The notes beneath the pieces are model-generated. The model saw nothing but the letters and a program-made list of their open reading frames with translations. It searched no databases and was not told where the DNA came from. The translations under genes and the position numbers were made by a program. This document shows positions 1 to 62,304 of a stretch of 62,304 bases of DNA, in pieces. The DNA is taken from positions 1 to 62,304 of IMG/VR virus record IMGVR_UViG_3300022745_000002. One strand, written 5' to 3'. This DNA comes from a virus. The first letter of the stretch is position 1, and every line of letters begins with the position of its first letter.

Positions 1-127
1 CGGTGCTCATCACCTGCGACGGTTCGGCGAGCGGCATGCGCGTGGCCAACACGCCGGTCGCCGTCGCGGGCGGATCCAACACGCAAGTCCAGTACAACTC
101 CTCTGGCATCCTCGCGGGTACGGCGGG
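1..127. repeat. Terminal overlap, identical to 62178-62304 (circular or circularly permuted contig closure)
   Basis: Exact 127/127 match read base by base. It lies inside a tail-fibre ORF that stays in frame across the junction. Confidence 0.95.
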
Positions 128-1265
128 TTTCACCTTCGACGGCACCACGCTCAGCGTCACCGGCCTGAACATATTCGGCAACACCTATCTTGGCCTGAAC
201 AGCGGCAGCATCGTCACGCTCGCGGGCACTACCGTAAACGCGCCCAATGGCCTCAACATCAACTCGGGCGCTCTCTACCTCACGGGTTCGCAGCTCGGCG
301 TCGGCACGACGTCGGTGGGCGGCAACGCCATCACGGCCGCAGGCGTGATCCAGAGTTTGACGGGCGGCTTCAAGTTCCCCGACGGCACGACCCAGTCGAC
401 GGCGGCCGCCCCCGGCACGTCGCCCGGCGGTGCCACCGGCAACGTGCAGTTCAACAACGGCGGTGTGTTCGCCGGACAGTCGAACTTCACCTTCAACACC
501 GGCACCGGGATCCTCACGGTGCCCGCGCTCGCCCTCACGACACCGCTCGCGGTGGCCATGGGCGGCACGGGCACGACAACGTCGACCGGCACGGGCGCCG
601 TGGTGCTCGGCACCGGGCCCACGATCAGCAACCTGACCCTGACCGGCACGCCGACGGGCCCCACGGCTACCGTGGGCACCACCTCGACGCAGCTCGCCAC
701 CTGCGCCTTCGTGGCGGCCGCCGTGCAGCCTGCGATCGCGCTCGGGCGGCAGGTCTACGGCTCGGCGGGCACCTACACGTTCACGCCGACCGTCACCGGC
801 CTGCACAAGTTCACCTTGGTCGGGCCGGGCGGCAATGGCGCCACGGGCGGCGGCATCGGCATCGGCAACGGCGCAGGCGGTGGCGGCGGCGGCACGGTCA
901 TCACGTGGGCCAGCCTCACGGCCGGGACGCCCGTCACGATCGTCGTGGGCGCCCACGGCGCTGCCACGACCTATGCAGGGGCCTCGGCAGGGCCGGGCGG
1001 CGACGCGGCGAGCACCACGCCCGGCGGCGGCGGCACGGCATCTGGCGGCGACATCAACACGCCCGGTTCGCAGGGCGGGTACCCCGATCCGTCGGGCTCC
1101 CAGCTTTACGCGGGCAGCGGCGGCGGCACGGCGCAGGCACCGGGTGTGCCGGGCTCGGTGGGCGCCGCGATCGGCGGCGTTTTCCCCGGCGGCGGCGGCT
1201 CGGGCGCCGCGATCCCTTCGGGCGGCGGCGCAGGCGCGAGCGGCATGGCCTTGGTCGAATGGTGA
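3..1265 (+). CDS. Tail fibre / receptor-binding protein, 3' portion. It continues from 61829..62304, and the non-redundant part is 128..1265.
   Basis: Frame is continuous with the ATG at 61829 after removing the 127-bp overlap (1614 nt, 537 aa). [21 protein letters not shown] matches a module in the 43645..45831 fibre. The C-terminus is Gly-rich (YTFTPTVTGLHKFTLVGPGGNGATGGG...). Confidence 0.85.
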   Translation: MLITCDGSASGMRVANTPVAVAGGSNTQVQYNSSGILAGTAGFTFDGTTLSVTGLNIFGNTYLGLNSGSIVTLAGTTVNAPNGLNINSGALYLTGSQLGVGTTSVGGNAITAAGVIQSLTGGFKFPDGTTQSTAAAPGTSPGGATGNVQFNNGGVFAGQSNFTFNTGTGILTVPALALTTPLAVAMGGTGTTTSTGTGAVVLGTGPTISNLTLTGTPTGPTATVGTTSTQLATCAFVAAAVQPAIALGRQVYGSAGTYTFTPTVTGLHKFTLVGPGGNGATGGGIGIGNGAGGGGGGTVITWASLTAGTPVTIVVGAHGAATTYAGASAGPGGDAASTTPGGGGTASGGDINTPGSQGGYPDPSGSQLYAGSGGGTAQAPGVPGSVGAAIGGVFPGGGGSGAAIPSGGGAGASGMALVEW

Positions 1266-1501
1266 CCACGGCACTCACGCCGCTCTGCGCGCATTGCGGA
1301 GCGGCGTGCGAGATGCACGTGCACCACTACTACAGCGGCACGTGGCAGAAGCCGCTCAGGACATGGTCGGTGTCGGCACCGCTCTACTACCTCGCCGACA
1401 AGGGGTTCTGCAGCCCGGAGTGCGCTACGGCAGCGGCGCAACTTCCGCCGACACGTACGGCGCCATCGCAATCGCACGCCGCTGGGCCTCTTCAGCACTG
1501 A
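1259..1501 (+). CDS. Small Cys-rich zinc-ribbon-like protein (80 aa)
   Basis: The ATG overlaps the tail-fibre stop (ATGGTGA). Motifs CAHCG and GFCSPEC are present. Third-position GC is high for about 55 codons. The 3' end overlaps the convergent ORF by 77 nt. Confidence 0.45.
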   Translation: MVTTALTPLCAHCGAACEMHVHHYYSGTWQKPLRTWSVSAPLYYLADKGFCSPECATAAAQLPPTRTAPSQSHAAGPLQH

Positions 1502-1790
1502 GAAAACGTCCTTCTTGCGTTCGCGGCAAGAGGCTATCCCACTCGTCGGACCGCACGTCTTTTTCGATCGGACCTTGCCACCAGAGCGGCTGCGCGTCGT
1601 CGTGATGCTTGAAACGCGGGTTCTGGTGTACGAGCTTGATACCGTAGGCCATGGGTCTCTCCTTCGACTGGCACTCGCTGCAGAAAGGGCCGCCGCCGAT
1701 GAGCGTCGGCGGCCTCGTTCGGTAGGATGTGAACACGTACGTGCGCACGTCAATGCCGCAACGTGCGCACGTGAAATGCGTCTCGCGCAT
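1425..1790 (-). CDS. Cys-rich zinc-finger protein, last gene of the leftward operon
   Basis: Motifs CARCG and PFCSECQ. Start taken at Met27 of the 147-aa track ORF, 4 nt after the stop of 1795..2151. Confidence 0.55.
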   Translation of the reverse strand: MRETHFTCARCGIDVRTYVFTSYRTRPPTLIGGGPFCSECQSKERPMAYGIKLVHQNPRFKHHDDAQPLWWQGPIEKDVRSDEWDSLLPRTQEGRFLSAEEAQRRAIAMAPYVSAEVAPLP

Positions 1791-1794
1791 CTTG

Positions 1795-2151
1795 TCAGCG
1801 GTCACCAAAGCTTTCACGAAAGCCTCTAGCGATGGCGTCGGACAACCTGCGCAAATTGTCTTCGCCATCGAACATCTTGCCGAGCGCCTCGCTGACGACC
1901 TTGGCGAGACGTTCCTTGATCGCCGGATCCGCTGCGAACATCTCCTGCACGATGTTGGCCGACATGACGGCCGTCGCGTGCGTGAACTGCTGTTGGAGAT
2001 GACTGGGCAGCGGCTGCCCGTAGCTGTTTTTCTGCGGCTCGATCAAATTGGCTACGGCCTTTATCAAAAGGCCTTCCTTCATCTCGGTCGACATGTTGTC
2101 GAAGATTGCTTTTGCAACAATAGCCCGCATCGCTTCATCGGTGATCTGCAT
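1795..2151 (-). CDS. Hypothetical protein (118 aa)
   Basis: Balanced, non-Arg/Ala-biased composition. Tightly packed after the polymerase gene on the same strand. Confidence 0.65.
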   Translation of the reverse strand: MQITDEAMRAIVAKAIFDNMSTEMKEGLLIKAVANLIEPQKNSYGQPLPSHLQQQFTHATAVMSANIVQEMFAADPAIKERLAKVVSEALGKMFDGEDNLRRLSDAIARGFRESFGDR

Positions 2152-2165
2152 CTAACTCTCCTCAG

Positions 2166-4238
2166 TTACTTGCCGTACACGTAGCCCGAATTCACTTCGG
2201 CGCGCAGCGGCAAGCCTGCGGCCCATGCGGGCGGATGGGTCATGATGTCGTAGAGCGCCGCCTTGCACTCCTCGTCCTCGTCCTCGTCGACCTCCAGCAG
2301 CGGCTCGTCGTGCGTGTGGCCGATCAGGGGCCAGCCATTGGTATCGAGCTCGCGGTTGGCCCAGCGCAGGATCGAGGCAGCCTCGGCCTGCGTGACGTTC
2401 TCGCACTGGATCCCGCCCCACAGCTTCATGCGCGGCCAGTAGTTGCTGTCCTTCTTCGGGTGGAAGGATCCCTTGATGCAGGTGATCATGTCCTGCGGGC
2501 CGAAGCGGCCGTCGACCGTCTCGACCTTGGGGAACGGATAGGCGAGCATGCGGCCGGACGGCAACAGGCACCACAGGATCGACTGCGCGCACATGTAGGC
2601 GACGCGCCCGGCGTGGAACACCTGCTCGGGGCTGCGCACGGCGTTGTAGGCGGCAAGCTCGAGCCCGCGCCAGAAACGCTCGGCCCACGGGTTCGACTGT
2701 CGCCACTTGATCTTCTGCATGTCCGCGAATTCGTGGTCGGCCGCGACACCGTAGGCGCGCGCCATGCGCAGGTACGCCCCGGCGCCGCCGCCGAAACCGA
2801 ACGACAGCACGGGCACCTTGCCGCCTGCCTGCCGCTGCGCCGCCGTGACCTGCTCCTCGCTCTGCAGGCCGTAGGTCATGACGGCCTGACGCAGGTAGAG
2901 ATCCTTACCCGCCGCGAAATAATCGAGCAGCTCGCTGGCGCTGTTCTCCTTCGACAGCCACGGGTTGACGACGGCCTCGATCGACGACCAGTCGCCCCAG
3001 ACCAGCTTCTTGCCGTCCTCGGCGACGATCGACGGCCGCAACAGGCGCGACAGGATCGTGAGCACGTTGTAGGGCTTGTCGATCGCGCCGCCCTTCGACT
3101 TGTCGAAGACGAACGTGCCGTCAGGATTGTAGCTGGCGATGTCGATCAGCTGCTGCTTCGGCACACGGCTAAGAACGCCAGCAACGACGTTTTCGATGTT
3201 CCCCAGTCCGGCGCGGATAAAATTATGGACTTGTAGTCCGGTCGAGGAGTAGCGGCCGGTTTGACCAGCACCGTTGAAGACATAGGCCCCCCTAACGCGC
3301 CCATCGACACCCGCTCGCGCCTGCATGGCAGCGAATTTAGCGGTGCTGGCCCGGCCGCCGTCGTGCACGAGTTCAACAAACTCGCGTACGTCGCCAACCA
3401 AGATGTCCGCGTTTTCTTCGGCGAGTAGTTCTTCACGAGTAGGACCATCGAACGACACCTTTCCCGTAGTCGCGTCGGGCTCCATGTATTCCTGCAGCTC
3501 GTGCGGCAACCACTTGGTGAGCCACGCCTTGATGCGCTGGAACTGCTTCGGCGACGTCACCTCGCCCTTGGTCAGCACCGTGAGGCGCGCCTTGATGTCT
3601 TCCAGCTCGTCGCGCGCATAGTGCTGCGCGGCGATCGCCAGTTCGACGTCGACCGGGATGCCGCGATCGTTCACCTTCTCGTTCAGGTGATAATCGGCCC
3701 ATTCCTCGGGCGTGAGGTCACGGATCACGTCGCCGATACCGATCTCGGTCAGCACGTCGACATCGCAATAGTCGAGCAGGATCTCGTATTCGGCCGGGTC
3801 GTCGGCCCAGCCGCCGTTCGGCAGCGGCTTGCACCATTTCATCATGATGCTGTTGTCGGCCTTCTGCACCGGCATGCGTAGCGCCTTGGCGCAGAGCTCC
3901 AGCTTGCCCGGCAGTGCCATCGCGCGCGCCCGGGCCATGGTGCAGCGGAAACGCTCGATGGGGATCTCGCGCTTCAATCCGTGACGGCAGGCAAGGCGCT
4001 CGAAATTCGCGTTCCACCCTTCGAATAGGCACTCGGGATCGTCGAGTGCGTCGGCGAGATCCTGCGGCATCGGCTCGCCCAGCCAGACACGCCAGCGCTT
4101 GATCGGCGTCTTGCCCTTGTCGAACGTGTAGTTGACGCAGAGCAGCTCGGTATCCGGGTGTGCCCAGTAGACGTAGGCACCGACGACGGTCAGGTCGACG
4201 GTGGCCGAGCTTTCAACGTCCCAGTTACAAATGCGCAT
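2166..4238 (-). CDS. Family A DNA polymerase with 3'-5' exonuclease domain
   Basis: Exo motifs DVESSA, NANFERL and YCDVDVL. Pol motifs GDWSSIEAVV (A), RQAGKVPVLSFGFGGG (B) and GHTHDEPLLEV (C). Confidence 0.93.
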   Translation of the reverse strand: MRICNWDVESSATVDLTVVGAYVYWAHPDTELLCVNYTFDKGKTPIKRWRVWLGEPMPQDLADALDDPECLFEGWNANFERLACRHGLKREIPIERFRCTMARARAMALPGKLELCAKALRMPVQKADNSIMMKWCKPLPNGGWADDPAEYEILLDYCDVDVLTEIGIGDVIRDLTPEEWADYHLNEKVNDRGIPVDVELAIAAQHYARDELEDIKARLTVLTKGEVTSPKQFQRIKAWLTKWLPHELQEYMEPDATTGKVSFDGPTREELLAEENADILVGDVREFVELVHDGGRASTAKFAAMQARAGVDGRVRGAYVFNGAGQTGRYSSTGLQVHNFIRAGLGNIENVVAGVLSRVPKQQLIDIASYNPDGTFVFDKSKGGAIDKPYNVLTILSRLLRPSIVAEDGKKLVWGDWSSIEAVVNPWLSKENSASELLDYFAAGKDLYLRQAVMTYGLQSEEQVTAAQRQAGGKVPVLSFGFGGGAGAYLRMARAYGVAADHEFADMQKIKWRQSNPWAERFWRGLELAAYNAVRSPEQVFHAGRVAYMCAQSILWCLLPSGRMLAYPFPKVETVDGRFGPQDMITCIKGSFHPKKDSNYWPRMKLWGGIQCENVTQAEAASILRWANRELDTNGWPLIGHTHDEPLLEVDEDEDEECKAALYDIMTHPPAWAAGLPLRAEVNSGYVYGK

Positions 4239-4262
4239 GTGGTGGATGCTCTCGCAGTAGGG

Positions 4263-4297
4263 CCGCCAGCGGCCGGGGGAGAGGAGCCGCTGGCGGG
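4263..4297 (-). promoter_or_regulatory. Intergenic GC-rich hairpin between the 4342..5172 gene and the polymerase gene
   Basis: An 11-bp stem (CCGCCAGCGGC / GCCGCTGGCGG) with a 13-nt loop and no U-tract. Possibly an attenuator or RNA processing site. Confidence 0.35.
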
Positions 4298-4341
4298 TAC
4301 GCTACACACTCACGCCGACAGGGGCAGCGTGAGATCTCGGG

Positions 4342-5172
4342 TCAGGCGGCCGCGCGGCGGCGACGACGCACCGTCGGGTCGGCGGCGGCGGCCGCAGCGG
4401 GCTGCTGGGCGGCCTGCGTCGCGGGGGCAGGCTGCTCGGGCGCCACGTCGGTGACGGGCCCACGGCCACGGCCCCGGCGCGGCGCTTCGGCCGTCTCCGC
4501 AACGGGCGGCTGGGCGGGCGGTGCCGTCGCCGCAGGCTGCTCGGCGGTCTTCGTCGTTTCGGCAGCGGCAGGCGACGGCGCGTCCATCGCGATCCACGAC
4601 TTGATGTCGAAGATCGGGTTGTAGGTCAGGCCGTAGGTGGCGTGCTGGTAGCTGTCGTAGGTCAGCGCGATCACCGGCACGATGTGCTTGGGATCCGTGT
4701 CGAGCTGCCGCTGCAGCGCGGCGACGAGGTCGCTGAAGGCCTTCTTGCCGCCGTAGCTGTTGGCGGTGTACTCGACCGTGATGCCCTTGTCCTCGCCGTT
4801 GGTGCACATCATCTCGAGCGAGATGTTGTCGTCCCACTTGGCGCCGAAGTTCGGCAGATCGGCGATGTTGATCGGCGTCTGGAAGATCGACACCATCTGC
4901 TTGCCGAGCGGCGCACCGCCCTTCGGGTTCCAGCAGACGAAGCCCACCTTCAGCGAGAGCGGGTTGACGGCCCAGAGCGAGCCTTCCTCGACCTCGGTGT
5001 CCTTGGCGCCGTAGACCCACGCGCCGTCGCGCTTGTCCATGCGGAGGAAGGCATTGCCGCCCGCCACCTGAATGGTCTGCGAAGCGTTGGCCAGCGCCTT
5101 GCGGAACTGGCCAACGTCAGCTGACGGAAGCCCGGCGGTCTTGAACGCTACCACGGAATTTTCGTTCGACAT
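4342..5172 (-). CDS. Replication-module protein of unknown function, possibly ssDNA-binding or annealing
   Basis: Sits between the Cas4-like nuclease and the polymerase, where SSB-type genes usually lie. Pro/Ala-rich tail ends in RRGRGRG...RRRRR. No motif recognised. Confidence 0.7.
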   Translation of the reverse strand: MSNENSVVAFKTAGLPSADVGQFRKALANASQTIQVAGGNAFLRMDKRDGAWVYGAKDTEVEEGSLWAVNPLSLKVGFVCWNPKGGAPLGKQMVSIFQTPINIADLPNFGAKWDDNISLEMMCTNGEDKGITVEYTANSYGGKKAFSDLVAALQRQLDTDPKHIVPVIALTYDSYQHATYGLTYNPIFDIKSWIAMDAPSPAAAETTKTAEQPAATAPPAQPPVAETAEAPRRGRGRGPVTDVAPEQPAPATQAAQQPAAAAAADPTVRRRRRAAA

Positions 5173-5253
5173 TTCTATGTACCTCTTGATGATTGCTGTT
5201 ACGTCTTCGTCGTAGCTCGTGCCTGTTTCCTCTTTACCTCTTACCCTTTCCTC
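5173..5253 (-). promoter_or_regulatory. AT-richer purine-rich leader with reiterated AAGAGG words upstream of 4342..5172
   Basis: The minus strand reads gtAAGAGGaaagggtAAGAGGtaAAGAGGaaac...catcAAGAGGtacatagaaATG. Confidence 0.45.
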
Positions 5254-6375
5254 TTACGCCAGACGCTTGAGCGCCTGACCCAGTGCCGCCGGGGGCAGCA
5301 CTGCCGGTCGCTTGTCAGCGGCCGGGGCGATAGTGTTGCCCGACGAGACCGGGTTGGCAAGTTCAGCGATCTCGGCCTTCGACAGGAGCTTCTCGGCGCC
5401 TGCTGGCGAGATCAGCTTGGTGACGATGTAATCGCTCTCCTTGATCTTCTTCGCCTTGAACCGCGCGATCGCGGCGGCCTCGTCGATCCACTTGCGGATC
5501 GCGCGCTTGGCCACGAGCTTCCAGCCCGGCACGGTGACGCCGTGCTCCAGCTCATGCTGGATCCGCTCCTCGGCCTCCTCGCGCCACTTGTCCCATTCCT
5601 GCAGCTTGGCGACCATCTTGCCGAGATCCTCGAGATCGAGGATGTGGTTCGGCGCCGTGAGCGTCGACAGGCGCTGCAGCTTGGCCGGGCAGGCGAGCTT
5701 GGCGTGGCAAAACTTGCCGCACCAGTCGCCTTCGACGAAAGCAGGGTTCGGCGCATCGCCGAGCTTGATCGCCGTGTGCACGGTCTGCTCGAACCGGTCG
5801 AGTGTCATCGCCGGGTAGATGGTCTTGTCGATCGCCGGATCGTAGGCGGGCTGAATGATGTAACTCTCGAACTCCTCGACCTGTGCAAACTCGGGGATGC
5901 TCTTGCGCGCGCAGACGCCGTAGAACAGGTTCTGCTCGCCCGAACTGTCGACCTCCATCTGGCCGAACTTGAAGTCGATCATGGCACCGCGCTTGCCGTG
6001 CACGATGCCCGCGTCCATCGTGCCACCCTTCTCGTCGTCGTCGGGGCCGCGCAGGCCGACAAACTTCTCGGAGAACAGCGTCGCGTCCTCGGGAAACGTC
6101 TCGACGATGTCCATGTAGGCGTCGAGCGCGATCTGCAACGCGTTCACGTGCTCCTTCGTAATGACGACGCTGGACACCGTGGTGCCGAGGAACGACGACG
6201 GTGCGAGGTCGGGATCCTTGAGCATCATCTCCATGCAGGTGTGCTGCGCGGTGCCCTCGATCGCCGCGAGCCCTACCGGCCTGCGCGGCACCTGCCGGGC
6301 GAGTTGGATGTAGCCCGCGCAGTTGATCCAGAGATGGGCGTTGGACCCGCCGCGTTCGACATGTTTCTCGGCCAT
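5254..6375 (-). CDS. PD-(D/E)XK Cas4-like exonuclease (DUF2800-type)
   Basis: AMIDFKFGQ core and a C-terminal Cys cluster (CGKFCHAKLACP). Part of the familiar nuclease / polA / VirE-primase / VRR-NUC / SNF2 module. Confidence 0.85.
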   Translation of the reverse strand: MAEKHVERGGSNAHLWINCAGYIQLARQVPRRPVGLAAIEGTAQHTCMEMMLKDPDLAPSSFLGTTVSSVVITKEHVNALQIALDAYMDIVETFPEDATLFSEKFVGLRGPDDDEKGGTMDAGIVHGKRGAMIDFKFGQMEVDSSGEQNLFYGVCARKSIPEFAQVEEFESYIIQPAYDPAIDKTIYPAMTLDRFEQTVHTAIKLGDAPNPAFVEGDWCGKFCHAKLACPAKLQRLSTLTAPNHILDLEDLGKMVAKLQEWDKWREEAEERIQHELEHGVTVPGWKLVAKRAIRKWIDEAAAIARFKAKKIKESDYIVTKLISPAGAEKLLSKAEIAELANPVSSGNTIAPAADKRPAVLPPAALGQALKRLA

Positions 6376-6403
6376 TGGTTTCTCCTGTGGTGGTCTGGCT
6401 CAG

Positions 6404-7036
6404 CTACTGGTGAAGATCCTGCCGGGCGTCCTCGATCGCGAGATTGAGCTCGGCCATGGCGTCGGCCGAGCCACCCGGCGTATCCGGGTGGCGCTCGCGC
6501 GCCAGTTTCTTGTAGCGCGTCTCGGCAACAGCTGCCTGCGCGTCGTCGGGCAATGGCCCGTAGGCCTCGATCGGCATGTCGAGCACGACACGCCACGGCT
6601 TCTTCTGAAAGCCTGTGGTACCGCCCGGCGGCGGTAGCGCCGCAAAGCCGTCGAACGAGCGCTGCATCATGTGGCCGCCGCCGTGCCGCTCGATCGCGTG
6701 CATCGCGTCGATCGCCAGCGCCAACGAGCGCATGTTGGCGAAAGGTGCATTGTAGGCGTCCTGCGCCATGACCATCGGCTTGCCGAGAAACTGGAAATAC
6801 ACCGCAACACCGGGATCCTTGTGGCCGGTATACTTGAGATCCTCGGCGTAAGGCAGCCCGTCGGCGCGCAGCTTGCAGTTCGAGCTAACTACGATGCCGG
6901 TGGCGCGCAGCTTGCGCAGATTGTCCCAGAGCGAGCGCATCACCGTCTCGGGCGAGACCTGAAACGCGCTGTAGCCCTTGCGGCTTTTCGCGCGTGGCCA
7001 GCCATCCGGCCATTTGAGGGGGTATGCCTGCGTCAT
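6404..7036 (-). CDS. J-domain (DnaJ-like co-chaperone) protein
   Basis: C-terminal YKKLARERHPDTPGGSADAMAELNLAIEDA carries the HPD tripeptide. Start at the internal ATG, directly after the stop of 7038..7238. Confidence 0.85.
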   Translation of the reverse strand: MTQAYPLKWPDGWPRAKSRKGYSAFQVSPETVMRSLWDNLRKLRATGIVVSSNCKLRADGLPYAEDLKYTGHKDPGVAVYFQFLGKPMVMAQDAYNAPFANMRSLALAIDAMHAIERHGGGHMMQRSFDGFAALPPPGGTTGFQKKPWRVVLDMPIEAYGPLPDDAQAAVAETRYKKLARERHPDTPGGSADAMAELNLAIEDARQDLHQ

Positions 7037-7037
7037 G

Positions 7038-7238
7038 CTACTTGCTCTTCTTCTTGGCCTGCTCGGCGAGCTCGCTCTCGGCCGCCGCGAACGCCACGGT
7101 GCCGATGTAATAGGCGCGGCTGAGACCCAGCGCCTCGGCGGCACGGTCGATCACCTTCAGCTTCTTCTCCTCGACGTGGAGATGAATGCGGGTCTTGGGA
7201 TTGCGTCGCGGCTGTCGTGCAGACAAATCATCCTCCAA
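7038..7238 (-). CDS. Ribbon-helix-helix DNA-binding protein, first gene of the leftward operon
   Basis: RIHLHVEEKKLKVIDRAAEALGLSRAYYI fits a CopG/Arc-type beta-strand plus two helices. Confidence 0.75.
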   Translation of the reverse strand: MEDDLSARQPRRNPKTRIHLHVEEKKLKVIDRAAEALGLSRAYYIGTVAFAAAESELAEQAKKKSK

Positions 7239-7430
7239 AAACTATGCGGGCCGGGCTTGATACCGGCTGCCGGGTAGTCTCACGCCCCCACGTAGTTGCG
7301 TGGGATCGAACGTCGGCGCCAACTACGGCGCCTGAGTTTTAACGTCACCCGATGTCGCTACCTGCGTGTCCTTCCACGCCGCCGCAAAAGCCCTCTAGCA
7401 TCGGCCCACTAGGTGTGTCAACATCAGCGA
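7239..7430. promoter_or_regulatory. Divergent control region between the leftward and rightward operons
   Basis: Hairpins CCCACG-TAGTTG-CGTGGG and GGCGCC-AACTAC-GGCGCC. Inverted 8-mers CGTAGTTG / CAACTACG. A TAGGTGTGTCA box at 7410-7420. Minus-strand TTGACA at 7421-7416. Confidence 0.5.
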
Positions 7431-7700
7431 ATGGCTCGTGAAAACAAATTGGAAGAACGCTGCCGCCTGCTCGTCGAGAGCATGGGCGGTAAACTGTTCA
7501 AGTGGCGCAGCCCCGGCAACAAGGGCGTGCCCGATCGCATCGTGCTCCTGCCGGGGTTCGTTGCCTTTGTCGAATTCAAGATCACCGGGCGGCCGTTCCA
7601 GCCGTTGCAGGAATACTGGCAGAAATGGCTGAAAGAGCGAGGGCACAAGGCCTACGTGATCTACACCTATGAAGACTTCAAGGCGGTGCTTGGACTATGA
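7431..7700 (+). CDS. VRR-NUC domain nuclease
   Basis: GVPDRIVLLPGFVAFVEFK carries the D...E-x-K core typical of VRR-NUC. ATG at Met7 of the track ORF. Confidence 0.85.
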   Translation: MARENKLEERCRLLVESMGGKLFKWRSPGNKGVPDRIVLLPGFVAFVEFKITGRPFQPLQEYWQKWLKERGHKAYVIYTYEDFKAVLGL

Positions 7701-9016
7701 AACCGGCCAACTACCAGATCGATGCGAGCGGCTTCATGTTCGAGCGCAACGCCTCGATGATGTTCGCCCGCATGGGCACCGGCAAGACACTGACCTACCT
7801 GATGACGTTGCAGGATCTCATCGAGGCCAAAGTGATCAAGCGCGCCATGATCGTGCCGCCGCTGCGCGTCGCCAACAATGTCTGGCGGCAGGAATGCGCG
7901 AAGTGGGAGATCCCGCTCACCATGTCGCTCTGCACGGGCGAGATGACGAAGAACCGACAACGCGCCGCCGTCGAGGCCGACACCAACTGCCTCATCGCGA
8001 ACTACGACATCATGGAGAAACTCCTTGAAGACGACACCCATGGCTGCGATGCGCTCGTCTTCGACGAACTCAGCAAGCTACGAAACCCTACGGGAAAGCG
8101 ACAGAAGGCGGCGCGCCGAGGAAAGTTCATCTGGCGTTCGGGCGGCACAGGTACTCCTGCACCGAACGGGCTCGGCAGCATATACGGAATGGCTCACGCC
8201 GTTGGGCTTGGACATCTTGTCGGGAGAAATCACGACAAGTGGCTGCGACAGTACTTCTATCCGACTGACTACGAGCAGCGGAACTGGGCGCCCTTCGGCG
8301 ACACGGAAGAAAAACTCGCGGCGCTGATCAAGCCCTACACCTACGTGCTCGAGGGCGACGCCGTCGAGTTGCCGCCGATCGTGCGGCCGCCGATGGAAAT
8401 CGAGCTGCCGCGATCGCTGCGCCGGATCTACGACGAGATGCGCGCCACGAGCCTGCTCAGCGACGAGGAGCTGGTGGTCGCGGGCTCGGCCGCCGTGCTG
8501 CGCGGCAAGCTGCGCCAGATCGCGTCGGGCTTCGTCTACCGCAGCGACCACACGGCGGCGAACTTCGATCCATACCGTCTCGAGATCCTGAAGGACATCG
8601 TCGATGAGATGCAGGGCGAGCCGATCATCATCGCGTACGAATTCATCGAGCAGCTCGCCATGATGCAGCGCACGTGGCCGGGCCTGCGATACATCGGGGG
8701 AGGATCCAGAGATGATGAAAGAACTATTGATGACTGGAACGCGGGTCGAGTGCCAGTGCTCGGCCTGCATCCAGCTTCAGCAGGACATGGACTTAATCTG
8801 CAAGCTGGCGGAAACACCGTTGCGTGGTGGCAGCTTCCCGACGACTTGGAGCTCTACGATCAGCTCATTGGCCGATTGGTACGAAGAGGGCAGGCTGGTG
8901 CTGCCGTCTACTCCTACGAGCCGATTGCACTAGATACGGTCGACGTCGCCGTGCGCCGCCGGGCGCATGACAAGACCCGCGTGCAGGACGGGCTCTGGGC
9001 GGCACTTAGGCGCTAG
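7697..9016 (+). CDS. SNF2/DEAD-like helicase
   Basis: Motif I MGTGKTL, motif II VFDELSKL, and C-terminal HGLNLQAGGN...QLIGRLVRRGQ. Confidence 0.9.
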   Translation: MKPANYQIDASGFMFERNASMMFARMGTGKTLTYLMTLQDLIEAKVIKRAMIVPPLRVANNVWRQECAKWEIPLTMSLCTGEMTKNRQRAAVEADTNCLIANYDIMEKLLEDDTHGCDALVFDELSKLRNPTGKRQKAARRGKFIWRSGGTGTPAPNGLGSIYGMAHAVGLGHLVGRNHDKWLRQYFYPTDYEQRNWAPFGDTEEKLAALIKPYTYVLEGDAVELPPIVRPPMEIELPRSLRRIYDEMRATSLLSDEELVVAGSAAVLRGKLRQIASGFVYRSDHTAANFDPYRLEILKDIVDEMQGEPIIIAYEFIEQLAMMQRTWPGLRYIGGGSRDDERTIDDWNAGRVPVLGLHPASAGHGLNLQAGGNTVAWWQLPDDLELYDQLIGRLVRRGQAGAAVYSYEPIALDTVDVAVRRRAHDKTRVQDGLWAALRR

Positions 9017-9054
9017 AACGCAATAAAATTACCCGGATTTTTCCACAAGCCGGG

Positions 9055-9083
9055 TTGACTTAGGTGGGCCACTAACTCATAAA
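9055..9083 (+). promoter_or_regulatory. Early promoter cassette A (TTGACT-N17-CATAAA with a conserved spacer)
   Basis: TTGACTTAGGTGGGCCACTAACTCATAAA. Four near-identical copies exist in the window. Confidence 0.6.
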
Positions 9084-9124
9084 GCTCCTGCGACAACATC
9101 GTCGCTGATTGAAGGAGCTTCCCA

Positions 9125-9325
9125 ATGGCTATCAAGGCAAAGAAACAACCCGCCAAGTACGCGGTCGGCGACAAGGTCCGTATCCTCCACGCGGGCGGCA
9201 AGACCGTCTCGGACACCGTGTGGGAGATCACCGACCTGTTCGGCGGCTTCCGCTGCCTCATCAAGGAGGCGGGCACCGACTACGCTGAACAGGCCTTCGA
9301 CACCTCCATGATCCGGCCTGCGTAG
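9125..9325 (+). CDS. Hypothetical early leader protein (66 aa)
   Basis: Preceded by GGAGCTTCCCAATG and followed directly by the conserved hairpin element. Confidence 0.6.
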   Translation: MAIKAKKQPAKYAVGDKVRILHAGGKTVSDTVWEITDLFGGFRCLIKEAGTDYAEQAFDTSMIRPA

Positions 9326-9326
9326 C

Positions 9327-9387
9327 GGATCCTGCTGACTGGTGCCCTGTTCGCGGGGCGCCAGACACCAGCACCCGCTAGACAACC
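9327..9387 (+). repeat. Conserved intergenic hairpin element, copy 1 of 3
   Basis: GGATCCTGCTGACTGGTGCCCTGTTCGCGGGGCGCCAGACACCAGCACCCGCTAGACAACC. 9-bp GC stem, no U-tract. Near-identical to 11974.. and 13787... Confidence 0.9.
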
Positions 9388-9401
9388 TGAAGGAGTTTCC
9401 C

Positions 9402-9734
9402 ATGCCGAAGTCAAAGCCTGTCTACTCGTTCGATCGCTGCGAGCGCTACCAGAACTTCCTCCAGCAGCTGCGTGACGCGGGCGTCGTCATCGAGACCGTC
9501 TGGCAGGCTCGCAAGAACGGCGCGCCGGTCAGCGCGATGCGCGAGCAGTACCCCGACATCGAGTGCATCATGTTCCGGGGCCCGCACGTCAAGGTGCCCA
9601 TGGCGATCGTGACGCTGCACACGGGCGCCGGGGCCCCGGCCGATCCGAGGGAGATCGGCTTCAACCTGTTCTTCATCTCGCCGAACAACGCGTACGACAA
9701 CGATCTCGATACGATCGTCGGCAAGAAGCAATAA
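9402..9734 (+). CDS. Hypothetical early protein (110 aa)
   Basis: Preceded by GGAGTTTCCCATG. Internal ATG of the 9342 track ORF. Confidence 0.65.
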   Translation: MPKSKPVYSFDRCERYQNFLQQLRDAGVVIETVWQARKNGAPVSAMREQYPDIECIMFRGPHVKVPMAIVTLHTGAGAPADPREIGFNLFFISPNNAYDNDLDTIVGKKQ

Positions 9735-9753
9735 AATAATCCACAGGAAGGTG

Positions 9754-9782
9754 TTGACTTAGGTGGGACACTAACTCATAAC
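9754..9782 (+). promoter_or_regulatory. Early promoter cassette B
   Basis: TTGACTTAGGTGGGACACTAACTCATAAC, with AAAATAATCCACAG 7 nt upstream. Confidence 0.6.
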
Positions 9783-9812
9783 CGCCTTGTCAACACCTCA
9801 CAGGAGCTTCCC

Positions 9813-10289
9813 ATGCCGAACAAGTTCACCGCCATCGACCCGCAGGGTACCGTCCACAAGCGTACCAGCCAGAACCGCAGCTACGCCTTCACCGTCGTCG
9901 TCCTGTCGGGCGCCGCGATGCTGGAACGGGCTCGCCCCGACGCGGCCAAGATCAAGCAGCAGAATGACGCGAGCTGGGATCGCATCGAGAACGAGGCCAA
10001 GGGCATCTTCCCGAAGAGCGAGCAGTGGCGCGGCGAGAAGGCACTTGCGGGCTGGCAGGCCTTTTCCATCGAATGGATGCAGACGCACACGCGCGAGGGC
10101 GAGCTGGCCGAGGCGATTGCAAACGCCGAAAAGCGGTACGCTGCCCGCGTCGCGGGTGGCGCAGATCTCCGGTATCATAACGTGGGCTGGTGCTCGCGCC
10201 GCGATCTCGCCGAGAAGCTCGCCAACACCTATCGCGTCCACAACCACGAAGACGTGCGGATCCTTGAGGCCGTCAAGGTGGGAGGCTGA
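9813..10289 (+). CDS. Hypothetical early protein (158 aa)
   Basis: Preceded by GGAGCTTCCCATG. Non-biased composition. Confidence 0.7.
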   Translation: MPNKFTAIDPQGTVHKRTSQNRSYAFTVVVLSGAAMLERARPDAAKIKQQNDASWDRIENEAKGIFPKSEQWRGEKALAGWQAFSIEWMQTHTREGELAEAIANAEKRYAARVAGGADLRYHNVGWCSRRDLAEKLANTYRVHNHEDVRILEAVKVGG

Positions 10290-10290
10290 G

Positions 10291-10527
10291 ATGCCCCGCA
10301 CTGCCCCCGCCAAGGTGAACAAGGCCCTCAAGGCGGCCGGTCTCGAGGTCGAGATCGTCCGGGGCAACGGCTACTACTACTTCGTCGGCCTGCCCGGCAC
10401 GCCCTACGCGGGCGACGAGATCAGGTCTATCTACGCCAACAGCCTGCTCGGCTACTCGACCGAAGAAGTCGTTCGGCACGTCCGCGACGAGCTCGCCCGC
10501 ATCAACGCCAAGTGCTGGAATTTTTGA
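10291..10527 (+). CDS. Hypothetical early protein (78 aa)
   Basis: ATG 1 nt after the preceding stop. Tail of the 9787 track ORF. Confidence 0.6.
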   Translation: MPRTAPAKVNKALKAAGLEVEIVRGNGYYYFVGLPGTPYAGDEIRSIYANSLLGYSTEEVVRHVRDELARINAKCWNF

Positions 10528-10528
10528 C

Positions 10529-10738
10529 ATGACCGCTACCACCGATTTCGGCGTCGACATCCTTTACCCCGAACGGCGCCGCGTGCCCTGCACGGTGATC
10601 AAGAGCTGGTACGCCGACGCGATCGCCAACAAGGAGATCGTGCACGAGGATGGCGTCCCGCATACCAACTGGCTGCACATGGCGCAGGCCCTGCACGACG
10701 AAGGCCTGATCACGCTCAAGGGTGGGAGGCTCGCATGA
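10529..10738 (+). CDS. Hypothetical early protein (69 aa)
   Basis: Tightly packed in the operon. Confidence 0.55.
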   Translation: MTATTDFGVDILYPERRRVPCTVIKSWYADAIANKEIVHEDGVPHTNWLHMAQALHDEGLITLKGGRLA

Positions 10739-10926
10739 GCTACTACTTCGCCCGCCTCAACCGGAACCACGACGGCGAGATCCAGCCGGGCGTCAGGGTC
10801 ATGAAGGCTCTGGCGACCGAGATCGCGGGGCCGCCCACGCGGTACGCGGAAGAAGTGTCCCGTCACGCCGACCTCCCGGCCGCCATGACCGAGGTCCGGC
10901 GCCTCAACGAACAGGAGATGTCATGA
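10735..10926 (+). CDS. Hypothetical early protein (63 aa)
   Basis: ATGA start/stop overlap with the preceding gene. Confidence 0.5.
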   Translation: MSYYFARLNRNHDGEIQPGVRVMKALATEIAGPPTRYAEEVSRHADLPAAMTEVRRLNEQEMS

Positions 10927-11147
10927 AGATCTACCATCAGGGCGCCGCGATCCGGGGCGCCTGCCAGATCCCCTACAAGGGCTACGTGCTCAGCATCAGC
11001 AACAGCCTGCTCGACCATGGCGAGATCGCCGTGCTCGCGCCGGACGGTACCTACCCGATCGACGGGCTTCCCGGCACCGTCGAGGGGATCATGGAGGCCA
11101 AGCAGAAGATCGATCGCCTCGTGCGTCGCCGGGAGCGCGTGTCGTGA
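10923..11147 (+). CDS. Hypothetical early protein (74 aa)
   Basis: ATGA overlap. Tail of the 10722 track ORF. Confidence 0.55.
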   Translation: MKIYHQGAAIRGACQIPYKGYVLSISNSLLDHGEIAVLAPDGTYPIDGLPGTVEGIMEAKQKIDRLVRRRERVS

Positions 11148-11503
11148 GCACCGTCTTCTTCGCCATTCGCCAGATCTCAACCGGGCACTTCATGCCGAGC
11201 TACAGCTCGCGCAAGGGCCGGGGTGGCTACACGCACGACGAGCCGCAGCCGCTGGCCAAGGTGCCGCCGCGCCTGTTCACCAAGCGCCACGTCGCCCAGC
11301 GCGTGTTGAACTACTGGCTGAAGGGCAGCATCACGCAGCACTTCAGCCGCGTGCACACGCTCGAGGGGCCGGACGATCACGAGTACCTGAACGTCACAAA
11401 AATCCCGCATCGCCGGGCCGAAGACATGGAAGTCGTCGCGATCTTCTTGACCGCATGGCAGATGACGCCAAGCGGCTGCCTGTCATTCGAGGTGAAGACA
11501 TGA
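11144..11503 (+). CDS. Hypothetical early protein (119 aa)
   Basis: GTGA overlap with the preceding gene. Confidence 0.55.
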   Translation: MSTVFFAIRQISTGHFMPSYSSRKGRGGYTHDEPQPLAKVPPRLFTKRHVAQRVLNYWLKGSITQHFSRVHTLEGPDDHEYLNVTKIPHRRAEDMEVVAIFLTAWQMTPSGCLSFEVKT

Positions 11504-11667
11504 ACAAGCGTCAGCGCCGCCAACGTGAGCACTTGTCGCGGCTGTACCCGATCCCGGCGAAGTACGACATCAGGAAGCCCAGCCGCAGCAAGCGGGCCCG
11601 GGGCAAGATCCGCGCGGCCGTCCTCGGCGCCGGGCTGAACCACCGGGGCCGGAACCCCGAAAAATAA
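11500..11667 (+). CDS. Small basic hypothetical protein (55 aa)
   Basis: ATGA overlap. Ends in the AAATAA of the next promoter cassette. Arg/Lys-rich, so coding status is uncertain. Confidence 0.35.
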   Translation: MNKRQRRQREHLSRLYPIPAKYDIRKPSRSKRARGKIRAAVLGAGLNHRGRNPEK

Positions 11668-11681
11668 TCCACAGACCCTTA

Positions 11682-11710
11682 TTGACTTAGGTGGGCCGCT
11701 ACGGCAAAAC
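11682..11710 (+). promoter_or_regulatory. Early promoter cassette C
   Basis: TTGACTTAGGTGGGCCGCTACGGCAAAAC, with AAAATAATCCACAG upstream. Confidence 0.55.
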
Positions 11711-11749
11711 CCTCCTACGGCAATACCGCCGGACTTCAAGGAGCTTCCC

Positions 11750-11971
11750 ATGGCCGTCAAGTTCACCCCCGCCAACCTCCGCACCATCACCCAGCACGGC
11801 GAACTGGCCTGCCTCAAGGCGATCTACCGCAACCGGGTCATCGGCGAAGGCGGCAACACCATCGGCGGCGGCGACACCCGCCTCGGCGACAACCTCTGCA
11901 ACGCTGGCGAGAAGATCGTTGCCCGCGACGGCATCGTCCTCAAGGACCGAAAGGATCTCGACCGCTGGTAA
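11750..11971 (+). CDS. Hypothetical early leader protein (73 aa)
   Basis: Preceded by GGAGCTTCCCATG and followed by hairpin copy 2. Confidence 0.6.
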   Translation: MAVKFTPANLRTITQHGELACLKAIYRNRVIGEGGNTIGGGDTRLGDNLCNAGEKIVARDGIVLKDRKDLDRW

Positions 11972-11973
11972 GT

Positions 11974-12032
11974 GGATCCTGCTGACTGACGCCCTCACGG
12001 GGGCGCCAGACACCAGCACCCGCTGGACAACC
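11974..12032 (+). repeat. Conserved intergenic hairpin element, copy 2 of 3
   Basis: GGATCCTGCTGACTGACGCCCTCACGGGGGCGCCAGACACCAGCACCCGCTGGACAACC. Confidence 0.9.
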
Positions 12033-12050
12033 ACCACAGAGGAGTTTCCC

Positions 12051-12326
12051 ATGACCAACATCGTAGACCGTATCGGCGCCCTCAAGGCCCAGATCGCCCC
12101 GTTGGAAAAGCAGCTGAAGAAGCTGCAGGACGAGCTCAAGGCACGCGGCGCTGGCAACTACGAGGGCGTCATGTACGACGCCAACGTGTCGATCGGCACG
12201 CGCAGCCAGCTCGACATGGACGCTGTCCGTGCCAAGCTGACGCCCCAGTTCATGGTGGCACACACCACCGAAACCGAGGTCGTGACGCTTCGCATCACCG
12301 CCAAGAAGCTCGCGATCGCGGCCTGA
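12051..12326 (+). CDS. Hypothetical early protein with an N-terminal coiled coil (91 aa)
   Basis: Preceded by GGAGTTTCCCATG. Confidence 0.65.
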   Translation: MTNIVDRIGALKAQIAPLEKQLKKLQDELKARGAGNYEGVMYDANVSIGTRSQLDMDAVRAKLTPQFMVAHTTETEVVTLRITAKKLAIAA

Positions 12327-12329
12327 ACG

Positions 12330-12524
12330 ATGGAAGAGTTCAACAACAACAACAAAGTCATCCGTCTCCAGCAGTTGGAGACGGCCCTGCACGGCATGCT
12401 CAAGGGTGTTTTTGGTCGCGGTATTGAAGGCGGCCCACCCAAGACCTGCCCCGCTGATCGCGTGATCGCCAGCCTGCGGGCCGAGATCGAGCTGATCAAC
12501 TATTACTTCAACGAAATGAAGTGA
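12330..12524 (+). CDS. Hypothetical early protein (64 aa)
   Basis: Packed in the operon. Composition is not GC-artefact-like. Confidence 0.55.
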   Translation: MEEFNNNNKVIRLQQLETALHGMLKGVFGRGIEGGPPKTCPADRVIASLRAEIELINYYFNEMK

Positions 12525-12527
12525 CAC

Positions 12528-12716
12528 ATGGCCAAGAAGATCGAAATCGATCTGGCGCTGTTCTTCCAGATGCGCGACGCGCTCGTGACCGCCGACATGG
12601 TGCTGACCAAGCATCGCCTTGCGGGCACCGACCAAAACCCGCACGGCGTGCGGGATCTCGTGAGCTCGGCGGCATTTGCCGTCGAGCGCTTCAACATCGA
12701 ATGGGAGCCGACCTGA
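12528..12716 (+). CDS. Hypothetical early protein (62 aa)
   Basis: Packed in the operon. Confidence 0.55.
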   Translation: MAKKIEIDLALFFQMRDALVTADMVLTKHRLAGTDQNPHGVRDLVSSAAFAVERFNIEWEPT

Positions 12717-13225
12717 TGCGCCACCTCCTCGCCCTGATGGCCGCTACGGTTTCCGTAGCGGCCTGCGCGCCCAGCCCCGAGCGCCTCAACGAGGCACAGG
12801 GCGACCTGTTGCGCCGCGCCTATCACCTGCAGCCCGCTGCCATGACGGCCGCCTCCGACAGCGTCTACGCCGACCTGCGCGGCGGCTGGGGCGAACGCGG
12901 CGCACCTGCCCGCCCGCCGCTGCCCGGCGTCACGATCATCTACCTCGACCTCGATGCCGACACGTTCGAGATGGCCCGGACCGCGAACGCCAAGTGGATC
13001 TATGGCGGCGAACCGGTCCAGCCGAAGTCGATCACCAACGGCTTCGTGCTGAACGTCTACAACGTCTGCATCGTGTACCAAGTCCGCGTCGGCGACGTCG
13101 GCCGCAGGCATGACGGCCTGCCGCTGTTCATCGTGACGCCGCGCATCCATGCCGACGTGCGCGAGCACGAGACCCGGCACTGTCATGGCCAGAGCCACGA
13201 CGCCAACAACGTGTGGCTGCCATGA
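12716..13225 (+). CDS. Predicted lipoprotein with an HExxH motif
   Basis: MRHLLALMAATVSVAAC is a signal peptide plus lipobox (VAAC). REHETRHCHGQSHD near the C-terminus contains H-E-x-x-H. Confidence 0.7.
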   Translation: MRHLLALMAATVSVAACAPSPERLNEAQGDLLRRAYHLQPAAMTAASDSVYADLRGGWGERGAPARPPLPGVTIIYLDLDADTFEMARTANAKWIYGGEPVQPKSITNGFVLNVYNVCIVYQVRVGDVGRRHDGLPLFIVTPRIHADVREHETRHCHGQSHDANNVWLP

Positions 13226-13563
13226 AGGAAATTTTCGTCATCCACCTCGCCGTCGTGGTCAAACAGGACGGGCCGATGCACTTCGCGGAGAACGTGTCCT
13301 TCGCCTCGGAAAGCCGCGAGGAGCTCGAGGCGCTGGCAGTGCGCGTCAACGAGCTGAACGACACGTACGGCCAGCTCTTCGACGGTTTCGAGCCCATTAC
13401 CCTGCTCGGCACGCCGCTTGCGCAGAACGGCACGGTCGACGAGATGGCGATCCACCTCGAAGACATCATCAAGAACGGCGAGACGCGCTTTGCCGAGCAG
13501 ACGGGACAACAGATCCCCGACACGGCGAGCGAGCTCGAGCGCATTCGTCGGGGTGGAAAATAA
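13222..13563 (+). CDS. Hypothetical early protein (113 aa)
   Basis: ATGA overlap with the lipoprotein gene. Acidic, balanced composition. Confidence 0.65.
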   Translation: MKEIFVIHLAVVVKQDGPMHFAENVSFASESREELEALAVRVNELNDTYGQLFDGFEPITLLGTPLAQNGTVDEMAIHLEDIIKNGETRFAEQTGQQIPDTASELERIRRGGK

Positions 13564-13585
13564 TCCACAGAAACCCCTTGCGGGC

Positions 13586-13614
13586 CTGAGTTAGGTGTGT
13601 CACTAACGCCTTGC
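13586..13614 (+). promoter_or_regulatory. Variant promoter cassette D (box TTAGGTGTGTCACTAAC, weak -35)
   Basis: AAAATAATCCACAG upstream and GGAGCTTCCCATG downstream. The -35 and -10 hexamers are poor. Confidence 0.35.
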
Positions 13615-13647
13615 GGCAATCCTGCCGCGCACCACTAGGAGCTTCCC

Positions 13648-13785
13648 ATGATCGTTCTTCGCTACACCATCAACGGAGCCAAGTTTCGCCGTCGCTACCC
13701 GGCATCCGAATGGCTGCTCGCCCACACCCGCGCGGCGGTCCTGCGCGATAACGGCGTCACGGTGACGATCACCGAGACCGAGTAA
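13648..13785 (+). CDS. Hypothetical early leader protein (45 aa, not in the ORF track)
   Basis: GGAGCTTCCCATG start context. Stop lies 1 nt before hairpin copy 3. Same layout as the 9125 and 11750 leader ORFs. Confidence 0.5.
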   Translation: MIVLRYTINGAKFRRRYPASEWLLAHTRAAVLRDNGVTVTITETE

Positions 13786-13786
13786 C

Positions 13787-13845
13787 GGATCCTGCTGACT
13801 GGCGCCCTGTTCGCGGGGCGCCAGACACCAGCACCCGCTGGAACC
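13787..13845 (+). repeat. Conserved intergenic hairpin element, copy 3 of 3
   Basis: GGATCCTGCTGACTGGCGCCCTGTTCGCGGGGCGCCAGACACCAGCACCCGCTGGAACC. Confidence 0.9.
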
Positions 13846-13871
13846 TGACAACCACCACTAGGAGCTTCTCA

Positions 13872-14666
13872 ATGTCCATCCTCGATACCGTTCTCTCCGA
13901 CGACCAGATCCGCCGCCTCGCCCCGTCGGTGTTCGCCGACCATGCCAGCCCGGTCTGCAAGGAAACCTACAGCTACCTGCCGACCTACCCGATCATCGAG
14001 CACCTGCGCGATCGCGGGATGGTCGTGACGCAGGTCCGCGAGGGCAAGAAGCGCGCGGCCAGCGGCCAGCTCTACGCCATGCACGAGGTGCGCATGCGCA
14101 AGGCCGACGACGTCTACGGCCGCCAGACCGGCGACCTCGGCGGCGTCACGCCCCAGATCGTGCTGCTGAACAGCCACGACAAGTCGACCTCGGCCACGGC
14201 ACTGGCGGGCATGCTGCGCTCGCTCTGCCACAACGGCATGTACTGGGCCGACCACTCGTTCGGCTTCAAGGCCGTGCACTACAAGATGGGCATGGAGCAG
14301 GTGCTCGACGGCATCGCCGCCGTGTCTGACCGCTTCGGCGAGATGATCGACAACGTCGAGCGCTGGAGCAAGATCCAGCTCACCAACGCCCAGCGCCTGC
14401 AGTTCGCCGAGCGTGCGCTCGAGCTCCGGGGCACCGCGCTCGCGGTCGATCCCGCCAATCTGCTGGTGGCGCCGCGCGAGGCCGATGTCGGCATGGATCT
14501 CTGGAAGACCTACAACGTGGTGCAGGAGAACCTGACCCACGGCGGCATCGCTGCCCAGAACAAGATGGGCAAGTGGCGCTCGCTGCGCCCGATCAAGGCG
14601 CTGAAGGTCGACAGCGACTTCAACCGCAAGCTCTGGGGCGTCGCCAACGAGCTGGTCGTCGCCTGA
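13872..14666 (+). CDS. DUF932-family protein (phage/plasmid-associated)
   Basis: LLNSHDKSTSA...LRSLCHNGM resembles the NSHDGSSA...R.vC.NG signature of DUF932. Confidence 0.8.
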   Translation: MSILDTVLSDDQIRRLAPSVFADHASPVCKETYSYLPTYPIIEHLRDRGMVVTQVREGKKRAASGQLYAMHEVRMRKADDVYGRQTGDLGGVTPQIVLLNSHDKSTSATALAGMLRSLCHNGMYWADHSFGFKAVHYKMGMEQVLDGIAAVSDRFGEMIDNVERWSKIQLTNAQRLQFAERALELRGTALAVDPANLLVAPREADVGMDLWKTYNVVQENLTHGGIAAQNKMGKWRSLRPIKALKVDSDFNRKLWGVANELVVA

Positions 14667-14676
14667 TCGTCACCGG

Positions 14677-14711
14677 CCGGGCTGCCGCGAGGTAGCCCGG
14701 TCTTCTTCCTT
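14677..14711 (+). terminator. Intrinsic-terminator-like hairpin
   Basis: CCGGGCT-10 nt-AGCCCGG followed by TCTTCTTCCTT. Confidence 0.5.
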
Positions 14712-14728
14712 CGACTGAGGAGAATTGA

Positions 14729-15019
14729 ATGTACGTGATCGAGCAAAAACTGATCGGAACGGGCGCGCAACTTATCGCGTTGCCACTGGGCTCGACGCTG
14801 GTCGGCGCTCATGGCAATGGCCGTGACATCGTCGTGGTCTACCGGCGCCCGGCCGGTATCGCGCCGACGTACGAACATCATCGCGTGCTGGCGGTGCCTT
14901 GCGGGGAGACCTTCGACACGGCCCCCGACGAGCCGTTCAGGCTGCTCGGCATCGATCATTTCATTCGGGCCGACGGCGAGCCGGTTTACGTATTCGAGAT
15001 TGGCGCGCCGCAAGGCTGA
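14729..15019 (+). CDS. Hypothetical protein (96 aa)
   Basis: GAGGAG ribosome-binding site 7 nt upstream. Confidence 0.6.
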   Translation: MYVIEQKLIGTGAQLIALPLGSTLVGAHGNGRDIVVVYRRPAGIAPTYEHHRVLAVPCGETFDTAPDEPFRLLGIDHFIRADGEPVYVFEIGAPQG

Positions 15020-15090
15020 CGCCGAGAGACGCTGGTCGTCGGTGCCGGGAAGCTCCCGCGATCGGCGTCTCGAATTTTTGGGAAACTTAA

Positions 15091-15363
15091 ATGTCTACAC
15101 GTAATGATCCCGTCGAAATTTTGGTAGCCGCAGCACTGAGCGCGCGCGGCTTTACTTTTGATCGCGAAATAGTCGCGCCGAACGGTTGTCGCCCTGATTT
15201 CTACGTGCGTGAATTGGATCTCTTCATAGAGGTCAAACAATTCAGCACTCCGCGAACGGCAGCCCAGATACACTCACTCACTAACATAGTAGTCGTGCAG
15301 GGTATGCCCGCAGCCAGAGCTTTCGACATGCTTCTCAACGCGACTGTGCGGCGCGCCGTATGA
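15091..15363 (+). CDS. Small PD-(D/E)XK-like nuclease-fold protein in an AT-richer segment
   Basis: RPDFYVRELDLFIEVKQ gives D...(D/E)-x-K spacing. Local GC is visibly lower than the flanks. Confidence 0.55.
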   Translation: MSTRNDPVEILVAAALSARGFTFDREIVAPNGCRPDFYVRELDLFIEVKQFSTPRTAAQIHSLTNIVVVQGMPAARAFDMLLNATVRRAV

Positions 15364-15650
15364 CCGTCGTCATCGGCAACGACTGGTACGTGATGTTCAA
15401 CGACCCGCTGTTCCGGCAGGGCTGGGTCGAGCACGCGCTCGGGATCCCGCGCGATCAGGCGCTGGTCGATCGCGACCTGTTCTACTCCTACGGCCGCATG
15501 CTGGCCGCCGAGAGCAAGCTGCCGCTGCCTGCCGTGGCGACGCACCTGACCGAGGAGATGCGCCGCGTCGTGCATGCCGTGCCGTCCTTCGTCGAGCTGA
15601 TGGTCTACAGCAACTACGCCGAGAAGATCGGCCTGAAGAGGAACATGTGA
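15360..15650 (+). CDS. Hypothetical protein (96 aa)
   Basis: ATGA overlap. Confidence 0.6.
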   Translation: MTVVIGNDWYVMFNDPLFRQGWVEHALGIPRDQALVDRDLFYSYGRMLAAESKLPLPAVATHLTEEMRRVVHAVPSFVELMVYSNYAEKIGLKRNM

Positions 15651-15970
15651 TGACGACCAAGGAAGAGTATCTGGCGCTTGCGGAACGCTGCGAGCGGGAG
15701 GAGCCGGGCGCTGATTTGGATTCGGCCATTTGGAAAGCGCTATTCCCCGCCGAGCCTTCCGCCAATTGGGAAGATTACACATCCAGCCTCGACGCCGCCG
15801 TGACGCTGGTGCCAAACGGAAATGGGTACATCGCGGGCAAGAAAAGCATCGACACTGCTGACGGCGTTGTGTTCGGTTCCGAGCGCACCGTGCGCGTGAC
15901 CGCATCAACTCCCGCACTCGCTCTCTGCGCCGCCGCCCTTCGCGCCCGCGCTGCATTGGTGAAGCCATGA
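15647..15970 (+). CDS. Hypothetical protein (107 aa)
   Basis: GTGATGA overlap with the preceding gene. Confidence 0.6.
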   Translation: MMTTKEEYLALAERCEREEPGADLDSAIWKALFPAEPSANWEDYTSSLDAAVTLVPNGNGYIAGKKSIDTADGVVFGSERTVRVTASTPALALCAAALRARAALVKP

Positions 15971-16245
15971 CAGAAGCATCTGATGCAGTGGAAGCTGCGC
16001 ACAAGTTGATTCAAACAACGGAGCGCATGGCAAACGAGGCCGTCATGGATATGCATTTATGGAACGTGCATTCAAATGCGGCGCTTACCGTCGCCCGCGC
16101 CTTCCTCGCACAGCGGGAGGCGTTGGAAGAGATAGCAAGACAGGAATTGACGGCCGACATGGGCGTTGACGATCAACTAGGCGGCGATTTTGAAGGCGCT
16201 TACGACTGGATGATCGAACGTGCCCGCGCCGCCCTGCTCGCATGA
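15967..16245 (+). CDS. Hypothetical protein (92 aa)
   Basis: ATGA overlap. Confidence 0.6.
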   Translation: MTEASDAVEAAHKLIQTTERMANEAVMDMHLWNVHSNAALTVARAFLAQREALEEIARQELTADMGVDDQLGGDFEGAYDWMIERARAALLA

Positions 16246-16284
16246 TCGAGATCCAGATCGATTTCGAAAGGAAGAAGGGACAAC

Positions 16285-16584
16285 ATGCCTCGACGTAACA
16301 CACCCCAGCTCGCCGCCCGGCAGCGGGCCAGCAACCTCGAGTTCAACGTGCGGCACGCGACCACGATCGCGCACGTGCGTGGACGCCTGCTCGCGCATGC
16401 CGCGCGCTGCCGCCGGGAGAAGGGCTACAGGGCACTCGACGGCCAGAACCGTGTCGATTGCGCGATCGGCCTAGCCGGGCTCGCCAGCAAGCTCGGTGAC
16501 CGCGTGCGCCGGCGCATGTCGATCCACTTCTACCTCGACCGCGCGATCGAGATCGTCAACCTGCTCGACCGGAGGAATGCGTGA
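16285..16584 (+). CDS. Hypothetical basic protein (99 aa)
   Basis: GGAAGAAGGG ribosome-binding site upstream of the ATG. Confidence 0.5.
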   Translation: MPRRNTPQLAARQRASNLEFNVRHATTIAHVRGRLLAHAARCRREKGYRALDGQNRVDCAIGLAGLASKLGDRVRRRMSIHFYLDRAIEIVNLLDRRNA

Positions 16585-16778
16585 GCGCGACGGTCAAACA
16601 CCAACGTGGCGCAGACATTGGCGCCGAAGGTCGCACGCTTTGCGGCGTGTATTGGCGCATCTTTGATGCCGCATCAGCTGCACCACCATTTGGACTGCTG
16701 CTGGCACCAACCAAGGACGCGGTCACGTGCAAGTCGTGCCGTCGCATCATCGATCGCGTGAAGAAAGGAAAACCATGA
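16581..16778 (+). CDS. Small Cys-containing protein (65 aa)
   Basis: GTGA overlap. TCKSCRRI motif. Confidence 0.5.
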   Translation: MSATVKHQRGADIGAEGRTLCGVYWRIFDAASAAPPFGLLLAPTKDAVTCKSCRRIIDRVKKGKP

Positions 16779-17104
16779 GCACGATCATCACACGCCCGGC
16801 CTTCGAAGGGCCGCACATACTCGCGACGACGGCACCGACGCTGCTTGCGATGAACGAGGCCTGCCGCCAGATGGATCTCGCGCAGCAGGTGCTGCAGAAC
16901 TACGTCGATGCCAAGCGGCAAGGCAAGATCATCAACTGCTTCGTCTGGCGCACGGCGGTCGAGCTGACGGGCATGGGCAAGGTGTGGAAGGACAAGCGCG
17001 GGCACCGCACCTTGCATCGGGTGCGCGTGACTTATGGCGACTGGGCCGCGCTCGACGCGCTGATCGAGGAGGCGCTTGCACATTACGCGGCGCAGAAGTC
17101 ATGA
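16775..17104 (+). CDS. Hypothetical protein (109 aa)
   Basis: ATGA overlap. Tail of the 16727 track ORF. Confidence 0.6.
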   Translation: MSTIITRPAFEGPHILATTAPTLLAMNEACRQMDLAQQVLQNYVDAKRQGKIINCFVWRTAVELTGMGKVWKDKRGHRTLHRVRVTYGDWAALDALIEEALAHYAAQKS

Positions 17105-17298
17105 GCGAGTGGGTCTTAATCGTCATCCTGATCGGCGGCTACAACGGCGCGCCCTCGGTGAGCGTCGTGCGCCTGCCGACGCAGCAGGCCTGCATCGACG
17201 TCGGCGACGCGACGCGGCACCTGTGGTCGATGATCGTGTCGCGTACGCAGTACACCTGCGTCGAGATCAAGCAGACATCACCGAGGAGAACACCATGA
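17101..17298 (+). CDS. Small protein with an N-terminal hydrophobic segment (65 aa)
   Basis: ATGA overlap. Begins MSEWVLIVILIGG. Confidence 0.5.
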   Translation: MSEWVLIVILIGGYNGAPSVSVVRLPTQQACIDVGDATRHLWSMIVSRTQYTCVEIKQTSPRRTP

Positions 17299-17612
17299 AC
17301 GCCGACGACCGCCGCCCAATGAACCCGTGGATGCCGATGACATCGGCGATCGACAAAAAGCACATCGGCAAGCTGCTCGAGGAACTCGGTGAAGCCGTGG
17401 CCGCCGCCAGCCGGTGCCTGATACAGGGTATCGACGAGAAGGAACCCGTCACCGGCAAGCCGAACAAAGAGTGGCTCGAGGACGCGTTTGCCGACGTCCT
17501 CGCCAACATTGCTCTCGTGACCGAGCACTTCAGGCTCGATCAAAATCGCATGCGCATACGCTGCGACCGCAAGGTAGAGATGCTGCGCACGTGGCATGCG
17601 ATGCTGTCATGA
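17295..17612 (+). CDS. MazG-like all-alpha NTP pyrophosphohydrolase candidate
   Basis: KLLEELGEAVAA...EWLEDAFADVLANIALV resembles the EExGE...E..D metal-binding helices. Family assignment is by eye only. Confidence 0.6.
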   Translation: MNADDRRPMNPWMPMTSAIDKKHIGKLLEELGEAVAAASRCLIQGIDEKEPVTGKPNKEWLEDAFADVLANIALVTEHFRLDQNRMRIRCDRKVEMLRTWHAMLS

Positions 17613-17728
17613 GCGAGTATTTCATTCAGGTCTTCCTGTTCTGCGCGTTCTTCTGCGCGGGCTTCCTGATCGGGTTGCGCATGGGCTTCAAGGTCGCGGC
17701 ACGTGCGGTGTTGGAGAGGAGCAACTAG
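17609..17728 (+). CDS. Small membrane protein (39 aa)
   Basis: ATGA overlap. FIQVFLFCAFFCAGFLIGL is a transmembrane segment. Confidence 0.4.
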   Translation: MSEYFIQVFLFCAFFCAGFLIGLRMGFKVAARAVLERSN

Positions 17729-17730
17729 CG

Positions 17731-17928
17731 ATGTCAGCCAACGACAATATGGAACATATCGGCGTTGCCAAGACAGTCGCGATCGCGCAGCTCGTCAATA
17801 TCGTGCGCATCGAGCTGCCGTTCGCCGATAGCGCCGAGGCCAAGAAGGTTTACGACGAACTGGTCGAGCGCGCGAAGACACACGGCAAGGTGTCGCTCAC
17901 TTTTTCGTCGCCCTCGGAGGTGTCATGA
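17731..17928 (+). CDS. Hypothetical protein (65 aa)
   Basis: Packed in the operon. Confidence 0.55.
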   Translation: MSANDNMEHIGVAKTVAIAQLVNIVRIELPFADSAEAKKVYDELVERAKTHGKVSLTFSSPSEVS

Positions 17929-18182
17929 GCAAGGTAATCCACTGCGGCTGGGGTATGTCGAACGGTCGGCCGATATGTTGCTCGACGCGAGAGCCGGAAA
18001 CGACGCTGGCACCTGAGCACATCACGTGCCTTCGGTGTCTCGCGCAGCTGGCGCGCGGCGCGGAACGCGAAGCCGAGCGGTTGTTCGCGCGCGCCAACAA
18101 TGAGTTGAGCGAGGCGAATGACTGGCGCCGCCGGATGCGTCGCGTGACGGCGGCGCGCGCGGTAGTGGAAAGGCACAAGTAA
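17925..18182 (+). CDS. Cys-rich small protein (85 aa)
   Basis: ATGA overlap. Motifs HCGWG, ICCST and CLRC. Confidence 0.55.
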   Translation: MSKVIHCGWGMSNGRPICCSTREPETTLAPEHITCLRCLAQLARGAEREAERLFARANNELSEANDWRRRMRRVTAARAVVERHK

Positions 18183-18183
18183 A

Positions 18184-18486
18184 ATGCTGAACTACAACGG
18201 CATGCAAATCGTCATCGACGATAAGGTGCTCGCCAGCACCAGCGAGTTCTTGTTCCCGCCGTCACGGCATCGCAGCAGGCGGATCCACAAGAAGCTGGTG
18301 AAGCGCTTCGGCGGCGAGGTGCGCATGAAGCCTGCGTGCTGGAAGATTGGCGACAAGCTCTACATACATTCGACCATATGGTCGGAGCTGCAGAAGCATG
18401 TGCATCGATCACCGATTATTTCGTACGAATGTTTGCAAGAGATGCCGCGCGTCTATTGGAGTGCCGCGCAGGATATCACCAGATGA
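18184..18486 (+). CDS. Hypothetical protein (100 aa)
   Basis: Starts 2 nt after the previous stop. AT-richer codons. Confidence 0.55.
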   Translation: MLNYNGMQIVIDDKVLASTSEFLFPPSRHRSRRIHKKLVKRFGGEVRMKPACWKIGDKLYIHSTIWSELQKHVHRSPIISYECLQEMPRVYWSAAQDITR

Positions 18487-18755
18487 TCATTCACGAGCTC
18501 ACCGACGACGGCGTCAAGATCGGCAACGGTTACAGCGGCACGACGCGCTGCGGCGCGATCGGCACGATGGTCATGCGCGATGGGCGCCGCCACATCCAGA
18601 CGGAGAGCAAGGCGCTGTTCGCCCTGTCGCTGCTCACGCGCATGCACGAGGAGGGGCCGCTCGAGAAACGCATGATGCTCGAGCTCGAGCCGACGACGTG
18701 CAAGCACTGCGTTCAGCTCGCGCAACGCCGTCGGCGCCGATCGGTTGCGAGGTAA
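18483..18755 (+). CDS. Hypothetical protein (90 aa)
   Basis: ATGA overlap. Tail of the 18336 track ORF. Confidence 0.55.
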   Translation: MIIHELTDDGVKIGNGYSGTTRCGAIGTMVMRDGRRHIQTESKALFALSLLTRMHEEGPLEKRMMLELEPTTCKHCVQLAQRRRRRSVAR

Positions 18756-18789
18756 TTGACCGTGCGCTGGAGATGCGCCTAGATAGCAA

Positions 18790-18828
18790 AACGGCCCGCC
18801 CTCTCGCGAGTGCGGGCCGTCCTACTTC
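18790..18828 (+). terminator. Terminator-like hairpin upstream of the primase-helicase gene
   Basis: ACGGCCCGC-12 nt-GCGGGCCGT followed by CCTACTTCC. Preceded by TTGACC-N17/18-(C)TAGAT(A) at 18755-18784. Confidence 0.45.
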
Positions 18829-18843
18829 CGCCCACCACAGGCA

Positions 18844-21246
18844 GTGGCCCAACCCGCAGTCGGAGACTACAAATTGAAAGCCGCAGATTTCCTAGCGCAC
18901 ATCTTCGCCGATTGCAACGGCGTCCCCGTCACGGCGACCAAGGCCGACGGCTATAACTCGCGGCGCTGGTCGCCCGGCATCGACCCGCCCGAGGGCGTGA
19001 CCTACTTCTGCATCTCGACGGTGCGCGACGTGAAGCGCTCGCGCGTGCTCGGCCGCCAGACCGAGGATCTCGTGCTCACCTACGTGATCGTGCTCGACGA
19101 TGTGGGCACCAAGGTTCCACGGGAAACAATCCGGTTAAAACCCTCTTATATCCTCGAAAGCTCGGCCGGGAATTTCCAGTACGGCTACGTGCTCGCCGAC
19201 GGCATCGACCCGGCGCGCGCGGCGGCGGTGATCGAGGCGCTGGCGGCGGCGGGCTACACCGACAAGGGGTCGAAGCGGGCCGATCGCATCATGCGCGTGC
19301 CGGGCTCCCTGAACGACAAGTACGACCCGCCCTTCGTGTCGCGGATCGTCGAGTGGAGCCCCGGGGTCGACTACACCCTGTCGGAGCTCTGCGTCGGCTT
19401 CGACGTCGTGCCGACCGATACGGCGGCGCAGGGTGCGCTTCAGCCGCTGGCCGAGGGCGAGGTCGACCCGGTCTTCGAATGGCTGCAGGCGCACGGTCAC
19501 GTGCTGGGCGGCCCCAACGCCCGGGGCTGGTACCCGGTGCGCTGCCCACAGGAGGCCCAGCACAGCGGCGAGGTCGACCACGGCACGGACTACATGCCGG
19601 GCAACCCGGGCGCCTTTGTCTGTCTCCATGGCCACTGCCAGACCTACCGCACCGCCCAGCTGCGGTCGTGGATCCTGCAGCAGGATCCGGCGGCCGAGGT
19701 CGGCGTCATCGACCGGCAGCAGGTGGCACTGGTCGGGCAGAGACTGGGGGCGGCCCTCGGATTGGATCTATCGGCCGCCCCGTCGCAAGATCGCCTTCGG
19801 CCAACCGAAGGGTCCGGCGACAGCGGCAGCCTAGCTGCCCTTTACGCGGCCCTGCAAGCGGCGGCGGGCCCCGGTACCATCTTCCACCGCCCGGCACCGC
19901 CCGAGGCCACCCAAAGCCTCTCCCAGCGCCTTGCAGCGGCCATCGGCGCGATCTTCCTCGACCCGTCCCTCCTCCCCGACCCCGACACCCTGCCGAACGG
20001 CAACGCGGCCCGCCATCAGGCGGTAACTGCACCGCGAGTGCATCATGTCATGAGCCTGATCGGCATGACGGCCCGGCAGAACGTGCTCACGAACGCGATC
20101 GAGTGCAAATTCTCGTCGTTCGAGGGGTATGATTTCAGTACCGATGCATCGGAAGGGGCTGTCGACGTGCTCGTCCACGCCTGTGTTCGATGCGGCATGC
20201 GTGGTGCGGAGGCGGTTCGGCAGGCCCTTGCAAATTATGCATCGGAACGGCGCTACAGCCCTGTCGCGGAATGGATCCTGTCTGCACCGTGGGATGGTGT
20301 CAGCCGTCTTCCGGCGCTGTACGACACGATCAAAATGCGCGATCCGTCGATGGATGGGTGGAAACAGGTCGCCATCCGACGCTGGTGCATCCAAACCATT
20401 GCTGCGATTAGAAACTGGGAGCCGGGCTTTGCGCCCGAGAGCGTCGGCCATGTGCTGGTGCTGCAGGGCGAGCAGGGTGCAGGCAAGTCGTTCTGGGCCG
20501 GGTCGCTGATGCCCGCCCAGTGGCGCACGCTGGGCATGTCGCTGAAGCTCGACCACGGCGAGCGCGACGCGGTGAAGCGGGCCACCTCCACGCCGATCAC
20601 CGAGCTGGCCGAGGTCGACGGGTCGTTCCGGCGATCGGACACGGCGTCGCTCAAGAACTTCCTCACGGCGCCGGTCGACATCTACCGGCCGCCGTATGGC
20701 CGTATCGAGCTCTCCAAGCCGCGTGGGACGTCGTTCATCGCCTCGGTGAACCCGGAAGGGTTCCTGCTCGACCAGACTGGCGAGCGGCGCTTCTGGCCGC
20801 TGGCGGTGGAGAGCTGCAACTACGAGCACGGCATCGACATGCAGCAGTTCTGGGCCGAGGTCTGGACCCTGTACGAGGCGGGCGAGATCTTCTGGCTCGA
20901 GAAGGGCCGGGAGCAGCACCTGCATGCGCTGGCGTCGGCGGCGCACCATGCCGACACCGACGTCACTTTCATCGTCGAGGATCTGGCCGTGCGGCGACAG
21001 GCCTTTTGCGACCAGAAGTTGTGGGTGCACGCCAACGCCAGAGAGCTCGCCCGGCACTACGGCGTGAAGGGTCTGCCGAGCGTTTATCAGGATCTTGCGG
21101 AGGCCCTGAGACGCGAAAAGTACCGGGGTGCAGTGGTGAAGGGAAAAAGGGGGTTTTTCCTGCCGCCGTTCGAACAATCGCTGTCGGCCGCGCAGATCGC
21201 TGGGTTCAAGGTCATTAGCGGGGGTGCACTGGACGAAAATAAATAG
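18844..21246 (+). CDS. Primase-helicase (VirE/D5-like, with a zinc-binding primase region and a P-loop NTPase)
   Basis: CPQEAQHSGEVDHGTDYMPGNPGAFVCLHGHC zinc motif. Walker A LQGEQGAGKS. 800 aa. Confidence 0.9.
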   Translation: MAQPAVGDYKLKAADFLAHIFADCNGVPVTATKADGYNSRRWSPGIDPPEGVTYFCISTVRDVKRSRVLGRQTEDLVLTYVIVLDDVGTKVPRETIRLKPSYILESSAGNFQYGYVLADGIDPARAAAVIEALAAAGYTDKGSKRADRIMRVPGSLNDKYDPPFVSRIVEWSPGVDYTLSELCVGFDVVPTDTAAQGALQPLAEGEVDPVFEWLQAHGHVLGGPNARGWYPVRCPQEAQHSGEVDHGTDYMPGNPGAFVCLHGHCQTYRTAQLRSWILQQDPAAEVGVIDRQQVALVGQRLGAALGLDLSAAPSQDRLRPTEGSGDSGSLAALYAALQAAAGPGTIFHRPAPPEATQSLSQRLAAAIGAIFLDPSLLPDPDTLPNGNAARHQAVTAPRVHHVMSLIGMTARQNVLTNAIECKFSSFEGYDFSTDASEGAVDVLVHACVRCGMRGAEAVRQALANYASERRYSPVAEWILSAPWDGVSRLPALYDTIKMRDPSMDGWKQVAIRRWCIQTIAAIRNWEPGFAPESVGHVLVLQGEQGAGKSFWAGSLMPAQWRTLGMSLKLDHGERDAVKRATSTPITELAEVDGSFRRSDTASLKNFLTAPVDIYRPPYGRIELSKPRGTSFIASVNPEGFLLDQTGERRFWPLAVESCNYEHGIDMQQFWAEVWTLYEAGEIFWLEKGREQHLHALASAAHHADTDVTFIVEDLAVRRQAFCDQKLWVHANARELARHYGVKGLPSVYQDLAEALRREKYRGAVVKGKRGFFLPPFEQSLSAAQIAGFKVISGGALDENK

Positions 21247-21249
21247 GCG

Positions 21250-21510
21250 GCGGGACAAGGTGTTAGGGCCACTAGGGTGATGTGAGGATGCAGCGGAAGG
21301 TTTCCACTGCACCCTCTGAAAAATGTTTGATAATCAACGTACTAGGTTCAATAGGGTGTAAGGGTGCAGTGGAATTGTATTGTGAGGGGATAATACATAG
21401 AGATAGTTATCATATATGTACTAATATAACAGTCAGGGGAATATATAGGATTTCGGTGCACCCTCTGCACCCGCGATAGCCGGGCGGATATAACGCTTCA
21501 GGTCGAAATG
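21250..21510. other. Putative replication origin: AT-rich core flanked by short GC-rich repeats
   Basis: The most AT-rich stretch I noticed in the window (21385-21450). Exact inverted 12-mer CCACTGCACCCT (21304-21315) / AGGGTGCAGTGG (21361-21372). GTGCACCCTCTGCACCC at 21456-21472. AGGGGA-AATA-ATAG occurs twice. Lies directly downstream of the primase-helicase. Confidence 0.45.
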
Positions 21511-21514
21511 GCAG

Positions 21515-21543
21515 TTGACATAGGTGGGCCACTAGCCGATAAC
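21515..21543 (+). promoter_or_regulatory. Promoter cassette E
   Basis: TTGACATAGGTGGGCCACTAGCCGATAAC, followed by GGAGCTTCCCATG at 21577-21590. Confidence 0.6.
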
Positions 21544-21587
21544 GCTCACGCGACCAATCGGGCGCAACCACCACCACGGAGCTTCCC

Positions 21588-22499
21588 ATGACGATCGACA
21601 CTTGCAACCTCAACGACGATATCTCGGACCTGTTCGGTGGCACGCCGACGGGTGAGCGCCGCCAGCTGCCGATGGACGAGGCCAGCGTGCGCATCCGGGC
21701 CACGGTGCCGGTGTTCGCCGAGACCTGCCCGAAGTGCAAGGGCTCGGGCCGGTTCACGAGTTACAGCGGCCGCACACTCGGCCAGTGCTTCACCTGCAAG
21801 GGCGCGGGCAAGCGCACGTTCAAGACGGCGCCCGAGGTTCGCGAGCGTGCCCGCGATCGGGCGGCCGAGCAGCGGGCGACTGTCGTGGCCGACCACAAGG
21901 CCGAGATCCAGTGGCTGATTACGAAGCTGCAATCGCCTCGTCTGCCCGAGGGCTACGCCGCCATGCTGCGTGACTTCCTCGACAAGCTCAGCAACGGCCG
22001 CTCGCTTACCGACGGGCAGCTTGCCGTCGTCACCAAGGGCATGGCTCGCGATGCCGAGTATGCCGCCCAGCGTGCGCAGCAGGCCGAGCAGCGCATGCAG
22101 GCTGCTCCGCTCGTGGATGTCAGCAAGCTGGTGGCAGCGTTCGAGTTCCGTGCGAAGGCTGCCAAGAAGGCAATCCTTCGCTTCAATGGCGTGACGCTCT
22201 CGTTGAAGAACGATGGTGTCACGATTTACGTGAAGTCGACCGATCGCAAGGTCGAGGGCCAGTATGGTCTGCAGGGCGAGTATCTCGGCAAGATCGTCGA
22301 AGGTCGCTTCGTCGCCACGCGGGCTTGCACGCCTGCGGATATCGAGGCGCTCAAGGTTGCGGCTGCGGATCCTCTGGTCGCCGCTGTCGCCTACGGTCGC
22401 ACGACGTCGAGCTGCAGCTGCTGTGGCCTGACGCTCACCAATGCCCTGTCGATCGAGCTGGGCATCGGCCCGATCTGCCGTTCGAAGTGGGGGTTCTGA
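21588..22499 (+). CDS. Zinc-finger protein with two DnaJ-type CxxCxGxG repeats and a C-terminal CxxCG...GIGPxC ribbon
   Basis: CPKCKGSGR, CFTCKGAGK and CSCCGLTLTNALSIELGIGPIC. The last resembles a DUF6011-type motif from memory. Confidence 0.8.
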   Translation: MTIDTCNLNDDISDLFGGTPTGERRQLPMDEASVRIRATVPVFAETCPKCKGSGRFTSYSGRTLGQCFTCKGAGKRTFKTAPEVRERARDRAAEQRATVVADHKAEIQWLITKLQSPRLPEGYAAMLRDFLDKLSNGRSLTDGQLAVVTKGMARDAEYAAQRAQQAEQRMQAAPLVDVSKLVAAFEFRAKAAKKAILRFNGVTLSLKNDGVTIYVKSTDRKVEGQYGLQGEYLGKIVEGRFVATRACTPADIEALKVAAADPLVAAVAYGRTTSSCSCCGLTLTNALSIELGIGPICRSKWGF

Positions 22500-22603
22500 T
22501 GGAATACGATGTTGCTGAAATCGACGCGATGATCGACTACTGTCTCGTGTCAGAGGATGCAATGTATCCCGACGATCCGATGTACGAAGAGGAGGATCGA
22601 TGA
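22499..22603 (+). CDS. Small acidic protein (34 aa)
   Basis: TGATG overlap with the preceding gene. Below the track threshold. Confidence 0.35.
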   Translation: MEYDVAEIDAMIDYCLVSEDAMYPDDPMYEEEDR

Positions 22604-22866
22604 TCGAAGTCACGCCCGCCTATCTCGACAAGCAGCTCACGCAGCTGGACATGCAGAATGTCGAGCTCGCGCGCATCGCCGACGTGGCGCCGACCAGCGT
22701 GCAGCGATGGTTGAACGGTTCGAGCCCGGTGCCGAGGTCGATCGTCGTGATGCTCGAGCTGATGATCCACATCAAGAAGGGCTACGAGCTCACGCAGCCC
22801 GGCAAGATCTCGATGATCTGGGCAGAGCCGCCAGCGTTGCAGAACCTCGCCGGGAGGAAACGGTGA
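22600..22866 (+). CDS. Cro/XRE-like helix-turn-helix DNA-binding protein
   Basis: NVELARIADVAPTSVQRWLNGSSPVP fits a helix-turn-helix. Confidence 0.7.
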   Translation: MIEVTPAYLDKQLTQLDMQNVELARIADVAPTSVQRWLNGSSPVPRSIVVMLELMIHIKKGYELTQPGKISMIWAEPPALQNLAGRKR

Positions 22867-23042
22867 GGAAGCACTACCAGCGTCAGGGCTACAACGATAT
22901 CATGCGCATGCGCGCCAAGCAGCAGGTGCCGAAGAAGACCTCGTCGGAGGTCTGGGCGATGCTCAGGGATCTGCTGTTCAGCTGCTGCATGCTCTTCCTT
23001 GCGGCGTTCTTGATCGTGATCTTGGCCTCGATCAAATGGTGA
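22863..23042 (+). CDS. Small C-terminally anchored membrane protein (59 aa, GTG start)
   Basis: LLFSCCMLFLAAFLIVILASI is a transmembrane segment. GTGA overlap. Confidence 0.4.
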   Translation: MRKHYQRQGYNDIMRMRAKQQVPKKTSSEVWAMLRDLLFSCCMLFLAAFLIVILASIKW

Positions 23043-23611
23043 TGCTACAAAATATTCAAGAAGCGCGGGCAACGATTTGTGCGCGGCACTACACCCGATC
23101 GTGGCCATCGGGAAAGTCGTTGGTATACACGTATGAAGACGCGATTGTGGTGATGTCTATTCCGGCTAATTACAACACGGCGCGTTGGCTTGGCTGCGAA
23201 GCTAATCGAGTATGGGAATTGACGCGATTGTGGGCTCCAGATGGGCACCGTAAAAATTTACTGACCGAAGCGATCGCATATGCGTGCGCTGAATTTCATC
23301 GTGAAGATCTGGCTGACGCTTTGGTGTCGTATGCCGATCCTAATGCCGGGCACGGTGGAGGTGTCTACAAAGCGGCATCATGGACATTCCTTGGACAGTC
23401 CGAAGAAGCACGTGCGTATCGAACGGCTGATGGTCAAATTATTTCGCGTCGCAAGTTTCATTCAGGGTCCAAATCGATGAAGAAAGCTGAGATACTTGCT
23501 CTCGGTTACAATGAGCTTCGGCTTCCCGGGAAGCTTCGTTTTGCGCGCGGTTTAAACCGCCGAGGCAAGAAAGCTGTACGCCTAAAAATGCAGATGCTAC
23601 AAAATGCGTAG
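23036..23611 (+). CDS. mom: Mom-family (GNAT-like) DNA adenine modification enzyme candidate
   Basis: ARHYTRSWPSG..., WELTRLW and LVSYADPNAGHGGGVYKAASWTFLG match my recollection of the Mu Mom family signature. The gene is clearly AT-richer than its flanks. Confidence 0.7.
   Translation: MVMLQNIQEARATICARHYTRSWPSGKSLVYTYEDAIVVMSIPANYNTARWLGCEANRVWELTRLWAPDGHRKNLLTEAIAYACAEFHREDLADALVSYADPNAGHGGGVYKAASWTFLGQSEEARAYRTADGQIISRRKFHSGSKSMKKAEILALGYNELRLPGKLRFARGLNRRGKKAVRLKMQMLQNA
23041..23053 (+). repeat. 13-bp direct repeat GATGCTACAAAAT, left boundary of the Mom cassette
   Basis: Exact copy at 23593-23605. Confidence 0.9.
23593..23605 (+). repeat. 13-bp direct repeat GATGCTACAAAAT, right boundary of the Mom cassette
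   Basis: Exact copy of 23041-23053. Confidence 0.9.
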
Positions 23612-23622
23612 CGAGGTGTTAC

Positions 23623-24264
23623 GTGGCAAAGAAGGGTAAGTTCACGGATCAGCAGGAACTGTTCATCGCTGCCTACGTGAAGCGACCGAACGCTACGCGT
23701 GCTGCGCTGGCTGCTGGCTACAGCGAAGAGAGCGCCCATACGCAGGGTTGGCGTCTGTTGAAGAATGCAGATATCGACCGCGAGATCACACGCAGATTGC
23801 GTGGTATCGCCGGGCGCTACGAGGTTTCGGCCGAGCGCATCACGGCCGAGCTGGCGAAGATCGCGTTCGCGAATGCGGCCGACTATGTGAGCGTGCAGGA
23901 CGATGGTCAGGTCGTCGTCGACTTCACGGGCGTCGACCGCGATCAGATGGCTGCGATCGACAGCGTCGAGAGCGAGATGCTCGTCGGCACCGATCGGCCG
24001 GTCGTCATGAAAACGCGCTTCAAGATGCGCGACAAGCAGAAGGCGCTAATGGATCTCGCGCGGTTGCACAATATCGGCGCCGCGAACCGCACCGAGCTGA
24101 CCGGGCCCAACGGCGAGCCTGTCGCGATCGCGCAACACCACACGATCGACATCAAGCAGCTGCCTGCCGAGGATCGCGAACAGCTGAAGACCGTGCTGCT
24201 CGGCATCAAGGCTCGAGGCAACGGTCAGGTCACCGACGTCGAGCCGCTTGACGAGCAGGAATAG
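23623..24264 (+). CDS. terS: Terminase small subunit
   Basis: QQELFIAAYVKRPNATRAALAAGYSEESAHTQGWRLLKNADI is the classic Terminase_2 N-terminal HTH. GTG start. Confidence 0.85.
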   Translation: MAKKGKFTDQQELFIAAYVKRPNATRAALAAGYSEESAHTQGWRLLKNADIDREITRRLRGIAGRYEVSAERITAELAKIAFANAADYVSVQDDGQVVVDFTGVDRDQMAAIDSVESEMLVGTDRPVVMKTRFKMRDKQKALMDLARLHNIGAANRTELTGPNGEPVAIAQHHTIDIKQLPAEDREQLKTVLLGIKARGNGQVTDVEPLDEQE

Positions 24265-24282
24265 GTGGGTCATAGGTGTGCC

Positions 24283-24525
24283 ATGCTTGAAGCCGTCGGG
24301 CCAATTCCAAATCCGCAATACGTCGGTGTCGACGTCGACAAGACCGGCGCCGCGACCATGGTCATGTGCGAGGAGCGGCCGGACGGCGCGATATACGTGC
24401 TCGACTTTGCCGAGATCAGGCCGATCGACTGGCGCAAGGCGAAGAAGATCCGTCGCAAGTGGCGCGAGGCGCAGCGCGAGATCGTGCGCACGTGGCAACG
24501 TGCCGTGAAGGCACTTGACAGTTGA
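24283..24525 (+). CDS. Hypothetical protein (80 aa)
   Basis: The ATG is directly preceded by tandem TAGGTGGGTCA / TAGGTGTGCCA boxes. The track ORF starts at GTG 24265. Confidence 0.5.
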   Translation: MLEAVGPIPNPQYVGVDVDKTGAATMVMCEERPDGAIYVLDFAEIRPIDWRKAKKIRRKWREAQREIVRTWQRAVKALDS

Positions 24526-24551
24526 TGCCCACCTACTGTTAGGTGTGCCCA

Positions 24552-24570
24552 CGCGCGGTGGAGCAGCCCG
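24552..24570 (+). pseudogene. tRNA 5'-half-like fragment (acceptor strand plus D-arm, initiator-tRNA-like)
   Basis: CGCGCGGTGGAGCAGCCCG resembles the 5' end of bacterial tRNA-fMet (CGCGGGGTGGAGCAGCC...). GAGCAGCCCG recurs in the intact tRNA 30 nt downstream. Confidence 0.35.
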
Positions 24571-24581
24571 CTAACAGTTGA

Positions 24582-24659
24582 TGCGAAGTAGAGCAGCCCG
24601 GTCAGCTCGGCAGTTTCATACACTGCAGGTCGTGGGTTCAAATCCCACCTTCGCTCCCA
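24582..24659 (+). tRNA. tRNA-Met-type (anticodon CAU) with encoded CCA
   Basis: Hand-folded cloverleaf. Acceptor tGCGAAG / CTTCGCt. D stem GAGC / GCTC. Anticodon stem GCAGT / ACTGC with loop TTCATAC. T stem GTGGG / CCCAC with loop TTCAAAT. Then C-CCA. Position 1:72 is a T:T mismatch. Confidence 0.75.
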
Positions 24660-24694
24660 ATTGACAGTTATGGGCCTGCGAGCTACCGTCGCGC

Positions 24695-25099
24695 ATGTTC
24701 AAGATCCTGAGTACCTGCAAAGGTGGAGGGTATCGCTACTGTCGCACGGATCCGCCGCATCCTCGGCGCAACGCCAAAGGTCTGTACCCATTGCATCGCG
24801 TGCTGCTGGAGAACAAGCTCGGGCGCCTACTGCGAAAGGGTGAGATCGCGCACCACATCAACGAGGACAAGACCGATGATCGCCCGCGCAACATCGTGTT
24901 GCTCACGAACAGTAACCACACTGGGTTACATCATCCGGCAAAGAAGTTGAAGAAATTCAAATGCGTGATGTGCAAGAAATCTTTCCAGTTAAAGCCTCAC
25001 GTGGCACGGCTGCGCATGTCGCGTAACAGCACCAAGAAACTCGCGTGCTCCCCCACGTGTGGCGTTGCTTACGGTAACCGCTTGCGAGGAGCGCGATGA
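24695..25099 (+). CDS. HNH endonuclease (intact core plus C-terminal Cys4 finger)
   Basis: GEIAHHINEDKTDDRPRNIVLLTNSNHTGLHH, and CVMCKK...CSPTCG. AT-richer than the flanks. Confidence 0.9.
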   Translation: MFKILSTCKGGGYRYCRTDPPHPRRNAKGLYPLHRVLLENKLGRLLRKGEIAHHINEDKTDDRPRNIVLLTNSNHTGLHHPAKKLKKFKCVMCKKSFQLKPHVARLRMSRNSTKKLACSPTCGVAYGNRLRGAR

Positions 25100-25344
25100 A
25101 GGACTTTCGTCACACCGGCCGGACCGTATCGCCAGTCAAGGCGTTCGAGCCGCCGAAGAAGAAAGAGATCCGTTACGACACGGACATCATGGGCCAGCAG
25201 ACGCTGCCCGAGGCGCGCATCGAAGCGGCCAAGACCCCCACGACCAAGGCACGCATCGTTCGCGCGCTGCATCCGTTTTTCGTTGTCGCCGACGGGCAGA
25301 AGTGTCCGTGCTGCAAGGCCATCGCCGAGCTGGAGTTCGAATGA
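25096..25344 (+). CDS. Hypothetical protein (82 aa)
   Basis: ATGA overlap. CPCC motif. Confidence 0.55.
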   Translation: MKDFRHTGRTVSPVKAFEPPKKKEIRYDTDIMGQQTLPEARIEAAKTPTTKARIVRALHPFFVVADGQKCPCCKAIAELEFE

Positions 25345-26117
25345 CCCTCAAGTATTTCTTCTATCGCCTGCAGCTCGCCAACGTGCAGACGCTGCTCGAC
25401 CTCGCCGGGCGGCTCGGCCGCTGGGCGTTGATTCGCAAGCTCGACCTGATGGGCTACCCGCAGCGCGATCGCGTCGCGGCGCTTGTCGACCGGGAGATCG
25501 CAGCACTGGGCCCGAGTGTCGAGGCCTACCTCACGCACCAGAAGACCGAGATCGATATCTTGAGCGCGCGCCTGTCGCGCCGTTACGATCCCGGCGCCGC
25601 GTTGAACGAGGTGACCGAGCGGGCGAGCAAGGCAAAGAAGACGGCCATGCAGGCGCACGCGCCGAAAGGTGTCGTGCTATCCGAACTTCTTGGCCGGGTG
25701 AACGAGCGTGTGGCCGAGGGCGCAGCGGCTGACGGGCCGCGCGATTTTACGACCGACAAGATGCGGATCGTCAGCAAGACGCCGAACATGGATGACCTGA
25801 CGCGGCGCCTGAGCTCGCGCAAGCCGGGCGAGATGGTGCAGGTGTCGAAGGAAGAGCTGGACTGGCTCAGGGAGTACGTCGTTATGGTGCCGGTCGAGCC
25901 CGTAGCGGGGCACGCGTCGACCAAGGGCGTGCTGCTCAGCGAGCGCCACGACGATGCGCCCAAGCCGGGCGAGCCTGACTTTTGGGAGAAGGAGGCCGCA
26001 CGCCAGCGTGCCGCGTGTGAGGAGAACCCCGAGCCGATGCTGGCGCTCACGCCGATGCAGGAGAAGGCGCTGGAAGACCAGAAGCAGCGCGTCAAGAAAC
26101 TGATCGGCAACGCATGA
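25341..26117 (+). CDS. Hypothetical protein (258 aa)
   Basis: ATGA overlap. Internal ATG of the 25059 track ORF. Confidence 0.65.
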   Translation: MTLKYFFYRLQLANVQTLLDLAGRLGRWALIRKLDLMGYPQRDRVAALVDREIAALGPSVEAYLTHQKTEIDILSARLSRRYDPGAALNEVTERASKAKKTAMQAHAPKGVVLSELLGRVNERVAEGAAADGPRDFTTDKMRIVSKTPNMDDLTRRLSSRKPGEMVQVSKEELDWLREYVVMVPVEPVAGHASTKGVLLSERHDDAPKPGEPDFWEKEAARQRAACEENPEPMLALTPMQEKALEDQKQRVKKLIGNA

Positions 26118-26365
26118 GCAAGCTCGTCCTCCCCGAAGGCGTCGCCGCCCAGCTCGCCATGCCACCGGTCGGCGAGCTCACGCTCGAGGATCCGCAGGGC
26201 CGCGCGATCTACATGCCACAGGAAGACATCACGCCGTACGAGCTCGCGCTGATCGTGCGCCTGTTCTTCCGCCTGACCTTGGGCGGCCCGCTCGGCATGA
26301 CGCCGGACTGGCGCAAGTTCCTCGACGAGCATAAGCTCGACCGCCATTTTCAACCGGCCACATAG
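26114..26365 (+). CDS. Hypothetical protein (83 aa)
   Basis: ATGA overlap. Confidence 0.6.
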   Translation: MSKLVLPEGVAAQLAMPPVGELTLEDPQGRAIYMPQEDITPYELALIVRLFFRLTLGGPLGMTPDWRKFLDEHKLDRHFQPAT

Positions 26366-26375
26366 GAGCCAAGTC

Positions 26376-26858
26376 ATGGACATCGTCACCAACATCGAAG
26401 GCGCGTTCGAGCGTGTCGAGGCCTACGTCAAAAACCTGCTCGACAACGGCGCGCCGCACCAGCAGCAGCACGCGACCGACGTGAAGATGGTTCTCGACAC
26501 GGCACGCACGCAGGCGCTGCCCGACACGCAGACGCCGCAGATCGCGCAGCTGCAGGACGATCTCAACGACGCCAACGCCAAGATCACCAACCTGCAAGGC
26601 AGCATCGACAGTCTGATGGATGTGCGCGACAGCCTGCAGACGCAGCTCGATGCGGCCAATGCCAAGGTGAAGGCGCTCGAGGAGACCGACAACGCCACGA
26701 TCGCGGAGCTGCGCATGCAGCTGGCAGCGTTGCCCACGAACGCGCCTGCGGGCGCGCTGTCGGCGGCGGCCGAACCGGTCGGCGGGCGCATCGCCAGCGA
26801 CCCGAGCCTGAACCCCGACGTGGTGCCGCCGGGCGTCACTGTCGAAGCCAAGCTGTAA
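26376..26858 (+). CDS. Coiled-coil protein (160 aa)
   Basis: GGAG ribosome-binding site. Heptad-like QLQDDLNDANAKITNLQGSIDSLMDVRDSLQTQLDAANAKVKALEE. Confidence 0.65.
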   Translation: MDIVTNIEGAFERVEAYVKNLLDNGAPHQQQHATDVKMVLDTARTQALPDTQTPQIAQLQDDLNDANAKITNLQGSIDSLMDVRDSLQTQLDAANAKVKALEETDNATIAELRMQLAALPTNAPAGALSAAAEPVGGRIASDPSLNPDVVPPGVTVEAKL

Positions 26859-26859
26859 C

Positions 26860-27075
26860 GTGGCCGAGCACACTCTGGGGGATGCGGACGTCATCAAGAC
26901 GTTCCGTGTCCTCCTCGCCGCATGCGTGAAGAAGCAGGGCGTGCTGAACAAGCTCGTCCTGTCTCGGGCCGACCTCGAGCGCGCGGGCGAAGGCAAGCTC
27001 AAGGTCGAGCAGCGGCCGGACGGCTCGATCAAGCTGTCGATCGAGAAAGAGCCGCCCAAGCTTCTGGTGAACTGA
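26860..27075 (+). CDS. Hypothetical protein (71 aa, GTG start)
   Basis: Starts 1 nt after the previous stop. Confidence 0.5.
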   Translation: MAEHTLGDADVIKTFRVLLAACVKKQGVLNKLVLSRADLERAGEGKLKVEQRPDGSIKLSIEKEPPKLLVN

Positions 27076-27255
27076 GGAACAGGATGCCGCACGATCGCGA
27101 CGTACGGCATGGGTGGGGACAACAGCGCGTAGCGGCGCGGGTGCGGCCAGTGAAGCAGCATCGTACTCAAGCCGTCGGTAACGGCGGTGGATTGCTCCTT
27201 AGCGTTGTCGGTGCTACGCCCCTGCAAAACCGTCGCTTTTTCTTGTGCGAGCTGC

Positions 27256-27348
27256 ATGCCCCAAGTCATTGAGTGGAACGGCCACAAGGTCGATGTCGAT
27301 CGCGCCCTCATGGAGATCACCCGTGAGGAGTGCGACGCATGCCGCTAG
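27256..27348 (+). pseudogene. Stranded resident 5' end of terL (30 codons, then a stop)
   Basis: MPQVIEWNGHKVDVDRALMEITREECDACR* versus TerL MTQIIEWRGHKIDVDRALMEITREECE.... By hand count, 22/27 aa and 59/81 nt are identical. Confidence 0.8.
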
Positions 27349-27790
27349 CACGTCCTATTCTCGCACGACTGTTGGATTTGCTCGACATCCAAGGGCCGGA
27401 TGACTGCTGGCTGTGGAAAGGTCGCGTTCACAAGAGCGGGTATGCGTATATCTCGAAAGGCGGCAAGGGCGGCGCAATGCTTCTCATGCATCGTGTCTCG
27501 TGGTGCGAACACAACAATTGTCCGGTGCCGGAAGGTGATGCAGGCAACAGCAAATTGACTGAGGATCTCGTTCGTCTTATTCGCGCGGATGAGCGTTCTC
27601 AACGCACGATTGCGGCCGAGCTTGGTGTCGACCAGACATTGATCAGCATGATAAAACTGCGCAAAGTTTGGGCGCACGTAACATGACGCAGATCATCGAA
27701 TGGCGCGGGCATAAGATCGATGTAGATCGCGCATTGATGGAGATCACGAGAGAAGAATGTGAAAGTTCGCTTTACACCTTCCTCATGCAT
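27337..27790 (+). mobile_element. Free-standing homing-endonuclease cassette plus donor-type terL 5' tract (boundaries approximate)
   Basis: An AT-richer block bounded on the left by the break in terL homology and on the right by the return to GC-rich codons. Confidence 0.6.
27339..27686 (+). CDS. Degenerate HNH_3-type endonuclease with the catalytic core deleted and the HTH tail retained
   Basis: GPDDCWLWKG...SGYAYI...LMHRVSW...PVPEG runs straight into NSKLTEDLVRLIR...SQRTIAAELGVDQTLISMIKLRKVWAHV. The usual H-x-C-D-N-x-x-C-x-N-P-x-H-L segment is absent. Confidence 0.7.
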   Translation: MPLARPILARLLDLLDIQGPDDCWLWKGRVHKSGYAYISKGGKGGAMLLMHRVSWCEHNNCPVPEGDAGNSKLTEDLVRLIRADERSQRTIAAELGVDQTLISMIKLRKVWAHVT

Positions 27791-29341
27791 GCGTGGCGCT
27801 TCATCGACCCGGCGCCGTTCAAGCCGGGCTGGGTGATCGATGCGCTCGCCGAGCATCTCGAGGCCGTGGTCGACGGTGAGATCCGCCGTCTGCTGATCAA
27901 CATCCCGCCGCGCTGTTCCAAGTCATCGATCTGCTCGGTCGCCTTCCCGGCATGGGTGTGGGCACAGAGTTTCAAGAGTGCGACCAGCGGGCCGGGCGTG
28001 GCGCTGCTGCACGCGTCCTACGCGCACTCACTGGCCCTGCGCGACAGCGTGAAGTGCCGCCGCCTGCTGAAGAGCACGTGGTACCAGCGCATGTGGGGCG
28101 ATCGCTTCAAGATCACGCCCGATCAGGACATGAAGATCCGCTTCCAGAACGACAAGGGAGGCGAGCGCCTGATCACCTCGGTCGACGCTGGCGTTACCGG
28201 TGAAGGCGGCAACATCATCATCGTCGACGATCCGAACAACGCGAAGGAAGTCCTGTCCGAGGCCGTGATCCAGTCGACCAACGAAGACTGGTGGGACGGC
28301 ACGATGAGCACGCGTCTCAACGATCCGAAGACCGGCGCCTTCATCGTCGTGCAGCAGCGTCTGGGCGAGAACGACCTGACCGGCCACATCCTCGCGAAGG
28401 AAGCGGCCGACTGGACGCACCTGATGCTGCCGATGGAGTACGAGCCCGATCGCAGCTTCACCACGGTCATCGGGTGGGAAGATCCGCGCACCGAAGAAGG
28501 CGAGCTGCTCTGGCCCGAGCGCTTCGGCCATGAGGAAGTGGCAAAGCTCAAGAGCAACCTAGGTTCGTGGAAGAGCGCCGGTCAGCTGCAGCAGCGCCCG
28601 GAGCCGAAGGGTGGCGGCATCATCAAGCGAGACTGGTGGAAGCTCTGGCCGCCCGAGGGCGAGGAGTTCAACAAGCGTGGTGAGCCGCTGCGGCCGCTGC
28701 AGAACCCGCCGTGCAGCTTCATCATCGCCAGCCTCGACACGGCCTACACCGAAAAGACGATCAACGACCCGAGCGCTCTCACGATCTGGGGCGTGTTCGC
28801 GGGCGACCCGGTGGCGCAGGAAGTGCGTGCCAGCGACGAGCACAGCGTGCGCGTCTACACCGAGACGTCGACACGCGTGATCTTGCTGCACGCATGGACG
28901 AAGCACCTCGAGATCCACCCGCTCGTCAACGAGGTGGCCAAGAGCTGCAAGCAGTTCAACGTCGACAAGCTCCTGATCGAGGACAAGGCGGCAGGACACA
29001 GCGTGGCGCAGGAGCTGCGACGCCTGTTCTCGAACGAGAACTGGGCCGTGCAGCTGATCAACCCGAAGAACCTCGACAAGCTCGCGCGCCTCTACTCCGT
29101 GCAGCATCTTTGGGAAGAGGGCATGATCTACGCCCCCGAGCGCACGTGGGCCGAGGCCGTCATCGCCCAGTGCGGCACCTTCCCCAACGCCGCGCACGAC
29201 GATCTCGTCGACACGACCAGCATGGCGTTGCGGCACATGCGCGACATCGGCCTGCTCCAGCGCGGCACCGAGATCACGGCTGACGTGACCGAGGCCGTGC
29301 GACATACTGGCCGCCCACCGCAGAGGTTGTACCCATCATGA
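27683..29341 (+). CDS. terL: Terminase large subunit
   Basis: P-loop-like INIPPRCSKSS. Walker B IIIVDDPN. C-terminal nuclease region with LLIEDKAAG. Start at ATG 27683 (the track ORF begins at 27668). Confidence 0.92.
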   Translation: MTQIIEWRGHKIDVDRALMEITREECESSLYTFLMHAWRFIDPAPFKPGWVIDALAEHLEAVVDGEIRRLLINIPPRCSKSSICSVAFPAWVWAQSFKSATSGPGVALLHASYAHSLALRDSVKCRRLLKSTWYQRMWGDRFKITPDQDMKIRFQNDKGGERLITSVDAGVTGEGGNIIIVDDPNNAKEVLSEAVIQSTNEDWWDGTMSTRLNDPKTGAFIVVQQRLGENDLTGHILAKEAADWTHLMLPMEYEPDRSFTTVIGWEDPRTEEGELLWPERFGHEEVAKLKSNLGSWKSAGQLQQRPEPKGGGIIKRDWWKLWPPEGEEFNKRGEPLRPLQNPPCSFIIASLDTAYTEKTINDPSALTIWGVFAGDPVAQEVRASDEHSVRVYTETSTRVILLHAWTKHLEIHPLVNEVAKSCKQFNVDKLLIEDKAAGHSVAQELRRLFSNENWAVQLINPKNLDKLARLYSVQHLWEEGMIYAPERTWAEAVIAQCGTFPNAAHDDLVDTTSMALRHMRDIGLLQRGTEITADVTEAVRHTGRPPQRLYPS

Positions 29342-29343
29342 GA

Positions 29344-29371
29344 AACGCCGTAGCCTTGCGACTACGGCGTT
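29344..29371 (+). terminator. Hairpin immediately after terL
   Basis: 10-bp stem AACGCCGTAG / CTACGGCGTT with an 8-nt loop. No clear U-tract. Confidence 0.4.
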
Positions 29372-29498
29372 CTAGATAGAGGGGCCGGACGCGAGGTGAA
29401 CAGCGCGCCCGACCAACGCCCCTTTCCTATTAGCCCGACCGAAGGTCGGACAAGGTGTGAATGCGTTTCATGGCAACCTCCTAGGTTTTGAGCGAACA

Positions 29499-29741
29499 AT
29501 GAAGCCTACCAAAACAAAACACTTTGTCACGCCCGCGCAGGCCACGGTCAAGCTGCTGGGCAAGGAGATCGGTGGCGGCGGCGGCTGGTTCGAGGTCACA
29601 GTCAGGACGGCGCCGGGCTGGCCCGACCCGAAAAGCCGGGTCTATACGATCCGGGCGATTTCGGATAATGTCGCAGCCCTTGACGGTTTGCATCGGTTCG
29701 AGGAGGAGCTGAGAGAGCCTAAACCCTCTGTGGTGCACTGA
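29499..29741 (+). CDS. Hypothetical protein (80 aa)
   Basis: Internal ATG of the 29457 track ORF. Immediately precedes the portal gene. Confidence 0.5.
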   Translation: MKPTKTKHFVTPAQATVKLLGKEIGGGGGWFEVTVRTAPGWPDPKSRVYTIRAISDNVAALDGLHRFEEELREPKPSVVH

Positions 29742-29744
29742 CAC

Positions 29745-32135
29745 ATGGCTGGCCTCGTACCCGGGCATAACATCCGCCTCGACGACCATAGCGATCGCGC
29801 GCCGGGCGAACCGTCGCCGGTCGATGTCATCGTGCAGGAAGACCCGGAAGATCCCGCGCAGGACCGCGAAATACGCGACAACAAGGGCCAGCTCCTGCGC
29901 ATCGAGCACCCCGACGGCTCGATCACGATCTCGACCAGCGGCGGCCCGATCCAAGACGAGAACGAAGAAGACGACCCGAACCCCAAGAACTGGTTCGCCA
30001 ACCTCGCGGGCAAGATCCCCGAGATGCAGGCTGGCGCGATCGTCGAAAAGCTCATGCGCGGCATCCAAGAGGACATCACCAGCCGCAGCGACTGGATCAG
30101 CCAGCGCACCGAGGCCATGAAGATGCTCGGCCTCAAGATCGAGACACCGGACACGGGCGACAGCGCCGACGGTGCGGCCGTCGAAGGCATGAGCCGCGTG
30201 CGCCATCCGTTGATGCTCGAGGCCGTGCTGCGCTTTCAGGCGAACGCCATGGCCGAGCTCATGCCGGTCGACGGTCCGGTGAAGATCCGCGACGACAACG
30301 TCAACAGCACCAACGCCGAGGACGACCTCGCCGACGCCCTGCAGAAGGATTTCAATCACTTCCTCACGGTGACGGACAAGAGCTACTACCCCGACACCGA
30401 CCGCATGTTGCTGCGCTTCGGCTTCGGCGGGCTGGCCTACAAGAAGGTCTACTTCTCGCCGATCCACAACCGGCCGACCAGCGAGTATGTCGATGCCGAC
30501 GCACTGGTCGTGAACAGCAACGCCGTCGACCTGTCGAGCGCCAAGCGCGTCACGCACATCATCATGATGCCGCCGTCGCTGGTGCGGCGCATGCAGATCC
30601 TCGGTGTCTATCGCGACGTATCGCTCACGACGCCGAACGCACCCTCGGCCGACCCGATGAAGGCGGCGGTCAAGGAGCAGGAAGGCATCTCGCCCGACAC
30701 CACGCAGCCCGACGACCGCGATCGCGAGATCTACGAATGCTACTGCGAGCTCGACCTGCCCGGGTTCGAGCACCAGTGGCGCGGCAAGCCCTCGGGGCTC
30801 GAGGTGCCGTACCGCGTCACGATCGACGTCTCCTCGCGCCAGCTCCTGTCTCTGGTACGCGACTATGATCGCGACACCGCCGACCTGCCCGTGCGCCGCG
30901 AGACCTTCGTCGAGTACGTCTTCGTGCCGGGCTTCGGCTACTACCCGATCGGCCTTGCGCAGATCCTCGGCAACACCACGAACGCCGTCACGGCCGCATG
31001 GCGCATCATGCTCGACAACGGCATGTTCGCGAATTTCCCGGGTGGCCTGATCTCCAAGGCGGCCGGGCGGCAGAACACCAATATCCAGCGCGTGCCACCG
31101 GGCAGCTTCGTGCCGGTCGAGACCAACGGCATGCCGATCGGCGATGCCGTGCACCCGCTGCCGTACAACTCGCAGGGCATGCCCGCGATGATGTCGCTGA
31201 CCGACAACATGGTCGCGCAGGGCCAACGCGTCGGCGCCACGAGCGAGCAGCCGGTCGGCGAAGGGCGACAGGACGCACCGGTCGGCACGACGCTGGCGCT
31301 GATCGAGCAGGCGCAGAAGGTGCTCAACTCGGTGCACAAGCGCATGCACAGCGCGCAGGCGCGCGAGCTGCAGCTGCTGGCCAAGTGTTTCAAGGAGCAC
31401 CCGGAGAGCTTCTGGCAGCAGAACCGCACGCCTGCGCATCAATGGGACGAACAGACCTTCCTCAAGGCGCTCAGCAATTCCAACCTCGTGCCGCAGTCCG
31501 ACCCGAACACCGCGAGCCAAGTGCAGCGCCTGATGAAGCTCGGCGCGCTAATCATGCTCGCTGAGAAGAACCCGTCGCTCTACGACCCGATTGCCATTGC
31601 GCGCGCCGCCGTCAAGGCGCTGGGCTACAGCAACGCCGAGCAGTTCCTCGCGCCGCCCGCGAGCCAAGGCAAGCCGACGCCCGAACAGCAGAAGGATCAG
31701 GCCGACACCGCCATCAAGAAGGCGCTCGCCGACGCGCAGACGCTGCGCGCGCAGAACGAGGCGAAGAAGACCGATGCCGAGATCGGCAAGATGCAGCAGG
31801 ACATGGGCCTCGCAGGTGCGCGCCTCAAGCTCGACACCGAAAGCACGCAGACCAAGGACAAGGTCGCGGTGGCCACGGCGCACCTCAACGCCGCGCTCAA
31901 GAACAAGGAGCTCGATCAGGATACCAGCAAGGAGCTGGTGGCTGAGAGCGTGCAGCTGATCGACGTCGCGCAGAACCTCGCCGTGCATCCCGAGAGCGCG
32001 CACATGGTCGGCCCGCTGATCCAGCCCGCCCTCGAGGACGTGCTTCGCCGTCGCAAGGAGCAGGACCAGAAACAGAAAGGTGGCGGCGATCTCGGCGCTG
32101 CCGCGATACCGATCCCCGAGGAGCCCGCGCAATGA
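29745..32135 (+). CDS. Portal protein (by size and position)
   Basis: 796 aa, first large gene after terL. Acidic N- and C-terminal extensions. No motif verified. Confidence 0.7.
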   Translation: MAGLVPGHNIRLDDHSDRAPGEPSPVDVIVQEDPEDPAQDREIRDNKGQLLRIEHPDGSITISTSGGPIQDENEEDDPNPKNWFANLAGKIPEMQAGAIVEKLMRGIQEDITSRSDWISQRTEAMKMLGLKIETPDTGDSADGAAVEGMSRVRHPLMLEAVLRFQANAMAELMPVDGPVKIRDDNVNSTNAEDDLADALQKDFNHFLTVTDKSYYPDTDRMLLRFGFGGLAYKKVYFSPIHNRPTSEYVDADALVVNSNAVDLSSAKRVTHIIMMPPSLVRRMQILGVYRDVSLTTPNAPSADPMKAAVKEQEGISPDTTQPDDRDREIYECYCELDLPGFEHQWRGKPSGLEVPYRVTIDVSSRQLLSLVRDYDRDTADLPVRRETFVEYVFVPGFGYYPIGLAQILGNTTNAVTAAWRIMLDNGMFANFPGGLISKAAGRQNTNIQRVPPGSFVPVETNGMPIGDAVHPLPYNSQGMPAMMSLTDNMVAQGQRVGATSEQPVGEGRQDAPVGTTLALIEQAQKVLNSVHKRMHSAQARELQLLAKCFKEHPESFWQQNRTPAHQWDEQTFLKALSNSNLVPQSDPNTASQVQRLMKLGALIMLAEKNPSLYDPIAIARAAVKALGYSNAEQFLAPPASQGKPTPEQQKDQADTAIKKALADAQTLRAQNEAKKTDAEIGKMQQDMGLAGARLKLDTESTQTKDKVAVATAHLNAALKNKELDQDTSKELVAESVQLIDVAQNLAVHPESAHMVGPLIQPALEDVLRRRKEQDQKQKGGGDLGAAAIPIPEEPAQ

Positions 32136-33409
32136 CCTCGTCAGCCTTGAAGAGCGCGTTGCGCACGGCGTCCACGATCCGTCCGGTCAAGTTGGCGACA
32201 GGCGGCACTGCCGGGGAGCTGCAGAACCTGCGCCAGACCGACACGGGCGAGACGTCAGTGTCCAGTCTAGCCGACGCTTTCTCCCGCGCGATCGCGCACC
32301 ACACGTCGCTGCCGCAAAACGAGCGCATCGCCAACAGCAAGATGGCCGCACAGAAGGTCGGCCAGCACGCGGGCTTCTACACGAACAAGGGCGTGCCGAC
32401 CAACAAGCCCTTCTCGCTGCTCGGCAAGAACCAGAAGCTGACCAAGACCGAGGAAGGTTACGAGGGCGGTAAGCCGGTCACGTTGCCAAACGGCCAGCCG
32501 ATCGCAGCGGCGGGCGTATCGTTGTCCCCCGCGCAGCAATTCGGCAAGTTCAATACCTGCCCGAATAGCGCGATCTGCAAGGACGACTGCCTCGGCAAGA
32601 CAGCGGGCGGCAACTTCCTCTACGGCGGCGCGCACGATCTCACGGCCATGAAGGGCCCGCGACTGGTCGGCTACAACAAGACCAAGGCGCTCGTGCACGA
32701 GCCCGAGGCTTTTGCCACGCGTCTCTATGACGAAATCGAGGCACGCAAGCGGCTGGCGGCCAAGGAAGGCAAGCATCTCGGCGTGCGCCTGAACGTCGTC
32801 TCGGATCTGCACCCGCGCATCACGCAGGCGGTGATCAAGGCGCACCCCGACGTCACCTTCTACGACTACACCAAGCTCAACGCCGACCCCGTGGCGCCGA
32901 ACCACCACCTCACCTACTCGTCGACCGGCGTCACCCAGTACAAGGGTGAGAACGGGCTCGAGCATGACGTCATGAACCCGCACAGCAACTGGCGTTCGAT
33001 GCGCAAGCGGCTCGACACGGGCAGCAACGTCGCGATGGCGTTCACGCACGGTGCGCACCTGCCCGAGGTCGTGCACGACAAGGAGACCGGCAAGACCTAT
33101 CAGGTGGTGAACGGCGACACGCATGACTTCCGGCCGCTCGACAAGCAGGAACCGGGCAAGCCGGGCGTCGTGATCGGCCTGAAGAACAAGAACATGATGA
33201 CCAAGTCGGCGGCGGCGCACGGTACGGCGGCGAAGAACAGCAACGGCTTCTTCGTGCACTACGATCCGCAGCTCAAGGTGCTGGCCAAGGGCCAGAAGGC
33301 CGTGCCGACCAACAAGTCCGTGACGATCGCGACGCAACCGGGCCGCAGCGTGACGCGCGGCGACGAGATGATGGGCCACAACGGTGGCCCGTTGCTGGGT
33401 AAGGAGTAG
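32132..33409 (+). CDS. Cys-cluster protein resembling the phage GP88 family
   Basis: FNTCPNSAICKDDCLGKTAGGNF, VRLNVVSD, FYDYTKL and NGDTHDFRPLD. Family assignment is from memory and needs HMM confirmation. Confidence 0.75.
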   Translation: MTSSALKSALRTASTIRPVKLATGGTAGELQNLRQTDTGETSVSSLADAFSRAIAHHTSLPQNERIANSKMAAQKVGQHAGFYTNKGVPTNKPFSLLGKNQKLTKTEEGYEGGKPVTLPNGQPIAAAGVSLSPAQQFGKFNTCPNSAICKDDCLGKTAGGNFLYGGAHDLTAMKGPRLVGYNKTKALVHEPEAFATRLYDEIEARKRLAAKEGKHLGVRLNVVSDLHPRITQAVIKAHPDVTFYDYTKLNADPVAPNHHLTYSSTGVTQYKGENGLEHDVMNPHSNWRSMRKRLDTGSNVAMAFTHGAHLPEVVHDKETGKTYQVVNGDTHDFRPLDKQEPGKPGVVIGLKNKNMMTKSAAAHGTAAKNSNGFFVHYDPQLKVLAKGQKAVPTNKSVTIATQPGRSVTRGDEMMGHNGGPLLGKE

Positions 33410-33412
33410 GCG

Positions 33413-33610
33413 ATGACGACGCACAAGCTCGGTCGCGAGGCATTCGAGGCGCAGTTCCCGAACCACGACCACTACGTCGACAGCGACGACGTCGCGCACG
33501 CGGATCCCGAGTGGTACGAGATCCCGAAACCGGCGCCGATGCTGCGCGCCGCTGGCGGCCCGGTCGTCGACAAGGCGCTCGCGCTCGTGCGGGGCAAGCG
33601 CAGCGGCTGA
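33413..33610 (+). CDS. Small acidic protein (65 aa)
   Basis: Packed between two larger genes. Confidence 0.5.
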   Translation: MTTHKLGREAFEAQFPNHDHYVDSDDVAHADPEWYEIPKPAPMLRAAGGPVVDKALALVRGKRSG

Positions 33611-35724
33611 TGGGCGACCTCTACAAGCCCATGACGCCCGGCTACATCAAGCCGCTGGCGGCGCCCGACTACAGCAAGCCGGACGATCTCGGCCTGTACA
33701 GTCATGGCGCCGTGGTCGCGAGCAAGATGCCGATCGCCAAGGGCACGCCGCAACAGATCAAAGGCTACCTCACCAAGCAGGGCGTGAAGCCCGACGAGTT
33801 CAAGTGGTCGGGCTACGACGAGAAGCTCGGCGGCAAGAAGATGGTGACGCGCGAGGAAGTGGCGAAGCATTTCCACGAGAACAAGCCCGCGATCACGGAA
33901 GAAGTGCTGGGCGACGATCCCGGCGCACGCGAGTGGCAGACTGACGGGCCGACAAAGTACAGCTCGTACGTGCTACCCGGCGACAGGAACTATCGCGAGC
34001 ACGTGCTGACGCTGCCTAACACAGCTTTCGAGAAAGAACATGCCGCGATTGAAAACCGTTTTGCCCGCGCGCGTCGCGAGGCAGCTGAACGGCTATCCGC
34101 GCTGAAGAAATTGGCGGAAGAACACGGCAACGAGCATCCTGTTACGTCAGAGGCGTTCAGAAAATACGCCGAAGCGGCCAAGGCTGAAAGTGATCTATCA
34201 GCTGCGCTGGAAGCAAGTCATCGCAAAGGAGCTTCCTCGCTGTACCAGTCAACGCATTGGGAGCAGCCCAATGTGCTCGCGCATCTGCGGCTCAGCGATC
34301 GCCCATATTCAATGGAAAAAGGCGAACGCGACGAAACAGGACATCGGCGCACCAACTTGAAGGCACTGCATCTCGAGGAGTTGCAGAGCGACTGGGCGCA
34401 AAAAGGGCGGGAACACGGTTTTAAGTCCGCGCCGCTCAATGAGACAGAACGTCTCGAATTGTCGCGCATGACCGACCCGCTAGCCCACGGGTTGCCTGAA
34501 AATCATCCGATAGATTGGACGCGTCGCGATGAACTGGAAGCGCGCGCAAACGAAGCGTCGCACGATAAAAAACCGCCACACGCGCCCTATGTCGACAGCA
34601 CTTCCAAGTGGGTCGACCTCGGCCTGAAGCGCGCGCTCTACGAAGCGGCGAAGGGCGGCTACCACAAGCTCGTGATCACGCCGGGCGAGGAGCAGGCGAA
34701 GCGCTACGACCTGTCGAAGCACATCAGCAAGATTCACTACGACAAGGACACGAAGAATCTTGTCGCTTACGATCATAGTGGCCAACCAACTTTGGATAGC
34801 ACTGCGACGCCGGAAGAACTGCACAAGCACATTGGCAAGGAAGCAGCAGAAAAATTGTTGCAGGCACCTGCTGGCGGCGGCTTCCAACACGAGCTTTCAG
34901 GCGTTGACCTCAAGGTCGGCGGCGAAGGCATGAAGGCCTTCTACGATCGCATGCTGCCGCAGGCGCTGCAGAAACTGGCGCAGCGGCACGACCCGGCAGC
35001 CGAGGTGAAGCTGCACGGGCACGATCTCACTGCGTCCAAGCATCCTAAATGGGCTCCTGCAGCCTTGCATGAAAATTCAGTTGAGCATGGCCACGGCCGC
35101 TCGGTGCCGCTGCATTCGCTCGACATCACGCCGAAGATGCGCGCGAGCATCCTGAAGGGTCACGCGCATTTCGAAACCGGTGGCGCGGTCGAGGGCTATG
35201 CGCGCGGCGGCGCGGTCAATCACAATCCGACCGAGGCGCAGAAGGCGGCTGGCAACTACGCCAAGAAGCACATCAGCTTCCAAGGCCTGCAGATCGCGAT
35301 CGAGAACGAGAAGGGCTCGATCCGCAAAGGCAAGAGCGCGAACGGCCACCAGTGGCGCTGCGTGCTGCCCGCCGACTACGGCTACCTCAAGGGCACGGTC
35401 GGCGCCGACAAGGATCACGTCGACTGCTACGTCGGCCCCGACAAGGACAGCCACATCGTCTTCGTCGTGAACCAGCACGTGCCCGGCAAGGGCTTCGACG
35501 AGCACAAGGTCATGCTCGGCTTCAAGACCGAGGAAGACGCGCTATGTTGCTACGTGGCCGCGTTTTCCGACGGGTTTGGCGCCAAGCGCATCGGCTCCGT
35601 CGAGACCATGTCCCTTGACGGCTTCAAGAAGTGGTTGCATCGTGGCCGCACTACAAAACCTGTAGCGCCGGGGTCGGTCGTCGACCATGCGATGCGGCTG
35701 GTGGCTAAAGGAGCAAGCGCATGA
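33610..35724 (+). CDS. Multi-domain polyvalent-type virion cargo protein with a C-terminal inorganic-pyrophosphatase-like domain
   Basis: LPADYGYLKGTVGADKDHVDCYVGPD...VFVVNQ...FDEHKVMLGF resembles the family I PPase core (Y..NYG.IP.T..GDGDPLD.LV). TGATG overlap start. An internal AT-richer segment spans roughly 34000-34900. Confidence 0.8.
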   Translation: MGDLYKPMTPGYIKPLAAPDYSKPDDLGLYSHGAVVASKMPIAKGTPQQIKGYLTKQGVKPDEFKWSGYDEKLGGKKMVTREEVAKHFHENKPAITEEVLGDDPGAREWQTDGPTKYSSYVLPGDRNYREHVLTLPNTAFEKEHAAIENRFARARREAAERLSALKKLAEEHGNEHPVTSEAFRKYAEAAKAESDLSAALEASHRKGASSLYQSTHWEQPNVLAHLRLSDRPYSMEKGERDETGHRRTNLKALHLEELQSDWAQKGREHGFKSAPLNETERLELSRMTDPLAHGLPENHPIDWTRRDELEARANEASHDKKPPHAPYVDSTSKWVDLGLKRALYEAAKGGYHKLVITPGEEQAKRYDLSKHISKIHYDKDTKNLVAYDHSGQPTLDSTATPEELHKHIGKEAAEKLLQAPAGGGFQHELSGVDLKVGGEGMKAFYDRMLPQALQKLAQRHDPAAEVKLHGHDLTASKHPKWAPAALHENSVEHGHGRSVPLHSLDITPKMRASILKGHAHFETGGAVEGYARGGAVNHNPTEAQKAAGNYAKKHISFQGLQIAIENEKGSIRKGKSANGHQWRCVLPADYGYLKGTVGADKDHVDCYVGPDKDSHIVFVVNQHVPGKGFDEHKVMLGFKTEEDALCCYVAAFSDGFGAKRIGSVETMSLDGFKKWLHRGRTTKPVAPGSVVDHAMRLVAKGASA

Positions 35725-36872
35725 GTGAGATGTCCCGTAAGGCCCGCGCCGCCATGCGCGCGAAGGCCAATCGTATGGGCGGCGGCGGCACTGGCCGGGA
35801 TCCGAGCCACAAGGTCGACGCGTCCGGCTGGACGCCGCCCGAGCCGCTCAACACCACGGCCAAGACCGGCGCCCGGCCGGTTCGAGCTCGCATCTACAAG
35901 GCGGGCGGCAAGGTTCAAGGCGATCGCGGCCCGCGTCGCAGCGATCGCAAGGCGCGCAAGAGCGGGGGCGCCGTGGTCGACGACTACATCAATCGCGACG
36001 GCGTCGCGGCCAACGCCAAGCTCGGCAAGCCGCACGAGGGCGCTTTCAAGAAGGGCGGCGCAGCCAAGAGTGGCACCTACTACGGCGGCACGCGCCCGAC
36101 CGGTGGGCGCATGCCGCACGCGCGCGGCGGTAGCACCTACGCCTCGCACGACGACAAGCCGAACTTGCGGCTCGTGAAGACGCATACGGGCGAGAACGGG
36201 CACGTCACCAAGGTCTATAAGGACAAGGATTGGGGCGAGTACCGGGTCAAGCACTTCGTGAACGGCGAGCACCAGTCGAAGGCCGACTACCACACCGACG
36301 ACGTGTCTGATGCGCACAGCACGGCGCAGGCGATGATGCGGCGCGCCACGGGGGCCAAGGACCCCAACCGCAAGCCGGGCGACAGCGTCGTTCGCTTCAG
36401 CAACAAGACCGACCAGTACAAGCGCGGCGGTGCCGCCGCGAAGAAAGAATACTGTCCGCACTGCGATGTGGCCTATCCCGACGAAGATGCGCTGAAGTGC
36501 AGTTCTTGCGGTAAAAGCCGCAATGAAGAGCGTAGTGGTCGTGCCATGGGTGGCCGTGCCAAGAAGGGCAAGACCAACATCAACATCCACATCAACACGC
36601 CCCAGCAGGGCGCTGGTGCGATGCCGGTGCCGCCGATGGGCATGCCGATGAAGCCGCCGCAGACGCCGCCGCCCCCGATGCCGCAGGGCGGCCCGGGCGG
36701 CGCGCCGCCGATGGGCCTTGCGGGCGGCATGCCGCCCGGCGCCCCGCCGATGCCGCCGGGCATGCCGCGCAAGCGCGGCGGGCGCGCGGGCTTCCCGCAC
36801 ATGACAGCCGGTGCCGCTTCCGGTCTCGGCCGTCTGGAGAAGACCAAAATTCAGGAAAACTCGCGTCGGTAG
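35721..36872 (+). CDS. Basic Gly/Pro-rich virion-module protein with reiterated basic-x-GG motifs and a Cys4 finger
   Basis: YKAGGKV, RKSGGAV, FKKGGAA, HARGGST, YKRGGAA, AMGGRAK and RKRGGRAG. CPHC...CSSC. PPMGMPMKPPQTPPPPMP tract. Confidence 0.75.
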   Translation: MSEMSRKARAAMRAKANRMGGGGTGRDPSHKVDASGWTPPEPLNTTAKTGARPVRARIYKAGGKVQGDRGPRRSDRKARKSGGAVVDDYINRDGVAANAKLGKPHEGAFKKGGAAKSGTYYGGTRPTGGRMPHARGGSTYASHDDKPNLRLVKTHTGENGHVTKVYKDKDWGEYRVKHFVNGEHQSKADYHTDDVSDAHSTAQAMMRRATGAKDPNRKPGDSVVRFSNKTDQYKRGGAAAKKEYCPHCDVAYPDEDALKCSSCGKSRNEERSGRAMGGRAKKGKTNINIHINTPQQGAGAMPVPPMGMPMKPPQTPPPPMPQGGPGGAPPMGLAGGMPPGAPPMPPGMPRKRGGRAGFPHMTAGAASGLGRLEKTKIQENSRR

Positions 36873-36965
36873 TCTGGCTTGGCCACTGGCGAGAGCGGGG
36901 CGGCGCGGTTCGGCTCCTCCCTTACTGCGCCGCTCCAACCAACTAACGCCGAGGAGGGCGTGAAG

Positions 36966-37169
36966 GTGACACAACAGACTTTCAACATGCGTCTCGAGGA
37001 CGTTGCGCAGAAACGTCTCGACGCGGGCATCCAGTCCATCAAGGACACGATGGGCGCTGGCATGATCAAGGATCATGCCGAATACAAGTATCAGGCTGGC
37101 CTTCTTGCCGGTCTCGATCGAGCGAAGCTGATCCTTCGCGACGCACTGGCCGAATGCCAGAAACACTGA
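36966..37169 (+). CDS. Hypothetical protein (67 aa, GTG start 8 nt after AGGAGG)
   Basis: The track ORF begins at 36879. Start chosen on ribosome-binding-site spacing. Confidence 0.5.
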   Translation: MTQQTFNMRLEDVAQKRLDAGIQSIKDTMGAGMIKDHAEYKYQAGLLAGLDRAKLILRDALAECQKH

Positions 37170-37183
37170 GGAGAGTGAACTAG

Positions 37184-37570
37184 ATGACTGCGGCTATCCG
37201 AATGCAGCACGACAAGGATCCCGCGACGGCGATCCACGAGCAGCTGGGTGACATCGACGATGTCGACGTCTTCAACGATCGCATCCTGCTCGCGATCTAC
37301 GAGCGGCCCGAGCAGACCAAGGGCGGCGTGATCCTGACCCAGACCTCGCGTGCCGAAGACCAGTTTCAGGGCAAGGCGGCCATGATCGTGAAGATGGGTC
37401 CGGTCGCCGTGCTCAAGGCCGAGGATCGCGGCGGTGCGCTCAACGTCGGCGACTGGGTGGCGATCCGCCCGAGCGACGGGTGGCCCGTGCGCATCAACAA
37501 GCAGATGTGCAGGCTGGTGTCCGAGAAGGACGTCCACCTGCGCATCGCAAGCCCGGATATGGCGTGGTAG
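37184..37570 (+). CDS. GroES/Cpn10-like co-chaperonin fold protein
   Basis: DRILLAIYERPEQTKGGVILTQTS...GKAAMIVKMGP...VGDWVAIRPSDG aligns by eye with GroES [24 protein letters not shown]...GEVLAVGNG...VGDIVIFNDGYG. Confidence 0.75.
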   Translation: MTAAIRMQHDKDPATAIHEQLGDIDDVDVFNDRILLAIYERPEQTKGGVILTQTSRAEDQFQGKAAMIVKMGPVAVLKAEDRGGALNVGDWVAIRPSDGWPVRINKQMCRLVSEKDVHLRIASPDMAW

Positions 37571-37580
37571 AGGAGCCAAC

Positions 37581-38456
37581 ATGACCCCAGCAGATGGCGA
37601 CGACAACGTGGATGACACCACGACGCAGGAACTGACGTCCGACGAGGGCGTCGAGCAGCTCAAGGCAAAGCTCGCCGAGGCCGACCGGCTTCGTCTCGCG
37701 GCCGAGGCACGTGCCGCGAGTGCGGAAGCGCGCGTCGAGCAGGCGCAGGACACCGTCGCGAGCAGCGAGCTCTCGATCATCGAGGGCGGCATCCAGCAGC
37801 TCACGACGAACAAGGAGATCCTGAAGGCGAACTACGCCACGGCGATGTCCGAGGGCAACTTCGCGCTGGCCTCCGAGATCAACGCCGAGATGGCGAAGAA
37901 CGCGGCCCAGCTGCTCAACCTCGAGAACGGCAAGATCGCGATCGAGACGCGGCCCAAGCGCGAGGAACGCCGGGCGGCCGTGCAGAGCAACGACCCGGTC
38001 GAGGTGCTGGCGAGCCGGCTGGCGCCGCAGTCGGCGGCATGGATCCGGGCGCATCCCGAGTATGCGCGCGACCCGAAGAAGAACGCCAAGATGATGGGCG
38101 CGCACTACAAGGCGCTCGCCGAGGAACTGGCGCCGAACAGCCCCGAATACTTCGCCTTCGTCGAGAAGGATCTCGGCATCGGGCACAGCGACCAGCGGCG
38201 CTCGTCGCAGGACGACGACAACGACGACCTGCCGACCAGCCGAACGATCTCGCGTGCGGCCGAGGGGCAGTCCCGTCGGCAGAACGACGAGCCGCCCCCG
38301 GCGGCGTCCGGCCGCAACGGCAGCAACGGCGGCACCAAGACCGTGCGGCTGACGCCTGCGCAGGCCGAGGCCGCCAAGATCTCGGGCCTGACGCCCGAGG
38401 AGTATCACGCGTCGCTTCAGAAAGTGAAAAGCGACCCGCGTAACAAGCCCAACTGA
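37581..38456 (+). CDS. Scaffolding protein candidate
   Basis: Acidic, Ala/Glu-rich coiled coil (LKAKLAEADRLRLAAEARAASAEARVEQAQ) upstream of the capsid genes. GAGGAG ribosome-binding site. Confidence 0.6.
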   Translation: MTPADGDDNVDDTTTQELTSDEGVEQLKAKLAEADRLRLAAEARAASAEARVEQAQDTVASSELSIIEGGIQQLTTNKEILKANYATAMSEGNFALASEINAEMAKNAAQLLNLENGKIAIETRPKREERRAAVQSNDPVEVLASRLAPQSAAWIRAHPEYARDPKKNAKMMGAHYKALAEELAPNSPEYFAFVEKDLGIGHSDQRRSSQDDDNDDLPTSRTISRAAEGQSRRQNDEPPPAASGRNGSNGGTKTVRLTPAQAEAAKISGLTPEEYHASLQKVKSDPRNKPN

Positions 38457-38467
38457 GGAGCAAGCCC

Positions 38468-39103
38468 TTGAACGACACGAGCCCCCGTCGCCGCCGTCAG
38501 CGGCGCCCGCTGCAGGAAGAGCAGCCCCAGACCGAGCAGCCTGCGCTGCAGACGGTTTCCAACGCGCCGCCCGAGGCACCTGCACCTATGGTCGCCGCAT
38601 CTGCGTCGCAGGCAGCGCCTGTCGAGCGCGAGATGAGTTCGATCGAGCGCGCGCGCCTGCGCTCGGCCGAGCTCATGGAGCATGGCACCGACACGCTCGA
38701 CGATGCGATCGACGAGTTCGCGCTGCCGCCGGGCATCGAGCCGGACGGCTGGATCTACCAGTGGCGCCGCCACACCGTGCACGGGCAGGAAGATCCTTCC
38801 TATGCGGTGCAGCTCGACATGAAGGGCTGGCAGCCGGTTCCGGTTTCGCGCCATCCCGAGCTCATGCCGAAGGACTATTCGGGCTCGACGATCATCCGCA
38901 AGGGCCAGCTCCTGATGGAGCGCCCGAAGGAGATCGACGACCGCGCGCGCATGCTCGAGAAACGCAAGGCGCTCGATCAGGTCCGCATCAAGGAAGACCA
39001 GCTGCGTTCCGCGCCACCGGGTACCTTCGAACGCGAACAGCAGACCGGCAGCCTCGCGCGCATCGGTCGCAAGTACGAACCGATCCTCGTCCCCAAGGAC
39101 TGA
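38468..39103 (+). CDS. Head-module protein of unknown function (211 aa, TTG start)
   Basis: GAGGAG 7 nt upstream. Followed by a strong terminator. Confidence 0.6.
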   Translation: MNDTSPRRRRQRRPLQEEQPQTEQPALQTVSNAPPEAPAPMVAASASQAAPVEREMSSIERARLRSAELMEHGTDTLDDAIDEFALPPGIEPDGWIYQWRRHTVHGQEDPSYAVQLDMKGWQPVPVSRHPELMPKDYSGSTIIRKGQLLMERPKEIDDRARMLEKRKALDQVRIKEDQLRSAPPGTFEREQQTGSLARIGRKYEPILVPKD

Positions 39104-39124
39104 AGATCCGCTTCAACGAACGAG

Positions 39125-39154
39125 AAAGGCCCGGGAAACCGGGCCTTTTTCTTT
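39125..39154 (+). terminator. Rho-independent terminator
   Basis: GGCCCGG-GAAA-CCGGGCC followed by TTTTTCTTT. Confidence 0.85.
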
Positions 39155-39297
39155 GCGCGTAAAAAGTGCTTTACAAGCCCTGCAACCTGAGCGTAGCGTT
39201 GCCGTTGCAAGCACCCTCCCGGCGAGGGTCATCGATTTCCTTGCGACGTTGACGCTCCTCGGGGCGCGGTCACGGCGCTCCTTCAGAGGAGTAGGCT

Positions 39298-39927
39298 GTG
39301 ACCAATTCCAACAGCCCCTTCGGTTTCCAGCAGTATCAGGGCGGTGCAGGCGGTGCGCCGACCTTCGCCATGTCGCTGCGCCGTATCGCGTCCGGCAACG
39401 CCACCGCGATCTTTCAGGGCGACCCGGTCAACCCGGTGATCGGCTCGGCTACCGGCTACATCACGCAGGGTGCCGCTGGCACGACCCGCATCGACGGCAT
39501 CTTCTGGGGCTGCCGCTACGTGTCGGTCGCGCAGAAGCGCACCGTGTGGTCGAACTACTGGCCCGGCTCCGACGCCAACGGCGACGTCGATGCCTACGTG
39601 GTCGACGACCCGAACTCCCGTTTCAAGGTCATGGGCAATTCCACGACCTTCAACATCACCGGCACGCTGTCGACCTACACCAGCTCGCCGGTCGGCCAGT
39701 ACGCGCAGTACGCGATCGGCTCGGGCAGCACGTCCACCGGCATCTCGGGTGCCTACCTGAACACGCTGGGCACCACGGTGACCTACCCGTTCATCGTCAC
39801 CGACCTGATCACCTTCCCGCCCGGCGCGCCGGGCGCGGATCCGACGACCGCCTACAACTGGGTCGTGGTCGGCTTCAACAACGAGTGGATGCGCACCAAC
39901 GGTGCGGGCCCCACCGGTATCTCGTAA
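39298..39927 (+). CDS. Capsid decoration / cement-type protein candidate
   Basis: Immediately precedes the major capsid gene. Ser/Thr/Gly-rich, beta-type composition. GTG start after GAGGAG. Confidence 0.6.
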   Translation: MTNSNSPFGFQQYQGGAGGAPTFAMSLRRIASGNATAIFQGDPVNPVIGSATGYITQGAAGTTRIDGIFWGCRYVSVAQKRTVWSNYWPGSDANGDVDAYVVDDPNSRFKVMGNSTTFNITGTLSTYTSSPVGQYAQYAIGSGSTSTGISGAYLNTLGTTVTYPFIVTDLITFPPGAPGADPTTAYNWVVVGFNNEWMRTNGAGPTGIS

Positions 39928-39939
39928 GGAGCGCGAGCC

Positions 39940-40854
39940 ATGACCGTCAATCTTGCATCGATCAAGGATCTGCTGCTCCCGGGCCTGCGCGGCGTCGAGG
40001 GCAAATACGAGCAGATCCCGTCGCAGTACGACAAGATCTTCACGAAGCACAACTCGGAGATGGCGCTCGAGCGCACGGCCGAGATGCGCTACCTCGGCCT
40101 CGCCCAGCTGAAGACCGAGGGCGGCCAGACGGCCTTCGACAGCGGTGCTGGCGAGCGCTACGTCTACAATCAGGAGCATGTCGAGATCGCTCTCGGGTAC
40201 GCGATGACCCGCAAGGCGATCGACGACAACCTGTACAAGTCGCAGTTCCACCCGTCGAACCTCGGCCTGATGGAGAGCTTCCACCAGACCAAGGAGATCT
40301 ACGGCGCCAACATCCTGAACACGGCGACCACCTACAACGCCGCGATCGGCGGCGACGGCGTGGCGCTCTGCTCGACGGCGCATCCCATCGACGGCGGCAC
40401 GATCGCCAACCGTCCGACGACCGACGTCGACCTCAACGAGGCCACGCTGCTCAACGGCATGATCTCGGTCCGCACGAACTTCAAGGACATCGCGGGCCTC
40501 AAGATCTTCGCCCGCGCGCGCAAGCTCATCGTGCCGCCCCAGCTCGAGCCGGTGGCGATCCGCCTGCTCAAGACCGAGCTGCGCCCCGGCACCTCCGACA
40601 ACGACGTCAACGCCATCTTCACGACGGCGGGAGGCCTCCCCGAGGCCTACATGACGAACGACTACCTGACCTCGCAGTACGCGTGGTTCCTGCTCACGAA
40701 CATCGACGGCCTCTCCTACATGGAGCGCGTCAAGTTCGAGACGGACATGCAGGTGGACTTCATCACCGACAACCTGCTGGTCAAGGGCTACGAGCGCTAC
40801 TCGTTCGGCTACTACAACTGGCGCTCGATCTGGGGCTCTTTCCCGACCTCGTAA
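39940..40854 (+). CDS. Major capsid protein (HK97-fold type, by position and composition)
   Basis: 304 aa, follows the scaffold and decoration genes after the strongest terminator/leader pair. AAGGAG ribosome-binding site. Confidence 0.75.
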   Translation: MTVNLASIKDLLLPGLRGVEGKYEQIPSQYDKIFTKHNSEMALERTAEMRYLGLAQLKTEGGQTAFDSGAGERYVYNQEHVEIALGYAMTRKAIDDNLYKSQFHPSNLGLMESFHQTKEIYGANILNTATTYNAAIGGDGVALCSTAHPIDGGTIANRPTTDVDLNEATLLNGMISVRTNFKDIAGLKIFARARKLIVPPQLEPVAIRLLKTELRPGTSDNDVNAIFTTAGGLPEAYMTNDYLTSQYAWFLLTNIDGLSYMERVKFETDMQVDFITDNLLVKGYERYSFGYYNWRSIWGSFPTS

Positions 40855-40866
40855 GGAGCACGCCTC

Positions 40867-41334
40867 ATGACCGTATCGCATTGGTCCGGCCCGCTGATGG
40901 CCGGGCCGAACAAGGATCCCGGCGATCCCAACGCGCCCTACAATCAGGGCACGACGCAGCTCGCCCAGTACGTCAACATCCCGGTCAACACGGGTGGCCT
41001 GAAGTCGGAAGTCGAGATCTGGCTGCCGCCGGGCGCGCGCATCAGCGCGTTCGACATCGACGTGCTCACTGCCTTCGACAGCGCGACCTCGGCCACCTTC
41101 TCGGCCGGTATCACGTCAGGCGGCACCGATTACGTGTCCGGCGTCAACGTGAAGGCGGCCACCGGCCGCATCGCGCCGACCTATACGGCGGCTCAGCTGG
41201 CGGCCATGTCCGACCAGTCGGTGCTCGGCGTCGCTGCCCCGATCCCGGGGCAGTTGTTCCTGACGATTACGTCCGTCGGCCAGCCCGCCAACGGCTTCGT
41301 GACCGTCACCGTCAAGTACATGCAGAACCCGTAA
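40867..41334 (+). CDS. Structural protein, unknown role (155 aa)
   Basis: AAGGAG ribosome-binding site. Packed after the capsid gene. Confidence 0.65.
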   Translation: MTVSHWSGPLMAGPNKDPGDPNAPYNQGTTQLAQYVNIPVNTGGLKSEVEIWLPPGARISAFDIDVLTAFDSATSATFSAGITSGGTDYVSGVNVKAATGRIAPTYTAAQLAAMSDQSVLGVAAPIPGQLFLTITSVGQPANGFVTVTVKYMQNP

Positions 41335-41344
41335 GGAGCCCGCC

Positions 41345-41713
41345 ATGAAGGGACGTCATAAGAAGGCCAGTGGCGGCGAAGCCGATTTCGGCAAGCCCGA
41401 AGCCGATTGGAAGGAAGACGAGAAGTCCAAACCGATGGACTACACCGGCAAGAACAAGGTGTCCGGCGAGGCCGAAGAGCACAAGCGCGGCGGGCGAGCC
41501 AAGCGCAAGCATGGCGGCAAGGTCAAGCATCACGAGAAGGGCGCGCACATGAAGCACGCCAAGCACGTGGGCATGGTCGAGGGCAAGCGCGACGTCCATG
41601 CCGGGCGTGCCCCGCGCAAGTCGGGCGGCCGGGCCGGATCCAACCGCAACCCGTTCTCGTCGGCGCACGCGGGCACCCCGCCCCGTGGCCACAAGACCAC
41701 GGACATCGACTAA
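41345..41713 (+). CDS. Highly basic small virion-module protein with basic-x-GG motifs
   Basis: HKRGGRAKRKHGGKVKHH and PRKSGGRAGSN, compared with PRKRGGRAGFP in the 35721 gene. Confidence 0.6.
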   Translation: MKGRHKKASGGEADFGKPEADWKEDEKSKPMDYTGKNKVSGEAEEHKRGGRAKRKHGGKVKHHEKGAHMKHAKHVGMVEGKRDVHAGRAPRKSGGRAGSNRNPFSSAHAGTPPRGHKTTDID

Positions 41714-41779
41714 ACGCGCTTCTGCGCCATAGAGGGGCGTGCCCTGACACAGTGATCCGGCGCGCTGGGAGATAACTAG

Positions 41780-42427
41780 ATGCGCCCGATTACTGTCTCT
41801 GTAGGCCCCCTAGCCGCCGCCAGCGCGAATAACATCGCGCTGTCCCAGACCCCGGGCGCGGCGGGCAACCTCACGCTCAACGGCTCTACCGTCGTCGGCG
41901 GTGTCGCGATCCTCGACACGCCTCGCCGCGTCCTGTTCACGACGACGGCCGACGAGACGGCCAAGACCTTTGTGGTCACCGGCACGACCTTTGGCGGCCA
42001 GACGGTCTCCGAGACGGTCAAGGGCGTCAACAACAGCACTGTGGCCACCGTGCTCGACTACGCGACGATCACGTCGATCGCGGTCAGCGCCGCGCTCGCG
42101 GGCGCCATCACGGTCGGCACGAACGGCGTCGCGGGATCGCCGTGGGTGCGCCTCGACGACTGGGCGCTCCCCAACCTGAACATTCAGGCGATCGTGGTCG
42201 GCACGATCAACTACACGATCCAGCAGACCTACGACGACCCGAACTCGCCGACCAACCCGGTGAGCCCGGCAAACGTCACGTGGTCGCAGCTCGTCGCGGC
42301 GGCATCGGCGTCGGCCATAGCCAATGTCGCGTACCAGCCTGTCTTCGTGCGCGTGCTGGTGAACTCGAACACCAACCCGGCGACCGTCACGGCAACCTTC
42401 CTGCAGACCGGCGTCACACCCAAGTAG
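41780..42427 (+). CDS. Structural protein, unknown role (215 aa)
   Basis: Thr/Val/Ala-rich, beta-type composition. Confidence 0.65.
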   Translation: MRPITVSVGPLAAASANNIALSQTPGAAGNLTLNGSTVVGGVAILDTPRRVLFTTTADETAKTFVVTGTTFGGQTVSETVKGVNNSTVATVLDYATITSIAVSAALAGAITVGTNGVAGSPWVRLDDWALPNLNIQAIVVGTINYTIQQTYDDPNSPTNPVSPANVTWSQLVAAASASAIANVAYQPVFVRVLVNSNTNPATVTATFLQTGVTPK

Positions 42428-42436
42428 GAGCTCGCG

Positions 42437-43132
42437 GTGACCACCAGCGGCACCTACGCCTACAATCCCAGCCTCGGCGAGATTGTCCTCTACAGCTTCA
42501 ACCTGATCGGCGTGCGCAACACGTCGCTCACGGAGGAGCACATGCTTGGCGCGCGCACGGCCGCCAACATGCTGCTGGCCGACTGGTCGAACGAGACGCC
42601 GAACTTGTGGAAGGTCGATCAGGTCGTGGTGCCGCTCGTCGCCGGGCAGGCGACCTACGCGGTCGACGCCAAGACGGTGATGATCCTCGACGCGTACATG
42701 ACGATCAACAACGGCCTGTCGCCCGCGATCGACCGTATCATCCTGCCGATCAGCCGCTCGGAGTACGCGACCTATCCGAACAAGACGCAGCAGGGCTTCA
42801 CGACCGTCTTCTGGTTCGATCGCCTGATCTCGCCGACGGTCACCCTGTGGCCGGTACCGGACGGCACCAGTGCGCAGTTCCTGACGTACTACCGCGTCAC
42901 CCAGATACAGGACGCGGATTTCACGTCCGGCCAGACCGTCGACATCCCCTATCGCTGGCTGAAAGCCTTCGCGGACGGGTTGGCGGTCGAGCTCGGCCGC
43001 TCGTGGGCGCCCGCGACGGTGGCGCTCAACGCGCCCTTCGCCGACAAGAGCTACCAGCGCGCGTATGCGCAAGACACCGAGAACACTCCGCTCTATATCT
43101 CGCCGATGATCGGCGGGTACTACAGGAACTGA
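42437..43132 (+). CDS. Head-tail adaptor-like protein (GTG start)
   Basis: Size, position and general pattern of podovirus adaptor proteins. AGGAG ribosome-binding site. Confidence 0.55.
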   Translation: MTTSGTYAYNPSLGEIVLYSFNLIGVRNTSLTEEHMLGARTAANMLLADWSNETPNLWKVDQVVVPLVAGQATYAVDAKTVMILDAYMTINNGLSPAIDRIILPISRSEYATYPNKTQQGFTTVFWFDRLISPTVTLWPVPDGTSAQFLTYYRVTQIQDADFTSGQTVDIPYRWLKAFADGLAVELGRSWAPATVALNAPFADKSYQRAYAQDTENTPLYISPMIGGYYRN

Positions 43133-43133
43133 C

Positions 43134-43409
43134 ATGGGCTACGCATCTCGAGCGGGCCGGGCCCACACTAGCATCTCGCGGCCGAGCGCCTTCGCGGTCT
43201 GCGATCGCTGCGGCCTGTGGTACAACCACAAGGATCTCGTGTGGCAGTTCGACTGGGCGGGCTCGTCGCTGGTCAACAAGCGCATCCTCGTCTGCACGCG
43301 CACGTGCCGTGACAAGCCGCAGAACCAGTTGCGCGCGGTCATCATCCCGGCGGATCCGGTGCCTATCCAGAACCCGCGCACGGAACCCTTTACCGAGGAT
43401 GAAAGCTGA
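43134..43409 (+). CDS. Small Cys-containing structural-module protein (91 aa)
   Basis: CDRCG...CTRTC. Starts 1 nt after the previous stop. Confidence 0.6.
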   Translation: MGYASRAGRAHTSISRPSAFAVCDRCGLWYNHKDLVWQFDWAGSSLVNKRILVCTRTCRDKPQNQLRAVIIPADPVPIQNPRTEPFTEDES

Positions 43410-43645
43410 TGCGCCTCACCAGCGGCCAAAACACGGTCGACCCGCTCACCGGTATCCCGGTGGTCTTGGGACAGGTGCGCACGACGCAGGACGGGCGCGT
43501 GCGTGTCACGCAGCAGACCGGTGAAGCGCCCTATGGCACCAATCAGACGCCGGGCGTCGTCCTCGTGAACCCTTCGGCGCCGGGTAATGCCGATCCCGGC
43601 GTGCCGCGTGGCTTCACTGAAGTGCCCAAGACAGGCTCGCTCTGA
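43409..43645 (+). CDS. Hypothetical protein (78 aa)
   Basis: TGATG overlaps at both ends. Confidence 0.55.
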
Positions 43646-45831
43646 TGTCCGCATTTGTTCAAATCCCCAATCTCCCCCAAGGCATCGCGCTCAACGGCAC
43701 CGAGGCGTTCGAGGCGGTGCAATCGGGCGTGTCGGTCCAGCTCAGCGCCGCCCAAATCGCTGCCTACGTCTCGGCGAACTTCACGGGCGTGAACACGTTT
43801 TCGGCCGGGAGCACGGGGCTCACGCCAGCGTCGCCGACCCATGGCAACGTGGTGCTCGCGGGTACGCTCAACGCGAGCTCGGGCGGCACGGGGCTGGCCA
43901 GCTACACGGCGGGCGACTTGCTCTATGCCAGCGGCGCCTCCACGCTTGCGCGACTTCCTGTCGGTGCCAACGGGCAGATCCTGTCGCTGGTTGGCGGCCT
44001 GCCCGCGTGGGTGAATGACAGCTCGGTCAGCGTGTCGTCCTTCAGCGGTGGCACCACGGGCCTGACGCCAAGCACGCCGTCGACCGGCGCGATCGTGCTT
44101 GCGGGCACTCTTGTCGCGGCAAACGGCGGCACGGGGCAGTCGACCTACACGGTCGGCGACCTGCTCTACGCCAGCGGCACCACGGCGTTGTCGAAGCTCG
44201 CCGATGTCGCGACCGGCAACGCGCTGATCTCGGGCGGTGTCGGCGTCGCGCCCTCGTGGGGCAAGATCGGCCTCACGACGCACGTGTCCGGCGTGCTGCC
44301 CGCCGCGAACGGTGGCACTGGCGTGGCCAATTCCTCGACGATCACGCTCGGCGGCAACTTCGCCATGTCCGGCGCCTTCACGTTCGCTGGAACGCTGACC
44401 GGTAATACCTCGATCACTTTTCCGACCAGCGGCACCCTTGCCACGACGGCTACTGCCAATGTCGCAACGGTTTCGAATTCCGACGGCACGCTGACGATCA
44501 GTCCGACATCAGGCGCTGTCGTCGCTTCGATCGCGCTCGGACACCCCAATACGTGGTCGGGACAACAGACTTTCGTCGCGCCTATCCTCGGCACGCCCGC
44601 CTCCGTGACACTGACCAACGCAACGGGTCTGCCGTTGTCGACCGGCGTCACCGGCACGTTGCCCGTGCTCAACGGCGGCACGGGCACCACGACCTCCACT
44701 GGCACCGGCAGCGTCGTGCTCTCGAGCTCGCCGACACTCGTCACGCCCGCACTCGGCACACCTTCGGCATTGGTACTGACCAACGCAACGGGCCTGCCGC
44801 TGTCGACTGGTGTCACTGGCAACCTGCCAGTCGGCAATCTCAACAGCGGCACGAGTGCAAGCTCGACGACCTTCTGGCGCGGCGACGGCACGTGGGCGAC
44901 GGTCTCCGGTGCGGGTGTTTCGCTGACCGTTGGCACGACGCCGGTCACGGGCGGCACGAGCGGCCGCGTGCTATACGACAATGGCGGCGTGCTCGGCGAA
45001 ATGACGAACACCGGCACGGGCACGGTGAACGTCCTGCAGAACTCCCCGACGCTGACCACGCCCGTGCTCGGTGTTGCAACTGGCACGTCGCTCGCGCTCG
45101 GTGGCGCAACCATCGGCACCGACGCTCTGGGCGTCACCGGCACTTCGACCTTTAGCAGCACGATCAACGCTAACGGAAATGTACTGCTGGCCAGCGCGTC
45201 TCTGCTCGAGTGGAACGCAGACGTCATTCTATCACGTAAAGGTGCGGCTAATCTCCAGCATGGCGGCGCCGACGCCGCGTCGCCGGTCGCGCAGACGATC
45301 AGCTTCCAGAGCGTCGTGGCGGGCACCACGAATACTGCGGGCGCGGACGCCACGATCAGGGGTTCGGCGGGCACAGGAACGGGCGCACCCGGCCAGATCA
45401 AATTCCAGATCGCTCCTGCGGGTTCGACCGGTTCTACGCAGAACGGTTTTCAAAATATCGCCATCCTCGGTGGCAGCGGACTTGTTCTCGGGACCGGTGC
45501 GGGCGGCCGCGCGCTGTCGTTCACTGCGGGCTACGCCGACAGCAGCCTCGTCGCGAACATCACTTCGTCCGGCAACAACATCGTCTGGCAGAACCGGAAC
45601 ACCGGCAACGCCAATATGACGTGGTACTACAATGGCGATGTGGGCATCGGGCCCGGTACAGCGCTTGCGGTCGGTGCGACAGCGGGTTTCCTGCAATTGC
45701 CGACGTGTGCCGGTACGCCGACAGGCGTGCCCGCTGACACTGGCGCGGGCAAGGCCAACGTCGTCTACGACACCTCGGCCAACAAGATCTGGGTCTACAA
45801 CGGTTCGTGGCGCGGTGTGGCGGTGACCTGA
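43645..45831 (+). CDS. Tail fibre with internally repeated modules
   Basis: N-terminal [22 protein letters not shown]. Duplicated GGTG...GDLLYASG...L units. Duplicated [15 protein letters not shown] units. Confidence 0.85.
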
Positions 45832-45870
45832 TGAGCTGGTACGATTTTATAAAGCACAATCTCGACACAC

Positions 45871-46200
45871 TTGGCGTGGCACTCGTCTTCGCAGGCTTCG
45901 GGCACCCCGGGTGGCGCGGGCACGTACAACCTCAGCAACAGCCAGACGCTTGCCAGCAACTACATGACGGCGGCAGCGCCGGTTAACTACCTGACGATGT
46001 ACGGAGCCAATCATGGTGCCTCTGCGGGCCGCTTCGGCATCGGCACGCAGACGCCTGCCGCTCTGCTGGACGTGAACGGAACCTTCCACGTTTCGGGTAG
46101 TGTATCTTTCGGAACTTACACGGCTGGTGCGCTAGCACCTGCCGGGTATATAACCATCACTGACGCCGGGGGCACTACCCGGCGGCTCCTCGTAGGCTGA
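45871..46200 (+). CDS. Tail-fibre-tip-like protein, start uncertain (TTG, or a frameshift from ATG 45831)
   Basis: FGIGTQTPAALLDVNGTFHVSG and GYITITDAGGTTRRLLVG are fibre-type motifs. An ATG at 45831 in another frame overlaps the fibre stop. Confidence 0.45.
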   Translation: MAWHSSSQASGTPGGAGTYNLSNSQTLASNYMTAAAPVNYLTMYGANHGASAGRFGIGTQTPAALLDVNGTFHVSGSVSFGTYTAGALAPAGYITITDAGGTTRRLLVG

Positions 46201-46219
46201 AGGTCGAAAGGAAGACAAT

Positions 46220-46468
46220 ATGACGGTGTTGCTGGTCGCTTTATTGTCCCTGCTCGGCGGGATCTATGTCACGCCGGGCGCGTTACCGGTGGCGGCATCG
46301 ACGCTGGTTTTCGTGTCGCGTGTCGCGGTCGGGTTCGGGTTCATCGTTTCGGCGGTCGCAGTCGGGGTCGGGTTGCCCGCGCTGCTCGAGATCGCGCTGG
46401 GCATCTTCGGGCTGGCCCATGCGATCGCGGCATGGGCGATCTTTCGGCAGCCCTGCAAGAGCGAATAG
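46220..46468 (+). CDS. Membrane protein, holin candidate (about 3 transmembrane segments)
   Basis: Almost entirely hydrophobic, 82 aa. First gene of the lysis cluster. Confidence 0.6.
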   Translation: MTVLLVALLSLLGGIYVTPGALPVAASTLVFVSRVAVGFGFIVSAVAVGVGLPALLEIALGIFGLAHAIAAWAIFRQPCKSE

Positions 46469-46471
46469 ACC

Positions 46472-46681
46472 ATGGACAGCGTGCAAGCCATTCTCGATCT
46501 TGCGAAAGGCTTTGGCGCTGCGGGCCCTGTGGTTGGATTGCTGGTATGGCTTTACTGGAACGAGCGCAAAGAGCGCGTGGACCTTTCGGGGAAAGTCTTT
46601 ACCCTCGCGACACAAGGTATCGAGGCGTCAAAAGACATGACTCGCGCACTCGACATGTTGTCTTCGAAGGTGACCAAATGA
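46472..46681 (+). CDS. Small single-pass membrane protein (holin or antiholin candidate)
   Basis: GFGAAGPVVGLLVWLYW transmembrane segment followed by a charged tail. Confidence 0.55.
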   Translation: MDSVQAILDLAKGFGAAGPVVGLLVWLYWNERKERVDLSGKVFTLATQGIEASKDMTRALDMLSSKVTK

Positions 46682-46884
46682 ATTGGTTGCACCAATGGTT
46701 TCGGCGCAAGCCCAGCAAGGAGCTGGAGGCGGTCCAGCGTATCACCGAGCAGGCCGAGACAGCCTTTGCCGAGCGCAAGAGCGCGCTAGGAAAGTTGATG
46801 GCGGCGCTTGACGCCATACCGCTCGATCAGGCAATCGCCACCCTTGGCTCCGATTTGACGAAGGTGACGCGCAATGGACACTAA
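46678..46884 (+). CDS. Hypothetical lysis-cluster protein (68 aa)
   Basis: ATGA overlap. Confidence 0.5.
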   Translation: MNWLHQWFRRKPSKELEAVQRITEQAETAFAERKSALGKLMAALDAIPLDQAIATLGSDLTKVTRNGH

Positions 46885-47257
46885 CGCGGCAGCATCGATC
46901 ACGACGCATCTCTCGGCCGTGCTGGCGATCCTTGCCGCGCAGGCTACTGTGGTGGCGGCGTTTCGCATCCTGCAGATGTGGCAACACGAAGAGCCGGGCG
47001 GCATGCCGCGCATCCTCAACCTCGTGGCGCTGCTGGTGTTCATGCTGGGCTCCTGCGGCCGCGAGGCGGTGGTGGCGTTTGCCGGTGCCGTTTCGTGGGG
47101 CCCCGAGGCGATCCTGTGGTCCGGGGCCGCGCGCTTCGTGCAGATCGCAGGCGCGGTGCTCTTCATCTGGAACATCACGCGGGCGGTCTGCGGGCAATGG
47201 CTGTGGAGCCTTAGCCTCGCGGTGGCGATCGCGGTATCCTTGGTGGCGCTGCGATGA
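46874..47257 (+). CDS. Four-pass membrane protein (holin candidate)
   Basis: Four hydrophobic stretches. Directly precedes the endolysin gene. Confidence 0.65.
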   Translation: MDTNAAASITTHLSAVLAILAAQATVVAAFRILQMWQHEEPGGMPRILNLVALLVFMLGSCGREAVVAFAGAVSWGPEAILWSGAARFVQIAGAVLFIWNITRAVCGQWLWSLSLAVAIAVSLVALR

Positions 47258-47718
47258 CGCAAACGCTAAGCGCTCAAGGTTTCGACCTTCTCGGCCAGCG
47301 CGAGGACAAGCGCAACCGGGCCTATCGGGACAGCGTAGGGATCTGGACGATCGGCATCGGGCACACGGGCCCCGAAGTCCATGAAGGGCTCGTATGGACC
47401 GACGCACAAGTCATGGACGCCTTCGCCAAGGACGCCGCATGGGTGTCGGCGGCGATCGTCGAGAGCGTCAAGGTACCGCTTGAGCAGTACCAGTACGACG
47501 CGCTGTTCAGCTTCACTTTCAACGTCGGCGCCAACGGCGAAGAGCACTCGCATGTCGTGAGCTTCATCAACGCAGGCGACATGGCCGGTGCCGCCACGGC
47601 CTTCGACATGTGGCACATCCCGGCGTCGATCACCACGCGGCGCAACGGCGAGAAGTTCCAGTTCATGGGCATTGTCTTCGCCGCGCGCTGCGACGCCAAC
47701 GGGAACCCCGTCCCATGA
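47254..47718 (+). CDS. Endolysin, GH24 (T4/lambda-type) lysozyme
   Basis: GQREDKRNRAYRDSVGIWTIGIGHT gives the E-x8-D-x5-T catalytic triad spacing. Confidence 0.9.
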   Translation: MTQTLSAQGFDLLGQREDKRNRAYRDSVGIWTIGIGHTGPEVHEGLVWTDAQVMDAFAKDAAWVSAAIVESVKVPLEQYQYDALFSFTFNVGANGEEHSHVVSFINAGDMAGAATAFDMWHIPASITTRRNGEKFQFMGIVFAARCDANGNPVP

Positions 47719-48116
47719 TCGGCTTCCTGCTCGCCAACTGGAAAACGCTTCTCACCGTTCTCTTGATCGGTGGTCTCGTCATCGACGATGGGCTTCTGCG
47801 CATCGACTACGCCGAGCAGAAAGCCACGATTGCCCAGAAGGACACCGCGCTCAAGGCGATGCAGGAAAAGCAGGCCGAGAACATCGCGGCCGCCGAGAAG
47901 AAGGCTCGTGACGCCATGCAGCGCGACATCGACGCGGGCAAGGAGATAAACGCCAGTCTGCAGGCGCAGGCGGCCAAACTTCAGGGAGACCTAGATGCTG
48001 CGCTCGCTGCCCAGAATTCCGCGCCGGACACGCCGACGTGCGATGCTACTCCTTCCGCTCAGTCTTTCGATCGCAGCCTTCAGCTGCTCATCGGAGGCAC
48101 CGCAGCTTCGCACTGA
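47715..48116 (+). CDS. i-spanin (Rz-like)
   Basis: N-terminal transmembrane segment (LLANWKTLLTVLLIGGLVI) followed by a coiled coil. Confidence 0.75.
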   Translation: MIGFLLANWKTLLTVLLIGGLVIDDGLLRIDYAEQKATIAQKDTALKAMQEKQAENIAAAEKKARDAMQRDIDAGKEINASLQAQAAKLQGDLDAALAAQNSAPDTPTCDATPSAQSFDRSLQLLIGGTAASH

Positions 48117-48309
48117 AGTGCCGGTGATCGTGCCGCGCGTACCGCCTGCCGAGGCGATCAAGCCGTGCGATCCCCTGCCCCCGGGCGGGCCGCCCTTCAA
48201 GACCGAGAACGCCCGCTACGCGTGGCTGCTGCGCATCGTCGCCCCGAGCATCGAGTGTCGCGAGCGCCACGAGCAGCTGCGTGAATTCGTGCTCAACGCG
48301 CCAAATTGA
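48043..48309 (+). CDS. o-spanin (Rz1-like) lipoprotein, overlapped architecture
   Basis: MLLLPLSLSIAAFSC is a lipobox-like signal. Pro-rich mature part. Starts inside the i-spanin gene in another frame. Confidence 0.65.
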   Translation: MLLLPLSLSIAAFSCSSEAPQLRTEVPVIVPRVPPAEAIKPCDPLPPGGPPFKTENARYAWLLRIVAPSIECRERHEQLREFVLNAPN

Positions 48310-48334
48310 CCGTTGTGGCCCACTTAGGCTACCG
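48306..48334 (+). promoter_or_regulatory. TTGACC promoter-like site carrying the inverted GTGGCCCAC box in its spacer
   Basis: TTGACCGTTGTGGCCCACTTAGGCTACCG. The -10 hexamer is weak. Confidence 0.35.
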
Positions 48335-48336
48335 TC

Positions 48337-48651
48337 TTGCCGCCCATCCCGGGCCTGATCGAGGAGATACTTTTGACCGACCAAGCCACCCCGCCGCAGC
48401 AGCCGCCCGTGCAGGAAGACCCCCTGAACAACGTGCCGATCAAGCTCGAGCTGCCTGTCATCGCCGTGAACATGATCCTGACGATGCTTTCGCAGCTGCC
48501 TTACGCGCAGTCGGCGAACGTCATCACGGCGATCCGCCAGCAGGGCGACCCGCAGGTGGCGGCGGCTCGCGAGGTCTTGGCAGCGGCGGCGGCGCCCCCG
48601 ATGCCCGCGAACCGCAAGTCGCGCCGCGCGGCGGCCGCGAAGACGCGATGA
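48337..48651 (+). CDS. Hypothetical protein (104 aa, TTG start uncertain)
   Basis: The only long ORF in this gap with a non-artefact middle section. Confidence 0.45.
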   Translation: MPPIPGLIEEILLTDQATPPQQPPVQEDPLNNVPIKLELPVIAVNMILTMLSQLPYAQSANVITAIRQQGDPQVAAAREVLAAAAAPPMPANRKSRRAAAAKTR

Positions 48652-48698
48652 TCGGGGCGGCTGTCCTGCCACGCGCTTTTGTGGCAGGATAGCCCGCC

Positions 48699-49412
48699 AT
48701 GGTTGCCGGATACACCTACTCGTCATACGTCGATGCGCTGTCGCGCCTGCTCGTCGTCGACAGCACCAACGACAACTTTCAGGCGCTGCTGCCGTCGATC
48801 ATCGACTACGCCGAGCTGCGGCTCTGTCAGGACATCGACTTCCTGTCGACCGTCACGTCCTACATCGGCACGGTATCGCCCGGCTCGCGGCAACTTACCT
48901 TTCCGATCGCGACCTTCATCACGCTGCAGAACGTCAATTTCCTGACGCCAGCGGGTACGGCCGACCCCAACATCGCGTCGCGCAATCCCTGCCTGCCCGT
49001 CACCAAGGAATACCTGAATTTCGAATGGCCGAGCTCGCAAGGCGCCGGGCTGCCCAAGAAGTTCGCCATGGTCAACCAGAACACCTTGGCGCTGGGCCCG
49101 TGGCCGGATCTCGCCTACTCGGTCGAGCTCGTGGGCACCTACCGCCCGCCGTCGTTGTCGGCGACCAATACGACGACGTTCATCAGCACGTACCTGCCGT
49201 CGCATTTCATGATGGCGTCCATGGTCTACGGATCCGGGTACCAGCGTAATTTCGGCGCGCAATCCGGCGACCCGGCAATGGCCGTGAGCTACGAGAGCCA
49301 GTATCAGGCACTTCTCAAGTCCGCGCAGCTCGAGGAGGCGCGCAAGAAATTTACCTCGTCTGGTTGGACATCTATGTCGCCAACTGTAGCAGCTACTCCG
49401 TCGCGTGGCTGA
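48699..49412 (+). CDS. Tail tubular A / adaptor-like protein whose last ~13 codons are of foreign (AT-richer) type
   Basis: 237 aa, directly upstream (ancestrally) of the 733-aa tail gene. 3' end MSPTVAATPSRG* is duplicated at 49985-50023. Confidence 0.7.
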   Translation: MVAGYTYSSYVDALSRLLVVDSTNDNFQALLPSIIDYAELRLCQDIDFLSTVTSYIGTVSPGSRQLTFPIATFITLQNVNFLTPAGTADPNIASRNPCLPVTKEYLNFEWPSSQGAGLPKKFAMVNQNTLALGPWPDLAYSVELVGTYRPPSLSATNTTTFISTYLPSHFMMASMVYGSGYQRNFGAQSGDPAMAVSYESQYQALLKSAQLEEARKKFTSSGWTSMSPTVAATPSRG

Positions 49413-49984
49413 ACATGAAAACATGCAGCACTTGTCGTGTAAGCAAGCCGGTTGAAGCTTTCGATATAAATCGCGCCAAAAAAGATGGCCGACATAATGC
49501 GTGTCGTGCTTGCGACAGCGCACGCAAAAAGAAAATGCGTAAAGACAATACGGATGTTTTCAAAGCTAAAGATCGCGCGCGCTACATCGCAAACAAAACT
49601 GAAGAGCTAGAAAAACGTAGAAAATATTATGTCAATAATCGTGCTACCGTAATGGCGCGCGTGACCGCGTACCAACGTCAGAACAGGCCGAAATATCGAG
49701 AATTCATTCGCCGCTGGTATGCGGCGCATCCTGAGAAAGCAGCCTATTACACTGCGAAACGAAGGACAGCTAAAATGCGCGCGCAACCCAACTGGCTGTC
49801 AGCAATACAGCTTGCACAAATTCAAGAATTCTATGACGTCGCGCATGCGAGAACGGTACAGACTGGCGAAATTCATCACGTCGACCACATCGAGCCGCTG
49901 CAGGGGAAGACCTCGCGAGGTTTGCACGTGCCGTGGAACCTGCAGGTGCTGACGGCGGCCGACAATTGGTCGAAAGGTAACGCT
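49290..49984 (+). mobile_element. Free-standing HNH cassette plus donor-type 3' tract of the upstream gene (boundaries approximate)
   Basis: An AT-richer block ending where the GC-rich resident remnant begins. Confidence 0.6.
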
Positions 49985-50023
49985 ATGTCGCCCGCTCCAG
50001 CTGCGTCACCATCGCGGGGCTAG
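49415..50023 (+). CDS. HNH endonuclease, reading through into the resident remnant of the upstream gene
   Basis: N-terminal CSTC...CRAC finger. Core GEIHHVDHIEPLQGKTSRGLHVPWNLQVLTAADNWSKGN. C-terminal MSPAPAASPSRG*. Confidence 0.9.
   Translation: MKTCSTCRVSKPVEAFDINRAKKDGRHNACRACDSARKKKMRKDNTDVFKAKDRARYIANKTEELEKRRKYYVNNRATVMARVTAYQRQNRPKYREFIRRWYAAHPEKAAYYTAKRRTAKMRAQPNWLSAIQLAQIQEFYDVAHARTVQTGEIHHVDHIEPLQGKTSRGLHVPWNLQVLTAADNWSKGNAMSPAPAASPSRG
49985..50023 (+). pseudogene. Stranded resident 3' end of gene 48699..49412 (13 codons including the stop)
   Basis: ATGTCGCCCGCTCCAGCTGCGTCACCATCGCGGGGCTAG versus 49374-49412. By hand count, 27/39 nt and 9/12 aa are identical. Its stop lies 3 nt before the next gene's ATG. 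Confidence 0.75.
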
Positions 50024-50026
50024 GCG

Positions 50027-52228
50027 ATGCCCCATCAGACACTCAAGCTCATTCCGGGCGTCGACCTCAACACGACCGAGGCCCTGAACCAAGCGGGCAT
50101 AACCGCCAGCCAGCTCATCCGCTTCCGGCGCGACCTGACGAGTGGCGTGGCGCTCGTGCAGAAGCTCGGCGGATGGCTGCGCATCTTCCCGAGCGCGTTC
50201 CCCGCGATCGTGCGCGCGCTCTGGGCATGGCAGGACACCAACAAGAACAAGTATCTCGCCGTGGGTTGCGAGCCTTCGGCGACGCCGGGCGTGAATTCGC
50301 CGCTGCTTGTGCTGCCGTACCGCAACGGCACGAGCGCGGGCTCCCTGATCGACATCACGCCGCACGTGCTCGAGGACAATGTCGCCGTCGCGGTCTCCAC
50401 ACTCACGACGACGAACCTCGTCACGATCAAGGATGTCGGCAGCAACATCACCGTCTATGACTCCGTCTTCATCCCCGCGCATATCAGCGTGGGCGGCGTC
50501 ATCCTGTTCGGTTTCTATCCCGCGATCGCGGCAAGCCCCGACACGTATCAGATCCTGCTGGTCGACCAGTTCGGCAATCCGATCTTTCCGACGGCGGCCG
50601 TGACCAACGGCGGTGCCGTGGCGCAGTTCACGACAACCAGCGGCCTGCAGTCGGTGACCGTCACGCTCAACGACCATGGCTACGAAGTCGGCGACACGTA
50701 CCCTATCCTGATCAGCACAGCCGTCGGCGGCGTCGTGCTCGCGGGCAACACGCTCGTGCAGGCGGTGACCGACGCGAACCATTTCGTGATCTACGCGCCG
50801 AACGTGGCCTCGAGCACCGCTACGGTCTCGATCAACGGCGGCGAGGCGCGCTACGACTACTATATCGGCTTCGGTCCGTTGCCGACCGGTACGGGCTTCG
50901 GCATCGGGGGCTTCGGTCGCGGTGGCTTCGGTACGGGCATTCCGCCAGTGGCGCAGCCCGGCGCCAACATCGCGACACTGGATTGGGTACTCGACAACTG
51001 GGGCGAGATCCTGATCGCGCTGCCGACCGATACGCTTTTCGGGTCGATCGATGGCACGACGTATAACGGCGCGCCGCTGTTCTACTGGTCGCCCGAAGCC
51101 AACACCGCGTCGGCCATCGCCATCGCCAACGGCCCCGTCGCGAGCGCATCCTTCTTCGTCGCGATGCCCCAGCGGCAGATCGTGGCGCTCGGTACGACGA
51201 CCAACGGCGTGCAGGATCCTCTTCTCGTGCGCTGGTGTGACGTCAACGATTTCTTGAGCAAGACGGCGTGGGTAGCGTTGCCGACCAATCAGGCGGGCCA
51301 GTACCGCCTGACGCGCGGCTCGCTCATCGTCGGCGGTTTGCAGGCCAACCAGCAGGGTCTGATCTGGACCGATGTCGGCCTCTGGGCGATGCAGTACATC
51401 GGCACGGGCGATGCCAATGCGTCCGTCTACAGCTTCAACGAGATCGGCAAGGGCTGCGGGCTCATCGCGAAGAAGGCCATGGGCACGCTGGGCGGCGTCA
51501 CCTACTGGATGGGCGGCACCGAGACGACGGCGCCGACAGGTTCCGTCGCGAGCCTCACCAATACCGGTCAGTTCTTCAAGCTTGCGGGCAACGGCGTCGA
51601 GATCATGGAGTGCTCGGTCTGGGATGCCGTCTTCCAGAATATCGATCGCAACAACCTCTACAAGATCCGCTGCGCAGTGAACTCGAGCTTCAACGAGGTC
51701 GTCTGGTACTACCCGAGCGCGAACGGCGGCGGCGAAGTCGACAGCTACGTGAAGTACACGGTCAACATGAACGTCTGGGACTATGGTTCGCTCGGGCGCA
51801 CGGCATGGGTCGACCAATCCGTGCTCGGCCAGCCGATCGGCGCGGATCCGAACCGGCTCGTGCAGCAGCATGAAGTGTCCTACGACGCCGACGGCCAGCC
51901 CTTGGTCGCGAGTTTCCAGACGGGCTACTTCACGTTGAACGACGGCGAATTCCTGACGTTCGTCGACCAGTTCTGGCCCGACATGAAGTGGGGTCCGTAC
52001 GGCAGCACGCCGAATGCACAACTCCTGCTCACCTTCTTCGTCACCGAGTATCCCGGGCAGACGCCGCGTCAGTACGGACCTTTCACGCTCTCGCAGGCGA
52101 CGACCTACGTGACGCCGCGCTTCCGGGGGCGGCTCGTGTCTATCCTCTTCCAGTCGGTCGATGTCGGCACCTTCTGGCGCGTCGGCGCGAACCGGTATCG
52201 CTTCAACCCCGACGGAAAGTTCCTCTGA
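50027..52228 (+). CDS. Tail tubular B / nozzle-like protein
   Basis: 733 aa, following the adaptor-like gene as in T7-type gp11-gp12 order. No motif verified. Confidence 0.7.
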   Translation: MPHQTLKLIPGVDLNTTEALNQAGITASQLIRFRRDLTSGVALVQKLGGWLRIFPSAFPAIVRALWAWQDTNKNKYLAVGCEPSATPGVNSPLLVLPYRNGTSAGSLIDITPHVLEDNVAVAVSTLTTTNLVTIKDVGSNITVYDSVFIPAHISVGGVILFGFYPAIAASPDTYQILLVDQFGNPIFPTAAVTNGGAVAQFTTTSGLQSVTVTLNDHGYEVGDTYPILISTAVGGVVLAGNTLVQAVTDANHFVIYAPNVASSTATVSINGGEARYDYYIGFGPLPTGTGFGIGGFGRGGFGTGIPPVAQPGANIATLDWVLDNWGEILIALPTDTLFGSIDGTTYNGAPLFYWSPEANTASAIAIANGPVASASFFVAMPQRQIVALGTTTNGVQDPLLVRWCDVNDFLSKTAWVALPTNQAGQYRLTRGSLIVGGLQANQQGLIWTDVGLWAMQYIGTGDANASVYSFNEIGKGCGLIAKKAMGTLGGVTYWMGGTETTAPTGSVASLTNTGQFFKLAGNGVEIMECSVWDAVFQNIDRNNLYKIRCAVNSSFNEVVWYYPSANGGGEVDSYVKYTVNMNVWDYGSLGRTAWVDQSVLGQPIGADPNRLVQQHEVSYDADGQPLVASFQTGYFTLNDGEFLTFVDQFWPDMKWGPYGSTPNAQLLLTFFVTEYPGQTPRQYGPFTLSQATTYVTPRFRGRLVSILFQSVDVGTFWRVGANRYRFNPDGKFL

Positions 52229-52578
52229 TGGCCAGTCTCGACGACATCCTGACGTCGCTCAAGAACGTGGTCACGGCCGCCAATGGCGTGGCGCAGGGGC
52301 TGCAACGGCAGGTGCCGACCACGACCAGCGGCCAACTCAGCGCTAACACGCTCGTGCAGACAGGCTTCGTGCGTGTGACGGGTATTGCCGTGGTGACGGC
52401 AGGCGCGATCGGCGGCCTTTACGACGCCGCCACGATCGCGGGGGCCGGATCCGGGCAGGAGGTCTACGCGGTTGCGGCCGCCGTGGGCTACACAGCCGTC
52501 AATATGGTCTTTGAGAATGGGCTGGTGTATAAACCGGGCGCCGGTCAGGTCGCCACGATCTTCTATTCGAGGGTTTGA
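52228..52578 (+). CDS. Ejection-module protein (116 aa)
   Basis: TGATG overlap. Ala/Gly/Val-rich. Confidence 0.6.
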   Translation: MASLDDILTSLKNVVTAANGVAQGLQRQVPTTTSGQLSANTLVQTGFVRVTGIAVVTAGAIGGLYDAATIAGAGSGQEVYAVAAAVGYTAVNMVFENGLVYKPGAGQVATIFYSRV

Positions 52579-53372
52579 TGCCACTCGCGCAAGGCAAATC
52601 GAGGAAGGTCATCGGGCACAACATCGCCGAGATGGAAGCCGCCGGACATCCGCGCGATCAGGCGATCGCCGCCGCGCTGCGCACGGCGCGCGAAGCGCGT
52701 GCCGACGGCGGCCGTGCCAAGCCAGTATACGAGATCGTGCACCGCCCGACCGGAAAGGTCGTTGGCACGGCCGTCTCGCGCAACTCGGCCCGGCGCATGA
52801 TTGATCGGCACGACAACAACTACGGCAGCTACGCGCACTTCCGGCGCACGATCCCCGGCATGGAGGACGTAGCCAATCAGCAGCTCGACGACGCGGTGGC
52901 CGGACGTCAGACACGCGCCGAGGGTGGCGCCGTCGAGCACATCAAGATGCACACCGGCCCGATCCACAGCGCCGTTGCCGGGCGCACCGATCACCTGCCC
53001 ATGCACGTGCCGAGTGGTGCCTACGTTCTGCCCGCCGATATCGTGAGCGCCCTTGGTGAGGGCAACACGATGGCAGGCTTCAAGATTGCCAAGAACATGT
53101 TCAGCCAGCCGAACCGCACCGAGGGTACGCCCTACGGCGAGAGCGGCCTGCCTTACGGCGTGCCGTCGCCGCACAAGGCGCGCGGTGGGGCGACCGAGGG
53201 CGTGCCGATTGTGGCCGCTGGCGGCGAGCACGTGATCCATCCCGACGACGTGCGCTGGATTGGCAAGGGCTCGCTCGACGATGGGCACAGGATCCTCGAC
53301 GAGTTCGTGAAACAGTTTCGTCTCAGCACCGTGAAGACCCTCAAGAGCCTGCCCGGGCCGAAGAAGGATTGA
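52578..53372 (+). CDS. Ejection-module protein with basic-x-GG motifs
   Basis: N-terminal GKSRKVIGHNIAEMEAAGHPRDQAIAAAL. RADGGRAK, RAEGGAV and KARGGAT. TGATG overlap. Confidence 0.7.
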   Translation: MPLAQGKSRKVIGHNIAEMEAAGHPRDQAIAAALRTAREARADGGRAKPVYEIVHRPTGKVVGTAVSRNSARRMIDRHDNNYGSYAHFRRTIPGMEDVANQQLDDAVAGRQTRAEGGAVEHIKMHTGPIHSAVAGRTDHLPMHVPSGAYVLPADIVSALGEGNTMAGFKIAKNMFSQPNRTEGTPYGESGLPYGVPSPHKARGGATEGVPIVAAGGEHVIHPDDVRWIGKGSLDDGHRILDEFVKQFRLSTVKTLKSLPGPKKD

Positions 53373-53893
53373 TGCCAGACCAGAACATCCCTGCCCACCC
53401 GCCGGTCGTCGTGCGCACGGGCACCGTGGCCGACGTGGACGGGGTCATGCAGCTGGCCCTGATGGGCTCGGCCGAGAACGGTTTCACCACGCCAAGCCCG
53501 CAGAAGATGCTGCGGGACGTTTATGAGGCTCTCAGCCTCGACCATGGCATCATGGGCGTCATCGGCCCCCCGGGCGGCGAGCTCGAGGGGGCCGTCCTGC
53601 TGCGTATCAGCTGGCCTTGGTACACCGAAGAACGGACCCTTGAGGAAAGGGGCATTTTCGTTCATCCTGACCACCGCGACGCCAAGGGTGGCCGGTTCGC
53701 GCGTCTCGTCGAATTCAGCAAGATGACGGCGCTGCAGCTCGATCTACCCCTGAGCATCGGCGTACTGAGCAATCACCGGACCGAAGCCAAGGTCCGCACC
53801 TACAGAAGGCTACTCGGCGAGCCAGCCGGGGCTTTCTTCCTCTTCAATGCCCGAACCGGTGGAGCGGTAGAGGGGGATAAAACGGACGGCTAA
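53372..53893 (+). CDS. GNAT-type acetyltransferase-like protein
   Basis: GIFVHPDHRDAKGGRFARLVEFS fits the acetyl-CoA-binding beta4-alpha3 region (Q/R-x-x-G-x-G/A). Confidence 0.65.
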   Translation: MPDQNIPAHPPVVVRTGTVADVDGVMQLALMGSAENGFTTPSPQKMLRDVYEALSLDHGIMGVIGPPGGELEGAVLLRISWPWYTEERTLEERGIFVHPDHRDAKGGRFARLVEFSKMTALQLDLPLSIGVLSNHRTEAKVRTYRRLLGEPAGAFFLFNARTGGAVEGDKTDG

Positions 53894-56800
53894 GTGGGCG
53901 GCTCCAAAGGCGGCGGCACAACTACCCAGTCATCGACCACGACGATACCTCCCGAGGTACTCGCGCGGTACAATGCCGTCAACGCGCGCGCCGAAGCGGC
54001 TGCGTCGCAGCCCTTCACGCCCTACACGGGCGAGTTCGTCGCGCCGGTCAACCAGACCCAGCAGGGCGGCATCGACACCATCTCGGGTGCAGCTGGTTCG
54101 TACCAGCCCTATTTCAACGCCGCCACGTACAACCTCAACAACGGTCTGGCGGCCGCACAGCCCTACTATGGCCTCGCGGGCACGCAGGTAGCTTCCGGCT
54201 ACGCGGGCGGCACGGCGGGCAACAGTGCCGCCACCAGCGCGCTGACCGGCGGCCTCGGTGCCGCGCAGATCGGCAACATGATGGCCGAGGAGAACTTCAA
54301 GACGGCCTATAACGGCGCGCAGCCCTACAATGCGGGCGCTACCGGGCTTGCGCTGGCGGGCACACAGGCGGTGGATCCCGGCGCGCTGAACATCGGCCAG
54401 TACATGTCGCCGTACACCCAGTCGGTGATCAACTCGACGCTGGCCCTGAACGACCAGAAGCAGGCGCAGGAGCGCAACGCGCTGACCTCGAACGCGATCC
54501 TGACCGGCTCATACGGCGGCGATCGCGGGGGTGTCGCAAAAGGCGTCCTCACCGGGCAGCAGGATCTCGCGCGCTCGAACCTCGTCTCGGGTCTCTACAA
54601 CCAGAACTACACGCAGGCGCTCGGCGCCGCGCAGCAGCAGCAGGGCGTCGGCCTCGGCGCTGCGCAGGCCAACCGCGCCGCGCTCCAGTCCGGTGCCTCG
54701 AACCTGCTCGGCATCGGCGGCCAGTACTTCAATCAGGGCATGGGTTTCGGCTCGGCCAATCAAGGCCTTGCCGGGCAGTATTTCAATCAGGGTCTGGGCG
54801 CGTCGCAGCAGTTCGGCAACATCGGCAACACGTTCTACACGCAGGGCCTTGGTGCCGCCAACGCCAACCTCGGCATCGGTGGCCAGCTCTTCAATCAGGG
54901 CAACACGCTTGCCGGTACCAACATGGCGCTCGGCACGGGTCTGCTCGGCGCGCAGCTTCAGCAGGGTCAGGCGCAGCTCGGTGCAGGTACCGTCGCCCAG
55001 CAGACTGCGCAGGCGCAGGACACGGCCGTCTACAACCAGTTCCTGCAGCAGCAAGGCTACCCGTTTCAGGTCGCGCAGTTCCTCGCGAACATCGCCGAGG
55101 GCACGGGTGCGCTGTCTGGCTCGAGCACGACGGGCGTCACCAACGCGCCGCAGCCGTTCTTCTCCGACGAGCGGCTCAAGGAAAACATCAAGACGATCGG
55201 CCACACCAAGGACGGTCTCAAGATCATCCGCTTCAACTACAAGGGTTCGCCGCACACGCAGATCGGCCTGTCCGCACAGGACGTCGAGAAGAAGCGCCCC
55301 GAGGCCGTCGGCCTTGCGGGCGGTTTCAAGACCGTCGATTACGATCGCGCGACACGCGCGCTGGGCGGTGCTGTCGCCAACGACAACGCGGGTATGGGCT
55401 ACGCCAGCGGCGGCATGACCTACGACCCGCAGACGCTGTCGGCGCTGCTCGCCGCGCACGGGGCGATGTACCCGGGCGCGGGTGGGTCGCGCGCCATGAC
55501 CGGCACGCCGGGTGCCAACGGCGTCGTGCCGAGCTCGGGCGGCTCGAGCCCGCGCTCGCTGCAGGCGCCTGCGCTCATGAAGATGCCTGCGTCGCAGCCG
55601 TCCGGGCTGAAGCAGACCGTGAACGACGTGAACGGCGTTGCCGACCTCTACAAGACCGGCAAGTCGGTGTACGGCGCTGGCAAGGACGCGGTAGGTTGGG
55701 CGAGCGACCAGTACGACAAGCTCGCGCATGGCTCGATCGATGACCAGATCGCAGAGTGGTCGAAGACGCCCGCGAGCAGCGCCGTGCCTGCGGACATCGC
55801 GGCACCCGCCCCGGCCGACAACACGCTGGTCGACGACGCGATCGGCGTCGTGAACCGCTACCGTGGTGGCCGCGCGAAGCGCGCTGCTGGCGGCTCGATG
55901 CCGTACGGCGCCTACGACGAGATCGGCATCCCCGACGATGTCATGGATCCACAGGAGTTGCGCGCCAAGCAGGCGGGCCTCGCGGGCGGTGCGCCCGGCC
56001 GGGACAGCCACGTCGGTGGCGGGGGTGGCAGCGGCATCTTGGGTGACGTCGGCGGCCTCTATATGCTCGGCAAAGGCGCCTCTGCAGGCATTGGCGCGTT
56101 GAGCGACGCCGCGATCGGCGCCGAGGCGGCGGGCGCGGGCGCAGCAGCGGCAACCACGGCGGGCATGCCGGTCGCCGAGGCGCTCGCTGGGGGCCTGATC
56201 GCGCTGAAGCGCGGCGGCCGCGTGGGCTACGATGAAGGCGGTGTTGTCGATGATCTGCCGCCGTTCGAGGACGTCGTACCCGACAACATCATTCCGTTTA
56301 AGCCAAAGAACGAAGGCCTTGGCGCCGCGAAATTCGATGTCGTACCCGAGAGCCATGCGCCGTTCGACGAACGCAAGATCGCTCCCGTGCTCGACAACGA
56401 TGCCAAGCACGCGCTCGCCGAAGAACATCGCGCGCGCGAAGGACTGGCCGCTGCGCCCGCCGTAGCGACCGACCACGACGTGACTGCAGCGCGTACTGGC
56501 GCGCTCGACACCGCTGTGCCCGAGCGCGCTGCCGCGACACCGGCTGCCGAGACCGGTCTCGTGCCGCCGCTTCCGGCACCCAAACCGATCACGTCGGACG
56601 CCTATCACACGCCCGAGAAGATCGAGGACCGGCACTGGACGCAGGAAAGCGGTCAGCGCCAGTTCCGCCCTGATGGCAGGCCGGTCACGTCGTCGACCGG
56701 TGCCGTGGGCTGGGGCCAGCTGCAGGGTGCGGGGCCGGATGCCGCGAAGCTCGTAGGCGTGCCGTGGGATCCGCAGCGCGCCGCGACCGATGAGGGCTAC

Positions 56801-58630
56801 AACAAGCTGCTCAGCAAGACGTGGTTCGCGCATCTCAAGGAGATGTACGGCGGCGACGCCTACAAGGCCTCGGCCGCGTACAACGCGGGCTCGGACGCGG
56901 TCAACAAGGCGTTGCAGACGGCGCAGGCGCGCGGCGGCAATTACTGGGACTATCTCCCGGCCGAAACGCAGAACCATCTCTACGCGATCTCGGGCGGCCA
57001 GTACGGCAAGCAGTCACCGCGCCCGGGCGGCGGCACCATGACCGCCCTGAACGTGCCTGCGGCCACGTCCCCGGACGTTGCCGCTGCGGCGCCGTCCCCG
57101 GCTGGGCTCGCAGCGGCCGACATCACGCTGCCGCCCAAGGATCTCAAGAAGGGTGACTGGCTGGATCGCAACGAGCGTCCGATCGTCACCGGCCTCACCT
57201 TCCTCGGCAACATGCTCGGGTCGAAGAGCCACCAGTTGCTCGGCTCGATCGGCGAGGGCCTCGCGGCCGCCGCCCCGGCCTACGCCGCCATGGGCTTCAA
57301 GCAGCAGGAAGCTGGCCTGCAGCAGCAGGGCCAGAACATCCAGAGCCGCAGCCTCGATATCCAGCAGCGCGCCCAGTACATGACGCTGCTGACGCAGCTG
57401 CGCACCATGCAGAACGCCCGCACGGCACGCGGCGAGGCGCCCGACCCGCAGTTGGCCGCCCAGATCGCCCACCTCGCCCAGCTCGTCTCGGCGCCCAGCA
57501 ACGGCCCGAACGGCGGCCCGGTGCCCGCAGGGGCTCTCCCACCCGGCCCGCTGTCGGGTAACCCCGCAGCGCCTGCCGCCGCTGGAACGCCTCCCGCAGC
57601 CCTTCCGGCGGCCACTGGAGCGCCGTCCCCGGCCGCTGCGCCCTCGGGTGCCCCGGCGGCCGCGAACGCACCTGCAGCGCCGCAAATCGACCCGGGGCTG
57701 GCCTCCAAGCATCCGGTCTTGGCCGAATTGCCGTCACAGGTCGCCCAACCGGCGTTCCTGTCCAAGATCGCGGACGAAGAAAATCCGTTCGAGCTTTATC
57801 GTCGCGCCGATCGCATGGTCGATGACGGCGACCCCAACGGCGCCTACGCTAAAACGGTCGCTCGCGCCGATGCTGCTGCGCGCAACCTGAAGGAGCTGGG
57901 TTACGCGATCGATAAGAACGGCTCGCCGGTCATGGTACCCGGCTGGTCCGAGACGGCGCGTGCCAAGCAGATGATCGATGCCAACAATGGCTGGACCCAG
58001 AAAGAGGCCGCCGCGTCGACAGACCGCCAGCGCGCACGCCAGAGCCTCGACCTGATCAAGGAAGCGCTGGGCGCGTACCAGTCGAACGCCTTTGGCGAAA
58101 TGACGGCCGACGCCCAACGCTACATGAAGGCTCTCAATCTGCCGGTGCCCGAAGGCGGCAAGTGGAATGCCGATGCCGTGCAGGAGATCCTGAAGCAGAC
58201 GGCGGGCATGGCGTCGCGTGGCGACACCGATATGGCCCGCGCGCTGTCGCGCACGGCCAGCATCGACCCGACCAAGGAGCCCGAGGCCAACAAGAAGATC
58301 CTTGCGCAGGCCTATGCCGACCTCAACGCGAGCGACGCCAAGTTCAAGTACCTGCAGCCGCGCATCTCGGCGGTGCCGCAGCTCGACACGCCACAGGAAA
58401 TCCAGAAGTGGAACGAGGTCAACCCGATCGAGAAGTTCTACGGCGACGCCTACAAGGATCTCGCGATCCGTGGCGCGACGCCGCCTGCGGCTGCAATGAA
58501 GCCGGATCACACGTACATCATCGAACCGGGTGACGAAGCAAAATACAACATTCAAGGCCGCCTGCCGGGGCCGACCAAGTACAAGGTCGTGCAACGCGAC
58601 GGAGCTTATCGACTGGTCCCGGTGCAGTAA
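53894..58630 (+). CDS. Giant ejection protein: Gln/Gly-rich N-terminus, internal S74-type autoproteolytic chaperone domain, lytic transglycosylase domain
   Basis: FFSDERLKENIKTIGHTKDGLKIIRFNYK... with Ser424 at 55163. SLT-type HWTQESGQ...GAVGWGQLQ...ASAAYNAGSDAV around 56632-56920. Confidence 0.9.
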   Translation: MGGSKGGGTTTQSSTTTIPPEVLARYNAVNARAEAAASQPFTPYTGEFVAPVNQTQQGGIDTISGAAGSYQPYFNAATYNLNNGLAAAQPYYGLAGTQVASGYAGGTAGNSAATSALTGGLGAAQIGNMMAEENFKTAYNGAQPYNAGATGLALAGTQAVDPGALNIGQYMSPYTQSVINSTLALNDQKQAQERNALTSNAILTGSYGGDRGGVAKGVLTGQQDLARSNLVSGLYNQNYTQALGAAQQQQGVGLGAAQANRAALQSGASNLLGIGGQYFNQGMGFGSANQGLAGQYFNQGLGASQQFGNIGNTFYTQGLGAANANLGIGGQLFNQGNTLAGTNMALGTGLLGAQLQQGQAQLGAGTVAQQTAQAQDTAVYNQFLQQQGYPFQVAQFLANIAEGTGALSGSSTTGVTNAPQPFFSDERLKENIKTIGHTKDGLKIIRFNYKGSPHTQIGLSAQDVEKKRPEAVGLAGGFKTVDYDRATRALGGAVANDNAGMGYASGGMTYDPQTLSALLAAHGAMYPGAGGSRAMTGTPGANGVVPSSGGSSPRSLQAPALMKMPASQPSGLKQTVNDVNGVADLYKTGKSVYGAGKDAVGWASDQYDKLAHGSIDDQIAEWSKTPASSAVPADIAAPAPADNTLVDDAIGVVNRYRGGRAKRAAGGSMPYGAYDEIGIPDDVMDPQELRAKQAGLAGGAPGRDSHVGGGGGSGILGDVGGLYMLGKGASAGIGALSDAAIGAEAAGAGAAAATTAGMPVAEALAGGLIALKRGGRVGYDEGGVVDDLPPFEDVVPDNIIPFKPKNEGLGAAKFDVVPESHAPFDERKIAPVLDNDAKHALAEEHRAREGLAAAPAVATDHDVTAARTGALDTAVPERAAATPAAETGLVPPLPAPKPITSDAYHTPEKIEDRHWTQESGQRQFRPDGRPVTSSTGAVGWGQLQGAGPDAAKLVGVPWDPQRAATDEGYNKLLSKTWFAHLKEMYGGDAYKASAAYNAGSDAVNKALQTAQARGGNYWDYLPAETQNHLYAISGGQYGKQSPRPGGGTMTALNVPAATSPDVAAAAPSPAGLAAADITLPPKDLKKGDWLDRNERPIVTGLTFLGNMLGSKSHQLLGSIGEGLAAAAPAYAAMGFKQQEAGLQQQGQNIQSRSLDIQQRAQYMTLLTQLRTMQNARTARGEAPDPQLAAQIAHLAQLVSAPSNGPNGGPVPAGALPPGPLSGNPAAPAAAGTPPAALPAATGAPSPAAAPSGAPAAANAPAAPQIDPGLASKHPVLAELPSQVAQPAFLSKIADEENPFELYRRADRMVDDGDPNGAYAKTVARADAAARNLKELGYAIDKNGSPVMVPGWSETARAKQMIDANNGWTQKEAAASTDRQRARQSLDLIKEALGAYQSNAFGEMTADAQRYMKALNLPVPEGGKWNADAVQEILKQTAGMASRGDTDMARALSRTASIDPTKEPEANKKILAQAYADLNASDAKFKYLQPRISAVPQLDTPQEIQKWNEVNPIEKFYGDAYKDLAIRGATPPAAAMKPDHTYIIEPGDEAKYNIQGRLPGPTKYKVVQRDGAYRLVPVQ

Positions 58631-61600
58631 TGGCCGATCTTCCCGAAAGCGGCCCGCTGCCGATCGGCACGAACGCGCAGACCGAAGAACTGCCGATGTC
58701 CGGGCCACTGCCGATCGGCGAAAGCCCTGCACGGCCCGCGCCGCACCGTGGCACGAAGCTGCTCGACAATTCGAGCGATGACGACCCCGGCTATCTCTAC
58801 AAGAACCCGCTGACGGGTCTCGCCAAGGCGCCGACGCATATTCCCGGCTTTGCCGGTGACGCGCGCGAGCTCGGGCATTTCCTGAGCTCGAACGTGCTGT
58901 CGATACTGCCCGACGAGCGTCGCACGGCAGCGCAGATCCGCGAGGATCTCAACAAGAATACCGCGCTCGAGGCCGACCTCCTCAAGTCGACGCACGGTCC
59001 GACGGCGGGCGGGCGCCAGCTTGTCGGTCGCGCGCTGCAAATCGCGAACGAAGCGCCGACCGGTGAAGAGCTCTACAAGAAGCACGTCGCGCCTGTGATC
59101 GGCGAATATGAACCGACGACACTCCCCGGGCGCATGCTGCAGGCAGGCGCCGAAAGCGTGATTGGCCCGGGCGGCAAGCCCAAGCTCGTCACCATGGCGG
59201 CCAAGGAAGCGCCGCGCCTGCTGCCGCGTGTGCTTGGTGGCGCGCGCGAAGCCGCTACGTCGGCGCCCGCCGTCAACGCCACGATGGGCGCGACGGCGCA
59301 AGGTGTCGGCGAGCTGACTGGCAGCCCCGGCGCGGGCATCGTGACGTCTTTCGCCGTGCCGAAGATCCTGCACAAGACTTTCGGCCCGCGCGCCACGGCC
59401 GCCGATACCGCCGCCGACAAGCTGTATGGAAGTGCGCACGACCCTGATGAGGCGCTGAACCGGCTGCGCGAGCTTTCCAAGAAAGGCTATCGCGGCGAAG
59501 CAGGTTCGCCGCTGGATCTTCCCGAGGCGACCGGAGACCCGGTGCTGGCCAAGGTGTCGAAGGGACAGGCGGTCGCGAGCGACGACTTCAACGCGCGCGT
59601 CAACGACCTGCGCAACGAGCAGGCCCAGAACCGTGGCCGGGTGCTCGGCACACTGAGCAACGGCGACAGCGGTACCGTGAGCGCCACGGCGCGCCAGCTG
59701 CGCGACGAGATCCACGCCAAGGCCGACAACGACACGCAGCTGCAGCAGAATATCGTCGACACGCTGCACCCGCCCGAAGCCGCCGACAAGGCGACCACGG
59801 GCAAGAAGGCTTTCGACATCGCCAAGGCGAACGACAAGCGCGCGCAGGAAGCCGTGTCGCGGCTCTATGACAGCATCGACCCGGATGGAAAGATCCATGT
59901 CGATGCTTCGCCGCTTGGCGAAAAGGCGACCGAGCTGCTCAACAGCCAAGACCCGCAGGTGGTCATTCCCTTCCCGGCGGCCAACAAGGTGCTCGAGATG
60001 GCGCAAGCCATGCCGCCCACCATGAAGCTGGCCGACCTCACCAAGTTCGATCGCACGATCGGCGAGGCGCGCTGGGAAGCCCGGCAGGCCGGGAAGCACG
60101 ACGCCGCCGAGCTGCTGAAGAAGCTGCAGGATCATCTGGCCGATATTCGCGACGGTTCGATCGACCGGCACGCGGCATGGGAGGAAGGGGCCGTTCAGCG
60201 TGGAGAGCTCAAGCCGGAACAGACCATCAAGGCTGCCCTCGAACGACAACGAGACGAATGGCTTGCCAGTCGCAACGCCGCTACAGGCACTGCGGGAGGC
60301 GCTGCAGGAGCTGGGCCCGGGCGACCGGGCAGCGTTTCTCCTGCATCTGGAGCACCGGCCGGACCAGCGGGCGGACATCCTGCGGGCGGTGAAGGAGTAC
60401 CGGGAAACACACTCGATCCGAACGAATTGGCCGAAGCTGCCGAGCGGCTGAAGCTCGCCAAGCAAGGTCATAGCGACCGCAAGTCGCTGTTCGCCGAAGG
60501 CCCCGTCGGCAGCGTGCTCGAGGCCGACAACCCCCTGATGGGCAACGTGCCCGGCTCGGCGTTCCCCGCCGGGCCCGCTGGCGGCGAAAAGGCGCGCGCG
60601 TGGCTGAAGGCCGGTGTCGACAATCCGGCCATGCTCGACACGCTCAAGGAAATGGCGATCAACGAGCTGCACGAGATGACCGCCAAGGACGGCGTCGTCA
60701 CGCCGCGCGCGCTGCAGGCGTGGAAGAGCAAGTTCGGTTCGGCTCTCGGCGCGATCGACGAACGCGACCCGGGTTTCTCGTCGCGCTTCGACAGTCACGC
60801 GGCCGAACAGCAGAAGCTGCTCGACGTCGCGGCGCAGGGTGCGCAGGCCAAGGAGGAATTCAGCAAGTCGGCGGCAGCCAAGCTCCTGAATTTCGAGCAC
60901 CCGCAGGAAGTCGACGCGCACGTGGCCGGGCTGATGGGTAACGCCCAGCAGGGCCCGCAGAAGCTGCGCGCGTTGATGGAACAGTTCGCGGATCATCCCG
61001 AGGCGCAGGAAGGCATCCGCAACGCGGCAGTGCAGTGGCTGACCAAGAAGGCGCAATCGCGCGAGCTGCTCGCCGACGGCAAGGCTTCGGCACCGGGCAA
61101 CTATCTCGACGCAATCGAACGCTCGCAGCCACAGCTCGAGGCCGTGTTCGGCGTAGACGGCTATCAGGCCGCCCAGCAGGTCGCCGAAGAGATGGCGCGC
61201 ACCAAGCGCATGATCGACGCGCGCATCACGCGCGGCGGCTCGGACAGCGCCAACAACCTCATCAACTGGCTGAACGAAGCACCTGCGCGCAGCAGCGGCC
61301 ACGGGCTCAGCACAGCGGAAGGTATCGCCACGTGGGAGATGGTGTCGGAAGGCCTGCGCGGTGTTGCGCACATGGATCCGACGGCTCTCGCCAAAGCAGG
61401 CGCCATCTTCGCGGGCAAGTTTGGGCTGCATAAATGGTCCGAGATGCGCGCCCGCGCCAAGGGGCGCGGCGTGCAGGAAGCCGCTGACGCGATCCGCGAC
61501 GCGCTGATGGATCCCGAATACGGTCACGCGCTGCTGCAGCACGGCGCCGATCGGGCCGCTGCGCGCGCGCCGCGCACGTGGACCGAGCAACTCGGACGCG

Positions 61601-61836
61601 TCGCGATGGGCGCGGCGCAGAAGGGCGCAATCGCGGCCGAGGAGATCGACCGCCAGCCGCACGCCGCTGGCGGCGCGGTGAAGCTCGACCACGCAGGCAT
61701 CGCTGCCGGGCTGGTGCGTTCGGTGCCGAAGGTGCGCAGGCAGATCTCCGCGCAGACCGCACCGATGCTCAAGTTGTCCGACAACGTCATCACCAAGGCG
61801 CTCGCGATCGCCAATGAAGGCCTGAACCATGGTTAG
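58630..61836 (+). CDS. Large ejection / internal virion protein (1068 aa)
   Basis: TAATG overlap with the preceding gene. Position equivalent to T7-type internal core proteins. Confidence 0.8.
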   Translation: MADLPESGPLPIGTNAQTEELPMSGPLPIGESPARPAPHRGTKLLDNSSDDDPGYLYKNPLTGLAKAPTHIPGFAGDARELGHFLSSNVLSILPDERRTAAQIREDLNKNTALEADLLKSTHGPTAGGRQLVGRALQIANEAPTGEELYKKHVAPVIGEYEPTTLPGRMLQAGAESVIGPGGKPKLVTMAAKEAPRLLPRVLGGAREAATSAPAVNATMGATAQGVGELTGSPGAGIVTSFAVPKILHKTFGPRATAADTAADKLYGSAHDPDEALNRLRELSKKGYRGEAGSPLDLPEATGDPVLAKVSKGQAVASDDFNARVNDLRNEQAQNRGRVLGTLSNGDSGTVSATARQLRDEIHAKADNDTQLQQNIVDTLHPPEAADKATTGKKAFDIAKANDKRAQEAVSRLYDSIDPDGKIHVDASPLGEKATELLNSQDPQVVIPFPAANKVLEMAQAMPPTMKLADLTKFDRTIGEARWEARQAGKHDAAELLKKLQDHLADIRDGSIDRHAAWEEGAVQRGELKPEQTIKAALERQRDEWLASRNAATGTAGGAAGAGPGRPGSVSPASGAPAGPAGGHPAGGEGVPGNTLDPNELAEAAERLKLAKQGHSDRKSLFAEGPVGSVLEADNPLMGNVPGSAFPAGPAGGEKARAWLKAGVDNPAMLDTLKEMAINELHEMTAKDGVVTPRALQAWKSKFGSALGAIDERDPGFSSRFDSHAAEQQKLLDVAAQGAQAKEEFSKSAAAKLLNFEHPQEVDAHVAGLMGNAQQGPQKLRALMEQFADHPEAQEGIRNAAVQWLTKKAQSRELLADGKASAPGNYLDAIERSQPQLEAVFGVDGYQAAQQVAEEMARTKRMIDARITRGGSDSANNLINWLNEAPARSSGHGLSTAEGIATWEMVSEGLRGVAHMDPTALAKAGAIFAGKFGLHKWSEMRARAKGRGVQEAADAIRDALMDPEYGHALLQHGADRAAARAPRTWTEQLGRVAMGAAQKGAIAAEEIDRQPHAAGGAVKLDHAGIAAGLVRSVPKVRRQISAQTAPMLKLSDNVITKALAIANEGLNHG

Positions 61837-62304
61837 TACGTTCACTCCCAATAAGGGCCTCGAGCAGCCCGCGAACAACGACGACGTCGATACGTGGGAC
61901 GTCCCCGTCAACGCCAACATGACCGACGTCGACATCGCGCTTGGCGGCTCGACCCTGCTCAACGCCACTGCCCTTGCAGGCAATGTCGCGCTCACGCTCA
62001 CGCAGTACCGGCCGTTCGCGCTGCTGATCTCGGGCGCGCCGTCGGCGGCGGTCAACTATCAGGTACCGGCCGGTGTCGGCGGTTTCTGGTCCGTCTACAA
62101 CGGCACGACCGGCGGCAAGCAGATCTCCGTCGGATCCGCCGCAGGCGGTAGCGCGATCAACATCCCGGTCAATACGTCGGTGCTCATCACCTGCGACGGT
62201 TCGGCGAGCGGCATGCGCGTGGCCAACACGCCGGTCGCCGTCGCGGGCGGATCCAACACGCAAGTCCAGTACAACTCCTCTGGCATCCTCGCGGGTACGG
62301 CGGG
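61829..62304 (+). CDS. Tail fibre, 5' portion (continues at 128..1265 after removing the terminal overlap)
   Basis: ATG overlaps the stop of the 58630 gene. Begins MVSTFTPNKGLEQPANNDDVDTWDVPVNANMTDVD. No stop before the window end. In frame with 3..1265. Confidence 0.85.
   Translation, partial: MVSTFTPNKGLEQPANNDDVDTWDVPVNANMTDVDIALGGSTLLNATALAGNVALTLTQYRPFALLISGAPSAAVNYQVPAGVGGFWSVYNGTTGGKQISVGSAAGGSAINIPVNTSVLITCDGSASGMRVANTPVAVAGGSNTQVQYNSSGILAGTA
62178..62304. repeat. Terminal overlap, identical to 1-127
   Basis: Exact 127/127 match. Confidence 0.95.

Follow-up and report, generated by a model that had tools for sequence, protein, structure and literature searches.

The stretch of viral DNA analysed here, hereafter the window, is the whole of IMG/VR record IMGVR_UViG_3300022745_000002, 62,304 nucleotides long. 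All features described below lie on its plus strand. A complete tail adaptor gene of 237 aa (48699..49412) matches the Pfam family PF24175, SU10_adaptor, with an E value of 1.1e-16. Its product ends in ...GWTSMSPTVAATPSRG, and the last 12 codons with their TGA stop (49374..49412), referred to as the proximal tail, encode MSPTVAATPSRG. Two nucleotides (AC, 49413..49414), read directly from the sequence, separate the adaptor stop from the ATG of an HNH ORF of 202 aa (49415-50023), whose product ends in ...SKGNAMSPAPAASPSRG. This ORF falls into two parts. The endonuclease proper, supported by PHROG matches, catalytic motif and structural model, takes up 190 codons and has no stop codon of its own (49415..49984). 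The remaining 12 codons and TAG (49985..50023), identified by a tail profile and by spacing as the displaced resident tail of the adaptor gene, are translated today as the HNH C-terminus, MSPAPAASPSRG, and are referred to as the distal remnant. Its stop codon (TAG, 50021-50023) is followed 3 nt on, at 50027, by the ATG of a nozzle- or hub-like virion gene of 733 aa (50027..52228; PHROG 3287, virion structural protein, E 7.5e-47), whose homologue in MW202675.1 is annotated as 'phage stabilization protein'. A sequence-only reading of the window had counted 27/39 nt and 9/12 aa in common between the segments 49374-49412 and 49985-50023; re-reading the window confirmed its coordinates, sequences and both counts. 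A DNA search of a phage collection with the locus as query returned one weak match only, so no close annotated relative was available there for comparison.

The HNH protein is composed of an N-terminal CxxC...CxxC zinc finger, a helical linker and an HNH core, HHVDHIEPL...NLQVL...NWSKGN. Its ORF matches PHROG 1035 (E 9.7e-22) and PHROG 26577 (E 5.2e-21), and families annotated as endonuclease VII or HNH endonuclease match it with E values from 1e-21 to 1e-5. Pfam gave nothing at E <= 0.01 (the best match, AI2M-like_HNH, has E 0.069 and falls under the gathering score), NCBIfam gave no match, and neither sequence nor profile searches of the PDB were significant. The catalytic motif reads HHVDHIxPL...GLHVPWNLQVL...NxxK, which we take to correspond to the canonical HNH consensus of (D/H)H on the first strand, Asn in the second strand or turn, and Asn/His on the helix. 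Residues D157, H158, N175 and N184, invariant in 52 aligned relatives, are all kept; every family-invariant residue is retained and the ORF is fully intact. An AlphaFold model (pLDDT 92.7) places beta strands at 154-158 and 176-180 and a helix at 181-187, and renders residues 190-202 as low-confidence coil. The 18 best Foldseek matches in the PDB are mostly HNH/His-Me nucleases, among them Cas9 HNH domains, I-PpoI, colicin E7 and a type II restriction enzyme, but every one has an E value of at least 0.25. The gene is free-standing: it has its own ATG, lies outside any intron or intein, and follows an adaptor ORF that is whole and ends in a stop codon of its own. An Rfam scan of 48500-50500 found no intron or other RNA family, so a group I intron or similar RNA element at the locus is rejected. 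A promoter or terminator carried by the cassette was looked for and none was found.

The end of the adaptor is a conserved feature of its family. The protein has 1956 homologues, and nearly all of the 120 listed are 236-245 aa long. In each of 152 C-termini inspected (these 120 and 32 more from around L006, a second carrier discussed below), the protein ends in W(T/S)S(M/I)SPxxxA(T/S)PxRG or a close variant. The PSRG-type tail on which the sequence-only reading was built is thus common to the whole adaptor family. In relatives the nozzle gene lies directly 3' of the adaptor. The HNH gene is absent from this locus in L001, L003, L004, L011-L015, L143, L147 and MW202675.1, and is present in the window, L005-L008 and L053-L060. 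In insert-free L001, L003, L004, L143, L147 and MW202675.1, only 2-3 nt separate the stop of the adaptor from the start of the nozzle gene, as expected if the stop of the distal copy, 3 nt before the nozzle gene, marks the ancestral junction. Every relative, and the remnant of each fused allele, has an SD-like GAGG or GGGG within Arg-Gly codons ahead of the nozzle ATG; in the window's remnant (49985..50023) this motif is GGGG, and the remnant also sets the 3-nt spacing to the nozzle gene. The window's adaptor is nearest to those of L001 and L003 but its nozzle gene is nearest to that of L004, which indicates a recombination boundary at the insert. Its nearest insert-free relative is about 80% identical at the nucleotide level, and none is near-isogenic.

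At the DNA level the pairing of the two tails is unremarkable. Neither tail finds a better match outside itself than 27/39 anywhere in the window, on either strand, and the runner-up stands at 24/39; yet pairs of 34-40 nt with 70-76% identity are numerous in a repeat search of this GC-rich genome. When codons are shuffled with both peptides preserved, the mean is 23.7/36 identical nucleotides against 26/36 observed, so the DNA is only as similar as the peptides predict and the significance of the repeat at the nucleotide level is weak. The protein level gives a different result. A 12-aa tail profile, built from 115 homologues with the window's own protein left out, finds only two places in the six-frame translation of the window. 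It matches the end of the adaptor at 18.5 bits (E 1.4e-4) and that of the HNH protein at 17.7 bits (E 2.5e-4); no other match scores above 8.6 bits. Both matches are extreme C-termini in register with a stop codon. Of the similarity originally put forward, then, the nucleotide part does not exceed expectation, whereas the significance by protein sequence and position is strong. The duplicated gene end flanking the HNH ORF is a confirmed observation.

A second HEG-bearing allele is found in L005-L008, four contigs from four samples. Their HNH proteins are 56-60% identical to that of the window and are fused at the same point (KGN-x-MSP). L006 is laid out as a replacement tail (614-652), the HNH gene (656-1270) and a native remnant (1271-1309), and can be aligned with insert-free L143. 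For about 360 nt, as far as ...TCGTCGATG, the two adaptors agree at 100%. The match breaks down over the final 30-36 nt or so of the adaptor and resumes exactly at the ATG of the remnant, from where it extends into the nozzle gene. The L143 tail and the copy downstream of the HNH gene agree at 36/39 nt, and the peptide of that copy equals those of the three nearest relatives at 12/12 aa. The proximal copy agrees with the native tail at only about 22/39 nt and 8/12 aa, includes a switch of an Arg codon from CGN to AGA, and has a GC3 of 6/13. This comparison settles the polarity in L006: the copy after the HNH gene is native and the copy ending the adaptor is foreign. In L006, then, flanking host sequence has been co-converted along with the gene. 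Further out from the insert, L006 and L143 are only about 82-84% identical; since the near flanks match and the far flanks do not, the direction of transfer is ambiguous. The L006 remnant also matches tails of the window's clade at 33-34/39, which was considered as a sign that the remnant travels with the cassette. That reading was dropped because identical peptides encoded with a strong GC3 bias would match this well in any case.

The family tail, the insert-free relatives and L006 together bear out the proposal that an intact HNH cassette rebuilt the 3' end of the adaptor gene and that its reading frame runs on into the resident remnant. The accompanying idea that the illegitimate junction was made in this genome does not hold. 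The same KGN-x-MSP fusion occurs in a distantly related phage with a diverged HNH gene, so the architecture was inherited, and the present copy in the window can be explained by ordinary two-sided homologous repair.

Base composition extends the picture to the window itself. The HNH gene is AT-richer than its surroundings, as had been noticed (GC 0.50 versus 0.62-0.64 in the neighbours), and lies 8-14 GC points below the host in all three phages measured (the window, L006 and L054). Under host codon usage, the GC3 of the proximal tail, 5/12, has a probability of P = 1.6e-4; insert-free relatives have 10-11/13 at these codons. An AT-rich tract of roughly 100 nt had been claimed at the end of the adaptor gene; about 30-40 nt of it stand. 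The 13 codons before the proximal tail are low in GC3 in insert-free relatives as well (7-8/13), and the longer figure therefore overstates the foreign tract. The distal copy was described as genome-like, which is true of its GC (0.69), but its GC3 of 7/12 (P = 0.01) is only partly host-like. Nucleotide divergence fails as a sign of foreign origin in the window: the last 39-nt block matches relatives at 27-29/39 and other blocks range from 20 to 37, so it is no outlier. The two tails are also alike in their similarity to relatives (26-29/39 for the proximal, 28/39 for the distal), and polarity in the window consequently rests on codon usage and on the analogy with L006. From the GC3 values and the homologous segment of L006, we infer that the proximal tail is a spare gene end carried by the cassette, and codon usage supports co-conversion of flanking host sequence in the window.

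The fusion is an unusual state for this HNH family, members of which normally end 3-15 aa after the KxN motif. In L053-L060 the HNH gene lies cleanly between adaptor and nozzle gene and has no adaptor-type tail. The same family also occupies several other intergenic sites in related phages, with a patchy distribution. The fused architecture is rare, amounting to two protein clusters in the top matches of two large searches and in two pattern scans. Beyond the window and L005-L008, no further fused allele appeared among the best 120 of 524 homologues, in 35 loci from metagenome and viral scans, or among the best 150 of 29,207 representatives at 50% identity, and a degenerate DNA pattern for KGN-x-M(S/A)P-A returned chance matches only from IMG/VR and GTDB genomes.

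Another example of a duplicated gene end is found at the 5' end of terL in the same genome. The terL gene (27683..29341; PHROG 38, terminase large subunit, E 4e-88), whose ATG position was confirmed, begins with a replacement head of 26 codons (27683-27760) with a GC3 of 16/26 (P = 0.005). The native head, MPQVIEWNGHKVDVDRALMEITREEC..., is stranded upstream, detected as repeat D3 and now part of a 30-codon ORF (27256..27348). It matches the terL head of L063 at 69/78 nt, compared with 60/78 for the current head, and its GC3 of 21/26 is host-like. Between the two heads lies a short HNH-type endonuclease-like ORF of 115 aa (27339..27686, GC 0.55), which has partial matches to PHROG 3593, 59 and 826 (HNH endonuclease) and no Pfam match, and which looks degenerate. 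The match to L063 and the GC3 contrast of the heads show that the mirror-image architecture described for terL is real. That the ORF is instead a packaging-type HNH partner of the terminase seems unlikely because it is short, its HNH-family matches are partial and the terL head is duplicated at its flanks. No duplication of the terL head of this kind was seen in the 37 relatives checked.

Homing endonucleases favour conserved sites in essential genes, and insertion there normally needs an intron or intein if the gene is to go on working. At the adaptor locus, a phage element would bring a replacement gene end instead. The reading that we regard as probable is that a free-standing HNH homing-endonuclease gene is lodged in the 3' end of the adaptor gene, directly before Met(-12). 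The mobile unit would consist of a second set of the adaptor's last 12 codons, carried as a spare, a stop, 2-3 nt and an HNH ORF without a natural C-terminus or stop. The spare end would keep the adaptor full-length, while the resident last 12 codons and stop, shifted downstream, would now terminate the HNH ORF and still provide the nozzle gene with SD-like Arg-Gly codons and 3-nt spacing. The enzyme is predicted to cut insert-free alleles at or near the uninterrupted junction of ...TCN and ATGTCGCC..., 39 nt before the adaptor stop. Because insertion would split this site and leave a recoded spare end, carriers would be immune. The composite allele may then spread by double-strand-break repair, with the adaptor body as left homology arm and the remnant plus nozzle gene as right arm. 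The HNH/remnant fusion itself presumably arose once, through an aberrant right-hand join, non-homologous or at a microhomology, from a donor in which the HNH gene sat cleanly between adaptor and nozzle gene as in L053-L060.

A wider claim, put forward tentatively and with somewhat less than even confidence, is that a recoded spare gene end gives phages a third general way into conserved sites of essential genes, besides introns and inteins, and does so as a transmissible unit. On that reading, the persistence of one fusion point in HNH genes only 56% identical would mark the element as a unit that is inherited and transmitted whole. Gene-end replacement would then work at 3' ends, as in the adaptor, and at 5' ends, as in terL, and the remnant would be kept both for the neighbour's translation start signals and as a homology arm on which later homing could draw.

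Several other histories would leave two gene ends around an HNH gene. The insert could be an old resident that entered once, was inherited vertically and was lost repeatedly by deletion between the 39-nt direct repeats, its homing activity perhaps gone. Such deletion would give exactly the insert-free structure of the relatives, the identical fusion point in both carriers is what a single origin predicts, fused alleles are rare, and the HNH proteins of the window and L006 (56-60% aa identity) have diverged about as far as the flanking adaptor and nozzle proteins (54-63%). However, dozens of insert-free lineages separate the carriers and would require many independent precise losses, and the 360 nt of complete identity between L006 and L143, set in sequence about 82-84% identical, resembles a recent conversion tract. 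The ORF is moreover fully intact and still 8-14 GC points under the host, and the same HNH family is patchy over many sites in the phage group. We consider this history unlikely. A local event that imported nothing, in which the last 39 nt of the adaptor were doubled, either side by side or through a long target-site duplication, and the HNH gene landed between the copies, appears decidedly less plausible still. The copies are indeed direct repeats flanking the insert, both starting with ATGTCGCC, and neither copy in the window is clearly nearer to relatives. But the L006 proximal copy is off at about 17/39 nt and 4/12 aa next to 360 identical nucleotides, and divergence in place cannot be so local. 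The proximal tails of both carriers, at GC3 5/12 and 6/13, also depart from the 10-11/13 of native tails in relatives. HNH enzymes are not known to make a 39-nt staggered cut.

The remaining readings concern the fused peptide. It might have been selected, for instance to dock the nuclease to the portal/adaptor/nozzle assembly: it is in frame, free of stops and indels in two lineages whose HNH proteins are 56-60% identical, and scores nearly as well against the profile (17.7 bits) as the real tail (18.5 bits). Its conservation is sufficiently explained, however, by the nozzle SD and spacing held in the same 39 nt, and also by gene conversion from insert-free alleles, which can refresh the remnant. 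The segment is predicted to be disordered and other family members lack it, including those at the same site in L053-L060, so that a selected fusion is given a very slim probability. Chance resemblance between the adaptor tail and a run-on rich in Ala, Pro, Ser, Arg and Gly in a GC-rich genome can draw on the many 34-40-nt pairs of 70-76% identity that lie within 1.5 kb of each other in the window, and on a nucleotide identity no higher than the peptides predict. It has next to no probability and is effectively refuted already: the profile has just two full-length matches in six frames, both C-terminal and in register with stops, and the same fusion recurs in a second phage with a remnant 36/39 nt identical to an insert-free native tail.

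A cassette that replaces gene ends has practical consequences. Gene calling can be misled into giving the endonuclease a bogus C-terminus or the host gene a short ORF upstream. Short foreign gene ends and remnants can also distort phylogenies of phage structural genes, and within mosaic phage genomes they show where recombination boundaries lie. Should the pattern prove common, homing sites would come to light without biochemistry through a simple search, at the protein level, for gene ends duplicated beside nucleases. The literature, covered incompletely, yielded no report of a gene-end-replacing endonuclease cassette in phages.

The proposed element shares individual features with several known systems. 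As with HEGs in introns and inteins, a recognition site in conserved coding sequence would be split and host function kept; in the window, however, a replacement gene end preserves function, whereas introns and inteins rely on RNA or protein splicing. Integrative elements that target tRNA genes at their 3' ends bring a substitute for that end within attP. There, too, the displaced gene end is restored and a partial duplicate remains at the far junction, but those elements use site-specific recombination by an integrase in bacterial chromosomes, and no integrase or att sites are involved here. Free-standing HEGs of the Seg and Mob types, known from T4-like and other phages, home without introns and co-convert their flanks (PMC2988022), and HEGs lie at boundaries of genetic exchange (PMC10448857). 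The HNH gene resembles them as a free-standing ORF in conserved gene order that is patchy among relatives and lower in GC than its host, with flanks exchanged along with it and a recombination boundary at the insert. Seg- and Mob-type HEGs occupy intergenic positions or divide a gene into two halves that still function, whereas the insertion in the window falls inside a reading frame, and no description of such HEGs with a spare gene end and a duplicated remnant was found in the literature searched.

The closest known analogue is the fungal mitochondrial gene hybrid, in which a mobile ORF comes with a foreign C-terminus. Examples are Allomyces macrogynus atp6 with an endonuclease ORF (Paquin et al. 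1994), the atp6, atp9, cox2 and nad3 hybrids of Glomus (PMC3630166), and Endoconidiophora cob and atp6, where partial C-terminal duplications lie beside HEGs (PMC6279837). In these hybrids and in the window, an essential gene carries an endonuclease ORF in its 3' portion. With the ORF comes a foreign in-phase C-terminal segment that leaves the product complete, and beyond the ORF lies the native C-terminal segment, cut off from its gene. The peptides of the two copies have stayed alike although their DNA has diverged (63-81% in the mitochondrial hybrids, 62-69% here), and the native copy matches insert-free relatives, as it does in L006. The enzyme is HNH here rather than LAGLIDADG or GIY-YIG, and the host is a structural operon of a dsDNA phage rather than mtDNA. 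Unlike in the mitochondrial hybrids, the replaced segment in the window is only 12 codons long, the remnant is translated as the endonuclease C-terminus and holds the putative ribosome-binding site of the next gene, and a mirror-image 5' version is present at terL in the same genome. By this analogy, the phage cassette is a counterpart that appears to work like the mitochondrial hybrids, outside their LAGLIDADG and GIY-YIG element families.

The stretch in question holds three genes, all on the + strand. The tail adaptor gene (48699-49412; 237 aa, ending ...SSGWTSMSPTVAATPSRG-TGA) is followed two bases past its stop by an HNH ORF of 202 codons (ATG at 49415, TAG ending at 50023; ...NWSKGNAMSPAPAASPSRG-TAG), and three bases past that stop begins the 733-aa nozzle gene (50027-52228). 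The last 39 nt of the adaptor gene (49374-49412, the proximal tail) and of the HNH ORF (49985-50023, the distal tail or remnant) have 27/39 nt and 9/12 aa in common, figures and coordinates on which our re-reading agrees with the earlier sequence-only reading. Scans of the sequence around the insert detected neither an intron or other RNA family nor a promoter or terminator. The 237-aa protein is a member of the Pfam SU10_adaptor family (E = 1.1e-16), to which a second gene of the window also belongs (42437-43132, 231 aa, E = 4.7e-9). Among PHROG families the 733-aa protein resembles one of virion structural proteins (E = 7.5e-47); in MW202675.1, the nearest phage in GenBank, its homologue starts 3 nt past the adaptor homologue and is annotated 'phage stabilization protein'. 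The 202-aa ORF resembles PHROG families annotated endonuclease VII or HNH endonuclease (E about 1e-21 and weaker), and no curated profile matched it significantly. Its family is very large (524 word-indexed matches; 29,207 50%-identity representatives at E <= 0.001) and combines an N-terminal CxxC...CxxC finger with a C-terminal HHVDHIxPL...GLHVPWNLQVL...NxxK core, every invariant residue of which is kept in the window's protein. The AlphaFold model is confident (pLDDT 92.7), with the motif spanning two strands and a helix and the remnant forming the last 13 residues as low-confidence coil; its best Foldseek matches in the PDB are mostly HNH/His-Me nuclease domains, every one at E >= 0.25. From motif, PHROG similarity and model, and not from a curated-profile match, we call the ORF a predicted HNH nuclease.

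The ancestral arrangement can be read from relatives. In all 120 listed homologues the adaptor ends in W(T/S)S(M/I)SPxxxA(T/S)PxRG or a close variant, with a length of 236-245 aa in nearly all, and the same type of end recurs in 32 more homologues around a second phage with a fused HNH gene (L005-L008). In insert-free relatives the nozzle gene starts 2-3 nt past the adaptor stop (stop/start 4714/4717 in L001, 3017/3021 in L003, 3705/3709 in L004, 3726/3730 in both L143 and L147; likewise MW202675.1), and positions 50021-50026 of the window therefore correspond to the ancestral junction. A PSRG-type tail directly before the tail gene, as had been supposed, is thus what the homologues carry. The more distant relatives L024, L026, L027 and L016-L021 have adaptor paralogues in tandem (two or three) or a further gene of ~320 aa between adaptor and nozzle; this junction evidently varies across the phage group.

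As DNA, the tail repeat gives a weak signal. Searched against both strands of the entire window, each tail has the other as its top match apart from itself (27/39, runner-up 24/39), and the repeat search recovers the pair independently (D9), along with a pair at terL (D3), among numerous others of 34-40 nt that are 70-76% identical, the genome being 64% GC. With both peptides kept fixed, a shuffled-codon null expects 23.7/36 identical bases against 26/36 observed, so that the comparison favours the repeat but the nucleotide identity lies close to the null. The real signal is protein and position: a 12-residue tail profile built from 115 homologues, with the window's own protein left out, matches only two places in the six-frame translation of the window, the C-termini of the adaptor (18.5 bits, E = 1.4e-4) and of the HNH ORF (17.7 bits, E = 2.5e-4), the third-best match reaching 8.6 bits. 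Two diverged pairs exceed in size every other direct repeat detected in the window, one at 43807-44181 (132 nt at 70%, spacing 243 nt) and one at 44568-44852 (120 nt at 71%, spacing 165 nt).

Evidence on which copy is native comes from the second phage. Among the best 120 of 524 HNH homologues inspected, only one other, P0122, carries an adaptor-type tail (217 aa, 56-60% identical to the window's HNH protein; ending ...NLSKGNRMSPAVAATPTRG), and it occurs on four contigs from four samples (L005-L008). Their gene order is adaptor (...MAPATTATPSRG, then stop), 3 nt, HNH, 3 nt and a 776-aa nozzle gene, with the same fusion point as in the window: KGN, one codon, MSP. The closest relatives of this adaptor (88-93% identical) end in MSPAVAATPTRG, which is the remnant past HNH in L005-L008 and differs from the tail now on their adaptor. 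One of these relatives, the insert-free L143, also has a 776-aa nozzle gene. Its adaptor is 100% identical to that of L006 over about 360 nt, as far as ...GCGTGGTCGTCGATG; identity falls to about 18/30 in the last adaptor block, the L006 remnant past HNH matches the L143 tail at 36/39, and similarity past HNH starts exactly at the ATG and continues into the nozzle gene. This base-by-base comparison provides direct evidence that in L006 the distal copy is native and the proximal copy arrived with the endonuclease. The inserted unit (611 nt in the window, 657 nt in L006) comprises a spare last 12 codons and stop, 2-3 nt, and an HNH gene that breaks off after KGN(x), the whole lying before Met(-12); in both phages its edges at either end read ATGTCGCC / ATG(G/T)CGCC.

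For the window itself polarity is supported indirectly, because the closest relative available is about 80% identical in nucleotides, both tails resemble relatives to the same degree (26-29 of 39 for the proximal, 28 for the distal), and the last 39-nt adaptor block is no outlier in divergence. The proximal tail is low in GC3 (5/12, P = 1.6e-4 with the codon usage of the window as reference), with 10-11/13 at the matching codons of insert-free relatives; this and homology with the L006 architecture suggest that the proximal copy is foreign here too. The sequence-only reading had described roughly the last 100 nt of the adaptor gene as AT-richer, which holds for the tail, but the preceding 13 codons are low in GC3 in all relatives as well and are therefore no evidence of import. 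Its description of the distal copy as GC-rich like the genome needs trimming, GC3 being only 7/12 (P = 0.01).

The HNH family behaves like a free-standing homing endonuclease. For instance, in L053-L060 it separates adaptor and nozzle cleanly, keeps its natural C-terminus and has no remnant, the HNH stop overlapping the nozzle ATG. It also occurs directly 3' of the other SU10_adaptor paralogue (L009, L010, L029, L030, L034, L042, L043), behind the gene that precedes an acetyltransferase-like gene (L003, L011, L012), and at further sites in related phages. Behind the 231-aa paralogue in several relatives (e.g. L009, 2606-3878) it comes without duplication, and the window's own 231-aa paralogue (42437-43132) is followed by no such insert. 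When endonuclease and upstream-gene C-termini were compared at the protein level across all these loci, the window and L005-L008 scored 45-46 and all others <=30. The HNH gene lies 8-14 GC points under its host in each of the three phages for which this was measured (window, L006, L054). Low-GC islands in the window also include a Mom-like DNA-modification gene (23036-23611; Pfam Mom, E = 4e-19; GC 0.51), a 65-aa ORF (21282-21479, GC 0.42) and, at 15091-15363, a 90-aa ORF that weakly matches an endonuclease PHROG.

In the proposed mechanism, the enzyme would recognise the uninterrupted, conserved ...TGG(A/T)CNTCN/ATGTCNCC...; insertion would split the two halves of this site and the recoded spare end would leave carriers uncut, and the composite allele would spread via break repair, with the adaptor body serving as one homology arm and the remnant plus nozzle gene as the other. 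Since the fusion point is the same across diverged carriers (HNH 56-60% and adaptors about 54-60% identical), the join between HNH and remnant would have been made once and inherited. One illegitimate junction, as earlier proposed, is reasonable for the origin from an L053-type donor but not for how the window got its copy. The adaptor's final Arg-Gly codons form an SD-like GAGG/GGGG 7-10 nt 5' of the nozzle ATG in every relative (window: 50000-50026), and the remnant retains both motif and spacing, which may be the reason it was kept. In L006, the rare AGA GGA codons of the foreign tail place AGAGGA in front of the HNH ATG. A 45-nt intergenic motif (…CCACCACTAGGAGCTTC…ATG) repeated 5' of two successive small genes (13621-13665, 13844-13888) probably acts as a common start signal for translation or transcription. 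Across 48699-50626, the window's adaptor is closest to L001/L003 (88-89% aa, vs 81% for L004), whereas its nozzle N-terminus has L004 as nearest relative (85%, vs 69%), and L006 matches L143 in the near flanks only. From these differences a recombination boundary coincides with the endonuclease insert, and the data are compatible with transfer in either direction.

Another example is found at terL, which starts at 27683 with a recoded replacement head (27683-27760). A stranded native head (27256-27348), 74% identical to the present one over 81 nt, encodes MPQVIEWNGHKVDVDRALMEITREEC... and then a stop; between the two heads, a short HNH-like ORF (27339-27686, 115 aa) matches only parts of HNH-endonuclease PHROGs. 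The terL of the nearest relative, L063, agrees with the stranded head at 69/78 nt and with the current head at 60/78, GC3 is host-like in the stranded head (21/26) and lower in the current one (16/26, P = 0.005), and the duplication is absent from all 37 relatives checked. The earlier claim of the same architecture at terL is therefore upheld, as these features point to the same design at a 5' end, with a different, apparently decaying endonuclease gene. About 180 nt (27076-27255; 5 nt in L063) separate the stranded head from the stop codon of the gene that precedes terL, and may be debris of an earlier insertion. In the terL relatives L102-L104, L106 and L107, only about 375-470 matched residues of terL extend across some 2.1-2.4 kb, which implies a putative insertion within the gene, be it an intein, an intron or an endonuclease gene.

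The description that best fits the adaptor locus is that of a phage cassette, built around an HNH homing endonuclease, that invades a gene and substitutes its own copy for that gene's end, with activity, cut site and ongoing mobility being predicted. The core of the sequence-only reading, an HNH cassette that rebuilt the adaptor 3' end and fused to the resident remnant, holds in light of the L006/L143 comparison and the insert-free junctions. Phage free-standing endonucleases (Seg, Mob and others) have a common lifestyle with this cassette; no description of gene-end duplication with them was found in the searchable literature, whose coverage is incomplete, so the design is probably rather than certainly new for phages. 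The closest match is the fungal mitochondrial hybrids of a mobile ORF, a foreign C-terminus and a native C*-terminus, first reported for Allomyces atp6 (PMC3630166; see also PMC6279837) and later found in Glomus atp6, atp9, cox2 and nad3 (PMC3630166). The two ends of these hybrids have 63-81% DNA identity and almost the same protein sequence, the inserted one being in phase and the native one resembling relatives (PMC3630166). The phage cassette works the same way, yet is no member of those families: it has an HNH enzyme, a phage host and a tiny replaced segment, and its remnant is translated within the endonuclease and carries the start signals of the next gene.
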